A stretch of DNA of 58,706 nt, filler included, from Sphacelaria rigidula (Eukaryota): the NCBI GenBank assembly GCA_964200075.2. It is 10 parts of 10 records of this genome, joined end to end, with 100 filler letters (N's around TTAATTAATTAA, not from the genome) between each part and the next. Parts side by side here need not be neighbours in the genome. Positions count along the whole stretch, not along the records: positions 23,525 to 29,305 come from CAXNAA020024512.1; 9 more parts are not named here. One strand, 5' to 3'. The notes beneath the pieces were generated by a model, which ran no database searches, was not told the origin of the DNA, and saw nothing but the letters and a program-made list of their open reading frames with translations. This document shows, one piece after another, positions 1 through 58,706 of this stretch. A program made the position numbers and the translations under genes. Each line of letters begins with the position of its first letter. The first letter of the stretch is position 1.

Positions 1-6
1 GGTAAG

Positions 7-867
7 GAGAGATCAAACACTTGTGAAGACCTTGTTGACATGCAGAGTGAAAAACGATACCTGTGGTGGTGACCTAAACTAATGCTAGCATCGTGCAGAG
101 GGGTGCGTCAGCTGCGATCTGGAGCTTTCGTTGATCTAATCTACCTCCCGTCTGCAGACGTCTGCCTGTACAGGTCACACTCGGTATTGATGTCACATGT
201 TATTATGTACCCAAATTCGGAACACCTTTGAAAACGAAAGGGTTTGTTTTTTCAAAGTACATCGACATGGTTGAAATGACTCTCCTTACCCGAGGGAAAG
301 TGTCCGCTTTGGGTCCGTTCAAGCGTTCGAAGATAGTGTCGAACAGCACTATGAATCTTTCCTGTCATTGACATTGGCAAATCACCAGTACAATACCATC
401 ACAAATCGACAATTCAACGTTCTTAATAGAAACCAACGGACATCAAAGTGTTTGCAGTTAGGAAGATTGGCATTTTCATAGAGGAGAAACTCTGTGTTCC
501 CCCGTGGCCGTTACATGCGGTCTCAAAAACTATGCTGTTTTTCTTTCAAACCTAGCGGGCGGGCGGGGAAATCGCAATCCCTCGGGTAAGGAGAGTCATT
601 TCAACCATGTCGATGTACTTTGAAAAAACGAACTCTTTCGTTTTCAAAGGTGTTCCGAGTTTGGGTACATAATAACATGAGATATCAATACCGAGTGTGA
701 CCTGTCCAGGCAGACGTCTGCAGACGGGAGGTAGATTAGGTCAACGAAAGCTCCAGATCGCAGCTGACGCACCCCTCTGCACGATGCCAGCAACAGTGAG
801 GTCACCACCATCGGTATCGTTTTTCACTCTGCATGTCAACAAGGTCTCCACAAGTGTTTGATCTCTC
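7..867. repeat. Long inverted repeat, arms 7-297 and 578-867, with a ~280-bp spacer
   Basis: 578-867 is the reverse complement of 7-297 with scattered substitutions, e.g. GAGAGATCAAACACTTGTG / CACAAGTGTTTGATCTCTC and CTCTCCTTACCCGAGGGA / TCCCTCGGGTAAGGAGAG. Confidence 0.95.
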
Positions 868-934
868 GTGCACTGCCCCCAACTCGCGTGTGGTCAAGCG
901 CTGGGTCGGGGTGGCGGACAATCGACGATGAATA

Positions 935-1029
935 TAATCGATTATAGTTACGCTTCAGGATCTGCCTGGATACGAGGGAAATTGATATTATGGAGATTGG
1001 ATCATGACATACAGGGGAAATACGAATAA
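935..1029 (+). repeat. ~95-bp direct repeat, second copy at 5621-5712
   Basis: Both copies share TAATCGATTA...CAGGATCTGCCTGGATACGAGGGAAAT...GGAGATTGGATCATGAC...CAGGGGAAATACGAATAA. Confidence 0.85.
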
Positions 1030-1486
1030 GAGATAATTATGTTATAAAGTATACCCGATGTAGTGGTTTTCGGTTAGGTGTGTTTTCGGTGTGTGTGTAT
1101 GTGTGTGAGTGGGCGTATATGGGTGAATTAATTACATAAACGATACCTGGTCTCAACTGGCCATGCCAGGCCTACAACTTCCCGCGACAATGTACCCGGT
1201 GCATGAGACTTTCTATCATACTAGCATGACCTAGGTCAGGGCTCATGTACGGGACGCTAGGGATTTACACGTCTTAGGCTTAGATCAGGCTACGCTTCGC
1301 TCAGTTGACCTCAAGGTTTTCTTAAAACGTATATAAAATATCTCGACGGTATTCAAAAGGAGATTTAAAACGGGTTCTTCAACCAGAAACGTCATCAAAA
1401 CGCGCATAGGCCGTAGACAAGAAGGAACACAACAACAACGGACAGCATCGCAGCACCACAAGAGCTAACTGGACAGTACGGTACCG

Positions 1487-1790
1487 AAGATCGGCAGCGG
1501 AAACACCCCCCGACACGCGCGTCACCAATACTCGCATCCAAACGTCAGTGACCAGCTACATCAAGGACAACAACATCACAGCTTCTCAGCTTTTATCCCG
1601 GAAAGGCGGAGGAGCCCCGAAGGCATGTATTCACCTTTATTCTGTATTTTTGAGCTAAGCGAAGCAGCAGTAAGAAGTACCCAAGATCGGCAGCGGTAGT
1701 ATCCCTCGACACGCGCGTCACCCACTCTAGTATCCGAACGCCAATGAACAAGCCACTTCCGGGACGATAACGTCATCAGCTTCCAAGCTC
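1487..1790 (+). repeat. Diverged direct repeat, period ~196 bp
   Basis: AAGATCGGCAGCGG...CGACACGCGCGTCACC...CAGCTTC occurs at ~1487 and ~1683. Confidence 0.7.
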
Positions 1791-2228
1791 CTACTTCAAC
1801 ACGAGCGGCAGTGCTCAAGAAGGCACGTTTTCCCTTTTAATTTTTCCTTCGATTTACCATTGAACTTTTTATAGAACCACCAGGATTGAAGAGTAGGATG
1901 ACTTCAAGAATGTTTTGTTATCGATAGATCGTCATTCTAATCTAGTTTGCGACTTGGTTTGTGTATTTTTATTGCTTTCTAGAGTGTGATATATCCTCGC
2001 TTCTGTTGAAGTGGGGGTGTTATACAACGCCTCACCAAGTGGAGATGAAGATTCATTTTGCAGGCTTACAATCGAAATTTTTTTTCCGTCGGCAATATAT
2101 TGCCCTTCCCTCTTATCCCCCTTTCATCCCCTGTTTGTTGGATCACTGTTATGCCCTGCCCATCTATGCAGTATCTTCCATACATGTATACCCCGAGGGT
2201 ATGGATGTGATTTCATAGTTCGTCGTGT

Positions 2229-2549
2229 AGGCGTGTTATATTCCGTCATCCACCGTCATTGCGTAGTTGACATGTCGGCCGGTTGATGTTTCGAATTCAT
2301 GCATCATCATTTTTTTTTGGATTGAGGACCAGTTTTTCAAAAAGTGTATAGTGTTGGTGTGCTCTTCCATTCAGGATCACGCCCTGATCGCTCTGTAATG
2401 AGACGGAGCGCGAGTGTGATTTTGGAGTGTTTTATGTGTGCCCTACTTTGATTCTCATCTGTTTGAGACTTTGGTTTTTCCCTTCTCCACTGCAGAATGA
2501 TATGATCCCCTTGACTGTAGAAGGGGGTGTTATATTCCGTCATCTACGG
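2229..2549 (-). mobile_element. Terminus of a Tc1/mariner-superfamily (Tc2/pogo-like) DNA transposon remnant
   Basis: The minus strand reads TA|CCGTAGATGACGGAATATAACACCCCC (TA at 2550-2551), with an internal copy at 2229-2250. A 21/21 match lies at 51219-51239 and a variant TA|CCGTCGACGGGGTATAACACCCCC at 12815-12840. TA|CCGTA termini are typical of Tc2-like TIRs; the partner end was not found. Confidence 0.5.
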
Positions 2550-5500
2550 TAGTTGAACTTCTATTTTTGACTCGAGATGACTTCCACGAGAGATGTTGCG
2601 TTATACAGGCATATTGCCTTGTGTGCACAGCTACTTGTGTTCCAAACTGCATGGATTTCAAGTCGTGACTTCAACTGACCGCGATGTAGAGTACAGGAGG
2701 GCAAAATTACATTGGCTGGTGGTATGAGATGCGGTTGTTTGTGTGTTGTTGGACATTGGACGCTGATCAAACACGTTGAGCGTGCGGACTGCAAACAGAA
2801 ACGGAATTGCGAAATGTTATGAATGATTTCACGTGGCATTTGCCAGATTGTTTGTTGAGCATGCTTATACTCTTTGTAGAGGGTAACGGTAATATGAGGG
2901 CGCACCAGCCGGAGTCTGACAGGGGGAGGGTCAACACAGAATTTGTTTTCGTCCCCTGTTTTTACTTGCGTGTATATATTTTTTTTGCGAGGGAAGTTGA
3001 GCGCACTCCCTTTCCCTGCTGGGGGTTCGCACGTCGTCGACCGTCGGGGCAGAGTTTGTGTACCCACGGCATGATACTGTGAAATGTTTTTCACAAAATT
3101 CAATTTCTTTGTTGCGTTGCTAGGAAAGACGCATGGGTTTGTAGGGGAGGAATTTCATCTTTGATATGATGGATGTACAATGTATTCGAATACTTTTCGC
3201 ATTTTTGCATGAAATACAACGGATGACTTATTTCTGCGACTATTTTCTATCGCTACGCGTGACCTCCCCCCCGTGATGCGAGCCAATCTTTATGGCAAGG
3301 CAACTGCTTTCGAACCCAGGCGGATGTGCACACAAATGACGAAGCCCGGACCGCGACACCGCAAGAGCCAAACCGAAAACAGCGACCGCGGCCTGGGCGA
3401 CGACAATACAACCGCTTGGGGGGCTTAGCAGGAGGCAGGAACCAGACACGCTTTGGCATTTAGGTTTTTTTCATTTGATTTCTTTGGGAGTTTGCATTCG
3501 ATTCGGAATCTTTTCGTCTCGTTATTCGCAGCAACGTGACATGTCAACCATGTGTACCGTCCCGTGGTTGCATTTTTTTGTTTGATTGTTCTAGTTTTCG
3601 TTCCCTACGCCCGACGAAGTACTACCGTAGTTTGGTTATGATTTTTTAAAACTTGATCCTCCACAAGATTGCGATGATTTTTTTAATTATCGAGAAACAA
3701 AATAATGGGGGGGGAATTGACTATTTGCTTCCATGATTCTCTTTCCGGGTAGTTAAAAACGAAGAAAACTCATGTGATGGGGTTATCCACAGCGGAGTAT
3801 TTTGGGAGAAACATCATGTGATGGGATGATCCACGGCGGGGTATTTAGGATAATTTGATTAATCGGTTATGGATTTCGAAAAGGGAATTTGATATTTTGC
3901 GATCCGCGCGAAAACGTTTGTGGCAAAGTGATTCATCGGCTCTGCATTTCGGGTTGGATATTTTTAATTACGGAAAGAACATGGCGTGGATTCAACCTCG
4001 AGTATACTTCCGAGAGTGGAACGGTTTTTAGTCTTGGGTGTCACCAAACAATTGACTATCCACCCGCCGTTCAACACGCGGGACTGACTATGCACCAGGA
4101 TAACTCACGATAATTGACTCTGGGATCATCGATGTTATGTTTTCATGTACTACCTGGAAGCAATACTCCCTGCAAATCAATATGTAATATTGAATCGGGG
4201 GGGGGGGCGTTTTACTACGGAGTAATTTATATTATGTTCTCTCCAGGGTGTGGCGTTTATTTTATGAGTAATATCCGTCCTGATATTTGGGTGAGTGTAT
4301 GCTGTTCATGCAGAGTAACTTCTTATCCGACTTCTTTGCATGCACTTGGACTGTGGTGTACAGGGATTGATTTCTGTGAAAGAGAAAATATTTCAAGAGT
4401 GGGACGATGAGTTTGACGATTTGGGGAATTTATCGGGCCGGATAACGAGCGAAATTTGCATCAAAGATCAGTAATTCGAAATGAAGTGGACTGATCAACC
4501 GCTAATTTTGGTGACAATATTTTGAGTGCTTACAGAGTTTGGTTTTATGTTCCGAGTTTCTCCCTGATAGGATATAAGCAGTACAAGTCGTTGTGAAATG
4601 CACGAGTGTACTGGTACATTTATTTTCTCTGGGTATTCTAGGGTTTATGAAGTAAACGAGGTTCGAAGGGAATTTTTTCGTGTTGTGACATTAAAAGTAT
4701 CCAAGCTTGCAAGTTTTCACTGATGTGGGTTATATCAACTATTCTAGGCAGTTGAAAGATGGTCGACATCAGGAAGGCCAATGTTGTTTTTCTAGGATAC
4801 AGAGTGGTACAAACACGAGCAGATCTTGTGTTCTTATGTTGGCACAGATGGGAAACCTATATATTTTTGTATTCGAGCATACCTCTAGTTTGAGCGATTT
4901 GAACTTGAATTGATTCGATTTGAATTTGAATTTCGTTCTCAAACTTGAGGGGAAGTGGTACACACACCACTACTGCAAGTTTTCATTTTGCAGTGTTTAT
5001 TTTACATACTATTTCGAGGAGTCATGATATTGTTCAGTGGAATGATATCTCGGTCTCTGGACATGTTGAATGTGGACACTTGCCTGATGTAGACCGTGTT
5101 GTAGACAGTATGTGATAATCGAATTTCACATAGACAACAACATCTTGTTACCATGAGAATAGCGCGTTTTTGACATATTCGAGTATTGGAAGGTTGAGTG
5201 TGTTTTTTCGAATGTCATCATGGAAACTGAGGAGTAAGAAAAGAGTATCCACTGTGCATTCATGTGTGATTTTTGGTTGTTCCAAGGAAGAGTCAGGAAC
5301 TGGTAATGATTGAGATTGATACACATATATCTATTTGTTTTGTGCTAACTGACGCAAACAATTGTTGAAATGGAGCATGCGTACGTTACGAAGAACTGAT
5401 ACTATTCATCAGGATATGAGCTTTCGATTGCTAAAGTAGACGAGTTTGCGACGTCTGTGCGTGGCTGAAAAGGTTTTTTCCTGACGGGATCGGGTTTATT

Positions 5501-5781
5501 TCTTCAGTTCTTGGTAACATCGTGTTGGGTATATGTCCTGATGAAATATTTTTGCGTTTTAGAATGAGGCACTATGTATTCAGGATAAACTATCAGTCCT
5601 AGAGCCGTAAGCAGGCAGGCTAATCGATTATCCTTACGCTCCAGGATCTGCCTGGATACGAGGGAAATAGATATGGAGATTGGATCATGACGTGCAGGGG
5701 AAATACGAATAAACAACCGATCCTAATTTCTGGGGTTGAAACATAAAATGAGGTTGAAGTCCCATCCCTCCATTGCAGGGA

Positions 5782-5881
5782 NNNNNNNNNNNNNNNNNNN
5801 NNNNNNNNNNNNNNNNNNNNNNNNNTTAATTAATTAANNNNNNNNNNNNNNNNNNNNNNNNNNNNNNNNNNNNNNNNNNNN
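5782..5881. other. Artificial scaffold spacer (N44-TTAATTAATTAA-N44); same spacer at 11663-11762, 17544-17643, 23425-23524, 29306-29405, 35187-35286, 41067-41166, 46947-47046, 52827-52926
   Basis: The same 100-bp N-padded linker, with stops in all six frames, recurs every 5881/5880 bp. Intervening segments are 5781 then 5780 bp, i.e. size-sorted. Confidence 0.98.
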
Positions 5882-6146
5882 GCCACTCACCGGATGAAAC
5901 GAGGAGATTCCACTTGCTCAGATGCTCGCACACGTAGTGAAGTTGGCTCTCCTCACTCCTCGTGGTCCTTTGTCGGCTGTAACTACTGTGCTGGCGGCTG
6001 CAGTGGGTAACACCCATCGGCCGAACTGTTGCCCATGCCCCGTACAATTTGTCATGCTCTGGCTCCAAAAACGTGTGTACGTCTAGTCACAGCTTTGATA
6101 TTTTTACTTTTTTTCATCGAAGTATTTGTATAGCAGAAACAAGTAC

Positions 6147-6566
6147 TCACCCTATGCTAGAGTCATACCCTTTGCTCTGCGATGCATAAGATGCATGCTT
6201 GCGCAGCGCACAGAGCAATTTATCGTGCCCAACATTATTCACACCATCCAAAAATGCGTCACATAGACAGTCCTCGATATGTACGGGCATAAGGTCAGAG
6301 ACCTCTGGCTCCTCAACAACGTGCCAGCGTTCTTGACGCACGTTCGTTGCGTGCACCTCACGAAGGTAGTTTTCATACTTCCGCAGAAACTGAGCAGATT
6401 TTTCACTTGAGAACTTGCGACCGTAGTAGAGCATATCCAGAAATTGTACACGGACAGCGCGACCATCGATGACAACATATTGTTGCGGTGCACGAACAAC
6501 ATAGCCGTCCACCGCGACATACTCCTGCACCTCGTACATTTCGGTCAGCAGTACAGCACTCCACAC
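6147..6566 (-). pseudogene. Gag-like N-terminal domain ORF of an LTR retrotransposon family (truncated)
   Basis: YYGRKFSSEKSAQFLRKYE...VSDLMP.HI..CLCD.FL...LL.AL.KHAS is clearly homologous to 35413-35810. It is more distantly similar to the N-terminus of the zinc-knuckle Gag at 8509-9270. Confidence 0.6.
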
Positions 6567-7044
6567 CGCCCTTTTTGAAAAACAAAGTCGCCTCCCACTT
6601 ACAGGAACAACAACTCTCTCCTTACACAGAGACGCGCTGTACCACCTTACAACGACGACGACACACGCCTCTTCCTCACGCGGCTCTCACCACGTCTTGA
6701 AGTCATTAGACTCCTCTTTCTGACCGTACCTGGCCAAGCGTGGACCAGGCAACCCTCGCCTACTCCACCAGGTAGTAATTGCGCCGCTTTTCTGGAACGC
6801 TCACGGGCTCGCCAGCTGTCGATCAACCCCCCGCACCTCACGNNNNNNNNNNTAGCACTGCCTCAGAACCTCCTCGGCTCTACTTCTCCAACTCCTCGCG
6901 ATGCTAACACGCCTTGAGCTGGTTTTGTTTGCTGCAAACTGATCAGGCCTACAGACTTCCCTACCTTGATGTGTCAGCTGCTTTTCAACGGACCTACCGC
7001 CCTTCAGCGGCGCCCTTCAGCGGAATCAATGAACGTTCATTATA

Positions 7045-7295
7045 GACGTCTGTCACTCAAGATCAGATCGACATGTGGACTCCTTCCCTCACGGGCACAT
7101 GAACTTCAGCAGCTTTAGTTTTTCATGTATTAACCCTTAGTATAGTGCAGGAGAACAGGACCATAGCCTCTCTCCACCAGAGTGGCAAAATCAAGCCTCA
7201 CGTCATGGGATTCACCCATCACAGAGTCCGGCAATCAGACCCGCAACTCCACCTACCCAATGTCCCTAACCTTAGGTAACAATGATGGCTAGAGT
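7045..7295 (-). repeat. ~230-bp dispersed repeat associated with LTR elements; other copies at 37905-38140 (+) and 40846-41066 (+)
   Basis: All three share TCTGATTGCCGGACTCTGTGATGGGTGA...CCACTCTGGTGGAGAGAGGCTATGGTCCTGTTCT...AAGCTGCTGAAGT.CATGTG. Confidence 0.9.
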
Positions 7296-7319
7296 TTACA
7301 GCCTGCAGCCTGCCCTCCG

Positions 7320-7632
7320 TCCACGATACAGCCCTCTTCGGAAACGCCATATGTGGACGGGACCACCCCGCCTGCAACTTCCGTAACACCAACCCGAGCG
7401 CCAAACGAGCCGCCATGCACAATGCCAACCAACTCAACTTCACTGGATCGTACAGTCGCGGCTTTTTCTTCGCCGCGAACGCCCCAGGTTTCAGCTGAAT
7501 ACGCATGGGCTCCACGCGCGCAAGGTGATCACTCCACAGCGGACGACGAAACGCGTTGACGCAGTAATGCAAAATGCCGAACAGGCGCTCCGCTTTTGAG
7601 ACGCTGAGGCCTGTCGCCTCAGCATCCGTCAC
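7320..7632 (-). pseudogene. N-terminal fragment of Gypsy reverse transcriptase
   Basis: VEPMRIQLKPGA...PRLYDP...GLV...AGWSRPHMAFPK matches the pre-RT pattern also seen at 24330-24520 (VTLQPG...PYR...GLI...SPWASPLVVVPKK). It is cut off before the catalytic core. Confidence 0.75.
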
Positions 7633-7755
7633 GCTGTTCCCCAGCGTGACCTTCCGAGCGGACTCCTATTCCGCCGAAATCATTATCATCTCCGGGCCGC
7701 GCTCTACCGAGCGTTCCACCGCCGCATCCCGCTCCTCGATCACTTGCCCTCTAGC

Positions 7756-8518
7756 CTACTGAAAAGTATTCACCGACAAGCTCACGCGACGACTGCCCGA
7801 ACCGGCGGGCGTCTCCAAGCGTGAACCACGTGGAGACATCCGCGTCTTCATGGAGTTCCACAGCCGCCGAGCGTTGACTCCAATATCCTGAAACGTCAGC
7901 AACCCCAGAAGAATAACGCCACCCGACCCCGGCATGATCACAAACAAGGTCAGAGGCAACTGCGCCGGCCCCCAGGAAGTCGTGAAAGTTGGCTGGAGCG
8001 GAACAGTACGCTCTGTGACGTAAACATGCTGACTCGACGCGGTGACGGCCTGCCGCGCCCCGCGCGAAAACGGAATGCTCAGCAGCACACCCGGGAGTTG
8101 ACGCTCCAACATCTCTACAATCTGTACCGACAGGCTCACATGACCCGTCCGGTGGGCGCCAGAATCCCACTTAGCCGGAACCGCGCTGCGCCGGCCCCCA
8201 GGAAGTCGTGAAAGTCGGCTGGAGCGGAACAGTACGCTCTGTGACGTAAACATGCTGGCTCGACGCGGTGACGGCCTGCCGCGCCCCGCGCGAAAACGGA
8301 ATGCTCAGCGGCACATCCGGGAGTTGACGCTCCAACATCTCTACAATCTGTACCGACAGGCTCACATGACCCGTCCGGTGGGCGCCAGAATCCCACTTAG
8401 CCGGAACCGCGATGACTCCACGCTCCCGTTGATTTGGAAGGCACAGCTCCGCAGGAACGTACCTGTCCGCTAACTCCACTGGCAATATATTGGCCGACCG
8501 ATGCGCCGCTAATCCCAC
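7756..8518 (-). pseudogene. Retroviral-type aspartic protease region, internally duplicated
   Basis: AKWDSGA active-site-like motif present twice, with a downstream VILLGL motif. Confidence 0.7.
7960..8411. repeat. 226-bp near-identical tandem duplication (7960-8185 / 8186-8411)
   Basis: GCGCCGGCCCCCAGGAAGTCGTGAAAGT at 7962 and 8188; the two units differ by only a few substitutions. Confidence 0.95.
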
Positions 8519-9270
8519 TCGACGTCACGGCTACGCCACGGCTGCGCTAGCTGCGCAGGCGAAGACGCCCCGGCAGCTTCAAACGGCACCGTCGGCGGGT
8601 ATGACCCCCAGCCAACAGACCAAGAATTTGGCGAACCTCCGGCCAGCGAGTCAGCAGGCGTCGCGACTGGCGCTGCTGCCGGTGTCGCCGCCAGCGCCAC
8701 CGCCGGCGCCGGCGCAGTGTTCGACACCGTATAAGTCGGTCCCACCTGCACCGTTCGTTGTGGAGCAGCAGCATCTACGGCGGCGTCGGATCCATAGCCA
8801 GGCCCATGCTGACGCCGCTGCCCCTGCTGTTGCTGCCGAGGACTCGACTGTGACCCTCCACTGCCGAAGGATCCGCCGCCGCCACCACGATTACCTCGTC
8901 TTTTGCCCTTGTGCTGACGATGCTGATGGCGCGCGGCATGAGACTGCCCAGACTCTTCACCGGAAGACGTTGGGCAATCGCGCATGTAATGGCCGACCTG
9001 GTCACAACAGCGGCAAGTGCCCGCCGCATGCCCGGCATGCTTTCTGATCACCGCAACCAATTGCGGCGGGGTGATTGAGATCTTCTTATGCTCCAAACGA
9101 GCAAGCATTCTCTGCACATAAGTTGGCACTTGTTGAGTCATTGGCACGACCTGGTGCCGCACAGCACCCCCTGCGTTAGCGTACTTCACACGCTTCTTGT
9201 GCTTGAAGTACTTCGTAATAAAAGTGCGAGATGCTCTCTCTGAGTATACCTATCCCCGTATTGGGGAGGT
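8509..9270 (-). pseudogene. gag: Gag with CX2CX4HX4C zinc knuckle
   Basis: CRCCDQVGHYMRDC knuckle followed by a Gly/Gln/Ala-rich tail. The upstream PPQYGDRYTQR segment joins through a GA-repeat frameshift near 9235. Confidence 0.8.
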
Positions 9271-10918
9271 CGCAATCCTTCCCGCATAACCACGGGCGTC
9301 ACGCTGGTCCTAGCACACGAACCGGTTGCCATACGCGTAGCTGCAACCGGCTGCCTGCGAACTTTCACAGGCCAGCGGACTTTCGCGAATTGCACGTTTC
9401 TTTGCCTTGTCGCCGCACCACACAGTCGTAAGAGCCTCCAATCTCCCGCTGCACGCAGCTTCAGCAAGTCTCCAGTCTGGATCAATCACAGGCCAGCCGC
9501 ATTTCTGCAGCCACCACCAGCTTGAACCCCCGTCACGCGTCCGTGATGTCAGGTTGTTGTCCCTAGCTGCCAGGTTTACTCCGCCGAAATCCTTTTCAGC
9601 AGGTCTCTAGCACTAACACTAGCACTAGCACTAGCACTAATATCGATATTGTGACGCCAGCCAGTGGAAGCACTGTTGGATCACTGCTGTTGAGGGACTC
9701 CCCAGTCTTACTGACCTTGGTCTCAGTTGTCAGCCTTTACAACATTTTAATATTCAAAAGTGCCCTTCCAGGGCACCAGCTAGACCTGCAGATACCATAT
9801 CCGTGTCCCCGGTCATTATCCAGAACCCTCCACAGTCTCCGTGCCCTCAGTCATTCTCTATTTCATCACTACCAACTCGACGTAATGGTGTATTTTCGTC
9901 ACAGACAATCAAATCAAACCAATCAAAATACCATCGTGATCATTATTGTCGACTGCAGCCACTGTCGACCAGAATGATCACGCTTCGGAAACCTACCGCA
10001 TGACCCGGACTCCCCATGTGTGTATGTTGGAAAAAGGATTATATGTTGGGCATTGCAAAGCAACTACAGTTCGACTACCCTTCGGGAGTGACGCCGCGGT
10101 AGCCCCCCCTACAAAAGTGTAATGGGGACCGAGGTGAAATCTAGATGCGAGGTGTTCAGACCTACATGCTTTCTTAACCTTTTCGGAACTCGCGAGAAAC
10201 AGTAGAAAATCTCATATGTGAGCTTTCGTCACGGGGGAAAATTTACTTCGAGTTCGGTGCACGAATCTGTCACATGAGTATACTTGACCTTAGAGTGGTG
10301 ACCGTTTTGATGGGCTGCATCATCACTAGTTGCAGGAAAACAACCACATCTTGCCCGAAGAAAACGTCAATTGCAAATCATCATTTTACCATCAACGGTT
10401 CCACAAGGAGGTTAAACCGGCTACATCTGCCTTCTTTCAAAATATGTCCGATTCTTCAAGAAGACCTGGTTTCTGTCATCAGTTCAGTGCATTTTTCCAT
10501 GAGAAGATCTACGAACCGGATTCTGAAACCATTCATCATACATACTGTTTTTTTTAATGTGCCATAGGATCATTTTTTCTCGACAGTATTTTTTCCCTTT
10601 TTTGGGGTGCTCACGATCTTGTACGCATGCTGCATGTCGTAGTCGTATGGCCATTGACCTCTCCTTTTTTCCCTTCGGGGGGGGGCGGGGGGGGGCGGCG
10701 GGGAGCAGGCTATCGCGGTGTCACTCTCGGGTATAGTCTTATAATGTATAAGTACTACCCGTTATTATTGGTATTGTAACACGACAACGTCATCTGCATG
10801 GCTACATCAAACAACGACAGAAAGAAGCGGGTGCGCTAGGCGTGCACATTTTCGATAGATCAAAAATGAGATAGACTTTGTTATATGTGTGTGCACGTAG
10901 TCGCAACGGAACAATTAA

Positions 10919-11037
10919 CCCTTTGGGAACCCGTTGACGATTTTTTTTGGTTGTGAATCGGCATAATTTTGACTTGAAAACTACTGAGAATGATGTAGAT
11001 TCACAAAAACAAAAATCTTTAATGGGTTCCAAAAGGG
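10919..11037. mobile_element. 119-bp piggyBac-like MITE
   Basis: TTAA|CCCTTTGGGAACCC ... GGGTTCCAAAAGGG|TTAA: 14-bp TIR with 1 mismatch and a TTAA TSD on both sides. The same terminus occurs at 52670-52687, and a variant at 10174-10189. Confidence 0.8.
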
Positions 11038-11106
11038 TTAATAATAATATTGACAGCTTCCCGACCGCGATAAACAATGCCTCCGTGAGAGTGAGAGTAG
11101 AGCGTT

Positions 11107-11285
11107 GATTGAGAGTGGGCTTTTATCATTCGCTTTAAATTGACCGATTTCTCATTATGTGTGTGCTTTTCTTTGCTTGTAAGACTGGCGTGTGCTTGAT
11201 CCACACGTCGGTATCGTACTCAGGGATATCAAGGGCTTCAGTGTGGCAAGCTACTACGGAAAGCGTATCGGGCGCACTTGTTACG
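11107..11285 (-). repeat. Copy of a ~250-bp dispersed repeat with GATTGAGAGTG inverted ends
   Basis: The reverse complement aligns with 18369-18602 and 49389-49636. Confidence 0.75.
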
Positions 11286-11592
11286 ATTGATTATAGCACC
11301 GACTTCGCGTGCGGAAAAGACATTTTACATCCGAGTAATCGGATGACGAATGCCCCGCTTTCTGTAGTTTTGTGTGATGGTCAAGTCACTCTTGAAATCC
11401 ACGTCTCATGTAGCCATCTCGGCCGCATATGGCATATTGCGAAGTTCCACCAGAATACACGCCACTCGATCGATGCGCAAACAAGAGGCATCGTTGACCA
11501 CAGGCTCTTTGCGATATCAAGCATAGGTGTTTCATGGCAAACCGCTCACTGGAACTCGTTGAACGACACCAGGGGGCGGGAAGGGGTTGCAT

Positions 11593-11662
11593 GGGGTATA
11601 CTCATGATCATGCATGCCATAGTCAAAAGACCATTGACCTCGCATCCCTACAAAGCCGAGAC
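11593..11662 (+). repeat. Abundant ~70-bp dispersed module; other copies near 10605-10662, 17661-17730, 34670-34735, 42190-42260, 57940-57985
   Basis: Consensus-like TACTCATGATCATGCATGCCATAGTC...GACCATTGACCTCGCATCCC next to G/C runs, in five scaffolds. Confidence 0.85.
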
Positions 11663-13404
11663 NNNNNNNNNNNNNNNNNNNNNNNNNNNNNNNNNNNNNN
11701 NNNNNNTTAATTAATTAANNNNNNNNNNNNNNNNNNNNNNNNNNNNNNNNNNNNNNNNNNNNGCACGCGCACGCCGCACCGCGCCCCCCCCCCCCCCCCC
11801 CCCGCGCCCCCCCCCCCCCTCCCCCTCCCCCCCCCCCCCCCCTGCCCCCCTCCGAGTCCTTCAAGTTAGGGCATTTCGCGAGGGAGTCCGCCGCATGATT
11901 GTTCAGGAAGGAGGCTTGAGGCTCAGAGGGTTAGCTCTCAGAAAGGACAAATGAACTAAAAACGATATCACCGTGGTAACGACCTCCGGTTGATTCCTTC
12001 CGCTGAGACGGTGGTCAGGGTATCAAGCCACATTAAGCACAATATGACACTCACCTAGATGTAAGCAGTGTCATTGTCAACGACGAACGTACCGTGTGCA
12101 CGGTCCGCACTTTCCTGTCTACGCCCTCGGGGTGCCGAACGAAAAACGGATGTGGTGGCAATTCCTTCTCGTCTCGGCCCTGGCCGCGATTACCTTCTTT
12201 CCCCTTCCTGTAGGCTACAGCAGGCTCAGGGTTCGAGAATCGTATCGAAGTGGTATCCGACGGAATGTGGGCCAGGACCCCCTCTACGACTCGAAATTAG
12301 TTAGTAGGGTGCGGTCTGTTCGCGAAGGGCGCGGTCTGTTCGCAACCACGATGATGACCGAACGCGCGAGCTCCTGCTCTCCTTCTCGCTGTTGACGCTC
12401 ATCATGCCGCAGCTGCTGCCGCCGCTGCCGCTTTCGTGGAGTTATCCTTTGTCCTTCTGTTTTTAATCCTCCTCCATTGCTGTTGCTGCTGTTGCTGCCG
12501 CTGGTGCTGTTGCAGCCACTACTGCTACTGGTGCTAATGTCGTGGTCGTCGTCCCTCTTGTTTTCATGGAGTCGCACTCTAGGCCTGTAGGAACCACCTC
12601 GTCATGGTCATGTCGTGGGACGATGCAGATTCCGCTGTTGGATCAAACATGGGTGAAGATGTAAACATAGACTACCATCAAAGCCAGGGATGTCATAGCA
12701 GTAGATACCACACAGCTGGGAATACACGCCTTGTGCATGCTTACGGTCTGCAGCTGCGGCGACAAAGATACTGTCTGTAGTCTGTAGTAATGATGAGCCG
12801 CTGCTGTAAGCGCGTACCGTCGACGGGGTATAACACCCCCCGTCCCCCCTCCCCACCCCAAACTCTCCGTCCCCCCCCCGCTTCCCCCCAACCTTTCCGT
12901 TTTGCTTGAAATTTCATAGAGTAATTTGAATTTTGGTTTTTCAACCTTTCGATCCTTCCTGAGGACGAGTTCCCCGAGTTTGGCGAAAATACGTCATCGT
13001 TGAATAGATACGAATAGGCTCAGGGGATCGACCCGCGCGTCTGTGTATTAGCGGTACTTTTTCTTTTCATGTTTTGATGGATTGATTGTCGCATTTTCAT
13101 TGATCCCCCAGAGATCTGATCCCCCGGGGATCCAGCCGTGTTTAACTGCTGGGCATACTTGTCATACACTATTATTGATTACTGATTGTCAAACATTGGG
13201 TTAGCGCTGCCTATTCATTGTATACCGTCGTCTGAATTGACCATTTTGCGGGGTTTGCCGAAAAATTCAATTTGATCCTTTGATCTGCATATTCTGTATA
13301 GACTGTAATAAGAAAAATCTTCCTTTTCGTTAGGAATAATAGACGTGATCTAACTTACGGGTACCCATCACGTCCGCCGGGGAAAATGGGGTCGGTGGGA
13401 GGCA

Positions 13405-13531
13405 TGCTGGGGCGGGGGGCGGGGGGCGGGGGGCGGGGAGCGGGGAGGGGGGAGGGGGGGGGGGGGGGGGGGGGGGAACGGAAAAGGGGGGAGGCGCGGG
13501 GGGGGGGGGGGGGGGGGGGGGGGCGGGGGGG

Positions 13532-13565
<34 letters not shown>

Positions 13566-13585
13566 CGGGGGGGGGGGGGGGGGTG
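13405..13585. repeat. Poly-G low-complexity tract (poly-C tracts at 11785-11850, 46861-46911, 47047-47072)
   Basis: Near-homopolymer G run. Confidence 0.95.
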
Positions 13586-15046
13586 ACAACGAATCAGAGT
13601 AGTACCTCTCTGGGCGAGGGGGAGAGGGGATACGGTTTCAACAACTGAAAGGGTACCGCGACACAATCACAAATCGTGGCAAGTTTCTTGAGGACGATGT
13701 GTTGAGAACCGCGACTAAAGGATCGCGCACGCTTTCGTCGCTCCTTTTTATCCATCGCTTTCCGACACGGGTGGTTGGCATACAGCAATAAGTTTTTGGA
13801 GGGGGTTGAGGGTTGCTGCTTTGCTCCTCTTCATGTAGCAAACAAACACTCACATCACACAAGTGTCTGTGAACATTGAGGGGTAGCAGCAGCACGAAGA
13901 GGGGTTTTCTTCCGTAGGAGAGGACAGAGAGAGCGGCGAAGAGATAGATGCACGGTGAAAGAAAAGGTGAGGCGGGCGGGCGAAAAGTGAGGGTGAATGG
14001 AGATGAGCTACCGCGCGCGCGCGTGTGTGTGTGTACATTTTTTGCGGTGGACCTCCTGAAGTACGCAGTATAGCACACGTTCTTGGCGTATTATCGCACA
14101 GCCGAGCTCTGTCTTTCATGGTTACCGTGGCTGGGGCTGCGTGTGTCATTATTACCGATCATCGCGGCGCTGTGGACATCTATTGTTTTACCCGTTGAGT
14201 ACCGTATATACCCCGTAGCACCCACACTGATGAGGAACTACGAGTTACGCATGGCAGTTTTCTCTGGAGAACGCGCAAGCAGTGGTGACGAAGGACTTGT
14301 GAGCCGAAAAGGGCACCAGAGAGGGGCCTGAGACAGGGGGCGGCTGGCTAGATACAATGATAGTGCGGTCTAGATTGATTGCGGTTCAGAACATGAAACA
14401 CGCGGCGATAATTGCAGGTCACTCGATATACATGGACGGTGCAGGAGTCGCCACCCTTACAACAAAAACTCCAGCACTTGACTGCGACGGAGTATTGCTC
14501 CCTTGGGTTCGGAATCTCGTAGATCGAGTACCCTGCACTGTTGCTGTTAGCATACCGTATTTTCGACAGTAGCATACACCACCGCGTGCTATTTTCACTT
14601 TCACCAGATATTTAGCTCAAAAGCGCTTGTATAGATAAGTGGAGCGTGCCGGTGATGCATCTTGAGCGATGCCTTTTATCAGGAAAGTTGTTGTCCCCGA
14701 GGTTAAATGCGGATATATTCCCTTGCGGTGGTGCTCTCAAAGAAAACACACACATGGCGCACTCGTCGTTGTGGAGTGTTTCAATAATTCAGGACTACCT
14801 CTGCTGCCAGCCACATTACCTCAGCGGGGACAGTCCATCGAAGCTTCAGCGGAGTATACCGTACACGGCGACTCGAAATCCAGGTTTTGAGCTTCGTTTC
14901 CTATTATAGCAGCAGCAGTGTCTGCTATTATAGCGTATAATCAGTATAATCGTGGCCTCGGCTCGTCCGGTTTTGTCACCCTCGCTTGAATATCTCATGG
15001 AAATGTTTACTCGCACGTCAGATAAAAAAGCGACGGATACACTACG

Positions 15047-15322
15047 ATGGTACCTATGAGCGGATTGGTGTGGTTCTTCAGCCTCTCCTCGGCTATAGTA
15101 GCACTGTCCATTTTGGTTACGGCGGATCAGCCGTTCTGCACCGACGGCATCCGCGGGATCCTCAGCGACGACAACGTCTCAAGCTTTTCGGTTGACCGTG
15201 ATGATGACGGCCTGTGCAGCTTGGAGTTCAACATCTCCGACGTCTGCCCCATCCCTCCCGCGACGAGCGAAGACGTGCTGTCCAATTAAGTGTGGCAAGC
15301 AGTACAGCCTGTGGACTTCGAG
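15047..15322 (+). pseudogene. Probable first exon of a secreted-protein gene, with a premature stop
   Basis: ATG plus signal-peptide-like MVPMSGLVWFFSLSSAIVALSILVTA|DQPFC and a Cys/Asp-rich segment. An in-frame TAA at 15287-15289 is followed by VWQAVQPVDFE and the donor AG|GTGAGA at 15323. Confidence 0.4.
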
Positions 15323-15475
15323 GTGAGAGATTCTTCAAACGAGAGACTCTCGAGGGCGTCTGCCTCGCTTGTAAGCACAAGCAAAGTGCCTCCATTTGTT
15401 ACACCTGGCCTCGGCATCCAATCCGCTGGCCAATCAATTCCTCCGTACTTGCTGTATCCCGTGATCGCTGGGCTT

Positions 15476-15794
15476 CACACGCGGCCATTTGGCTCCACCC
15501 CAAAATGCCCCCGGAGGAATGCGCGGCCCTCCAGGGGGAAAACAAGCCTCTGGAGGCCTTCAATCTCTCTGGAGGAAACCAAAATTTACCGACCAGGAGG
15601 GCCGTGCACCCCTCCGGAGGAATTTGGGGGGTATGTGCGGCCCTCCAGAGGCAAAAATAAGCCTCCGGAGGCGTTTAATCCTTCTGGAGGAAAACAAAAA
15701 ATCTCCTCCCCTCCGGAGGCGTTTAATTCCTCTGGAGGCTCGAAAAGTTCACCCACCTGGAGGAATTTCGGAGGTGGCCAAATGGCCGCGTGTG
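15476..15794. mobile_element. 319-bp MITE, CACTA/CMC-like
   Basis: Perfect 18-bp TIR CACACGCGGCCATTTGGC / GCCAAATGGCCGCGTGTG, flanked by TT on both sides. The interior is filled with CCTCCGGAGG-like palindromic repeats. Confidence 0.8.
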
Positions 15795-16290
15795 TTGTGT
15801 CTCGTCACCGATATAGTGTGTGTCAGTATACCGGAATCATACCATGTATCGCTTCGTATGTATCGAGAATCGGGACCAACATATATACCAGCAATGTGCC
15901 ATAATTACCAGCTATATCGTAATGGCATTTTGTGCCCCGGTGGTCACATGGCAAACCTTATACCCCTAAACACGAGATTTTACACACTGCGCGTGGGTTT
16001 GTTTTTTAGGATGAACCTTGGGAATTTTCGTAAGCATCGAAATAATTTCAACAAACCGTGCAAATGCACTCTCTGTCCATGATAATGTGTGGCCTCGCTC
16101 ATCCTCAAGAAGAAATCCACCCGAAATTTGTAACATGCTGTGTTAACAGGGGGTCCCGAAAAATACGAACGACCATTTTCGAACGGGAGTGAACGGAGGT
16201 CGAAATTGTTCGGAATGAACACAGGATTTTACTGATTATTGCGGGTGGAGTTTTTGAGGATGAGTGAGGCCACACATGACGGCCGGGATC

Positions 16291-16734
16291 AGCCGATGAT
16301 CAAAACTGGGGATGGAGCTTTTGATGGAAGATGATAATCCGGAAATATATGAATCTTTGTATCCACAACAGTTTTTTGGAATTTGGTTGCATTCCTTCAC
16401 CTCCTGGTACCTTTTGACAACTACTACACGCCGTAAAAAATGGATTTCCATAACCAAAACGTTGGGGTCCTAGGTGAATGAACGATTCTGGAGAAATCGG
16501 GCGGTCTGTCTTGATCATGTGTAGAATGCCCCAGAATTGATTTTTTTACTCAGGACCCCGACGTTTCGGTGATCGGAATCCATTTTTTATGGCGCGTAGT
16601 AGTAGTTGTCAATAGCTACCGGGATGTGAAGGAATCCGACCTTAGTCGGAACAATTGGTGTGGATACGAAGATTTTAATCTTCCGGATTATCATCCTCAG
16701 TGACAAGCTCCATCCTCAATTTTGATGATCGGCT
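16291..16734. repeat. Diverged inverted repeat (16291-16470 vs 16552-16734)
   Basis: AGCCGATGATCAAAA..GGATGGAGCTT..GATGATAATCCGGAA..TTGACAACTACTAC..GGGGTCCT is mirrored on the opposite strand. A short direct repeat also occurs at 16097-16150 / 16800-16850. Confidence 0.8.
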
Positions 16735-17660
16735 GTTCGGAGAGTGCATATACATTACTTTTCGAAACATTCTCGATGTCTATGAAGGTTCCCAAGGCTC
16801 ATTCATCCTCATAAAGAAATCCACCGGCAATTTGTCAAGAGCCGTGCTATTAGGTCGGGGAAATGTTAGTTCGATTTCCGGGAGATGCATTCGAGATTAT
16901 TCTGAAAAACTCCTGATTTCCCTCGTTGGACACGTGAGGACGTGGGTATCAAATCCTGGGGTTTACTTGCTGAGAGTCGAGGCGATGCGGGAGTCTTGAT
17001 TCAATCTGAGATACCAAATTGCAAGGTAGACATGGAGTTGTCTCCTCGAGACCATTGACTCGTCTCGGAGAAGGGCGAGGGGAGGGGGGGGTGGGGGTGA
17101 AAGTAGAGATTCTCGGGAACGAGCTTTATCGTTGTCGGCGAATTTCGTCAGCGTAAAATATCACAAAGTTTACGCTTGCGAGAACTAGCACTTGAGCTCT
17201 CAGCACTTTGAGTATGGCACGTGTTTTGTTGATTGATTCGATTGATTGACTGTCGCACTTTAAATGACCTCCCAGGGATCCAGCCGTGGTCACATGATAG
17301 ACGTACCCAAGAAAGAACAAAACTTAAAACACTCGCTGACGAAAAAGAAGGAACAGAAAGAGTCGAGCAGAACAACATGGTAAACTAAGACGTGGAAAAC
17401 AAATAATGATGAAAATTCAACAAAAGCAAAGCACAGAAAGAAATGGATAATCTAGAAAAAACGGTGAGGGGGGGGGGGGGGGAAAAAAAAATTTATTAAA
17501 TAAAAAAAAAAATAAAAAAAAAAAAAAAAAAAAAATAAAAAAANNNNNNNNNNNNNNNNNNNNNNNNNNNNNNNNNNNNNNNNNNNNTTAATTAATTAAN
17601 NNNNNNNNNNNNNNNNNNNNNNNNNNNNNNNNNNNNNNNNNNNCCCGCCCACCCACCTTC

Positions 17661-17764
17661 GTCTCGAAGGGGATGCGTGGTCAATGGTCAAATGACTAAG
17701 GCAAGCAACAAATGGGTACGCCCCCCCCCCACCCCCCCACCCACCCCCTATCGTAGCATGACTC
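17661..17764. mobile_element. Terminus of a GAG-ended (Sola2-like) DNA transposon, with the 70-bp module as subterminal sequence
   Basis: CCCCCTATCGTAGCATGACTC (17744-17764) matches the reverse complement of the TIR at 29229 at 20/21 positions. Confidence 0.65.
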
Positions 17765-18330
17765 AAGGGCGTGTTGGAATATGAAGAAATAGCAGTTCCG
17801 AATATGCATACTCGAGATTAGCGGAAAATCCAGTCAGGTTCATCATAAGAACAAAGATCGTGGTGGTACCGAAGAGGTGAAATATTCGTCGTAGAATAAT
17901 GAACAGCTCATGTACTGTATAGCTCGTATACAGAAAGCCGGCATATTGTTAGAATAGTGAACAGTCGAGTACGGAGAGTCTAAGGTATCGACAGTTTGAA
18001 TGAATCCTTTTATATTATCCAAGAGAGATTGACAAAGCCCTACGCTATCACTCTCCACAGCGACCCGCCTCAAGTAAGTCTACGAGCTTGCCATCAGTTT
18101 TCTGTGAAGTAGAGACCGATGATGTTTGATTCGAGTTCGGCCGAGTGAAGCACCAAAATTAGAACGTAGTTTATTTTATTGCACAAGCAAGTGTTTAATC
18201 GGCACTGTGCAGCCTTCGCGAGTTCTTGTGTCAAAAATGGGTACACCAGTTGAACCAATTGTTCCTGTCACGTTGACAGTTGAACACAGTGCATTTTGTG
18301 CACAAGCCACGATAAACGATGTATTCTTGA

Positions 18331-18602
18331 GATTGAGAGTAGGGGATACGATTGAGAGTAGAGGATACGATTGAGAGTGAAAGGAGGTCAATAATTAGTG
18401 AAATAATCGTTTCAGGTCCGAAATACCCTTCCACGAGGCCCAGCATGCTTTCTGTAGTACCTTGCCGCTGAAGCCCTCGATATCCCTGAGAAGGATATCG
18501 ACGTGTAGCTATGAGCACACGCCAGAGATGGAGGCTAAAAAAGGCACACACGGGATGAAAAAATGGCTAGGTAAAAGCGAAGGATCAAAGCTACTTTCAA
18601 TC
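18331..18602 (+). repeat. GATTGAGAGT-ended dispersed repeat copy with three 19-bp terminal tandem units
   Basis: Aligns with 49370-49636 and with the reverse complement of 11107-11285. Confidence 0.8.
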
Positions 18603-20826
18603 AGCGATCTGCTCTCAAAATCACGGAAACGTTATTGATAGTCATACATAATATTCCAACTTTGCAGATGGCAGGATTCCGCAATATCATGGTGAATAGC
18701 AATCATGGCATATTTATGATAATCATGACACACGGCACGATTGTAGGAGAATCAAGTTCTGGACATCTCCGTGCACCGTCTTCGTGGTTTACTCGCCAAG
18801 ATCCGACCTAATACTTTACATCTCATTATATTCCGCTACCTTGACTGGAAGATCCTTTCTACGAGGATGCATGGTGGGCGAAGCTAGGCTACACAAGCGG
18901 CAGGATGAAGTCTACCCAGGATATCTACAACAGCAGGTACCTAGAGTAAAAAACTAAGTTTCGGCCACTTGGGCAAGGGTTTCGAAAACGAAATGGCGTC
19001 ATGTGACCACCTGCAGTACAGTGTTGTGGATTCCGCAGTGTGGGGAACCCTGCAGCAGCTATTTACGGGGGGTGGCATATCTTTCATAAGCGTCAACGTG
19101 ACTGTTTGAGAGTACAGCATCTCAATAGCCCACTCGTGGTGAAGAAGCCAGTACGCTGAGTAGTTTCTGATATCGTGACTGGAGCCGACTTGCCGAATGA
19201 TTGCAAGTTTCGACACAGCAGTTCTCCCTTTCCCGCCACGAAAGACATACGGCTCGATAAACGATACAGCTAGGACCCGTACAACTCACAGGGTGTAGCA
19301 CATGGTCAATGCACGTCTAACGCTTTCCTTGACCTCTCATAACGTAGCCAGGCCGGTAGCCTGTAGCCATTATCCTGGTGGAGTTGTCTGGCAGCTATTC
19401 CAGATGCTGCGACCTCAGTCCATCTTTTTTCCAGTACGGAAAAATATGATGACAACACATGGAATGTCCGACTAAAAAAGGCTGAGCTTGCAGCAGGCAG
19501 GTCGTCATTCTCTGCCGACACTTGACACTTGACGGCACAAGCTCGAAACGCAACGGCGAGAAGTGTATGCGTCAGGAAACATCCTTTTGGTCGTGCTACG
19601 AGCATAATTTTGTGTTCGTACAGAGGTCAACGCGCGTCTTTGAAATGCAGCTGAATTTCTTTTTGCACTGTTCCGCTGCCCACAAAATACGATGCGCTAC
19701 ATGTAGGCACTCAAACGCCAGATATATCGCTAAGCATTCTTGCCTGAAGAATATCAGTAGTCATTCGTCCTGAGTCGCCCAAGTTCCGCTTCCCTGCTGG
19801 CTTTTGTGGAGTTAAACAGGATTTTGTTTAATGAGACCACTTTTCAGAAAGGTACGGTATGCTGAGATGACTATAGGTAGAGCGCAGTTGGCTTGTGTTG
19901 GGCTCACGCGTCTCGGCGCCGACTCGAGAATTCTTCCCGAGGTTGAACGCACCCGTTTCCTTCCTTTTGGGTTTTGAGATGAAGCCTTCATAAACCTTTC
20001 GCCGAGAGAAACGAATGTCCGAAACCTCCTAGACGCACACCGGTACCCTCCACGATTTATATGCCGTTGTCATTGCCGATCCCCGGGTCCCTGATCCGGA
20101 GTTGGTAAGTCGTTCGAGTTACTTGGTATTGTTTGTGGGAACCATTTGAGGTTCCTCCGCGTGTTTGCCTCCATATGCGTCGGTCCTTCGACTGCGTACG
20201 TCGCTGATAACAGGTACCATGATGGCTACACGTCCTGTACTGATAGCGACTTCAAGGAGTGCAGCGGTGTCCTGCTGGGCACCTACGTTTACGTGAGCAT
20301 TTATTCTTCCGTGTTGCGCGGTACATGCTAGGTCACATGAGTGATATAGGGCATATATATGTAGCAATCGTTTATAATTTGCATCAGCGAGATTGTACTT
20401 TTATCACACGATATATATACAAGCATGTTGTTAAAAAAGAATGAGTTATGAGTTGCCATACAGTACTGAAATAAACCGGGTCTGAATACGTTGGGTATTT
20501 CCGTGGCGGTATTTGAGGCTAACGTTATTCAATGTCAAAGTTCCCACAATGATTGATGAAAGTGCTCCGGGGAGGATGCACAGCGCTCCTCGGAAGTCAA
20601 TTGGTTGCCCTTCCTTATCGTATCACACACACATATATATGTGTGTGTATTTAAAATTGACTTGTCTGCAATATCGGTTGTTACTGAAACAAGCTCCCTC
20701 GGGTCGACACGTAGAAGAGAAATGTTATACTTCCAGTTTGTGCGACATATTGTTGGTTGATGATGGAAATATTCCATGTGGCGTGTGGGGGGAGGGGGAA
20801 ACGCGACCTTTCCTATAATTCTGTGA

Positions 20827-21830
20827 TATCAAGACGTTGCCATACGTGCACTTCGATGCACGCGGGCGGCTGTGCAGATGTATCAATACAGTGATCCTTG
20901 CAAGGGTTTATGCGTCGTGTCCGAAACAAGCCACACCTCAAAATAACTTTGCTCAATAGCAGGTTGATATTCACTTGGCCCTGAAGATTCTTGTTCACTC
21001 GTATTTGTTATCGCTCTGTTCCATGCTCCTTCACGTCGCCCAAGGAGCTAAAATATTGCTTCGCAGTAGGCTCCACCTCGCAGGTAAGTCAGGGGGCTAC
21101 AAGAACCGTTGCCTATTCCCTTTCGTCGAACTGACATCCGATCTGGTCAAGCTTGATCAGGCGCGTCATCACAGTCCTGGATATTTGGCTATGAACGCCT
21201 CCTAGCCTCATAACACCAGCCCACCCACACGAACCTCAGAACGCAACGAAAATCGACATTTTTCTCCACATGAAGTCATCAATGGCAAGGAAGACGAACT
21301 CAAATACTTTAGAAGCACCCGACAGTAGTGACTGGGAACGAAGTGAACCCAAGACCAGGAGGGCAATGTCCACTGCGTTGCCCGATTCTTCCACACCTCA
21401 AACAAGGGATGTAGAAATTGCTGCAAAAGAAAGCGCGAGTCCGCTTGTCCTACCGTCGACGCCAATTGTTAAAAAGTTGTCTTACGTGCACTTCGATGCA
21501 CGCGGGCGGCTATGCAGATGGACCAAACCAGTGATCCTTGCAAGGGTTTATGGGTCGTGTCCGAAACAGGCCACGCCTCAAGATAACTTCGCTCAACAGC
21601 AGGTTGATATTCACTCGTATTCGTTATCGCTCTGTTCCATGCCCTCTCACGTCGCTCACCGAACTATAGCAATGCTTCGCAGCAGGCTCCAACTCGTAAG
21701 TAAGTAAGGGGGCTACTAGAACCGTTGTCTATTCCCCTTTATCGAACTAACATTCAATCAAGTCAATCTTGATCAGGCCCACCACCTCAGTCCCGGATAT
21801 TTGGCTATGAATGCTCCTAGCTTCATGTCA
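20827..21830 (-). mobile_element. Complete TRIM-like non-autonomous LTR retrotransposon (1004 bp)
   Basis: Diverged LTRs at 21467-21830 (TG..CA) and 20827-21215 (TG..TA, 25 bp longer). PBS TGGCGTCGACGGTAGGA at 21464-21448, purine-rich GTGTGGGTGGGCTGG tract at 21230-21216, and TSD GTGA at 20823-20826 and 21831-21834. Confidence 0.88.
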
Positions 21831-23524
21831 GTGACCTCTTCAGAGCAAACCTTCTGTTTGGAGCTCTCGACCTCTTCGTACCTTGAATTGTAGCTTCAGG
21901 TCTGTGTTCCTTCATCCTGGAGCTTACGAACAAGTCAACGAACGTTTTCGAGGTCTGGCCGTTGGTGAATAGTGACCCATCAAGTGCAGATTACGAGATC
22001 TTGGTACATGCATCTGAAAGAAACCTGCATACCAGTATTCATAAACGCTGGTAGTGGTCGTCATCGACCACCATACCAATCACTACGACTGTTCTACCGT
22101 TAATACCCGCTTTGTGCTGCACAATCAACCGCGAGCACTGCAAATTCACTGGCAATACGGTGCAGGGCAAAATATATACAGTTCAGCTGTAGTATGCGAG
22201 TAAATACGGTTAACTCAGTGTCGCGTTCATGCTCGATCAGGATTTGTGAGCCCAGGAGGGGAAACGCACGGGGGTTCTGGCACCGCAGCAGGAAGATAAG
22301 GCGCTCCGTCTTCGCATGCTTGCAGTACGGACTGATTGCTTGGGTTGTTCGGTTGCCTCGCATTGCCTGGTCCGCTACGAATTCAATTGTACTGAAACGA
22401 TAGGCGCATGCGAGGTTAATAAGCAGAGTAATCTCCCCCCCCCAAAAAAAAAACGGAAGAAATAAGAACACTAAAAACTGGAGAAGCAAACATGTTAAAG
22501 GGGTATAGACGTGAATCTAGGTACTAGTGCTAAGTCTGACAAAACCGATAACCCCTTGCCAGGGCATCACGGATAATAGCTTACGAGCAAAAAGATGGTG
22601 GGAGGAGATTGTGACTCGGCCATCTGGAGACAGTATTACCAGGCGAGGGCACCCGACTATCAACTGTAAATAAAGGAGGTCTTGACTCTATAGACGTGAG
22701 GGGAAGAGGGGAAATAGGGAGAAAATGGGTACATGCATCTTGAATCCTGTACATCGTTCCCTGTGCGTTGGCAATTCAGGTCCAACAAATGCAAGTAGAA
22801 GCAACCTCTCTCGTCTGAGGACCACAGTAACGGATGGTCTGATATTGTCCGTGTACTCACTTCCACTGACAATCTGGCTCCCGCGAACAACGGGTGTTGG
22901 TTCTTGCCTGTTTTTGAGCGCACATTGCGGTGACTTATGCATGTCAAAGAAATATAGACTGACAGAGTGTATATTTAGCTGCCAAACGGCAGGCGGTACG
23001 ACATAGCTGGTGTTGGAGCTTTGAAAAAACCTCCCTCGAATCGGGATGCAACTCGTTAGACTAATGAGACCCACAACGAGTCCTGATGAAGTTTGAAGAC
23101 GCTTCTTTCATCAGACCTCGATGTTGTTCTCAGCCGGTAAAAACAGAAACAGTGCTGAAAGCATGCAGAAATCGGGTACACGTGGTGTCGAAAAAATAAT
23201 TCCCGGAAATATCCGAACCATGCAAGCACAAGCAAAACTGATATCAAACGTTTGGTTCTTACGGATACACTTGCCATTTTCGCGACGAGGCTGGCTTTCA
23301 ATCGTCAAATCGCCTCCGACCCATTGCACCTAAGCATTCCAGAAGTGAAATTTACAGCCGATTGTCGAAAATGGGGTTGAAAAAAAAAATGAGGTTCAAG
23401 TCAAAAGTCGTGCTTTCCCTGACTNNNNNNNNNNNNNNNNNNNNNNNNNNNNNNNNNNNNNNNNNNNNTTAATTAATTAANNNNNNNNNNNNNNNNNNNN
23501 NNNNNNNNNNNNNNNNNNNNNNNN

Positions 23525-23615
23525 GAACAACCGTTGCTTCTTTCAACGACGGTTTGACTCGAAATTTCGAGCAACAAATGACCCAAAATACCCCCCCCCT
23601 CTTGTAGGATGACTC
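23525..23615. mobile_element. One end of a GAG-terminated DNA transposon (Sola2-like) inserted in Gypsy pol
   Basis: AAATACCCCCCCCCTCTTGTAGGATGACTC|AAAA is the inverted counterpart of AAAA|GAGTCATCCTACGATAGGGGGGGGGTATTT at 29225-29258. Confidence 0.75.
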
Positions 23616-23619
23616 AAAA

Positions 23620-24800
23620 TACGGGCTTTTCGGTAAGCGTCTTGAGTAATTCGTGGGTGATATTCTCCATTTCTGTGGTGGAAGAAAACACGGCTCCTTC
23701 CTTGAGTAGCTCAGTAAGGGGGCGAATCCGTTCCGATAAATTCGGCAAAACATTGCGGTAGTAGGATAGCCCACCCAACAATGAGCGAAGTCGAGAAATG
23801 TTAGTTGGCATCGGCAAATCAGTCATCGCCTTGACTTTGTTTGTATCCGGATGCAGGCTTGCTGGCGAAATGGAATACCCTGAGAAATCCAAGTCAGTCA
23901 CACCAAGGCGGGCTTTGGATGGAGACAGTTTCAAATCGGGTGTACGTAGGCGAGAGACAAATTCTCGTAGAGTGCATATATGTGCAAGAGATGAGGCGTC
24001 GAAAGCGATAGCGTCATCCAAGTACATGATGATGTGCTCGAGGCCCTCGGTGATGCGTTGCATTAAGCGTTGAAAGCATCCCGCGGCCGTGGCGGCGCCG
24101 TGTGGCATTCGAAGCCACTCATTAAGTCCGGACGAGGTACAAAAAGCCGTCAGTAGAACTGTGTCAGGGTGTATAGCATTCTGAAAAAATCCAGAAGCGA
24201 GGTCGAAGGTGCTGAATATTTTCCGTTCGCCTAAGGAGTCGAAGACTTCATCAACGCGGGGAATTGGAAGTTAACGGACTACCGTGACGCGGTTCAACCG
24301 TTGATAATTCACGGTTATGCGTATGTTTCCATCCTTTTTGGGGACGACCACAAGTGGCGAGGCCCAAGGAGAGGAGGAATGTTGGATTAGTCCCACTCCC
24401 AAATACGCATCCAAGATAGCGTTAACTTTCTCGGTGAAGATTGGGTTGGTACGGTACGGCCGAGAAGAAATCGGCGAGACACCGGGTTGGAGGGTAACCT
24501 GGACGGGCAGTGTATTGCAATGCCCAAGATCCGTCTTGGATCGGGGAAATCGGTCTTGGCACTGTAGCAGGACATCACTGAGTTCTTGGATGATTACCGG
24601 TTCCCAGCCGGGCCCATGAAGGTCAAAATTGATGTCGCGCATGTGTGGCGGCAGTTGGTTCCACATGTGCAATAAACTATTCCGAGAATCTGGTGATAAG
24701 CGTTGGAGCACTTCAGCAGGAGGATCGGAATTTGACTGCGCAGGATCCACGGTGTGGACCTGGGGTTGAGTAGCAGAGGCGAGATCGAAAAAAGGTTCAT
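23620..24800 (-). pseudogene. pol: Ty3/Gypsy reverse transcriptase with one premature stop (24271-24273)
   Basis: SPWASPLVVVPKKDG.IR...NYQRLN, FSTFDLASGFFQ, EWLRMPHG, FQRLM, YLDD and LRSLLGGLSYYR motifs, all in one frame. Confidence 0.95.
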
Positions 24801-24802
24801 CG

Positions 24803-24819
24803 TCCTACCGTCGACGCCA
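24803..24819 (-). promoter_or_regulatory. Primer-binding site, probably for tRNA-Ser
   Basis: TGGCGTCGACGGTAGGA lies one base after the LTR end ...ATTACA and is complementary to a tRNA 3' end ...UCCUACCGUCGACG-CCA. It is identical to the TRIM PBS. The Ser assignment is inferred. Confidence 0.8.
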
Positions 24820-24820
24820 A

Positions 24821-25416
24821 TGTAATAAAGAGCAGGCGGCAGTATAATGCAAGGACACAGCTTGCAACCCAAGGCACAAGCTTGGCAGGCAAGTGTACAA
24901 CCGTCAGCCTGCTACAACTTGTAGATACCGTGCGAGCTGCTCAGTATCCAAATACCAGACGAGGTTTCACGCGAATAGGTTCTTCACTTCTCTCTTGATT
25001 ATCTTGATTCTAACTCCAGTACCCACTCTATCAGTCCAATCCAATCCAATGCGTCTCACCGATAGTTAGACTTCTTTTGCTGGAAGGCAATAGAGGAGCA
25101 GTTGATAGTGCGAAGGATGGGCGAGCTATATCGGTTCCAGCCGATCTATCTCGCCATCTTTTACCAATATACAAGCTCATATCCGGACCCGACCAACTCT
25201 GAACAGACCTGCAATCTTGTATACCGGGATTCCCCATATTACCGAAAGCCAGACTTCGACAACGGGTTTGAAGCGGCATGACAACAGGCTAGTATGCATC
25301 TTTATGACAGACGAACGAATATTACAGCTGCGAGGGTTTATCCTCAAAACAGCGAAAACTACGGTTATTTTACTCGTCAAGTCATGAGCGGCGAATACAG
25401 CATATCTAAAGGAACA
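24821..25416 (-). repeat. Single LTR of the Gypsy element (5' boundary uncertain, 25416 or 25431)
   Basis: Ends ...TTTATTACA directly before the PBS. Candidate starts (TGTT) follow purine-rich tracts GGTATGGGGG or GGTACGGGAG. Confidence 0.6.
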
Positions 25417-25599
25417 CCCCCATACCTAACACTCCCGTACCAACAATCCTGTACCTACTCCCACACCTCAAAATAAGGGAAGGATAGACTGCTTCGAGGA
25501 GCAGAACAAACTACTCCGAAACGCGGAAGAACAAACTGCTTCGGTGTGCTAGCGATCAACGAAGAAGCACAAATTGCTTTGGCGCCCTAGCAAACGTTA

Positions 25600-25745
25600 A
25601 GGGGGAAAACAGGGAGGTACAACAGGGAGCAGAGCTCTGACCTGGGGGGAGCCAAAGATCCAACAGGAAGCAGAGTTTCAACCTTGGGGAAATCCAAAGG
25701 TACAGCAGGGAGCAGAGCTTCAACCTGGGGGGAATCCAGAGGAGC
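25600..25745. repeat. ~42-bp tandem repeat x3 in the 3' non-coding region
   Basis: The unit CAGGGAGCAGAGCTTCAACCTGGGGG.AATCCAAAGGTACA repeats with variation. Confidence 0.75.
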
Positions 25746-25985
25746 TAAAAACTGCAAGATCGAAAAGCTGAAAATCGGTGATCCAACGAGATCGAGCGCC
25801 AGATGAAGGGGATACAATGGCTCCAGTAGTCGTAGGTAGCGGTCGTGTCAGTAGTGTTTTATCGTCGTCCGATGTAGGTCGCGCTGTTGTGGTGTCGTGG
25901 AAGAGGATCCTGGTAGAGAAGGGAGGGTAGACAATGCGTACGGAAAAAAATAGGGGCGGGGCAACAGTCACGACAAAAGCGTGGT

Positions 25986-27071
25986 TCAAAGCGGAGCGTG
26001 GACGTCGTGGGTGTCGTCGATGTTGCGCTGGAGACCGCGGCGAAGTCCTTTGGACTTGAGGCGCTGGAGACACCAGGGTCCGCGTGGTGCAGATGGGCTG
26101 GTGGTGTATAGCGATGGCCAAAGCTTGAGCTGTATGGGTCCAGGGTCATCGATAAAGCGCACGATGTATGTGTCGGCCGAAACCAGGTTAGCGGCGTGGG
26201 TATGACCCAACCACCAGAGGTTGTCGCTACCTTTGAACCAAAGGTAGCTGCCCTTGGGCAGGAGTCGCTGGTTCGCGAAGAACTTCGTCTTACAAGTGTT
26301 GGAGGGTACAAGTTCGTAACCATCGGCGACAAAGCGTAGTCCCTGATTGCGGTGAAGTTCGCGGGCTGCTGCGCCACGACGCATGTTGCGATATTTCTTG
26401 TTGTGAGCAAGGTGCTGATGTTGGGATTGCGTCCAGTAAAGGAGGATTGCACGACGGTGCAATTGCAGGTTGGATTCGCGTTCCCAAGATGCTCTCCGAA
26501 GATCGTGCCAGTGTGCCTTGTATATGACAGCGATCTTGCCTCCTCGACCACGGGTTATCTGGTGGCCGGAAATGGAGGACACAGCCAACCGAAGGGGCTG
26601 TTCCGTCACGTCGTCGGTTGTAACGTGGCAGGGCGGGGACTTGGTCGAGTAGCTGTTGAGAACATACTGTGTGAGTCCGGCAGGCGGGTACTTGGGCATG
26701 TCGCTTGTATCATGCGGGCTCGTGCAGGGTTTGCGTCTGTGCACGGAGACGCGGGGCTTGGTGTCCTTGCCCTGGAAGTCGCGAGGCAAGTCGAGATGGA
26801 GCAGTTTGTCACCGACGAGTTTTTCATCCGATGATGATGACAATGGTCCGACTGTCAGGATCTTGAATGGTCCTGTCCAATTGAGGGACAATTTTGTCTT
26901 CAAAATTGTTTCGTTGGATGCCTTGCTGGTGCCTTCGCGGATGGTCGACAAGCTGTCGTAGATCCAAACCCAATCACCAACTTTCCAGTTAGGGCATTTG
27001 TGCATGAGGTTGTAGAGAGCAGCGTTAGATCTCTCTAGGCGCGAGGCATTGATAGCGCGTTGTTCGCGCAC
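25986..27071 (-). pseudogene. Integrase C-terminal region: GPF module, chromodomain-like segment and further extension
   Basis: KVGDWVWI...KLSLNWTGPFKIL and VSSISGHQ...IYKAHWHDLRRASWERESNL. It is separated from the integrase core by a frameshift near 27140. Confidence 0.8.
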
Positions 27072-27133
27072 GAGGGTAAACGCTTTGCGCTGTCGCGCGT
27101 GCGCTAGCTCGTTGTAGGATAGCTGGTCCTGAT

Positions 27134-28237
27134 CTAATCGTTGGTGGCCATCGAACGTGTGTTGCTCAACACGGTGATAGGCAGCCGAGGGTAGCGTCCA
27201 AGATGGAGTTCATTCGGAGGAAGGCCTGTGGCGGCATTAACCGAGTTGTTGTAGGACAACATGATGTGCGAGAGATGTAGGTCCCAGTCATTTTGGCGGT
27301 CATTGACAACCATGGCGAGCATCTGGGCCATGGTGTGATTAACGCTTTCGGTACCACCGTTACCGTTCGGGTGGTAGGCGCTCGTGGCAATTTTGCTTAT
27401 GCCCAGGAGTTTGTAAAGCTCATCAAAGAGGTCTGAACAAAATTGCTGACCATTGTCTGAAAGTAGTCGCTTTGGGCAGCCGTTGTGCTTAATGTAATCA
27501 TGGACCAGTGTGTCAGCCGTTCCGGCGGCAGTGAAATCTGCGGCGGTTACCTCGTACATGGACGCGTGGCGGCTGAGGCGGTCAGTGAAGAGTAAGATGT
27601 AGGTGTTGCCGCGACCTGTGGTAGGTAGAGGTCCGAAGTAGTCAAAGGACACAAGGTGGCCGGGCTTGTCGGGGAGTCTCATAGAGATCACGGGCCAGCG
27701 TACAGTCTGTCGTGACGTTTTTCGGGCTTGGCATGTAAAGCATCGCCGAATCCAGAAGCGGGTTGAAATTTCCATACCAACCCAACAGTAGAAGCGTTCC
27801 AAGAGCGCGAGGGTGCGGGTGACGCCAAGGTGGCATGATAAGTCTGTGTGGCAGCCTTTCATGACCCAGGGGCGCATTAATAATGGCACATACATGCGCG
27901 TCGGTTCGTCATTGAGTAGTCGTGCGTTGCGTCCCGTGGTTGAGGCGGCAATTACGCCTGTCAAGGGCGTGGGCCGACGTACGAGTACTTGCACGCCTTC
28001 ATCCGTAGTAAAAAGGGTGCCTTTACGCACGAGCTCGTATACGTCAGAGATAACTGGTGGTGGCAGTGTTCCAACCGGGGCCAGGAGAGTGGACGGAAAA
28101 GGGGCTGGACAGTCAAGTTGTAAGTACCGGATGGCTGTGCTACATAGCGGCTCTGCGTTTTGTTCACGAGCCCAATCGCGGTGAGAGTAGCTGGCGAGAA
28201 CCTCGCGTAGTTGACCTTCCGCTGGCGAGCTGACCAA
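27134..28237 (-). pseudogene. pol: Retroviral-type integrase (H2C2 zinc-binding domain and DDE core)
   Basis: HTDLSCHLGVTRT...CFTCQARK, FDYFGPLP, LSDNGQQF, YHPNGNGGTESVNHT. Confidence 0.95.
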
Positions 28238-28294
28238 ACATGGTAGGGCAGGCGGTGGGGGAATAGGCGACGGGGTAGAAATGTCGACGTCGAT

Positions 28295-29224
28295 TCATGT
28301 TCCGGGAGCTGGAGACGAGTCGTCAGTTCCGTGCTCGGGGGCAGGAGATGTTTGCGACGCCATTATAGGCGGCGGGGGTGTATCAGTGCGCAGCGACGAT
28401 TGTTGGCGGCGCGTGGCGCACGGTGCAGAAGTGTTTGCGGTCCGTGGAACTTGTGCTGGGTGGCTCATAGGGGTTACAGGTGTTGTTGGTAGCGGCGGGG
28501 CACTCGGTGTGGTGCGGGCGGCAGACCGGGAGCGCATGTTGTCGGAGATAAGGTGGGTGACTGGAGGTGTCTCCGCGAAGAGTTTCGCGCGAGTACCGAA
28601 AGTGCGAAAATCGACAAAACCAGAGGTAGTGGGCTTTAATCCGCCCAAGACAGCGTCATATGGTGGAGGGCGAGGTCCTCCCATATGCATACCGGTTTCC
28701 GGGCACTGGAGGTCGAGGGCGTAAACGGGCGTTGAAAAACGTCTGATCGCGTGAATTACGGGTTCATCGGGTTCCGTTAAACGGCAAGCTGGGCTGAGAT
28801 CTGCGGCCGTAGGCGGCAGAGGTAGGCGGGAAAGAAGATCCGCGTTCCCGTTGGATTTGCCTGGACGGTTCTTAATGGTATACTGGTATGCTGTTAGAAG
28901 CTCCAACCATCGTTGTACACGAGGGTTGTGTTCACCAACCTTGGCGAGTTGTTCAAGTGCTCCGTGATCCTATAGATCTCGAAGGGCACGTGAAACAGAT
29001 ATTGTCAAAGGCGCTTAATGGCCCAAGTGATTACTCCGCCTTCTAGTTCTAGCGGGCTCCAATTGGCCTCGTTGGGCAGGGTAGCGCGGCTGATGTAAAG
29101 GGTGGGTCGGCCATAGCCATCAACCTGAGGTTGATTCAAAACTCCTCGAAACCATTTGTGCGGGCGTCAGTATGGAGTTGGAAAAGGCGGGAGCCATCTT
29201 GTACTGCCTCCCAATCAGGAAAGC
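28295..29224 (-). pseudogene. pol: RNase H domain (frameshifted) plus Pro/Thr-rich linker
   Basis: FPDW..FQLHTDA, YISRATLPNEANWSPLELE...WAIKRL, DHGAL, RVQRWLELL..YQYTIKNRPGKSNGNADLLSRLP. Confidence 0.9.
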
Positions 29225-29228
29225 AAAA

Positions 29229-29305
29229 GAGTCATCCTACGATAGGGGGGGGGTATTTCGTTGCACGAAAAACGAGGCTTATAAGTGTGTCAGACATCCT
29301 TCCAC
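29229..29305. mobile_element. Other end of the GAG-terminated DNA transposon
   Basis: AAAA|GAGTCATCCTACGATAGGGGGGGGGTATTT interrupts pol exactly where the 23615 end does. Confidence 0.75.
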
Positions 29306-29866
29306 NNNNNNNNNNNNNNNNNNNNNNNNNNNNNNNNNNNNNNNNNNNNTTAATTAATTAANNNNNNNNNNNNNNNNNNNNNNNNNNNNNNNNNNNNNNN
29401 NNNNNCAGGCCGAAGAAATCGTGGATTTGGTGATTTTGAGTCGTGATGATTTGTCCTAACCGTGGAATTTTTGCTTCGTTTGACCGTTGATCAAATACCC
29501 CGGGGAATATATCGAACGGCAAAGAATGATGGAAATGGAGGGGTACGGGGTTCGAACGTGACATCGCACAGGGTATGGTGTCATGTTTCCCCGTTGAGCC
29601 GCATGCCATGGACGGTATAAGTCGTTTCGGACGTTTTTTTGCAGGTATCATGGGAGAGAATTATAACACATGCACTGTCGGATACGGGACATTCACCTAT
29701 GCTGGTAACACATGAGGCGTCAGACAGGCGACACAGACCTCGAGCAAAGTACAAAACAAGTAATTGTACCCATATAATCTATGCTCGCATTGCCATAACC
29801 AAAATGAAATATGCCGCGAGACAGCGAAGGTGGTCGTCTTAAAGTTCACCTGCAGGGGAACTACGT

Positions 29867-30095
29867 GCTCATTTTGACGACCGCGATTGGTCAGAATGGT
29901 CATTCCGCGCCTCTCGGGCCTCGTTTCTGGCTTAGAATCTTCCGCGGGAAACTTCCTCGGACATGTGGTTGAGTTGGTGAGCTTTTCGGCTGCTCTGCGG
30001 ACAGGCCCCCCTCCCCCCGGCCACTGAAACCCCCCGAATATCTCCGGACTATCAGCCTGTGAAACTGCTCCGAGGCGACGCTCGCTGTGTAAGGG
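29867..30095 (+). mobile_element. Terminal ~230 bp of a piggyBac-like element; related copies at 46724-46860 and 47070-47150
   Basis: GCTCATTTTGACGACCG..ATTGGTCAGAATGGTCAT is shared with scaffold 8 and CCGAGGCGACGCTCG..TAAGGGTTA with scaffold 9. It ends AAGGG|TTAA. Confidence 0.6.
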
Positions 30096-30779
30096 TTAAG
30101 TGACGCCCCGCGATCAAAGATCGCTAGCGCATGCGGACACCATTTCATCATCAACCACAAGAAACACGGACGTTATACCTGCTCACATACGAGCCTACGC
30201 ATTTATCACGTTCCGCTCATATCCACACCAACATCAACTAGCATCTCCTACAGCCAGTACAAGTAAACCGCACGAAGAGATACCCGCCGCGTTTCTGTGC
30301 CAAGAGGAACATACGAGCGTCACGTCATCTAGGATACAGCAGTATATTGAACACTGCCGCGCCCTGACGCTTCGCCAGAGACCATGCACATCAATAACGT
30401 ATTGTAGCGAACAGTCCACATGTGTGTGCCAGCACTTGACTGAGCACGTTCAGTGCGACCTTCCTCGCAGAAACCACCATGGATCATGTGTGCTAACCAG
30501 AGCAGCACAACGCACAGATCCCAAACATCTACGTGCACGCCAGCATTTGATACAATACGCAATACGATCTTACTCGCTTAACCGTTATGCTTCATGCGCC
30601 AACAGCGGCGTAAAATGACGACGAATCACATTGCAGCAAGCTGCAATCGTCCTCGAAACGATTCACGAATACCCATTATGATGTGTTTGCTTGTTCTCAA
30701 CACGCACTCAATCACACCTGCACTTGCTCCGCAACAGCATCACCTTACCCCGATCTCACCACAATAACAAGCGCCTCGG

Positions 30780-31970
30780 GCAAATGCCTTCTTTGCAGTC
30801 CTCTAACCCCTTGCCGAGAAACAGCAGTACTTGAACCGCAACCTAGTGCGTATCATGTAGCAGCGTTTCCGCTCGAACACTCGCTCCTTCCATCATGATT
30901 TCAGCTACAGCTCGTACCCCTACAGCGCAGCCCAGCTCGCCACCAAGCGATATGTCCACACCGCCAAACCAATGCGACAAATCCTCTTCCCCTACAGATA
31001 CATGCGCAGTACAGAACATACCTATAGTTGAGTCAGCTTTTACAGAGGGAACGAGAGGCAAAACAGGAATAACCACACAGTCCGGCACAGCAACATCTCC
31101 GGACTGCATTTCAGCATCCTCCTCGAACACCCCACTGCACAATGGCGTGGACTTCTCCGTCATCGCCGCCAACCATGCCAAAGCTGCCCGTGTAAACAGC
31201 AATGCATACTACCACCGCAACACCACGCAACGCTCCACGCCCCCCTAGCATCTGCCTCGCAGATATAATCACAAGCCTGAAGCTCGCTCTGCGTATCCGC
31301 TCACATAGGTAACACTCCATTGCTGCTTCGAGCACGCAAGGTGCGTGCCCAGCCACGCGCTGATCATCGACCGAAATGCGGTCCAGCGAATTCACATCCG
31401 CCGAGTCGGGATCCACCTCTCCTTCAAGCAGACAGGCCCGCGAATCATCTGAACAATCTCCTGCCGTATCACGGAAGCAGATAGATTTGCCACGAGCATA
31501 GCGAACCCCAAGCTCGCTCTGTATGTTCACATTACGCAAATAACCCCCCCTCCCCCTGCAGCTCAAAACACGCTGGTCGGGTGGCAAAAAGCAACCGGGA
31601 CATTCGCCTCTCATCGCTTGCTCATCGGCCCATGCAGGCCCTGCGCTTTTAATAGCAGTAGCAGCAGTAGAAAAATCAATCATACTCGCTGCAGCTGCCA
31701 CCTGTCTGCCCGCCTCGTTCCTCTGCAGCAACAACGGCAGCTGTACGGTCTTCGGCGATCTCGTATCTATCCCCTCTAACAGACATGTGCTGTGTCACCT
31801 TCTCACCCCCCTCAACAGCAGGACCAGCAGCAGCCAAACCGGCTCCTACTATTGCACCCCCAGCGGGGGCGCTGTGGTGCCTGTACCCTCGCACAGACTC
31901 ATGCTGCGTCACTCCCTCGGTGTTCACAGTGCAGGCAGCTACCCGATGTCGTTGCTTCAGACCCGGATGC
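30780..31970 (-). pseudogene. Degenerate copy of the Ala/Gly/Val-rich ORF seen at 35962-37263
   Basis: Shared peptides LKQR.R.AACTV, LLPPDQRV, DTAGD.SDDS..CLLEG.V, LFT..ALA.LAAM.E, GVFEED, LSHWFGG.DI...GEL; broken by stops and frameshifts. Confidence 0.8.
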
Positions 31971-32484
31971 GGCGTGGACATTGGGGGAAGACTAGCATCC
32001 CGACTATCACTATCTGTGATCCCAGCGCTATGCATCACACTCGGGCAGTGTTGTTCCTTTTCAAAAATATGGAGGTGGTACGTTTGGAGATTGAGCGCCC
32101 CAACACAGCACACCTGGCGTCTGATGATGCTGAAACTTGACGGGCGTGGCACGAAGCCGCACGTAGGTGTTGACACGGCAGATTAGGCGATCCAAGGCGT
32201 TGAATGCGGTTCGTGGCTTGAAAGGATGATTATGCACGATGCTGCGGCGAGACCGAAAACTAGCACGCTTTGGACAGTGGACGCGGTAATAGTCCCTTGT
32301 TTCAGTGATAGACGCACAGGAAAACCTATCGATGCATATTGTTGAGCACGATATATGATGAAACACATTTATTGATCTGTATTGCACGCGATAATAGATG
32401 TTGCAACAGTAGATCAATAGTCCATGGCAATTACAATAGATCACTGGGCATCGATGGGTATCGTATACCGCAATAGATTCTGAA

Positions 32485-32509
32485 ATATATATATATATAT
32501 ATATATATA
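32485..32509. repeat. (AT)n microsatellite
   Basis: About 12 AT units. Confidence 0.95.
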
Positions 32510-35412
32510 GCCATCGCCGTAATCAATAGATTTGGTGAGGTATCCATCGATTGTCATTGCCGCCGTCAAAATATTTGGAAAGCTATCGATCGATACATTC
32601 GGCCGGCGGCGATAGATTCCGGTGTAGGGTCACGACAGACTGCTGCATGGATAACGGCGTTGGAAACGGGTCTATCGATAGACATTGCCGACGACAAGAG
32701 AACGAGAAACTTGTCGATCGATAGCCATTACGATCGACCATATTGGCATCTACTTCAGCAGATTCCATTGCTGTTGCAATAGATGCCGTCTATTGTCCAG
32801 GGTGTGAAAACTAGAACACTTTCTAATGACAATTCCAGAGGGAATCGATATGAAATCCGCGCGGGGCTAGGGGCTGCTCTTGCCAGCCTTGATTATGTCG
32901 CCCCCCTAACCGTCGAAGCTGGCATCAAGACGGGAAATAATCACCATTTAAGGTCCTCCATATGTCATGGGGAGACGTCGTTGGGTTTAATACCCCATGT
33001 CGAGCAAGACACGGTCGCACAACGTAACCAAAGAAAATAGTGTCTTTTACCAAGGACCACTGCGGACCTGTCCGAGCAGGGAGCAACGTCTTCTCCCTCA
33101 CCGTGCCAGACTCAGCGTGGAGGTTACCACGACGGTCTGAGAATGACCGAGGCGGGTGCTGTAGTATTCTTTTTTCAGAATTAACCGGATGTTCTCGCGG
33201 CGTATGTTCGCACGTGAAGATATCAACCCGTTTCTGACAGCCGCGTGATCGTCGTTTTGCGGAGTTTTGACTTGGTTCCAGAATAGGACAGAGTGCAAGT
33301 TGCAATTTGAACACATGTTCACGGATGAGATCGCGTGTATTGTAGCCATGCCCCGGCATGGTTCGAACCGTACAGTCAGTACTACAGTACTCGTTATACT
33401 GCCACGAGGAACACACGGGGTCAACTCCGTCCGGTATCAGCAGGAGCCACCAGAGGATGCGCCACCATAGCCGCCGTCATCACTTGTCTAACAGTTGTAT
33501 TATCGTGGCGGGATACATATCGTGCAATGCACGCCTCCCCCCACGACAACGACATGCATCCTTCCCGACCCGGCTGCCAATTGCGACGTAGGTCTGGAGC
33601 GCCGGGTATCCGTGCTGATGCGGATGCCTCTGTTCCAAGGATGTCAAGCTCTCTAGTCTCAGCAGATTTCAGGCCTTGGAGCATGACTGTCTCTAATTGA
33701 CGCCTCGGATAGTGTATTATAATCGCTTTAAAATGCCTCCACAATATCGAAAAGGAACAGCACTGCGAAGATGGCTCCGGCCTTGATGAATTAGCGGGCA
33801 CACACTGTAGGAAATCTCACGTTGGATTAAAATGTACGTATGCGCTGTCGTATCTGAGCGGATTTTCCTTGTTTGCCATGCTCCAAATGTGTAATTCCAG
33901 CTACGAGCCTCCGTCGGTCGACAAAGCGCGTGACTTCCGCCTCGCCAATCTGCCTCGTCGGATAAAGGACCCTACGCAGCCTACTGGCTTTCGTTTGGCG
34001 CGTCCAGGAGAAAAGGTGAGCCTTTTCTAACCCTTCTTTTTTCATACTCGTACGCACTCTTCATGGAGATTGATTGTATCAGTGCGGCCTCATCATCCCG
34101 CGTTCGGGTTTTTGATCCGGATGCATAATACCGATGTGTTTTACTCTACACTTGTCGAAAGTTTCATGGTTGGGTCAGTCACGAGTCAGTTGACCACGGC
34201 GTGGAGTTGAAGAAATTGTGCGGGTGCGGTACTGCACTGCACCAACTACCAGCCACCAGCCCACCCTTCACCACAGAGTACTGTGTGTGTTGCGCGGTCT
34301 CTGCTGGCGGCTGTGCTCTACTCAAGACACCCACGAGGCCATGCCCGTACACAAGCCAGCGACTGCACGGGGACACTGGGCAAATGCGATGTGGACGTTC
34401 GTTACAGTGCTTTTGCTCGATTTCCGGTATGTGACAAGAAGTCGATCTGCAATCTGCTCCGTTAAGAAAGTACATGAACTTCCTTGAGCTAGTTTTCCTT
34501 TCTCATTTATCTTTGGTGTGTATCTTTATATTTTGTGACAACATAGTTTTTCGAGGGATGCCCCAATAGCCCCCACCCCCCCCTTCATGCGACTCGCCGG
34601 ACACACCACGGCGCTTGGCGCTTGGTGATTGAGTGCGAGCCTGGTCCGNNNNNNNNNNTCCGTCCCGCATTTGTAGGGATGCGAGGTCAATGGTCGTATG
34701 ACTATGGCATGCATGATCATGAGTACACCCCCCCCTCTCCCTACACACACACACACACACATACAAACCCGCCCCAAATCTGCCACAAAGAAAACGGTCA
34801 TACAGCGCATGCAGTTGGTTTCAGACGGCATGGGGCACCTCGTGTGGGCGACCAGGCACCAGGCACCGCATCTTTTTCTCCAGCCGTGGTTTTTTCCAGA
34901 GGCCGCTCTCGAAACCTCGGAGCTAAGCGAATCGGAAATGTAAGCTAGACTCCTTTCGGTGGGGTGATACAACGTGTTCAAGACGTGTAATGGCTATATT
35001 CCTTGTTTGGGGGGACACGAACCGTGTCAAACGCCTCAAAAGTGGGAAGGTGATCCCCCCAAGAATGACCTGTAAGCGATGGTCTAAGTCGCCCCGTTTC
35101 TTCACATTTTTTTTTTTTTCCGATCATTTTTTTTTTTTTTTTTCCCTTTCTGTTTTTTGGCAGACCGCGAAGGGGGGGGGCCCGCCNNNNNNNNNNNNNN
35201 NNNNNNNNNNNNNNNNNNNNNNNNNNNNNNTTAATTAATTAANNNNNNNNNNNNNNNNNNNNNNNNNNNNNNNNNNNNNNNNNNNNGGCGTTGTGACCAT
35301 TGTCGTCTGGTGGTCAAGCGCGTCTTGGTGTATGAAAAAGTTGTTGTTCCTGTGATTCACAACAACGGTTTTTCTGGAACCGCTGTTGAGCTGTTGAAGT
35401 GCTGCTTTGTGA

Positions 35413-35810
35413 TTGTCCACGATGTACACATGTCGTGGTGGCTCGGCGCTTGATGAGCAGCGTGGAGGTAGCGGCAAAGCCTGTTCGACTGTTCAACATG
35501 ATGAGGCGCAGGAATATGTCATCGTCGATGGTCGTGTTTTTCCTGTACTGGCGCTGGAGGTGCCGTACTACGGCCGCAAGTTTTCGAGCGAGAAATCGGC
35601 CGAGTATTTACGCAAATACGAGCGACATGTGCGAGATGAGATCAGGTGAACGCGCGGTGGACAAACCTCTGTGAGGTGGCAGCAGTTTCTGACCTCATGC
35701 CGAAACATATTCCGATATGTCTGTGTGACACGTTCTTGAAACATGCTCATGACGTTGAGAACGGGCAGCTGCTTTTCGCGTTGCCCAAGCATGCGTCGTC
35801 CGGTGGGTTG
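35413..35810 (+). pseudogene. Gag-like N-terminal domain, frameshifted near 35645
   Basis: EYVIVDGRV..PYYGRKFSSEKSAEYLRKYE / VSDLMPKHIPICLCDTFL..LLFALPKHAS, homologous to 6147-6566. Confidence 0.65.
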
Positions 35811-35839
35811 AATCGCAATGTGAAGCGCGCACTTGTCAC

Positions 35840-36180
35840 ACAGCATGTGTCTGCCCAAGGGGAAAGGCATGGACAATACACCCGCCGAAGGTGCGGTAGG
35901 TGGTGCGCATTTGAAACAATGAAACAGGGCAGCTTCTTGCACTGCAAAAGCCGAGCAACTTGTGTCTACCCGATGGGACAGGCACGACAGTACACCTGCC
36001 GAACGTGCGGTAGCTGGTCCGCGTCTGAAACAACGATACAGGGCAGATGCTTGCACTGTAAAAGCCGAGAAGCATGTGTCTGCCCGAGGGGACAGGCATG
36101 ATAGTGCACCTGCTCAAGGTGCAGTCGGTACGGTGCGTCTTAAGCAACGATACAGGGCAGCTATTTTCACTGTGCAGAGC
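35840..36180 (+). repeat. ~114-bp (38-codon) tandem repeat x3
   Basis: The unit encodes approximately QHVSARGDRHDSAPAEGAVAGPRLKQRYRAAACTVKAE. Confidence 0.85.
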
Positions 36181-37263
36181 GGGAAGGAGGCACAGCACGT
36201 GTCTATCAAAGCAGGTAGGCTTGAAGGCGCGCATGCCGACAGTACCACGGTAAGCGTTGGTTTTGATGCTGCAGGTATATCTGTTGGAAACGTAGAACAT
36301 GCCACGCAGCTCGAGCGGACTGCAGGCAGCTCAGCTGCTGCTGTTGTCGTTCAGGAGTGCGCTGAGCAGGAGGTTGCGGCTGTAGCGACTATGGGTAAAA
36401 CTGCTGCTGCTGTTGGCGATGTTGAGAAGGCGAGGCCTACATGGGCCAATGAGCAAGTACTGGTGGGCGGACCTCCCAGTTGCTTGTTGCCGCCGGACCA
36501 GCGCGTAGCTGGAGACACTTCTTGCACGCTCGAAGCTGCAGGGTGTTTTTCGCGTATTGCGAACGAGCAGGGTGAGCAAGGAGCTTGCCGTTCTCATAGT
36601 GAATCTATCTGTGCCAGTGATATGGCGGGAGATCGCTCAGATGATTCACAGGGGTGTCTGCTTGAAGGACAGGTGAATACCGGGTCGGCGGAATCGCCGC
36701 TAGAGCACTGCGGCGCCGTGGACACGCCTTGCGTGATCGAAACAACAGGGGCGTGTTACCCGCGTGAAGCAGGTACGCAGAGCGAGCTGCAAGCTCGTGA
36801 TGCTGTTAGCGATCACAATTCTGACGGCGACAACGAGCGTCACGTGGTATTGGAGTGTTCGTGTGCACTGCTGTTTACATGGACAGCTTTGGCGTATTTG
36901 GCGGCGATGGCGGAGGTGTCTCCACTGTTGCGCCGCGGGGTGTTTGAGGAGGATAGCACACCGCCATCTGGAGGTGTTGCTGTTGGGGACTGTGTAGCTG
37001 TTCCTATTTCGCCTCTAGTTTCCTCTGTAACACTGACTGAAGCACAGGTGTTCAGTACTGCCCAAGTATCTGTGGAGACAGGTGGCTTGTCGCATTGGTT
37101 CGGCGGTGCGGATATACCATTTAGTGGCGAGCTGAGCGGCTCCACGAGGGTGAGAGCTGTAGCTGGACTCATGGCGCGAGGAGCGAGTGTTCGAGTGGAA
37201 ACGCTGCTCTACGCTGTGCACGGGGTTGTGGTTCGAGTGCTGCTGTTGGATTTGTATGCATGA
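35962..37263 (+). CDS. 433-aa retroelement-associated ORF of unknown function, probably continuing the gag-like frame
   Basis: Longest open frame in the window, with a homologous degraded copy in scaffold 6. No recognisable catalytic motif. Confidence 0.5.
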   Translation: MSTRWDRHDSTPAERAVAGPRLKQRYRADACTVKAEKHVSARGDRHDSAPAQGAVGTVRLKQRYRAAIFTVQSGKEAQHVSIKAGRLEGAHADSTTVSVGFDAAGISVGNVEHATQLERTAGSSAAAVVVQECAEQEVAAVATMGKTAAAVGDVEKARPTWANEQVLVGGPPSCLLPPDQRVAGDTSCTLEAAGCFSRIANEQGEQGACRSHSESICASDMAGDRSDDSQGCLLEGQVNTGSAESPLEHCGAVDTPCVIETTGACYPREAGTQSELQARDAVSDHNSDGDNERHVVLECSCALLFTWTALAYLAAMAEVSPLLRRGVFEEDSTPPSGGVAVGDCVAVPISPLVSSVTLTEAQVFSTAQVSVETGGLSHWFGGADIPFSGELSGSTRVRAVAGLMARGASVRVETLLYAVHGVVVRVLLLDLYA

Positions 37264-39679
37264 CTTGAACAGCGGTTTGGGTCATTGCTTTCCTTTGATT
37301 GCCTCAATGAAATGATGGCGAGTTGAAACATTTAAGCTTTGACGGCGGAGAGGCATGCGATGCATACGTTTTCCACGGGGTTGCAGAAGCAAGAGGCCGG
37401 GTGCATTTTAGACGTGTTGGGTGCCTATTTCCTTGTAGCGTGAGGATGATGTATCATTTGACTGTTGCACTCTGGTTGCGCAGGTGTTGAACGTACAAAG
37501 AGTGCATTTTGTATATCGAGAAGTACCTTGTCTCGGATGAGAGGGATGATGAGTCACGAATGCTCTGGAATTTGACGTTTGCTGACATTTCCGGTTTCTT
37601 GTCGATGAAGAGTCAAGATAATTTTTCTGGGCGAACATTTGAGAATTTGGCTCTAGCTATCGCTTTGTAACTCGAAGTGGTGCAAGTAGCGTGATTGCAT
37701 GTTCATGACGGACAATATTTTCTTGGGATCTCCTGTGAGTTGTTCGGAAGTGGGGCAAGCTTGTACGGAGCTGTTGTCGAAAACAGCGGAAGAGATTGCT
37801 AATCTTTGCGGAAAACGACAGTACTATCAGGCACTAATGATGCCTGAGTTCGTCAAGCTCTGATGTAACTACTTGTTGGTAGTGGAGAGCTTTGGGGGTG
37901 CTGTCGACTCTAGCCACCATTGTTACCTTTATGATAAGGTCTGATTGCCGGACTCTGTGATGGGTGAGCTCCATGACGTGAGACTTGCTTTTTCCACTCT
38001 GGTGGAGAGAGGCTATGGTCCTGTTCTCCTGTACTACGCTGAGGGTTCATACGTGAATAATTTAAGCTGCTGAAGTCCATGTGCCCGTGATGGGAGGAGT
38101 CCAAATGGCGATCTGATCTTGAGTGACAGAAGTCTATAAGACGCAGTGCTCCTCGATCTGAGCTCACAGGAGGGGTGCGTACACCCAGCACCCGCTGCGT
38201 GGTATATACAAAGCTAGGACCGAGGTGTCTTGTGTCACTGCAAGAGGACGGTGTACAACCACACCTGCGCGTTGTGTGCAGTAAGCCTAGAGCCGCTTCA
38301 TAGCGCGGTGCGGAGACGATATTAAACATATTGGAGCGGTTTGTGCTTGAATCTTATATCTACCCATGAACGTGGCTAATCACTGCGGTGAATTGTACTT
38401 CAATTGCCCGTAATACTGTAAAATAAACATATCGGCACAGCGTCCACAGCTGCAGCCCAAACATCAATCTCAGTCGGTTAGCAATAATCGTTGCGCGAAC
38501 GCTGTAAACACGCAACTTCAGGTGACGTAGGATAAGCACAGCAGGCAGCGACTTAAAGCGCACACGGGATTGACCGAGTACCAGTTCGTTCCGATTCACA
38601 TTCTCAGACAGCAGAATGTGTTATCACATCCACGGTTATTAAAAGGGGCGAATCAACGAAGTTCCGCACGTGGGGACCGAAATATCACACTGACTGATGC
38701 TCCGATGGAAAAAGTGCGTTTCGGAAAACCGCAATAGGATTGTCCAGTACGTCACAGATGACAACAGTCGACACAATAGTCCCACTTTTGAAGCACCATG
38801 TTACAAACAGACGGTATAGTGGTGGCAGTTCTCAGCATTAGGCGACATGTCTCGTGGTCTCGAACAAGCATCCAGTTGAGTCATGTCATGCGCATGCAAA
38901 TGCGTGATGACTAACATATACCATCTTGACTATGCCGGAACAGGCCGTAAGTACACCATCTGTTTGTGCACTGAAAAATTATTATTATTATATTATCGTG
39001 ACCACCATATTTCGATTATGGTTCAGGGATCCGTACTGTATTGTCTCACCCTGTTCAGCAACCAACCAGCAAAAGCATAGCAAGAGGAAATACGTCCAGC
39101 ACAGTACAGTTCACATTGAACGGCAAGGACCTTAATCACAGCTCCATAAGCGATTCAGTTTCTCTTTCGTGGTGGTGGTTTCGATAGCCTCATCAATGGA
39201 TTTATATAAGCACTTAGCTCGTCGTTGTTCGTAAAGAGAGTAAAACCAAGGGTCGAGCCGGGTAATGAAACCACGGCGCGCACGGAGGCGTGTCTGTAAC
39301 CGTTACAACGGACACCACTCCCTCTCCTCTAGTTGGAATACCCGTAGGTCACATCAACTAGCCCTCCGAGCCCGTGAGTCGAATAGCTGGGCTCATCCTC
39401 GTACTACCCTCCCACCATTACGCCGCGATCCATAACCCATGGTGCTGCTCCCGAGGCTTCCTCCCCATGAACGGCTCCAGAGACTCTACGACACAAGCAG
39501 TTGTACAAACAGCTCTGTCTTTGTTAAACCCACTAGTGATCCTCGCTTGCTGTCCTCGCAACTACGATATGTTACGCATTCGATGACCATCCTCCAACCA
39601 ATCATCACAGGATCCACACTGATATCCCCGTGTTACTGTACCCCTCATGCCAGAGGTGCTGCTGTGCATGCTCTAAACT

Positions 39680-39790
39680 GTTCGTCTCTCTAACCCGAGA
39701 CAAGGCACCTTCCAACATACAAATAGCACTTTGTATGTTCAACACCTGCGAAACGAAGTGCAGCAGCCAAACAATATATCATTCATTGCT
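39680..39790 (-). repeat. Inverted diverged copy of 37450-37550
   Basis: GCAGGTGTTGAAC.TACAAAG...CCTTGTCTCGG is present on opposite strands. Confidence 0.7.
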
Positions 39791-41348
39791 TTCACTTTTC
39801 ATACGAAAATGCCGAACTTCCGAAATCAGGTTCAACCTCACGGCGATGTTGAACCCCATTGTCGGGGAGACACTGTTATTGACTGGTTTTGAGTCTCAAC
39901 TCTGCAAAATTGGGGTGTAATATATGCAAGTACGAGCATTCTTGTAGGCGAAACACGGTCTCAAGCTTTGATGATCGTTCCATGGTGTTGTCGATTACAC
40001 TGATTGGGTTCGAGTTGTTCTTGGTGTGCTTTGTTTTGCGTGAAGTATCGTAAGACGCTGAAATTCATTTTTGTCATCGATTTTGCTCAGCTAGGCTCTT
40101 AAGATCGCTCGACTTCAGGCCGCTTCGTACGATTGTGAGAAATATCTTCCAAAACGCCAGCTTCGGCAATTCAGCGCCGAATTTTGCCCGTATACAGGGC
40201 TCGGTGGGTTGCGGGTTGTGCCATCTCGGAAAGACTTGCTGTACCCTCACCGAAGGATCCCAACGTACTATCTCTATCTTGCTTTGAGTTTCTCTGAGCT
40301 TTCTGGGGAAACTTGTCGAAGTTCCAGAGTTGTGTCACAAACCACTAGTCCGGCGAACAGCCAAAGTGGATGCTTCAAACAGGGCTTCGATCCTGAAAAG
40401 TTTGTGCTAAACTTTTCTTCAGTGTGGAACTTATATCGTTACGGGCCTTTTTCCCTTCCGTTCTGATCCTGAAATGAGACAAAACACTTTCCGAAACTCT
40501 TCCATCTATCAATAACGTCAGCTGTGAAAGCCTGAAAGTCCTATCATGTGCCAAGTCCTCGCAGAAAAATATTGTAGAGTGGCAAAACTCTACAGGCTGA
40601 TTCAAATGCGTGCCAAAAATTGATTCACCACTGGATACAAAACGAAAAGCTGGCCCGTTAGAAAACATATTTGGTATCATAGCGATCCCCACGACCAAGG
40701 GAACAGTGTGACATGGCCACTTTTCTTGCGACGTTCGCCGTGGCGCTATAAGTGAAAACATTTCTCGGTCAATCAGGGGCCTTCAAATTGTTCTGAATTC
40801 ACTTATCCGGATTCTCGACTATATTCTGTACCCAATCTGTAGATGCTAGCCACCATTATTACCTAAGGATATGGACGTTATGTAAGTGGAGATGCGGATC
40901 TGATTGCCGGACTCTGTGATGGGTGAGCTCCATGATGTGAGACTTGGTTTTGCCACTCTGGTGGAGAGAGGCTATGGTCCTGTTCTACTATACTGTGCTG
41001 AGGGTTAATACATAAATGACTAAAGCTGCTGAAGTCCATGTGGTCGTGATGGGAGGAGTCCACATGNNNNNNNNNNNNNNNNNNNNNNNNNNNNNNNNNN
41101 NNNNNNNNNNTTAATTAATTAANNNNNNNNNNNNNNNNNNNNNNNNNNNNNNNNNNNNNNNNNNNNGTAGCATGAAGGGCGAGCTGCATCCTGCTAAGAT
41201 TGTTCGGCGTGAAGGCTACTGATTATCTTGCATTTGGATGACAGCCAACAATGAGTTGCTTTGTTATCTAGTATCGCCACTTCCACAGAGACAGCCATGG
41301 CTTTTACACTGCCTCACGGGTGTCTAACCACGGGGGGGGGGGTTAACC

Positions 41349-42143
41349 TGTTGGGACCGTGTCCGGGCTGCTGGTACCGGTTCTATACTAAATCCTATAT
41401 AATCAAATCAAATCAAATCAAAGCGAAATCAATGCGACCAAGCTCAACCACAAGTCACTTGGTTTCAGACTGGGTTCAATGGGGGAGAAGAGCCACTTCA
41501 CCTGCAGAGCACACCCAGGCACAAGCAGCGCAAAACAAAACAGTAGTGGCGTTCTCGGCAAGCCTTGGTTTGGTGTTGGGCTTGAAGTACGCTGTGTAAG
41601 CGAACATCAACCGCTTGATCCATTACTTGATGCAACCTGATCATGACTCGTAGCAACCCCAACAGACTGAGATGAATATTATAGAGTTCGGCATCGCAAG
41701 ACCAGAACGAGCAGAGCCAAGGATTTTCGGTCAAAGCGGCGAGACTAAGAACTGAAACCGTCAAACACGCGGTGGGAAGAACCGGGTTGGATGAGTTGGG
41801 GCAAAAGATCGAGGGGGAGGAAGGGCAGTTGCGACGAACCACAAATCCTTCACCCGTCTGTGACCGCAGCAAACACTGCAACGGCCACACTAGTGTGGCT
41901 GAGGGGGTGTAGTCGGAGGATCTGCATAATTAATTTGCGTAATCGTTTTTTTACGTGGCTGCTTGAATCATCTTGAATCGTCAAAGAACCATTGATACAT
42001 TAGTGAGGAACAACACTCTACATTGCTCACACCATTGCACACGCTCCAAGTTTATTCATGAAACACACAAAGCACACACAGGTCGTGCGCGTTGTTTCGA
42101 TAACGTGTTGCTGAGCAACTGACGCCCCACAGGCTGATCAACA
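41349..42143 (+). repeat. Possible 3' LTR
   Basis: A G-run precedes TGTTGG and the candidate end is ...TCAACA. There is no second copy to confirm it. Confidence 0.3.
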
Positions 42144-42789
42144 GGTGTCTCGCTCGAGAAAATAAAAATTCAGAGCAGGACATGCTGAGGGGGGGGGGGG
42201 CGTACTCATTTGTTGCTTGCCTCAGTCGTTTGACCATTGACCACGCATCCCTTTCGAGACGGAGCACTGAGGGTGGGGGGGGGGGGGAGTGTGGGCCCAG
42301 GAATACTTTTTTCGCCCGCCCTTGCTCATGATCACATATTTTGGGGGGGAAGGATGGGCTACATTATATCATACCCATCGCACTGTCGCCAACACACCTA
42401 CCCCATAGCGCATGGTCGCCGAGAAATCGGAGATGAACACGACCGCAGGTGAACGTGACCATAATAAACGACCCACCTCATATGCTTCTGACCTTCTTTC
42501 CTGCCATCAAACGCCCGGTCCTAAACCGCGACCTTACGCTACGTCATACATGAAAGCCAAAGATCTATTTTCAAAGTGTATTTTGGCCAATACCGTCGCA
42601 TTCGCCCCGAGATGAGGGCTACGCGGCCGTTGAGACGTCGAAAGGACTTACTTTAACCGCCTACACCATTTCCAGAACACGTTGGCGCTTTCCGTAGGTT
42701 TCTGTTTCGTTTCAGGTCATGCGCGCGTTTTCAATCGCGGTTGCCGTACAATGATCTCTTCACCGGCGGTCATTTCCATGAATGCGGGC

Positions 42790-45062
42790 GGAGGACAATC
42801 CGCCCTGCGGCGCGAATTTTTTTATTCGAAACCTCGCGGAGCGTAGCGGCACGGATTTCCGGGTGTGTGGGAAATTGGGGGTTATGACCGAGCTAACGCT
42901 CCGCCGTTGAAAATCTAACGGGTGATTGCGGAGCGGATATCCGCAAACGACATTGTCAAGCCACAGTGCGGATTTTTTTCATATTATGGTGAGGAGCGGA
43001 GCGGAACGGATATCCGTCAGTGGGACAACTCACCACTTTTCACGTAGCGAATATCTGTCCCGCTACTAATGCCCGGGTTATTGTGGAGCGGATATCCGTG
43101 GCATGGATTTATGCACGGAGCGGTCTGTCCCCCATCCGTGGAACAAACCGCACAAACCGCGGCGATTCCCCGCGGTGCGCCGCAGTCACCCGTGGAAACG
43201 ATGCCGGGTTCCGGGAGAAACGTATGGATGTCCGCGGATGAAAAAAAAGAAGCACGTGGTGTGCTGTTGTGCTTTGACTTTCAGCTGCTGGGAAGGGGGG
43301 ACTACGGATGAAGTAGCGGAGATGTAAGGTCGAATCCCTAGAGCAAAACAATTAGACATCAACGGAGAATACTGAACCAGACATATATTGGAATTCTGAA
43401 TGTCACCGTACAGGACAGGGTGACGGAGGGTGGGGGTGCAGACGCGCAGCAGTAGCAGCGCTTGACTCGGGACGGAGCCTATCCACCACAAGAAAAAGCA
43501 TAGAACACGTTACTCAAGCATGACGTCAATAGCAGCACAGTTTTTTTCAACTGAGGCCACTTCTTATTGTCTGAAAAACAAGTCTGTCTGAGAACTGCCC
43601 TTTTGAACCTTTCATCGCAGATTATTGGTGGAATACGGGCCTTGCGGATTTGGACTCCTCGAAATCATTTGCTTTAGTTTTCACGAGGATTCCACCGCGC
43701 GTGCCCGATCCTTCGTACTCCCAGCTTTACTCTTGGCCGGATTCTGGATATTTTCGGTCGCCACGAAAATCGGCCAGTTGTCGGGGAGAATACCCACTTC
43801 TTCCCGATAACTCGAAGTTTTGTTCAGGTAACGGAACATATCCAGAATCCGGCCAAGAGAAAGACTGGTAGTACGAAAGATCGGACAAGCGTATTGGAAT
43901 CGTCGTGAAAAGTAGAGCAAATCTTTTCGAGGAGGCCAAATCCGCCAAGACCCGTATTCCGCCAATAATCTGCGATGAAAGGTTCAAAGGTTCAAAAGGG
44001 CAGTTCTCAGACAGATTTTTTTTTCAGTCTATATGAAGCGGCCTGAAAAGGGAGATTTGGGTAGTGTTTCCGTAGTCGGGGATATTCGAAGAAAGTGTGG
44101 TCGCGTGCCACCGCTTATCCTACCGGCCGCCTGATCCCAAAGCTTGGGGATCTCCTACGCATCCCCTCCACATTACAACATAGCACAACACCTGCGCTCA
44201 TCATTGGTCAACAAACGGGCTGATCGGTCTTCGGGGGTCCTGAGACTGCCCAGCCCCAGGTTCTGACCCTTGAAAACGTTTCAGGGATGTGTACGGAGGA
44301 CAATCAGCTCCACCTGGCAGATTTGTTTTGGTCGAAACCTCACGGAGCGGATACCCGTCTGTGTATACAATTACGGCTTATGATGGAGTGGATATCCGCT
44401 GATGAAAATGTCACGGATTATTGCGGAGCGGGCATCCGCCAGCAAAGATGTCACGATGCGGTGCTGATTTTTCGAATATGATACGGAGCGGAGCGGATAG
44501 CCGTCAGTGGGAAAACTCACGGATTATTGCGGAGCGGATATCCGTGGCGTGGATTTCGTCACGGTGCGGTTTGCCCCCCTCCGTGGAACAAACCGCACAA
44601 ACTGCGGCAATTCCCCGCGGAGCACCGTCGCAGTAATCCGTGAAACCGATACTGTTATCCGCGAAGAAATGTATAGATACCCGCGGATGAAGACCAAAAA
44701 TACGAAATAAGTTGTTTGGCGTTGACTTCCAGGCGCTGAACAGGGGGGGCGGCGGATGATATTACGCCAATGTAAGGTCGAATCCCTGGACCAAAACATT
44801 ATCACCCCATGGAGAATAATGGACACTACACGTCTGAAGTTTCTACAGGACAGGGTGACGGGGGGCGGGGTGGGAAACGCGCAACAGCAGCAGCGCTTGA
44901 GCCGAGACCAACGCTACCCACAATAAGAAAAAGCATGGAATACATCCCTCCAGAATGACGTCAATAGTATCAGCACAGAAGCTTTCAACTGAAAATGAAT
45001 ATTTTTATTGTGTTTACGGACCCGGGGACATTCGAAAGCGTTTTCGCGTGCCACCGCTTTCC
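42790..45062 (+). repeat. Old tandem duplication (42790-44120 vs 44295-45062) containing a CGGAGCGGATATCCG-rich, possibly hAT-like element
   Basis: Colinear shared blocks GGAGGACAATC, CCGTGGAACAAACCGCACAAAC, GTAAGGTCGAATCCCT, TACAGGACAGGGTGACGG and TCGCGTGCCACCGCTT. CAGGGAT...ATCCCTG ends at 44282-44788. Confidence 0.85.
43555..44043. mobile_element. 489-bp fold-back MITE, PIF/Harbinger-like
   Basis: The whole element is an imperfect palindrome centred near 43793, with TGA|GGCC...GGCC|TGA ends. The paralogous empty site TTCAAC-TGA-AAA is at 44984-44995. Confidence 0.88.
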
Positions 45063-46347
45063 CCAGTGGACAGCTGTAATCTATACGGAGCGGTGCGGAG
45101 CCTTCCGTACCATCTTCTCACTGACCCCGTGGGTATCCCCGAGCAGTATATCAAAGTAAAGCTATGATCACATGCCAGCGATGAAGGCGGAAAAAGGCCA
45201 AAACAAGTATCGTGTTGACGACTCCAAAAGAATTATACAACCTACTTTCGTTCACCGCTCCGCCCTCATCCGCGGGACAACATGATGCCCACAGTACAGT
45301 TGCTCAAAATCAAAAGTGCGTCACCGACAAAGCAGACTTGCCCACATTCCGATACACCTTGGTTACTTACATCCGGTCTGCGAAAAACTGCCAAGGATTT
45401 GCGGCGACTTTCTGACAGATACAGTACTGCTGGTACCATATCGATAATTAAACTGAGCCAATTGCCCGCAAGTTCAGAGTGAATGTCGGCGCTGCACGCG
45501 TGTGAGATGTTCTTCACGAAAATAATCTATACTGACAGGGCGGCCACGTAACATCTCGCACACTCGTGCGCATCTGTGACACGAGCTGCAAGCAACAGCT
45601 CTCCACCCAACGGGGCAGCCTACCTGCGGCAGCCCAACCGGAGCTACAGACAGTAAAAACCAACCCTAGCACCCAACCTGAAATATGTACATCAATATAT
45701 AGGTATCCGCGATGATCGCCTTGCCCGAACACCCCTCGTGGCAACGACAGCCTCCCCCCCCCTGTACAACCTACGATCTATATATGTCAACAAGGTCGCC
45801 GCCAGGCGACCGGGAGGCGCAATCTACGTCCTACTCTACCACGTTCCAACCAAGGCGCGCCTGATAAGAGAGAGCTGGCGCATTGGATATGACACCAGCC
45901 CGGCCTGGGCAGGTGACAGAACGTGGGATTCAACAAGACAGTGCAGACATCCTGACGCACCTGGTTTCTGTATCTCTTGGCCGAAGTCGATCCTCACTTA
46001 GTCACCACGTCCCCCGTGGTGACGGCCGCGATGACGCGCCTGGTGACACCCGCAGAGGCCAACATGTCAGGCTGCCTCCTTCACCCGCGTGTCTCCCTTT
46101 ACCCCAGCGTCGAGTGCCGGGGGTGCTTCATCATGAGGGCAATGCCTCGCTCCGACGGCCTCTGCTGCGTCCTTCGCTAAGTCTCGGGCTCGATTCAGGA
46201 AGTGCGTACAGACGTGGAGAAGCTGGGAGGCGATGGCGGTCGCGCCGCCCTCAAAGAACGCATCTACCGCTACGCGCGTGGGGTATTCGTGACGGGTGCT
46301 TGCGTGTTGCGCCATGACGTCATATACCAGATAGGGCTGTGATTCGT

Positions 46348-46538
46348 GAGAGGACCGCATGCTTAGAGGATCGCGGCGTAGTTCAAAACACCTCAGGATC
46401 GACGTTTTTCGAAATCAATGGGGCCAGTCCCTGCAGGTTCTACGCCCCTGACGATAACCCCAACACTAACCCTAACACTAACCCTAACCATAAGGATGGT
46501 CAAATTCCGATGCGGTCCTCTAAGCACGCGGTCCTCTC
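46348..46538. mobile_element. 191-bp MITE with internal telomere-like repeats
   Basis: 27-bp TIR GAGAGGACCGCATGCTTAGAGGATCGC / GCGGTCCTCTAAGCACGCGGTCCTCTC (2 mismatches), with six TAACCC/TAACAC-type hexamers at 46455-46490. Confidence 0.8.
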
Positions 46539-46859
46539 TCTTACAGGGATGTGTAACCGAAGCTCAGGTGTCACTGAACACACAAGACACAGTGCGTCCA
46601 GTTTGCTCAAAAACATGCTTTTTCGTTTATGTAATTTATGGTTGATCTCAGGTGACCATAATGAGCTTTCATGCTTCACGACGAAACCAGTCTTGAAGCA
46701 GTCTTGTGGAAACGTTGCAAAAGCGCTCATTTTGACGACCGTAATTGGTCAGAATGGTCATACCGCGCCTCTCGAGCCCCTTGCACCGCCCATAATTTTC
46801 CGCGGGAAACTTACAAACACGCATGGTTGACTCCGTGGGCTTCGGCGGTGCTCTGAGTA

Positions 46860-46890
<31 letters not shown>

Positions 46891-49369
46891 ACAAACCCCC
46901 CCCCCCCCCCCGGAGACCCACCGCCGCACGGCTACGGCCCTGGCTGNNNNNNNNNNNNNNNNNNNNNNNNNNNNNNNNNNNNNNNNNNNNTTAATTAATT
47001 AANNNNNNNNNNNNNNNNNNNNNNNNNNNNNNNNNNNNNNNNNNNNCCCCCCCCCCCCCCCCCCCCCCCCCCGAGCTCTGGAAACCCCCGGATGTCTCGG
47101 AACTGTCAGCCTGTACAACTGTTCCGAGGCGACGCTCGTCGTCTAAGGGTTACAACCGAGGAGTTTTGGTGTCTTCCCTGGGTCGAGGAGGAGCATGGGC
47201 TCCGAAAGTATTATTATTTGTTTTTTCTCTTGGAAGAAGGAGGAAACCTCACCCAATACATACCTCGCAAGCGGGTTCGTGTGCCGATCACCCGGAGACT
47301 CGGCTAAACCACCTCGGCTGATCAAGGTCGAGGTAGTCCAGCGTACTACCCGGCGACGCTTTTGGATAGGCGGTTCGAAACAGGGAGGTGATGCCATAGG
47401 ACGGTACTTTATTGGCGGCAAACGGCTTTCCTTATTTTTGGCGGTTAAAACGTAAAAACCTTGACGGAAACGGTGCGACACGTGAATAATTTTTCGGAGG
47501 TAAATGGTTCTTGTTTTTCAGATGGTACAGTGAACGGGTAAACCACAAACTTGGCAGCAATTCTTCAGCGGTAAAACGTTTTCCTGTTTTCGGCGGCAAC
47601 TTGAACAGTGAACCAAACGCTTGGTGGTGGTTTCTTGGCGGTGCATGAGCATACATGTTTTCGGCGGCAAATAACAGTTGAACCCTCGTTCTGACGGTGA
47701 AAAAAGTTGAAAATACGACATTCACCCTCCCGGCGTTTCGGTCGGTATCGTTTTAACGCCCAAACGCGAGTCAAAACCAAAAGACGCAGCCGCGGTCACA
47801 ATGTTTTAGAGTTCATAATTTATGTTCAATCTCCAAAGGAACTTGAGCAGCCTCCTTGAAAAATGCGAAACAAACTATAAACTACAAGATGGCCAGAAGA
47901 CCACTGTGTTCCATGTAAAACATGAAACGACAACGGAACACAAAAGGATAGAAGTCCCCGGAAACAGACTGAAATACGACGCGTGCAGAGGATACCACTC
48001 GCATGACTATTCCGTACATCTATAACGTAAGGTCAAATTACATGTTGGATCTCTTCGCTAGCGTCACCCCCTATTGCGGTGCAACCATGGCTACGCTAGC
48101 TCGCGATCCGGCAATGCTTTTCAAGCGATAAGCCTATATGTACATGCATCATTTCACATTTTTTACCACTTTTGCCGAGTTTTCTCTGGCGACAAGGCAT
48201 CTCTTCCCGCGCTTGTTTTTGCAGCGCACTGAGAAGGCTCAGCGGTACATTACCAGTCAGGTTTGGGTGTCATCTGATTCCTGTGGCGCGTGTTCTGGCC
48301 ACCGAAAGTCGATCAAACTGGCCCTCTTTCACGGGGTGTCGATCCCAAACCACGAAAGCCTCTTCAAGATCATGGAAAACTTGAAACAGGATTACGTTTG
48401 GCGGGGAGTTTTTACCTGTGTTTCTCTTTCTCGCGGTCTCGTTCGTTTGGGAGCACGGACATACCGGTTATGCCGTCAATGTCACGAGAACAGAAGAGCA
48501 GAGCAGTTGAAAACAACTGAACACTGCCTTGGCCTTAGTCAGCAGCAAACACAAGACCGTGCAATGGGCCGTTGGCCAGTTGAGCAAGGCACAGCAGGAC
48601 GGCAGCACAGGAATGTTTTGCCGCAAAAAACAATTACCCTGTTTTAAAAAAAGGCCCGGTGATGTGGAAGCCACAGTGATGTACGAAGAACATGTCAAGA
48701 ATGTTCCACGCATTCCAATTTTCCGGTAAATATCTCCCGCTGTCATGTCATTGTGGCACGGGAGCTACTTTGCACTGTGGCACCTCGGGAATACCACACA
48801 TGTCCTACGTCGGCGGTTCCGCCGTCGGCCTCCGTCCGACTTCCCATATTTCCGAACGACATCCGATAACACATGCGGTGTTTTGTACAGCCACGATTAC
48901 TACTGTACATTGAGATACAACAGCCTCTGCTGATCATATATTTTCGACTTGCGTCACCCTCGGGAGGCCTGTACCAACCTCCTGAAGGGGAACCTTGTAC
49001 TTCGTATTGTTCATAGGCTGTGATGCCATGTGGCGCTACTTTTAATCGCGGTAATGCCATGTTGCAATTACGCGTTATACGGTTGTTGGTATTCTCGCGG
49101 TAATTTACTTTCTTCGCGGTAATGCGCTACAGTATAACGATATGTTTTCGGCGGTAAACCGTGTTTGCTTTTCAGGCGGTAACGAATATGGCCGACAGTG
49201 AAACACGAACAACGGTGGTACACCGCCAAATAATGTAACCATCTACCAGGGCGCTAATTTTACCCGTGCGAAAAATACTGGGTAGGACCCTCGACATTGG
49301 CAGCATATTCACCTGTAGGTCATGCATGACCTGTATGATGTTACGTTACCTTCAACAACGCTTTCGTGA

Positions 49370-49636
49370 AATTGAGAGTTGAAGGTATGATTGAGAGTGA
49401 AGATCGATCAATTAGTAGTATCAATTAGCGAATAAGCCGTTTCAGTTCCGAAATGCACCTCCACCAGGCCCAATGTTCTCTCTGTAGTATTAATAGCTTG
49501 CCACTGAGGCCCTCGATACCCCTGAGCAGGATATCAACGTGTAGCTGTAAGCACATAGCAGTGATGGGACGATGAAAAGCACACAAGAATGAAAAATTTG
49601 TCAAGATAAAGCGAATGATCAAAGCCACTCTCAATC
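49370..49636 (+). repeat. GATTGAGAGTG...CACTCTCAATC element copy
   Basis: 11-bp inverted ends at 49389-49399 and 49626-49636; homologous to the copies in scaffolds 2 and 4. Confidence 0.8.
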
Positions 49637-49703
49637 CGCACCCAACTCTGAATCTAACGAAAACCTTGTTCTTCATGCACACTCAGCTTACTGTAGGCTT
49701 GAA

Positions 49704-49965
49704 TCACCTGGGTTCAGTGTGGTATCAAGTTCACGTGATTCCAGTGTGGTCACTAACTACTTGGTTTCAGTGTAGGTGATGAATACTTGGTTTCAGTATT
49801 GTCAATAACTTATAGGTTTCAGTATAACCAATAACCACTTGGATCCAGTGTTTCCAGCAACTACTTGAAGTGTTGTCCACAACAACGTGGTTTCAGTGTG
49901 ATCTACGATACTTGTATAACAACTTCGGTCTAGTGTTGCCAAAAACTACTTGGTTTTAGTGAGAT
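49704..49965 (+). repeat. Degenerate ~26-27-bp minisatellite, about 10 units
   Basis: Recurring core ACTTGGTTTCAGTGT. Confidence 0.85.
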
Positions 49966-51610
49966 CAGTAAGTACCCCCCCTCTCAGCCTTGCCAATACG
50001 TGTGGTGAGCTTTTCCTACATTTGAGGGCTATGAGTCCTGGCCTGCAGTTGGTAGGGCCCCTTGCATGTGGGAAAGATGCCGAGGCCGAGGCTATACGCC
50101 ACGATTTGTGTTGCTATCCGCTGCTGTTACGATACTGCTGCTCAGTACCTGGAATTTTCGCTGAGACAATCCCGAGAATAAACAAGCGCAGCATCTGTCA
50201 AGATTTTTCTTGGTCCACAAATCCGTGCACACAACGCTAAACCGAGCAACATTCAGCGCCACGAGTATACAATGCGCCCACACCGCAAACGAGCTTCCAA
50301 TACGGCGGGGGGTGGAATCCATCATGCCCTTAAAAAATGGTTTCTTTCGCACCCTTTGACGCCGGAGTCGTAAAGGCGGCCCACTTTGCCCGTCAGGTTC
50401 CACTTGGCGGCTGGATCCTTTCCGGTTGGCGAGAACACCTCAACAAATTCTCCATCTTGGTACGAAGACTGGAACATGATTCTACTCCCTCTTGCTCTCG
50501 TCCACACTCACCAACGAACAGTAGTACCAGGCCACAGCGTTGTGCAGCGGACTGATCTGTACTACCTCACTCGTCGGCGGATTTTGAATCCAGCTGGTAG
50601 TCCCACGAACGGATGTCAATTTTAGTTTCCTGGAAATGTGAATGATATCCACCGTGCACTTGACACGCAGCCGGACTGATACGTTACTTCTATGAATCTC
50701 AAACACTCTCAACCTATTACACACATTATTATTTCAAATGCCTCCGCCCTGGGTGTGTCCGGACCTTAGGGTATCTTGCAACCGCGGGTCTGACCATCAT
50801 GTACGAGCTACAGAATGTGACGATGGTGAGCACCGTTCACGTTCACCGTACTCAAAAGCACAAATACAGTGCCGTTCGCTGCGATTACAAGGCAGCTTCG
50901 ATATGAGCTCGCCGTTCGGGATAAAAACAGAAGAGGAGCGCGAATTGGCGCAGGCGTTGTCCACCTGCACCTTCAGTCACTTCAAGGTCAGCTATCGGTT
51001 TTGTGTACATGTCCCCCCTCAACATCCATATCACAGCAGCAGTTGACTTGATAGTGGCAACAGTAAGACTGTGGTCTTTCGCTGCGCTGCAGTTGCGCAT
51101 ACGATCACAACTGAAGAAGCTGGGATCGTCTGCAATTATGCTGCTCACCAGTAACCCATAACCCATTCTGCACCGCACGGCACTCCGTAACTTATGATTT
51201 AACAAATGTGCCCATATGTGACGGAATATAACACCCCCTAGGTGATACCCCCTAGGCGATACATTCTGAATTCAACTTGATCTTCTCGAAATCGAAAATC
51301 GTGCTCTTGCAAAAATTTCCATTGGCCTCTTCTTATGGCAAACAAGAAAATCCTGTAAGAGCTGGGCCAGCCTAGAGGCGAATCTATGGGTTGCGGGCCC
51401 ATTCTCACTTCAATTTTGAGAGTTGACGTTGAAAAAATGGCAGGGAGTGTGAGCAGGGCATGAAGAAAGTATCCTTGACCATGAAGATTTCGTTTTTTCA
51501 GGAGTTACCCCTTGGACCGCGACGGTTGGTCACCTACTACAATATTCAATATTCACTTGAAAAAGTAAAAAGTACGCGTGATCCAGGTGGACTACCCGCA
51601 CGACGGTCGA

Positions 51611-51978
51611 AGGCCCATTTGTATGGCAACCAATCCGTATTTGTACAAATATGAGCATTTCAGCCCGCTTACAGGCGATTTCCCCCCGTGAATTGGTTTT
51701 TCGGATCACGGTCCGTTGGGCAATGTTTTTCGGCTAGCTGTAAGAAAATCAGATCTATTCTCCGATTCTCTGGACGTTGACTTTTGGTTCATCGCCTTTC
51801 TGCTCGGATCGGGAGACTCCCGCATCTCCCCTAAATCGGGCCCCCTCACTCATAGCTAGCTGAAAATCATTGCCAGACTGGGGGCCGATAAGACAATCCG
51901 CGGGAGAAAATCGCCCGTGAACGGACTTAAGTGCTCATATTTGTATAAATACGGATTGGTTGACATACAAAATGGTCT
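51611..51978. mobile_element. MITE with long (~130-bp) imperfect TIRs
   Basis: CATTTGTATGGCAACCAATCCGTATTTGTACAAATATGAGCA is mirrored by TGCTCATATTTGTATAAATACGGATTGGTTGACATACAAAATG. TSD unclear. Confidence 0.75.
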
Positions 51979-52926
51979 AGGGGCCAAGATCAGTATTTTC
52001 TAAAAAATTGAGGTAAGAATGGACGATTTAGAACTCAGGCTGGTCGAAATTCAGAACAGTATTTTGCCGGTCGTATACCGACCCAAAAATCGCTAGGGAG
52101 TAGTGAACTAGCAAAGTGTGACATGCTAATATTTTCATTTTCTTCATGAGTTCAGGATATATGAGCACAGTGAACACCATTTTCACGAGAACGTCCTTAA
52201 ACTCATGAACAAAAGAAGAATGAAGTACTACCCCTAGGCGTGGGACAAGTAGTCTCGGCAGCCACCGACTTGGCCGTGGGACGTGCCTAGACAGTTCGTT
52301 ATTGTGTGGAGAGAGACTGCAGGGTCGAGATGAGAAGTAAACTGCAGGGGGTGTAGGAAGAGACGCCGGCTGGAGTTGGAGTATGACTATTACCGCGGGG
52401 ACAGGATAGACAATGAGCCGAGAGGACACAAATGTGTTCCAGAGGGAAGGTTTCCGAAACTATGCCAGAGACATGAAAATTCATGGAACGGAGCGGAGGG
52501 ATCCATAAGATATTCTCGGAAACATGCCGAGGGAAATATGATCCCGTTGCTGTTGTGGATCCATAAGATATTCTCGGAACTACACTGGTACTCACAGACG
52601 GCTCACTTTTTTTGTTCTCAGCATGTCCTTCCGATTCTCCATACTCGATTTCAAATTACAATTCAAACATTAACCCTTTGGGAACCCTCCCCTCCCGTCC
52701 CCGGTCCAGACGCCTCATTATTTCAAGTGCTGACAAAGAAGAAAAGATGAAAAAAGAAAATACCGACGACAACCATTATTATGCCGGAAGGCCACAGAAG
52801 AATCCGCCGACATACGTCATGTTTGCNNNNNNNNNNNNNNNNNNNNNNNNNNNNNNNNNNNNNNNNNNNNTTAATTAATTAANNNNNNNNNNNNNNNNNN
52901 NNNNNNNNNNNNNNNNNNNNNNNNNN

Positions 52927-53022
<96 letters not shown>

Positions 53023-53040
53023 TCGTTGTCGTTGTTGTCG
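52927..53040. repeat. Compound microsatellite (TTG)n(TTGTCG)n
   Basis: Read directly from the sequence. Confidence 0.97.
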
Positions 53041-53624
53041 TCCAATATCCCGTAATTTCATATTTGTAGTGCTTGACCCAGTCCTAGCCTTGGTCCCTAC
53101 TGCTTCCCAGACGCAAGTCGCTCACTTGATTTGACAGCATTTGTGAGCATCCTGTGTCACTGCGCTCGGTGGCGCTCAACCGTAGCCCGAACCGCGATCC
53201 TGATGTACTCTACGCCTCTGAGCTTCTGCCCTCCCCCGCGACCTCTCCGCTACGTGCGTCTCTCACTGCGACGTTTGCGGCGCCCTCTGTACCTCACACA
53301 CAGGCTGGAAGAATGGGTCATCGCCGAGAATGGCGGCAGCGTAAGAAAGACGATCGTGTGCGAAGGGCGGTGTGGTACAACGCACTGGATCTAGCGGTGC
53401 GGCTGATGGCAAACGGCCATGTGTAAAAGGCTTCATAATCGTGAATGTCTCACTTCTTGGCGTCGCTACACTCTATCGCTCGCTCATATCTAAATTTTAC
53501 TTGTAAATGTATCTGCCAACTCCAGGCGTGGTTCGACATATATCGTTGGCCTTTGTGTTCACTTCCGTAGGTCCAGGTTAGCCCCCCCCTCCCGCCATAT
53601 CTTCGATCTTACCTGCTTCTCCAG

Positions 53625-54945
53625 GGACTGGCGCCTGCGCTGAAGTCGGACACAGTGGAAGAGCAAGCTCTCAGGAAGGTGCCGAGATTGGCTCGTGAGC
53701 GTCCTCGGAAGTACATCACGCTGAATAGAGAGGACGACGCCTGGGTTCCTGGCAAGCTTGACGGACGGAAGGTGAGCAAAACAAATATACTCGATATCTC
53801 TGTTGTCTTTGCGGTAGAGTGGAGTGCTTCAATGGCGGGCGCTTTCGGCCAGTGGGGCAACATGAGTTAGCATCGTTTCTGCGCGACGGCAATGGAAACA
53901 TGCGCCGCTTCAAAGACGCCTTGGATCCGAGAAGGTTTTGGACTGTCGCCAAATATGTGAACGAGCGAACATGTTCGCAGCTGCTCCACTTCATGAAGAT
54001 CTGCGTTTTGGCACTGGGACAGTCGTTTCAAGAATTCATCCACGATGAAGCGTGGGCTACGTGCTGGAGTGGGCTTCTCCCGAGAGTATCACTATTCTTT
54101 TTGACGCGCCACGAGTCCGTGTCACGCCCGCTGCTAGATGGCGCAAGTTCGATATTCGTGCTATACGGTACTCAAGATGGGTCGACTACGAGTAGAAATA
54201 TACCCATTCGTGAGAATTTAACGTACGATGGAAAGGCCTCGACCGTGAAACACACGCCGTCGCCTTGACGTTGAATTGATGGTTTCCAGGGAACCGTCAA
54301 ACGCGGATTTAACTTCGGTGCTATGCACGAACTGAGGGACCAAGCTCGGAGGGGAGGGGTGCGGTTGCCGGGACGTCATTCTGTGATCACCTCTCACCGG
54401 AGTATTTACACCGACCCCGTCTACGACATGAAAGAGTTCGTCAAGCCGAAGAACATAATCCGCGTCAAAGGTAGATCGCTGCTGAGAATTTTCCGACTTA
54501 AGAGGCGTACGCTTTTATCAGCCGGAAGTTGAATAAACTGAAATATGTTCGCCTCAATAATCCCGAGACCAAGAATAAGCTCGCAGCTTGCATTCGATAC
54601 GCTTCGGTCGTTACCCTGTCGCGACCCATGTCTCCTCTGGGGCCTTGAAAGGGCAACTGCTGACTAACCCAAGGCTATTCATAGGAGCTGCGTGGTGCCA
54701 TGGCGGCAATCCATGGAACCTGAGACCACCTGTTACTACGATAACCTCGTCGCATTGCTGCTCTGCCTGTCTACGTCTTTGTGGCTTGAATTAATAATTT
54801 GGGGGCGAGTGTTAGATCATATCTTCAAGGTGAAGGAAGTTCTGCCGGACCGTATCACGGTAGACCACGTGTGGCGGAGCAGCGATGAAAGCGGGGTATT
54901 GCTCTACAAGATGGTTCTCAGTTCGCGGCAGAAGATGCTTTTCGA
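53625..54945 (+). pseudogene. Multi-exon gene remnant of unknown identity (candidate exons 53625-53771, 54290-54470, 54685-54945)
   Basis: Pyrimidine-rich AG acceptors, GTGAG/GTAGA/GTAAG donors and a branch site CTGACTAAC at 54660-54668. The first two exons are stop-free; the third needs a frameshift. Confidence 0.45.
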
Positions 54946-55012
54946 GTAAGATCATGTTTTCATATCACACGTCCCAATGATCAACTCTCCCCTACGTCTT
55001 CCATCTCGTATT

Positions 55013-55370
55013 TTACATGTATTTGAAGCACATCGCTGCGGTAGCATGAGTAATGCCAACGCCCCGGTTGCGGTATAGGCTTCCAGGTACACGATGCGGG
55101 CGGTGCTTAACCCCGAGAAACACAGACTCCTCCCCACCTTTAAAATTGCTCCAACTCTTGATTGAAGTTTCGAGCCTGTCGCCGTCTTGCAAGCTGTAAT
55201 ATACCCCCACAGCGATGCCCAGCATAGTCAGACTTGGGGCGTTCAGTCTGTTTACTGCTTGTTTGATTTCGACATAGCTCTTTCCCGTCTCCTGCTTTAC
55301 GATCAGGCGGTGAAACAAACCTCGATTGTTTTCGTACAGGCCGAAGGAAGGTCTGGTACATTGTGAGGCG
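55013..55370 (-). pseudogene. Protein-like open frame, unknown
   Basis: GLYENNRGLFHRLIVKQETGKSYVEIKQAVNRLNAPSLTMLGIAVGVYYSLQDG reads as a globular protein; no family recognised. Confidence 0.25.
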
Positions 55371-55699
55371 CGTCTCACAATATCGGTGTGGAGAACTGAC
55401 AGCGACATCACAGCAGCGCAAACGCCGAAACAGACGCTCGACGTGTCGCGCGAGCTTACGTGCACAGCTTGACCTGCTTGATTCACCGCCTAACCCATGC
55501 GCAACCTACCGACCCCGAAAACAAATCGCAGTGCTGGCGGCGCCCTGCTGGCCTCTCAGCCGGTGCAGTACGGTATGGAGGTGAGATCCCGCCTTTTGGG
55601 GTAAGGGTTCGGCGACATTTTGCTACAGCAACCCGACACACTCGCCAACGGAACAGTTGGAATTAGTGCGCGGTTTAAACGGTATCTTCCGCCGCAATG

Positions 55700-55780
55700 G
55701 CCCCGGTGGTATAATGGTCCGACTGTCGCCATTAGGGTGGAGAGAACGAGGGTTCGATTCCGGATGCGTTGGGGTTTTTT
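55700..55780 (+). ncRNA. tRNA-derived pseudogene or SINE head (not a canonical tRNA)
   Basis: A-box-like TGGTATAATGGT, B-box GGTTCGATTCC, partial acceptor stem GCCCCGG/TTGGGGT, then a T-run. Anticodon and T arms pair poorly. Confidence 0.5.
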
Positions 55781-55923
55781 CTTCATATTGTCTGATTTTC
55801 ATCTTGGAGAGCGTGAGAACGTGAGTAAACAAAGTAGTCGACAGAGTGTGTTAAACGTGAGTTGACGCGGTGCGGGAGTGCTGATCCACTCCGCGAGACC
55901 AAAGAGCAAGGCGTGTACAGGGT

Positions 55924-58686
55924 GGGGACATGGATTGATCCCTTGAGACCACGGACTCATCCCGAGGAAGGGGAGGGGTTCAGAGTGCGACAAACGAAAA
56001 CGAACGAAACGAAATGGGCACGCCGACGACAGCCACCAACGGCTCCGTCAAAGAGATCCCACACAGTACAGTAGATCGACTGCACCTGCCGATGAGCAGT
56101 CGTTTCTCACGGTGTCAGGCGCCAACTATATGGCACGGCTATATTTTTTGGAGAGCGGCAATAGTATCTCTATATGAACAGGTGAGACATCGCCTTTGAA
56201 GGCACTCTCGGTTGACCTTGCTATCCATCCACCTCGCAGTATATCCCGAGCCCCATTCCCTCTTTGGCACGTGAATGAATAAATCATTTCCCGACAGATC
56301 GCGTTGGTGGTGCACGAGGATGTTGTGAACCGTGTGCTGAGGAAAGTGGTGACGGTGTCGAAGAAGAAGCGGCATAAGCGGGTGTACCGATTGGCCAAGC
56401 GTATCGTTAAGCGCCAAGAGGAAAGTGTCCGCGCGCTCAAGCTACGACTCAGCGCCGCTCAGTTTGGCCTTGACAGGTGAAGGGCGACACACCACGCGTC
56501 CGGCGAGCAAATTGAAGTCGAAGGACGTGTGTGCGGTAGGAGAGAGTAATCTGCGAGACTGGTTTCTGAGTCATTCCGTGCAGGAGATCCTGGTAGCATG
56601 CTGGATTTCTGAGATCATATTTAGAACCGCGCACTGAAGTCGCGGATAGTCGCGGACATCCTGCAGCTAATAAATCGTTTCTACTATCGCGACAGTCGCA
56701 ACTGGGGTAGGCAGGGGCGAGATGTTTGCCTGTACTTTGGGCCCCCCTGCGCCCCGCCCTCCTCAGCGGCATACAAAACTTGGTACAACTTGGGAGTGAA
56801 GCGTGGAACTGAGGGCTCCTTGCATACAGTATACACTTCGAAGTATGAGCATATTGCACATTTAGAGTACATGGCGTATATGGCATATCTGGCGTTCTAG
56901 ATGGTGAGAAAGGCATTTTGGCGAACCTGTGTTCCCTGCTCGTGGGATTGACTTGGCAAACTCCTTGCACCTGGGTGGCCTCTTGCCGTCATCACACAAC
57001 TATCTCAGGAGTGCGGGCTGCGGTGATGTGGGTACCATCGGGCGCATGCCATGCAAAGAGTTGAGACACTTCTGAAAAGTAGTACTCCCCATTCATATAA
57101 TACCAGGCTCGGAACCCAAGAGAGAGGCAGGACAATGACGCCGGAGTACATTACCGCATGTATTGTACTGCGTAAGAAATCTTCCGCGGGTGTATCCGCG
57201 CCGTTGCATCAGTCACCAACCGTCCGGCGTTGCCTTCCGTCGCATGCAATATGCGTATCGACACGCTGGTGACCAAAACACCCACTCGCCCGTGGTTTCG
57301 CATCATACAGCTCGGTGGGAGAAGGCGAGGTCGCCACTGATGATGCCAATGCAATACCATCGGACGAGATCATGGGATGGACAGAGAGTTATGACAAGGT
57401 GGGCGTGGCTGCGTGCAGTTGCGGTGAATGCTACCGGACTACGGGTATGGCGGAAGTACGCACCCTCCGACCCGCACATGTCTCCGTTACTGACAAAGAT
57501 CTCCCATCATACAGTAGCAAGCAATGTCGTGATAATGTAACGCTACCGACGCCACCAAACAGTAGACGGTGGGACTCTGGAGTCATGGTCATGTTGGAGT
57601 TCACTTGTCTATCATGCTTACTATGCGCTGACCCCCGCCCCAAGTTCCACGCGCACTCAGGAACACCGGATACAAGTAGTCTCGTCTTTGCACAATGCTT
57701 CGACCAATGGCGTAGTGGACAATGTCAAAGCGAACAGCCAAAAAAAACTTGATATGAAGTGTATCCCACCAAACATTCCCGTCATCGGGGTGCTGGCTGT
57801 TTGCAGTTATTCTTTCATCACCGGACCCGTGCACTAAAACCATCGTTCGTCAAAATCACTAATTTGACGCTTTCTGGTGGATGCAAACAGCGATTGAATG
57901 CTCCAGTCAGCAGCTTTACCCCCCCCTCCCCCCCCTCCCGGTCTTATGACTACGGCATGCATGATCATGAGTACCCCCTCCCCCCCCTCCCCCACCTCAA
58001 CCTTTCATTCGTTTGGCATTTTATCTCATTCTTCAGACAACCGGGAGGGTGGTGTGGCGCAACACAGGGACGGGCGAAATAAGCACCACCAGGCCGGACG
58101 GTATGAGGGAGAAGCAAAGAATGGTCGAAGAGTTGGATAAGCAGAAGGAGTCGCTACGCAGAAAGAGGGTGGCGAGAAAGAGATAGAACACTTGTGTCGG
58201 TGTGATGAATATTGTTTAGGCAGAAACGCCCCTAGTGCAATGGTGAAACTCTCCAGTCTCTTGTTCCTTCGTCGACGTATCTTCATGTATTGTGAATGGT
58301 TGCCAGTTTACTATATGTAGCTCACCGTTGACCGCTATTTCGTTTCATCAACACTGTTGTTGAGGAAAAAGCAGCAGCCGTGGGTGTGCGGCTTCAAAAT
58401 ATCTGGTATCCGAAGCTCAGTTAGTTACTTACTTAGTACGACTACACAGCAATGCGGCGCGTGCTCTGTCGACACCCACGGGAAGTGTTTTTTTCAACGA
58501 TTGTGGGAATTCGTCCGATGTGGAATTTGGGATATTCGTTTCGGAAGCAGCTGTTGCTTCATTTCCGTGCCCAAGACGTTCGTTTCGAGTAATGTTTTTC
58601 TATTTTTTTTTTTGTCGCGCGACTTTGAACCCCTCTCCTTCCTCGGGACGAGTCCGTGGTCTCAAGGGATCAACCCATCTCTCCCC
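55924..58686. mobile_element. Candidate ~2.8-kb element bounded by ~60-bp inverted repeats (55924-55981 / 58627-58686)
   Basis: ATGGATTGATCCCTTGAGACCACGGACTCATCCCGAGGAAGG is mirrored at the scaffold end. The interior has spliced coding-like remnants. Confidence 0.5.
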
Positions 58687-58706
58687 GGTACTGTTTAGCC
58701 CCCCCC

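Follow-up and report, generated by a model that had tools for sequence, protein, structure and literature searches.

The window, i.e., the whole 58,706-nt stretch of Sphacelaria rigidula DNA that was analyzed, joins ten scaffolds of 5,780-5,781 bp with N-spacers, and the locus studied is one entire scaffold (C24512; 23525-29305, 5,781 bp). On its minus strand this scaffold reads MITE piece, RNase H region, integrase, a further open reading frame, 3' untranslated region, LTR, a tRNA-like 18-mer, reverse transcriptase (RT), and a second MITE piece. This order had been proposed in the original prediction, and domain searches and comparison with other copies of the same Gypsy family agreed with it. 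The permutation of the element is confirmed as real in the assembly. The scaffold is free of N, and as assembled no branch need be assumed. Its single LTR is joined to internal sequence on both sides, of which the 3' joint alone is bridged by an independent contig, and no host flank is included.

The permuted Gypsy copy and its MITE borders

All coding parts lie on the minus strand. The RNase H region with its linker (28295-29224) contains a stop and frame shifts; it was located by tblastn with P0002, a protein bearing PF17917, while the pieces themselves had no Pfam match. The integrase (27137-28294) comprises an H2C2 zinc finger (PF17921, E 1.5e-12) and the core (PF00665, E 1.1e-9), and its named relatives are Ectocarpus proteins with 55-61% identity. 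The reading frame beyond the integrase core (25986-27136) had no Pfam match. The chromodomain originally assigned here is reduced to a weak likeness along 26379-26621, for which the top four PDB matches were cpSRP43 chromodomains at E 0.17-0.52. Then follow a 3' untranslated region (25310-25985), recognized by similarity to other copies, and the sole LTR (25309-24821; 489 bp, TG...CA), whose nearest other copy is 5.7% different. The pre-RT linker and RT domain (23620-24801; PF00078, E 1.2e-14) complete the element on the far side of the 18-mer. Damage to pol consists of stops at 24273 (the only one in the RT part) and 28297, and 1-nt gaps near 28970 and 27170.

The order RT, RNase H, integrase, which is continuous in other copies, and the LTR with TG..CA ends place the element in Ty3/Gypsy, and both traits, like the integrase identity, are held in common with the Ectocarpus-like elements of brown algae. 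In contrast to these, the C24512 copy has a single LTR and a broken pol, lacks the 8.1-kb gag-protease region as well as the polypurine tract (PPT), and shows no host target duplication on the scaffold. It is non-autonomous and cannot move by itself.

Both scaffold ends fall within a MITE of ~250 bp at a single site of pol. The scaffold begins in the last 91 bp of the MITE (23525-23615, plus strand; terminal inverted repeat, TIR, 23586-23615) and ends in its first 77 bp (29229-29305, plus strand; TIR 29229-29258). A 4-bp duplication, AAAA, private to this Gypsy copy, borders both pieces on the inner side (23616-23619 and 29225-29228). Sequence comparison placed window positions 29228 and 23616 at one continuous site in other Gypsy copies, with the duplication as the overlap, so that the claim of a single insertion site at both ends was borne out. 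The claim that pol rejoins there in frame also stood, as the site is read through in nine of nine natural uninterrupted copies that were translated, although the residue at that point is L and not the predicted F.

The predicted transposon ends do form 30-bp inverted arms with two differences, but the element is a MITE of 242-257 bp whose positions 1-79 and 160-251 are present on the scaffold, i.e., the first and last parts of one MITE with ~80 bp missing between them. This MITE has TIRs of ~30 bp and an exact 4-bp duplication in 22 of 30 full copies, and all 40 candidates scored (of 2709) were near full length. Its copies are 91-94% alike to one copy, an age that looks similar to that of the Gypsy copies. 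With non-autonomous Sola2 elements it shares the 4-bp duplication and GAG..CTC ends, the latter presumably linked to Sola. The 4-bp duplication is described as a Sola2 trait (PMC3627910), and Sola-1 and Sola-2 are reported from Ectocarpus (PMC12477816). The amoebozoan Sola2 examples are summarized as having AT-rich targets, whereas the MITE targets here are not AT-rich. Unmatched MITE flanks were rejected as a sign of MITE-MITE recombination because the signal was too weak (eight imperfect cases, one sharing no base and three sharing two).

Scars at the two priming sites of reverse transcription

Two scars overlooked in the original prediction lie at the priming sites: a joint at the tRNA-like 18-mer and a lost PPT. 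The 18-mer (24802-24819, minus strand) had been read as the primer binding site (PBS). It is not the family PBS but an exact 18-nt cDNA of the mature tRNA-Ser 3' end, from CCA to position 59, corresponding to the end of the tRNA-Ser(AGA) gene plus a CCA that the two genes do not encode. It stops just before A58 and is followed directly by pol, the two sharing 1 nt at the joint, where the 8.1 kb of the normal element are lost. The independent contig (X3 record 11) bridges this joint with 0 differences. Plus-strand strong stop has been described as ending before A58 (PMC8599865), and this is the structure found here, i.e., an LTR followed by 18 nt complementary to a mature tRNA including CCA. 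The exact 18-mer stands on six distinct LTRs of the family, each joined to a different sequence. Since the family PBS matches the tRNA-Ser 18-mer over its first 6 nt only, normal strand transfer would have failed, and a failed plus-strand transfer is well supported.

The mismatch between PBS and tRNA may reflect a short PBS or erroneous priming by a near-cognate tRNA; a search of the incomplete genome set G000 for another tRNA gene cognate to the family PBS gave no match. Pairing of the family PBS with tRNA-Ser past the first 6 nt was unsupported, as its -17.1 kcal/mol was attained by 16% of 2000 shuffles. A pseudo-PBS guiding the joint was likewise rejected, the local alignment score of the pol site (9 at best) being equalled or exceeded by several other sites in three copies.

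At the opposite border of the LTR (25307-25322, minus strand), the 12-nt PPT is absent between a 2-nt repeat, and a 3-nt change lies 7-9 nt upstream. The PPT is intact in all 21 other 3' LTRs that could be read. Other copies have 0.19 gaps of at least 10 nt per kb, and only two such gaps are present in the C24512 copy; by our estimate, a gap ending at the LTR start would therefore be a roughly 1-in-1000 accident. Auto-integration joins an LTR end cleanly to internal DNA. At the 3' end of this LTR the primer copy intervenes, and at the 5' end the LTR start is exact but has the 3-nt change nearby.

Origin of the permuted arrangement

We tentatively favor the view that C24512 carries the fossil of a sub-genomic 1-LTR circle that now sits in the chromosome, flanked by two MITE copies. 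In a strongly supported first step, the plus strand would have copied the LTR and 18 nt of the tRNA-Ser primer, halting before A58; after strand transfer failed, the tail became attached within pol and 8.1 kb were lost. Closure at the second priming site, at the cost of the PPT, may next have produced a 5.6-kb circle, either by end-joining of a gapped circular intermediate or by auto-integration beside the PPT. A MITE would then have joined the circle to the chromosome. On one route transposase used two chromosomal MITE ends with the circle as target, yielding a cointegrate; on the other the circle first received a MITE insertion and then recombined, by one crossover, with a MITE in the chromosome. 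Either route would leave the opened circle between two MITEs, their inner borders carrying one 4-bp duplication. The scaffold ends show only the two MITE pieces, and no second case of such a joining was found. Afterwards the C24512 copy decayed like its relatives.

A re-integrated circle was among the options of the original prediction, and it gains support from the two non-family joints, whose positions coincide exactly with the primer boundaries. Circles with one LTR, rearranged or not, are summarized as the main products of active Drosophila elements (10.1101/2022.09.25.509424; PMC12951756). Several points argue against a captured circle. Circular products are held, in one published account, not to integrate (PMC7197481), and it is improbable a priori that a cut-and-paste element would capture a circle. 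Scaffolds of this Gypsy family often end at this MITE (e.g., C24386 and C18356), which makes a pair of MITE ends unremarkable. Polymerase slippage at the PPT would be feasible in a linear product with two LTRs as well. Furthermore, tandems that share an LTR, or partial ones, are common in the family (C3011, C4071, and C2766, three of ~22 3' LTRs seen), which favors a tandem origin over a circle. A MITE-flanked 1-LTR circle was not described in the literature searched (titles and abstract openings, with most subscription journals outside the scope).

An assembly mis-join is less probable than a captured circle but is the rival that survives best. The real locus would be a two-LTR copy with the same failed transfer, ordered LTR, tRNA 18-mer, RT, MITE, RNase H, integrase, LTR, and the assembler would have passed from the 3' LTR to the 5' LTR and then broken at the MITE. 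A single MITE would account for both ends and the private duplication, as the pieces make up one MITE minus ~80 bp. Single-copy interior depth is predicted and was observed, and in two of three LTR pairs lying on one contig the flanks do not match, so the assembly or the genome holds chimeric elements. Among the 32 records listed, none spans the LTR or the PPT joint; none covered the LTR interior without differences or the MITE joints either, an absence that is uninformative. On the other hand, family copies are ~7% apart and LTR pairs on the same contig are 82-96% alike (differing by 4-18%), so that the LTRs of a copy as old as its relatives should not be identical. With many similar LTRs available, the assembler is unlikely to have jumped to the partner LTR of the same copy, and the C24512 LTR keeps 12 near-private sites without smoothing. 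A second LTR with the private 5' start was not found in G000, which is incomplete, and the PPT loss would be an unexplained coincidence. Given how far the LTR pairs differ, the original suggestion of two collapsed identical LTRs fits poorly, though a mis-join retains some probability.

Somewhat more doubtful is an old tandem, in which a deleted two-LTR copy gained a MITE before unequal exchange between LTRs, or a circle re-entering its parent, produced a head-to-tail duplication; both units would carry the MITE, and the scaffold would be the stretch between two MITEs. LTR-sharing tandems are summarized as common in plants and flies (PMC11899658; PMC5932611), and C2766 is an assembled case with 3' untranslated region, PPT, LTR, tRNA 18-mer, and internal re-entry, its units being 94-96% alike. 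The depth of private stretches of the C24512 copy, roughly 1-2 times that of the single-locus class (weak evidence), allows two slightly diverged units. Against a tandem, no second RT/MITE or MITE/RNase H junction was found in G000 (at most three mismatches in 22 nt; all contigs examined exceed 5.5 kb, so that short siblings could be missing from this incomplete set), and the six other matches of the junction probes had no Gypsy flank. The copy is 4-11% from every relative, none nearer than 4% in any of seven segments, and homologous exchange does not explain the PPT loss. C3011 was rejected as a second whole permuted unit since its second unit stops after ~730 bp.

The amplified tandem array of the original prediction, i.e., identical recent units collapsed by the assembler, would yield the same cyclic path but is very improbable. 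Depth in X3 was 80 for the bridging record and 70-100 for four other zero-difference records among the 32 listed, about the level of other single-locus joints, whose median in that run was 66 (15 joints listed). Depth is not a copy number and this is weak evidence, but it gave no sign of amplification, nor did G000 contain a sibling junction. Least probable of all is a free circle in the sequenced DNA, also proposed originally, which would need no graph branch and a single MITE. The copy carries stops and frame shifts and is as diverged as its relatives, which argues for an old chromosomal resident; lacking the gag-protease region and PPT, it could not be remade. Its private stretches recur with zero differences in two samples (S3 and S4) of one study, which may represent one strain. 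The best-matching run contained 0.38 of the sampled words, the runs compared being contigs.

Known systems and tRNA tails at LTR ends

In bacteria, IS elements and plasmids form cointegrates in which a circle is opened at the target between two direct copies of the transposon. A captured circle at C24512 would resemble these, although at this locus the view is limited to the inner borders and the transposon is a MITE of a eukaryote. The rearranged 1-LTR circles of HMS-Beagle, nomad, and SISYPHUS, as summarized in their reports (10.1101/2022.09.25.509424; PMC12951756; PMC7197481), have in common with C24512 one intact LTR with internal sequence, permuted order, and joints tied to reverse transcription. 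Those circles are fresh, extrachromosomal, and mainly ascribed to auto-integration, whereas the C24512 copy is old, apparently chromosomal, opened at a MITE, and has a full 18-nt primer copy at the joint. Tandem LTR retrotransposons with a common LTR, as outlined elsewhere (PMC11899658; PMC5932611), are alike in the internal sequence flanking one LTR, and C3011, C4071, and C2766 are of the same kind. C24512 differs from them in its lost PPT, the primer copy replacing the PBS, its ends in one MITE site, and a second unit that was not found in G000.

If the captured circle is the true history, this would be a natural, inherited case in which a retrotransposon circle re-entered a genome by means of a DNA transposon, which is usually discounted as a route, and both primer scars would still be legible. 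If the scaffold is instead mis-joined, the locus amounts to a dead repeat of minor importance and serves as a warning about permuted scaffolds. It may be, though we hold this with reserve, both that a cut-and-paste MITE captured a 1-LTR circle as a cointegrate, so that circles regarded as dead ends could become heritable, and that dozens of LTR ends in the genome preserve a readable trace of how the primer tRNA was modified, as a stop before A58 or as read-through with a wrong base. Traces of A58 read-through in genomes were not described in the literature searched, with the same coverage as above. Whatever the permutation means, the tRNA tails offer an in vivo view of plus-strand transfer failing when primer and PBS match poorly, and through them, whether m1A58 sets the strong stop of retrotransposons becomes a question that can be addressed by counting, with no data beyond genome sequence. 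Across the S. rigidula genome, dozens of LTR termini display either a stop at tRNA A58 or read-through accompanied by misincorporation.

A permuted Gypsy copy between two MITE pieces

The window is composed of ten unrelated scaffolds of 5,780-5,781 bp each, joined by spacers. The Gypsy copy fills one of them entirely (23525-29305; contig C24512 of the searched genome G000), contains no internal N, and has an integrase whose named relatives are Ectocarpus proteins, so that its host is probably a brown alga. On the minus strand it reads MITE piece, RNase H region, integrase, a further frame, 3'UTR, a single 489-bp LTR, an 18-mer, RT and a MITE piece; this permuted order, with one LTR between the integrase side and RT, was found in the assembly just as originally predicted. 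The site joining positions 29228 and 23616 is uninterrupted sequence in other family copies, and all nine natural copies translated read through it in frame. AAAA is present at both borders and absent at this site from every other copy listed; since it is private to this copy, both ends derive from a single insertion event in a single lineage. The continuous site in relatives and the private AAAA bear out the prediction that both scaffold ends are the same insertion site.

The inserted MITE measures 242-257 bp, has inverted ends of ~30 bp, and shows an exact 4-bp duplication in 22 of 30 full copies, all 22 duplications being different. Judged by this duplication, described as a Sola2 trait (PMC3627910), the MITE is putatively Sola2-like; Sola elements are reported in Ectocarpus (PMC12477816). 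C24512 carries 79 positions of the MITE from its beginning and 92 from its end, leaving ~80 bp uncovered between them, and contig breaks at this MITE are common within the Gypsy family. At least seven further insertions of the same MITE were observed at other sites of the family, some of them common to runs of two studies.

The joint behind the LTR and the missing polypurine tract

The family primer binding site (PBS) lies behind 10 other LTRs with internal sequence following (from 11 PBS-like rows, leaving out L030, where a loose pattern matched host DNA). The C24512 LTR is followed instead by 18 nt matching the 3' end of tRNA-Ser(AGA) plus CCA, and the original label of PBS was therefore mistaken. 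Because CCA is absent from both tRNA-Ser(AGA) genes found, the 18-mer was copied from mature RNA. On the cloverleaf it stops at position 59, one base short of A58, the same point at which retroviral plus-strand strong stop is described to end (PMC8599865). A subfamily PBS was ruled out, as the exact 18-mer is carried by six distinct family LTRs and the sequence after it differs in each.

The family PBS and the 18-mer have only their first 6 nt in common; past these, pairing of the PBS with tRNA-Ser was no better than for shuffled sequences, and no tRNA matching the PBS was found in G000, which is incomplete. The 18-mer is joined, with one base common to both sides, to the linker preceding RT, and the 8.1 kb that intervene between the LTR and this point in two intact copies, which from their position would hold gag and protease, are absent. 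A 98-nt contig of sequencing run X3, possibly the source sample, crosses the 18-mer/pol joint with zero differences, with 65 and 33 letters on either side. Under all readings of the permutation, this 3' joint very probably arose by failed plus-strand transfer, the tRNA tail having been unable to pair; end-joining at that step is the model put forward in 10.1101/2022.09.25.509424.

The polypurine tract (PPT) is intact in all 21 readable other 3' LTRs. This count leaves out three of 24 rows: C24512 itself, one that is truncated, and L029, which shows an intact tract in another alignment. C24512 has lost the 12 nt immediately before the LTR; a 2-nt repeat brackets the gap, and 3 nt are changed a little way upstream. 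The copy has one further gap of at least 10 nt, and such gaps occur in other copies at 0.19 per kb, a rough rate because rows overlap; by our estimate, the PPT gap would fall at the LTR start by chance about once in a thousand. Both odd joints thus appear to lie at primer boundaries, and in a circular intermediate the growing plus strand would meet its own start at the PPT; the case for a circle rests chiefly on this. A linear product, too, could undergo a slip at the PPT.

Age, depth and readings of the permutation

The copy differs by 4-8% from its nearest relative and by 6-11% from the median (seven segments), its private changes have rates comparable to those of other copies, and its pol carries stops and frame shifts, on which grounds it seems to have aged within a chromosome. 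Seven zero-difference records, from runs on two samples within a single study, were found among the 32 listed of ~29,970 records; each of the six that do not cross the tRNA joint has 5-10 differences to the closest other copy available. In X3 the depths of the seven were 70-100, against a median of 66 over the 15 listed joints; X4 gave 28.5 where its joints had 12-23, and X5 gave 34-56 where its joints had 17-63. These depths, which are not copy numbers by themselves, fit one copy, at most two.

The leading reading, which in our judgement falls somewhat short of an even chance, is a one-LTR circle integrated between two MITEs. The tRNA tail would fail to pair with the PBS, strand transfer would fail and the tail would be end-joined inside pol; the circle would be closed where the plus strand, still extending, runs into its own beginning, with loss of the PPT, and then captured into the chromosome between two MITEs. 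Only the circle covers the permutation, both scars and the single-copy depth without calling on a mis-join or an unseen sibling; its cost is this rare capture step, which C24512 does not display. Rearranged one-LTR circles are described as abundant in active systems and treated as dead ends (PMC12951756, PMC7197481). Neither a MITE-flanked one-LTR circle nor a genomic record of A58 read-through was found in the mainly open-access literature searched. C24512 is, in our view, a real, well-marked relic of aberrant reverse transcription.

An assembler mis-join of the element is unlikely but ranks second. Chimeras do occur, as two of three same-contig LTR pairs have no matching flanks; these elements (C838 and C1470, with 5' and 3' LTRs 82% and 96% alike) are recombined or chimerically assembled. 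However, the collapse of two identical LTRs, one of the options first proposed, is improbable because same-contig pairs are 95.7, 86.2 and 82.2% alike. In the incomplete G000 no other LTR was found to share the private start of C24512, which counts weakly against a mis-join; the search with its 3'-end pattern also matched two ordinary copies. An old tandem duplication, also unlikely, comes next. Tandem forms are frequent in this genome (C3011, C4071, C2766) and reportedly in other organisms (PMC11899658, PMC5932611); C2766 (L135, L159), of the same Gypsy family, runs from 3'UTR through PPT, LTR and tRNA 18-mer to re-enter the element at ~5.4 kb for 1.9 kb, its two units being 94-96% alike. Against it, though weakly, a second MITE junction at the site was absent from the incomplete G000 at up to 3 mismatches. 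An amplified array, another of the first proposals, is highly improbable given the depth, and a free circle is scarcely credible.

tRNA tails across the genome and other repeats

A side result is the set of tRNA-tail copies in G000, with A58 read-through. The tRNA 15-mer had 48 non-self exact matches (L051-L080, L141-L158), namely two tRNA-Ser genes and 46 copies, which may include ordinary PBSs belonging to other families; the pattern requires a copy to reach position 59. The CCA complement is present in 40 of the 46. Directly after position 59, 35 copies diverge, and 11 run past A58 for 21-68 nt with 5 C, 5 A and 1 T opposite it (10 of 11 wrong). From their sequences, the tails would represent a fossil record of tRNA modification. 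L150:2498-2581 and L144 are near-complete reverse-transcribed tRNA-Ser copies behind an apparent LTR end; ARAGORN names L150 a tRNA-Ser(CGA) gene, although it has CCA and errors at A58.

At L055/L139 (C2357) and L080, an inverted copy of the 18-mer or PBS follows the 18-mer, forming a fold-back joint. At L062, L143, L151, L141 and L152, the sequence after the 18-mer re-enters at the LTR end (the first three with the family PBS), a short duplication of the sort that slipped strand transfer would leave. Elsewhere in the window, 30820-31548 and 36541-37247, on two different scaffolds, form long inverted matches (74-77%), probably two copies of another repeat family; 78-297 and 578-797 are 220-bp arms, 95% complementary and 280 nt apart, of a likely foldback element or MITE; and 49740-49961 holds six degenerate repeats at 26-bp spacing.
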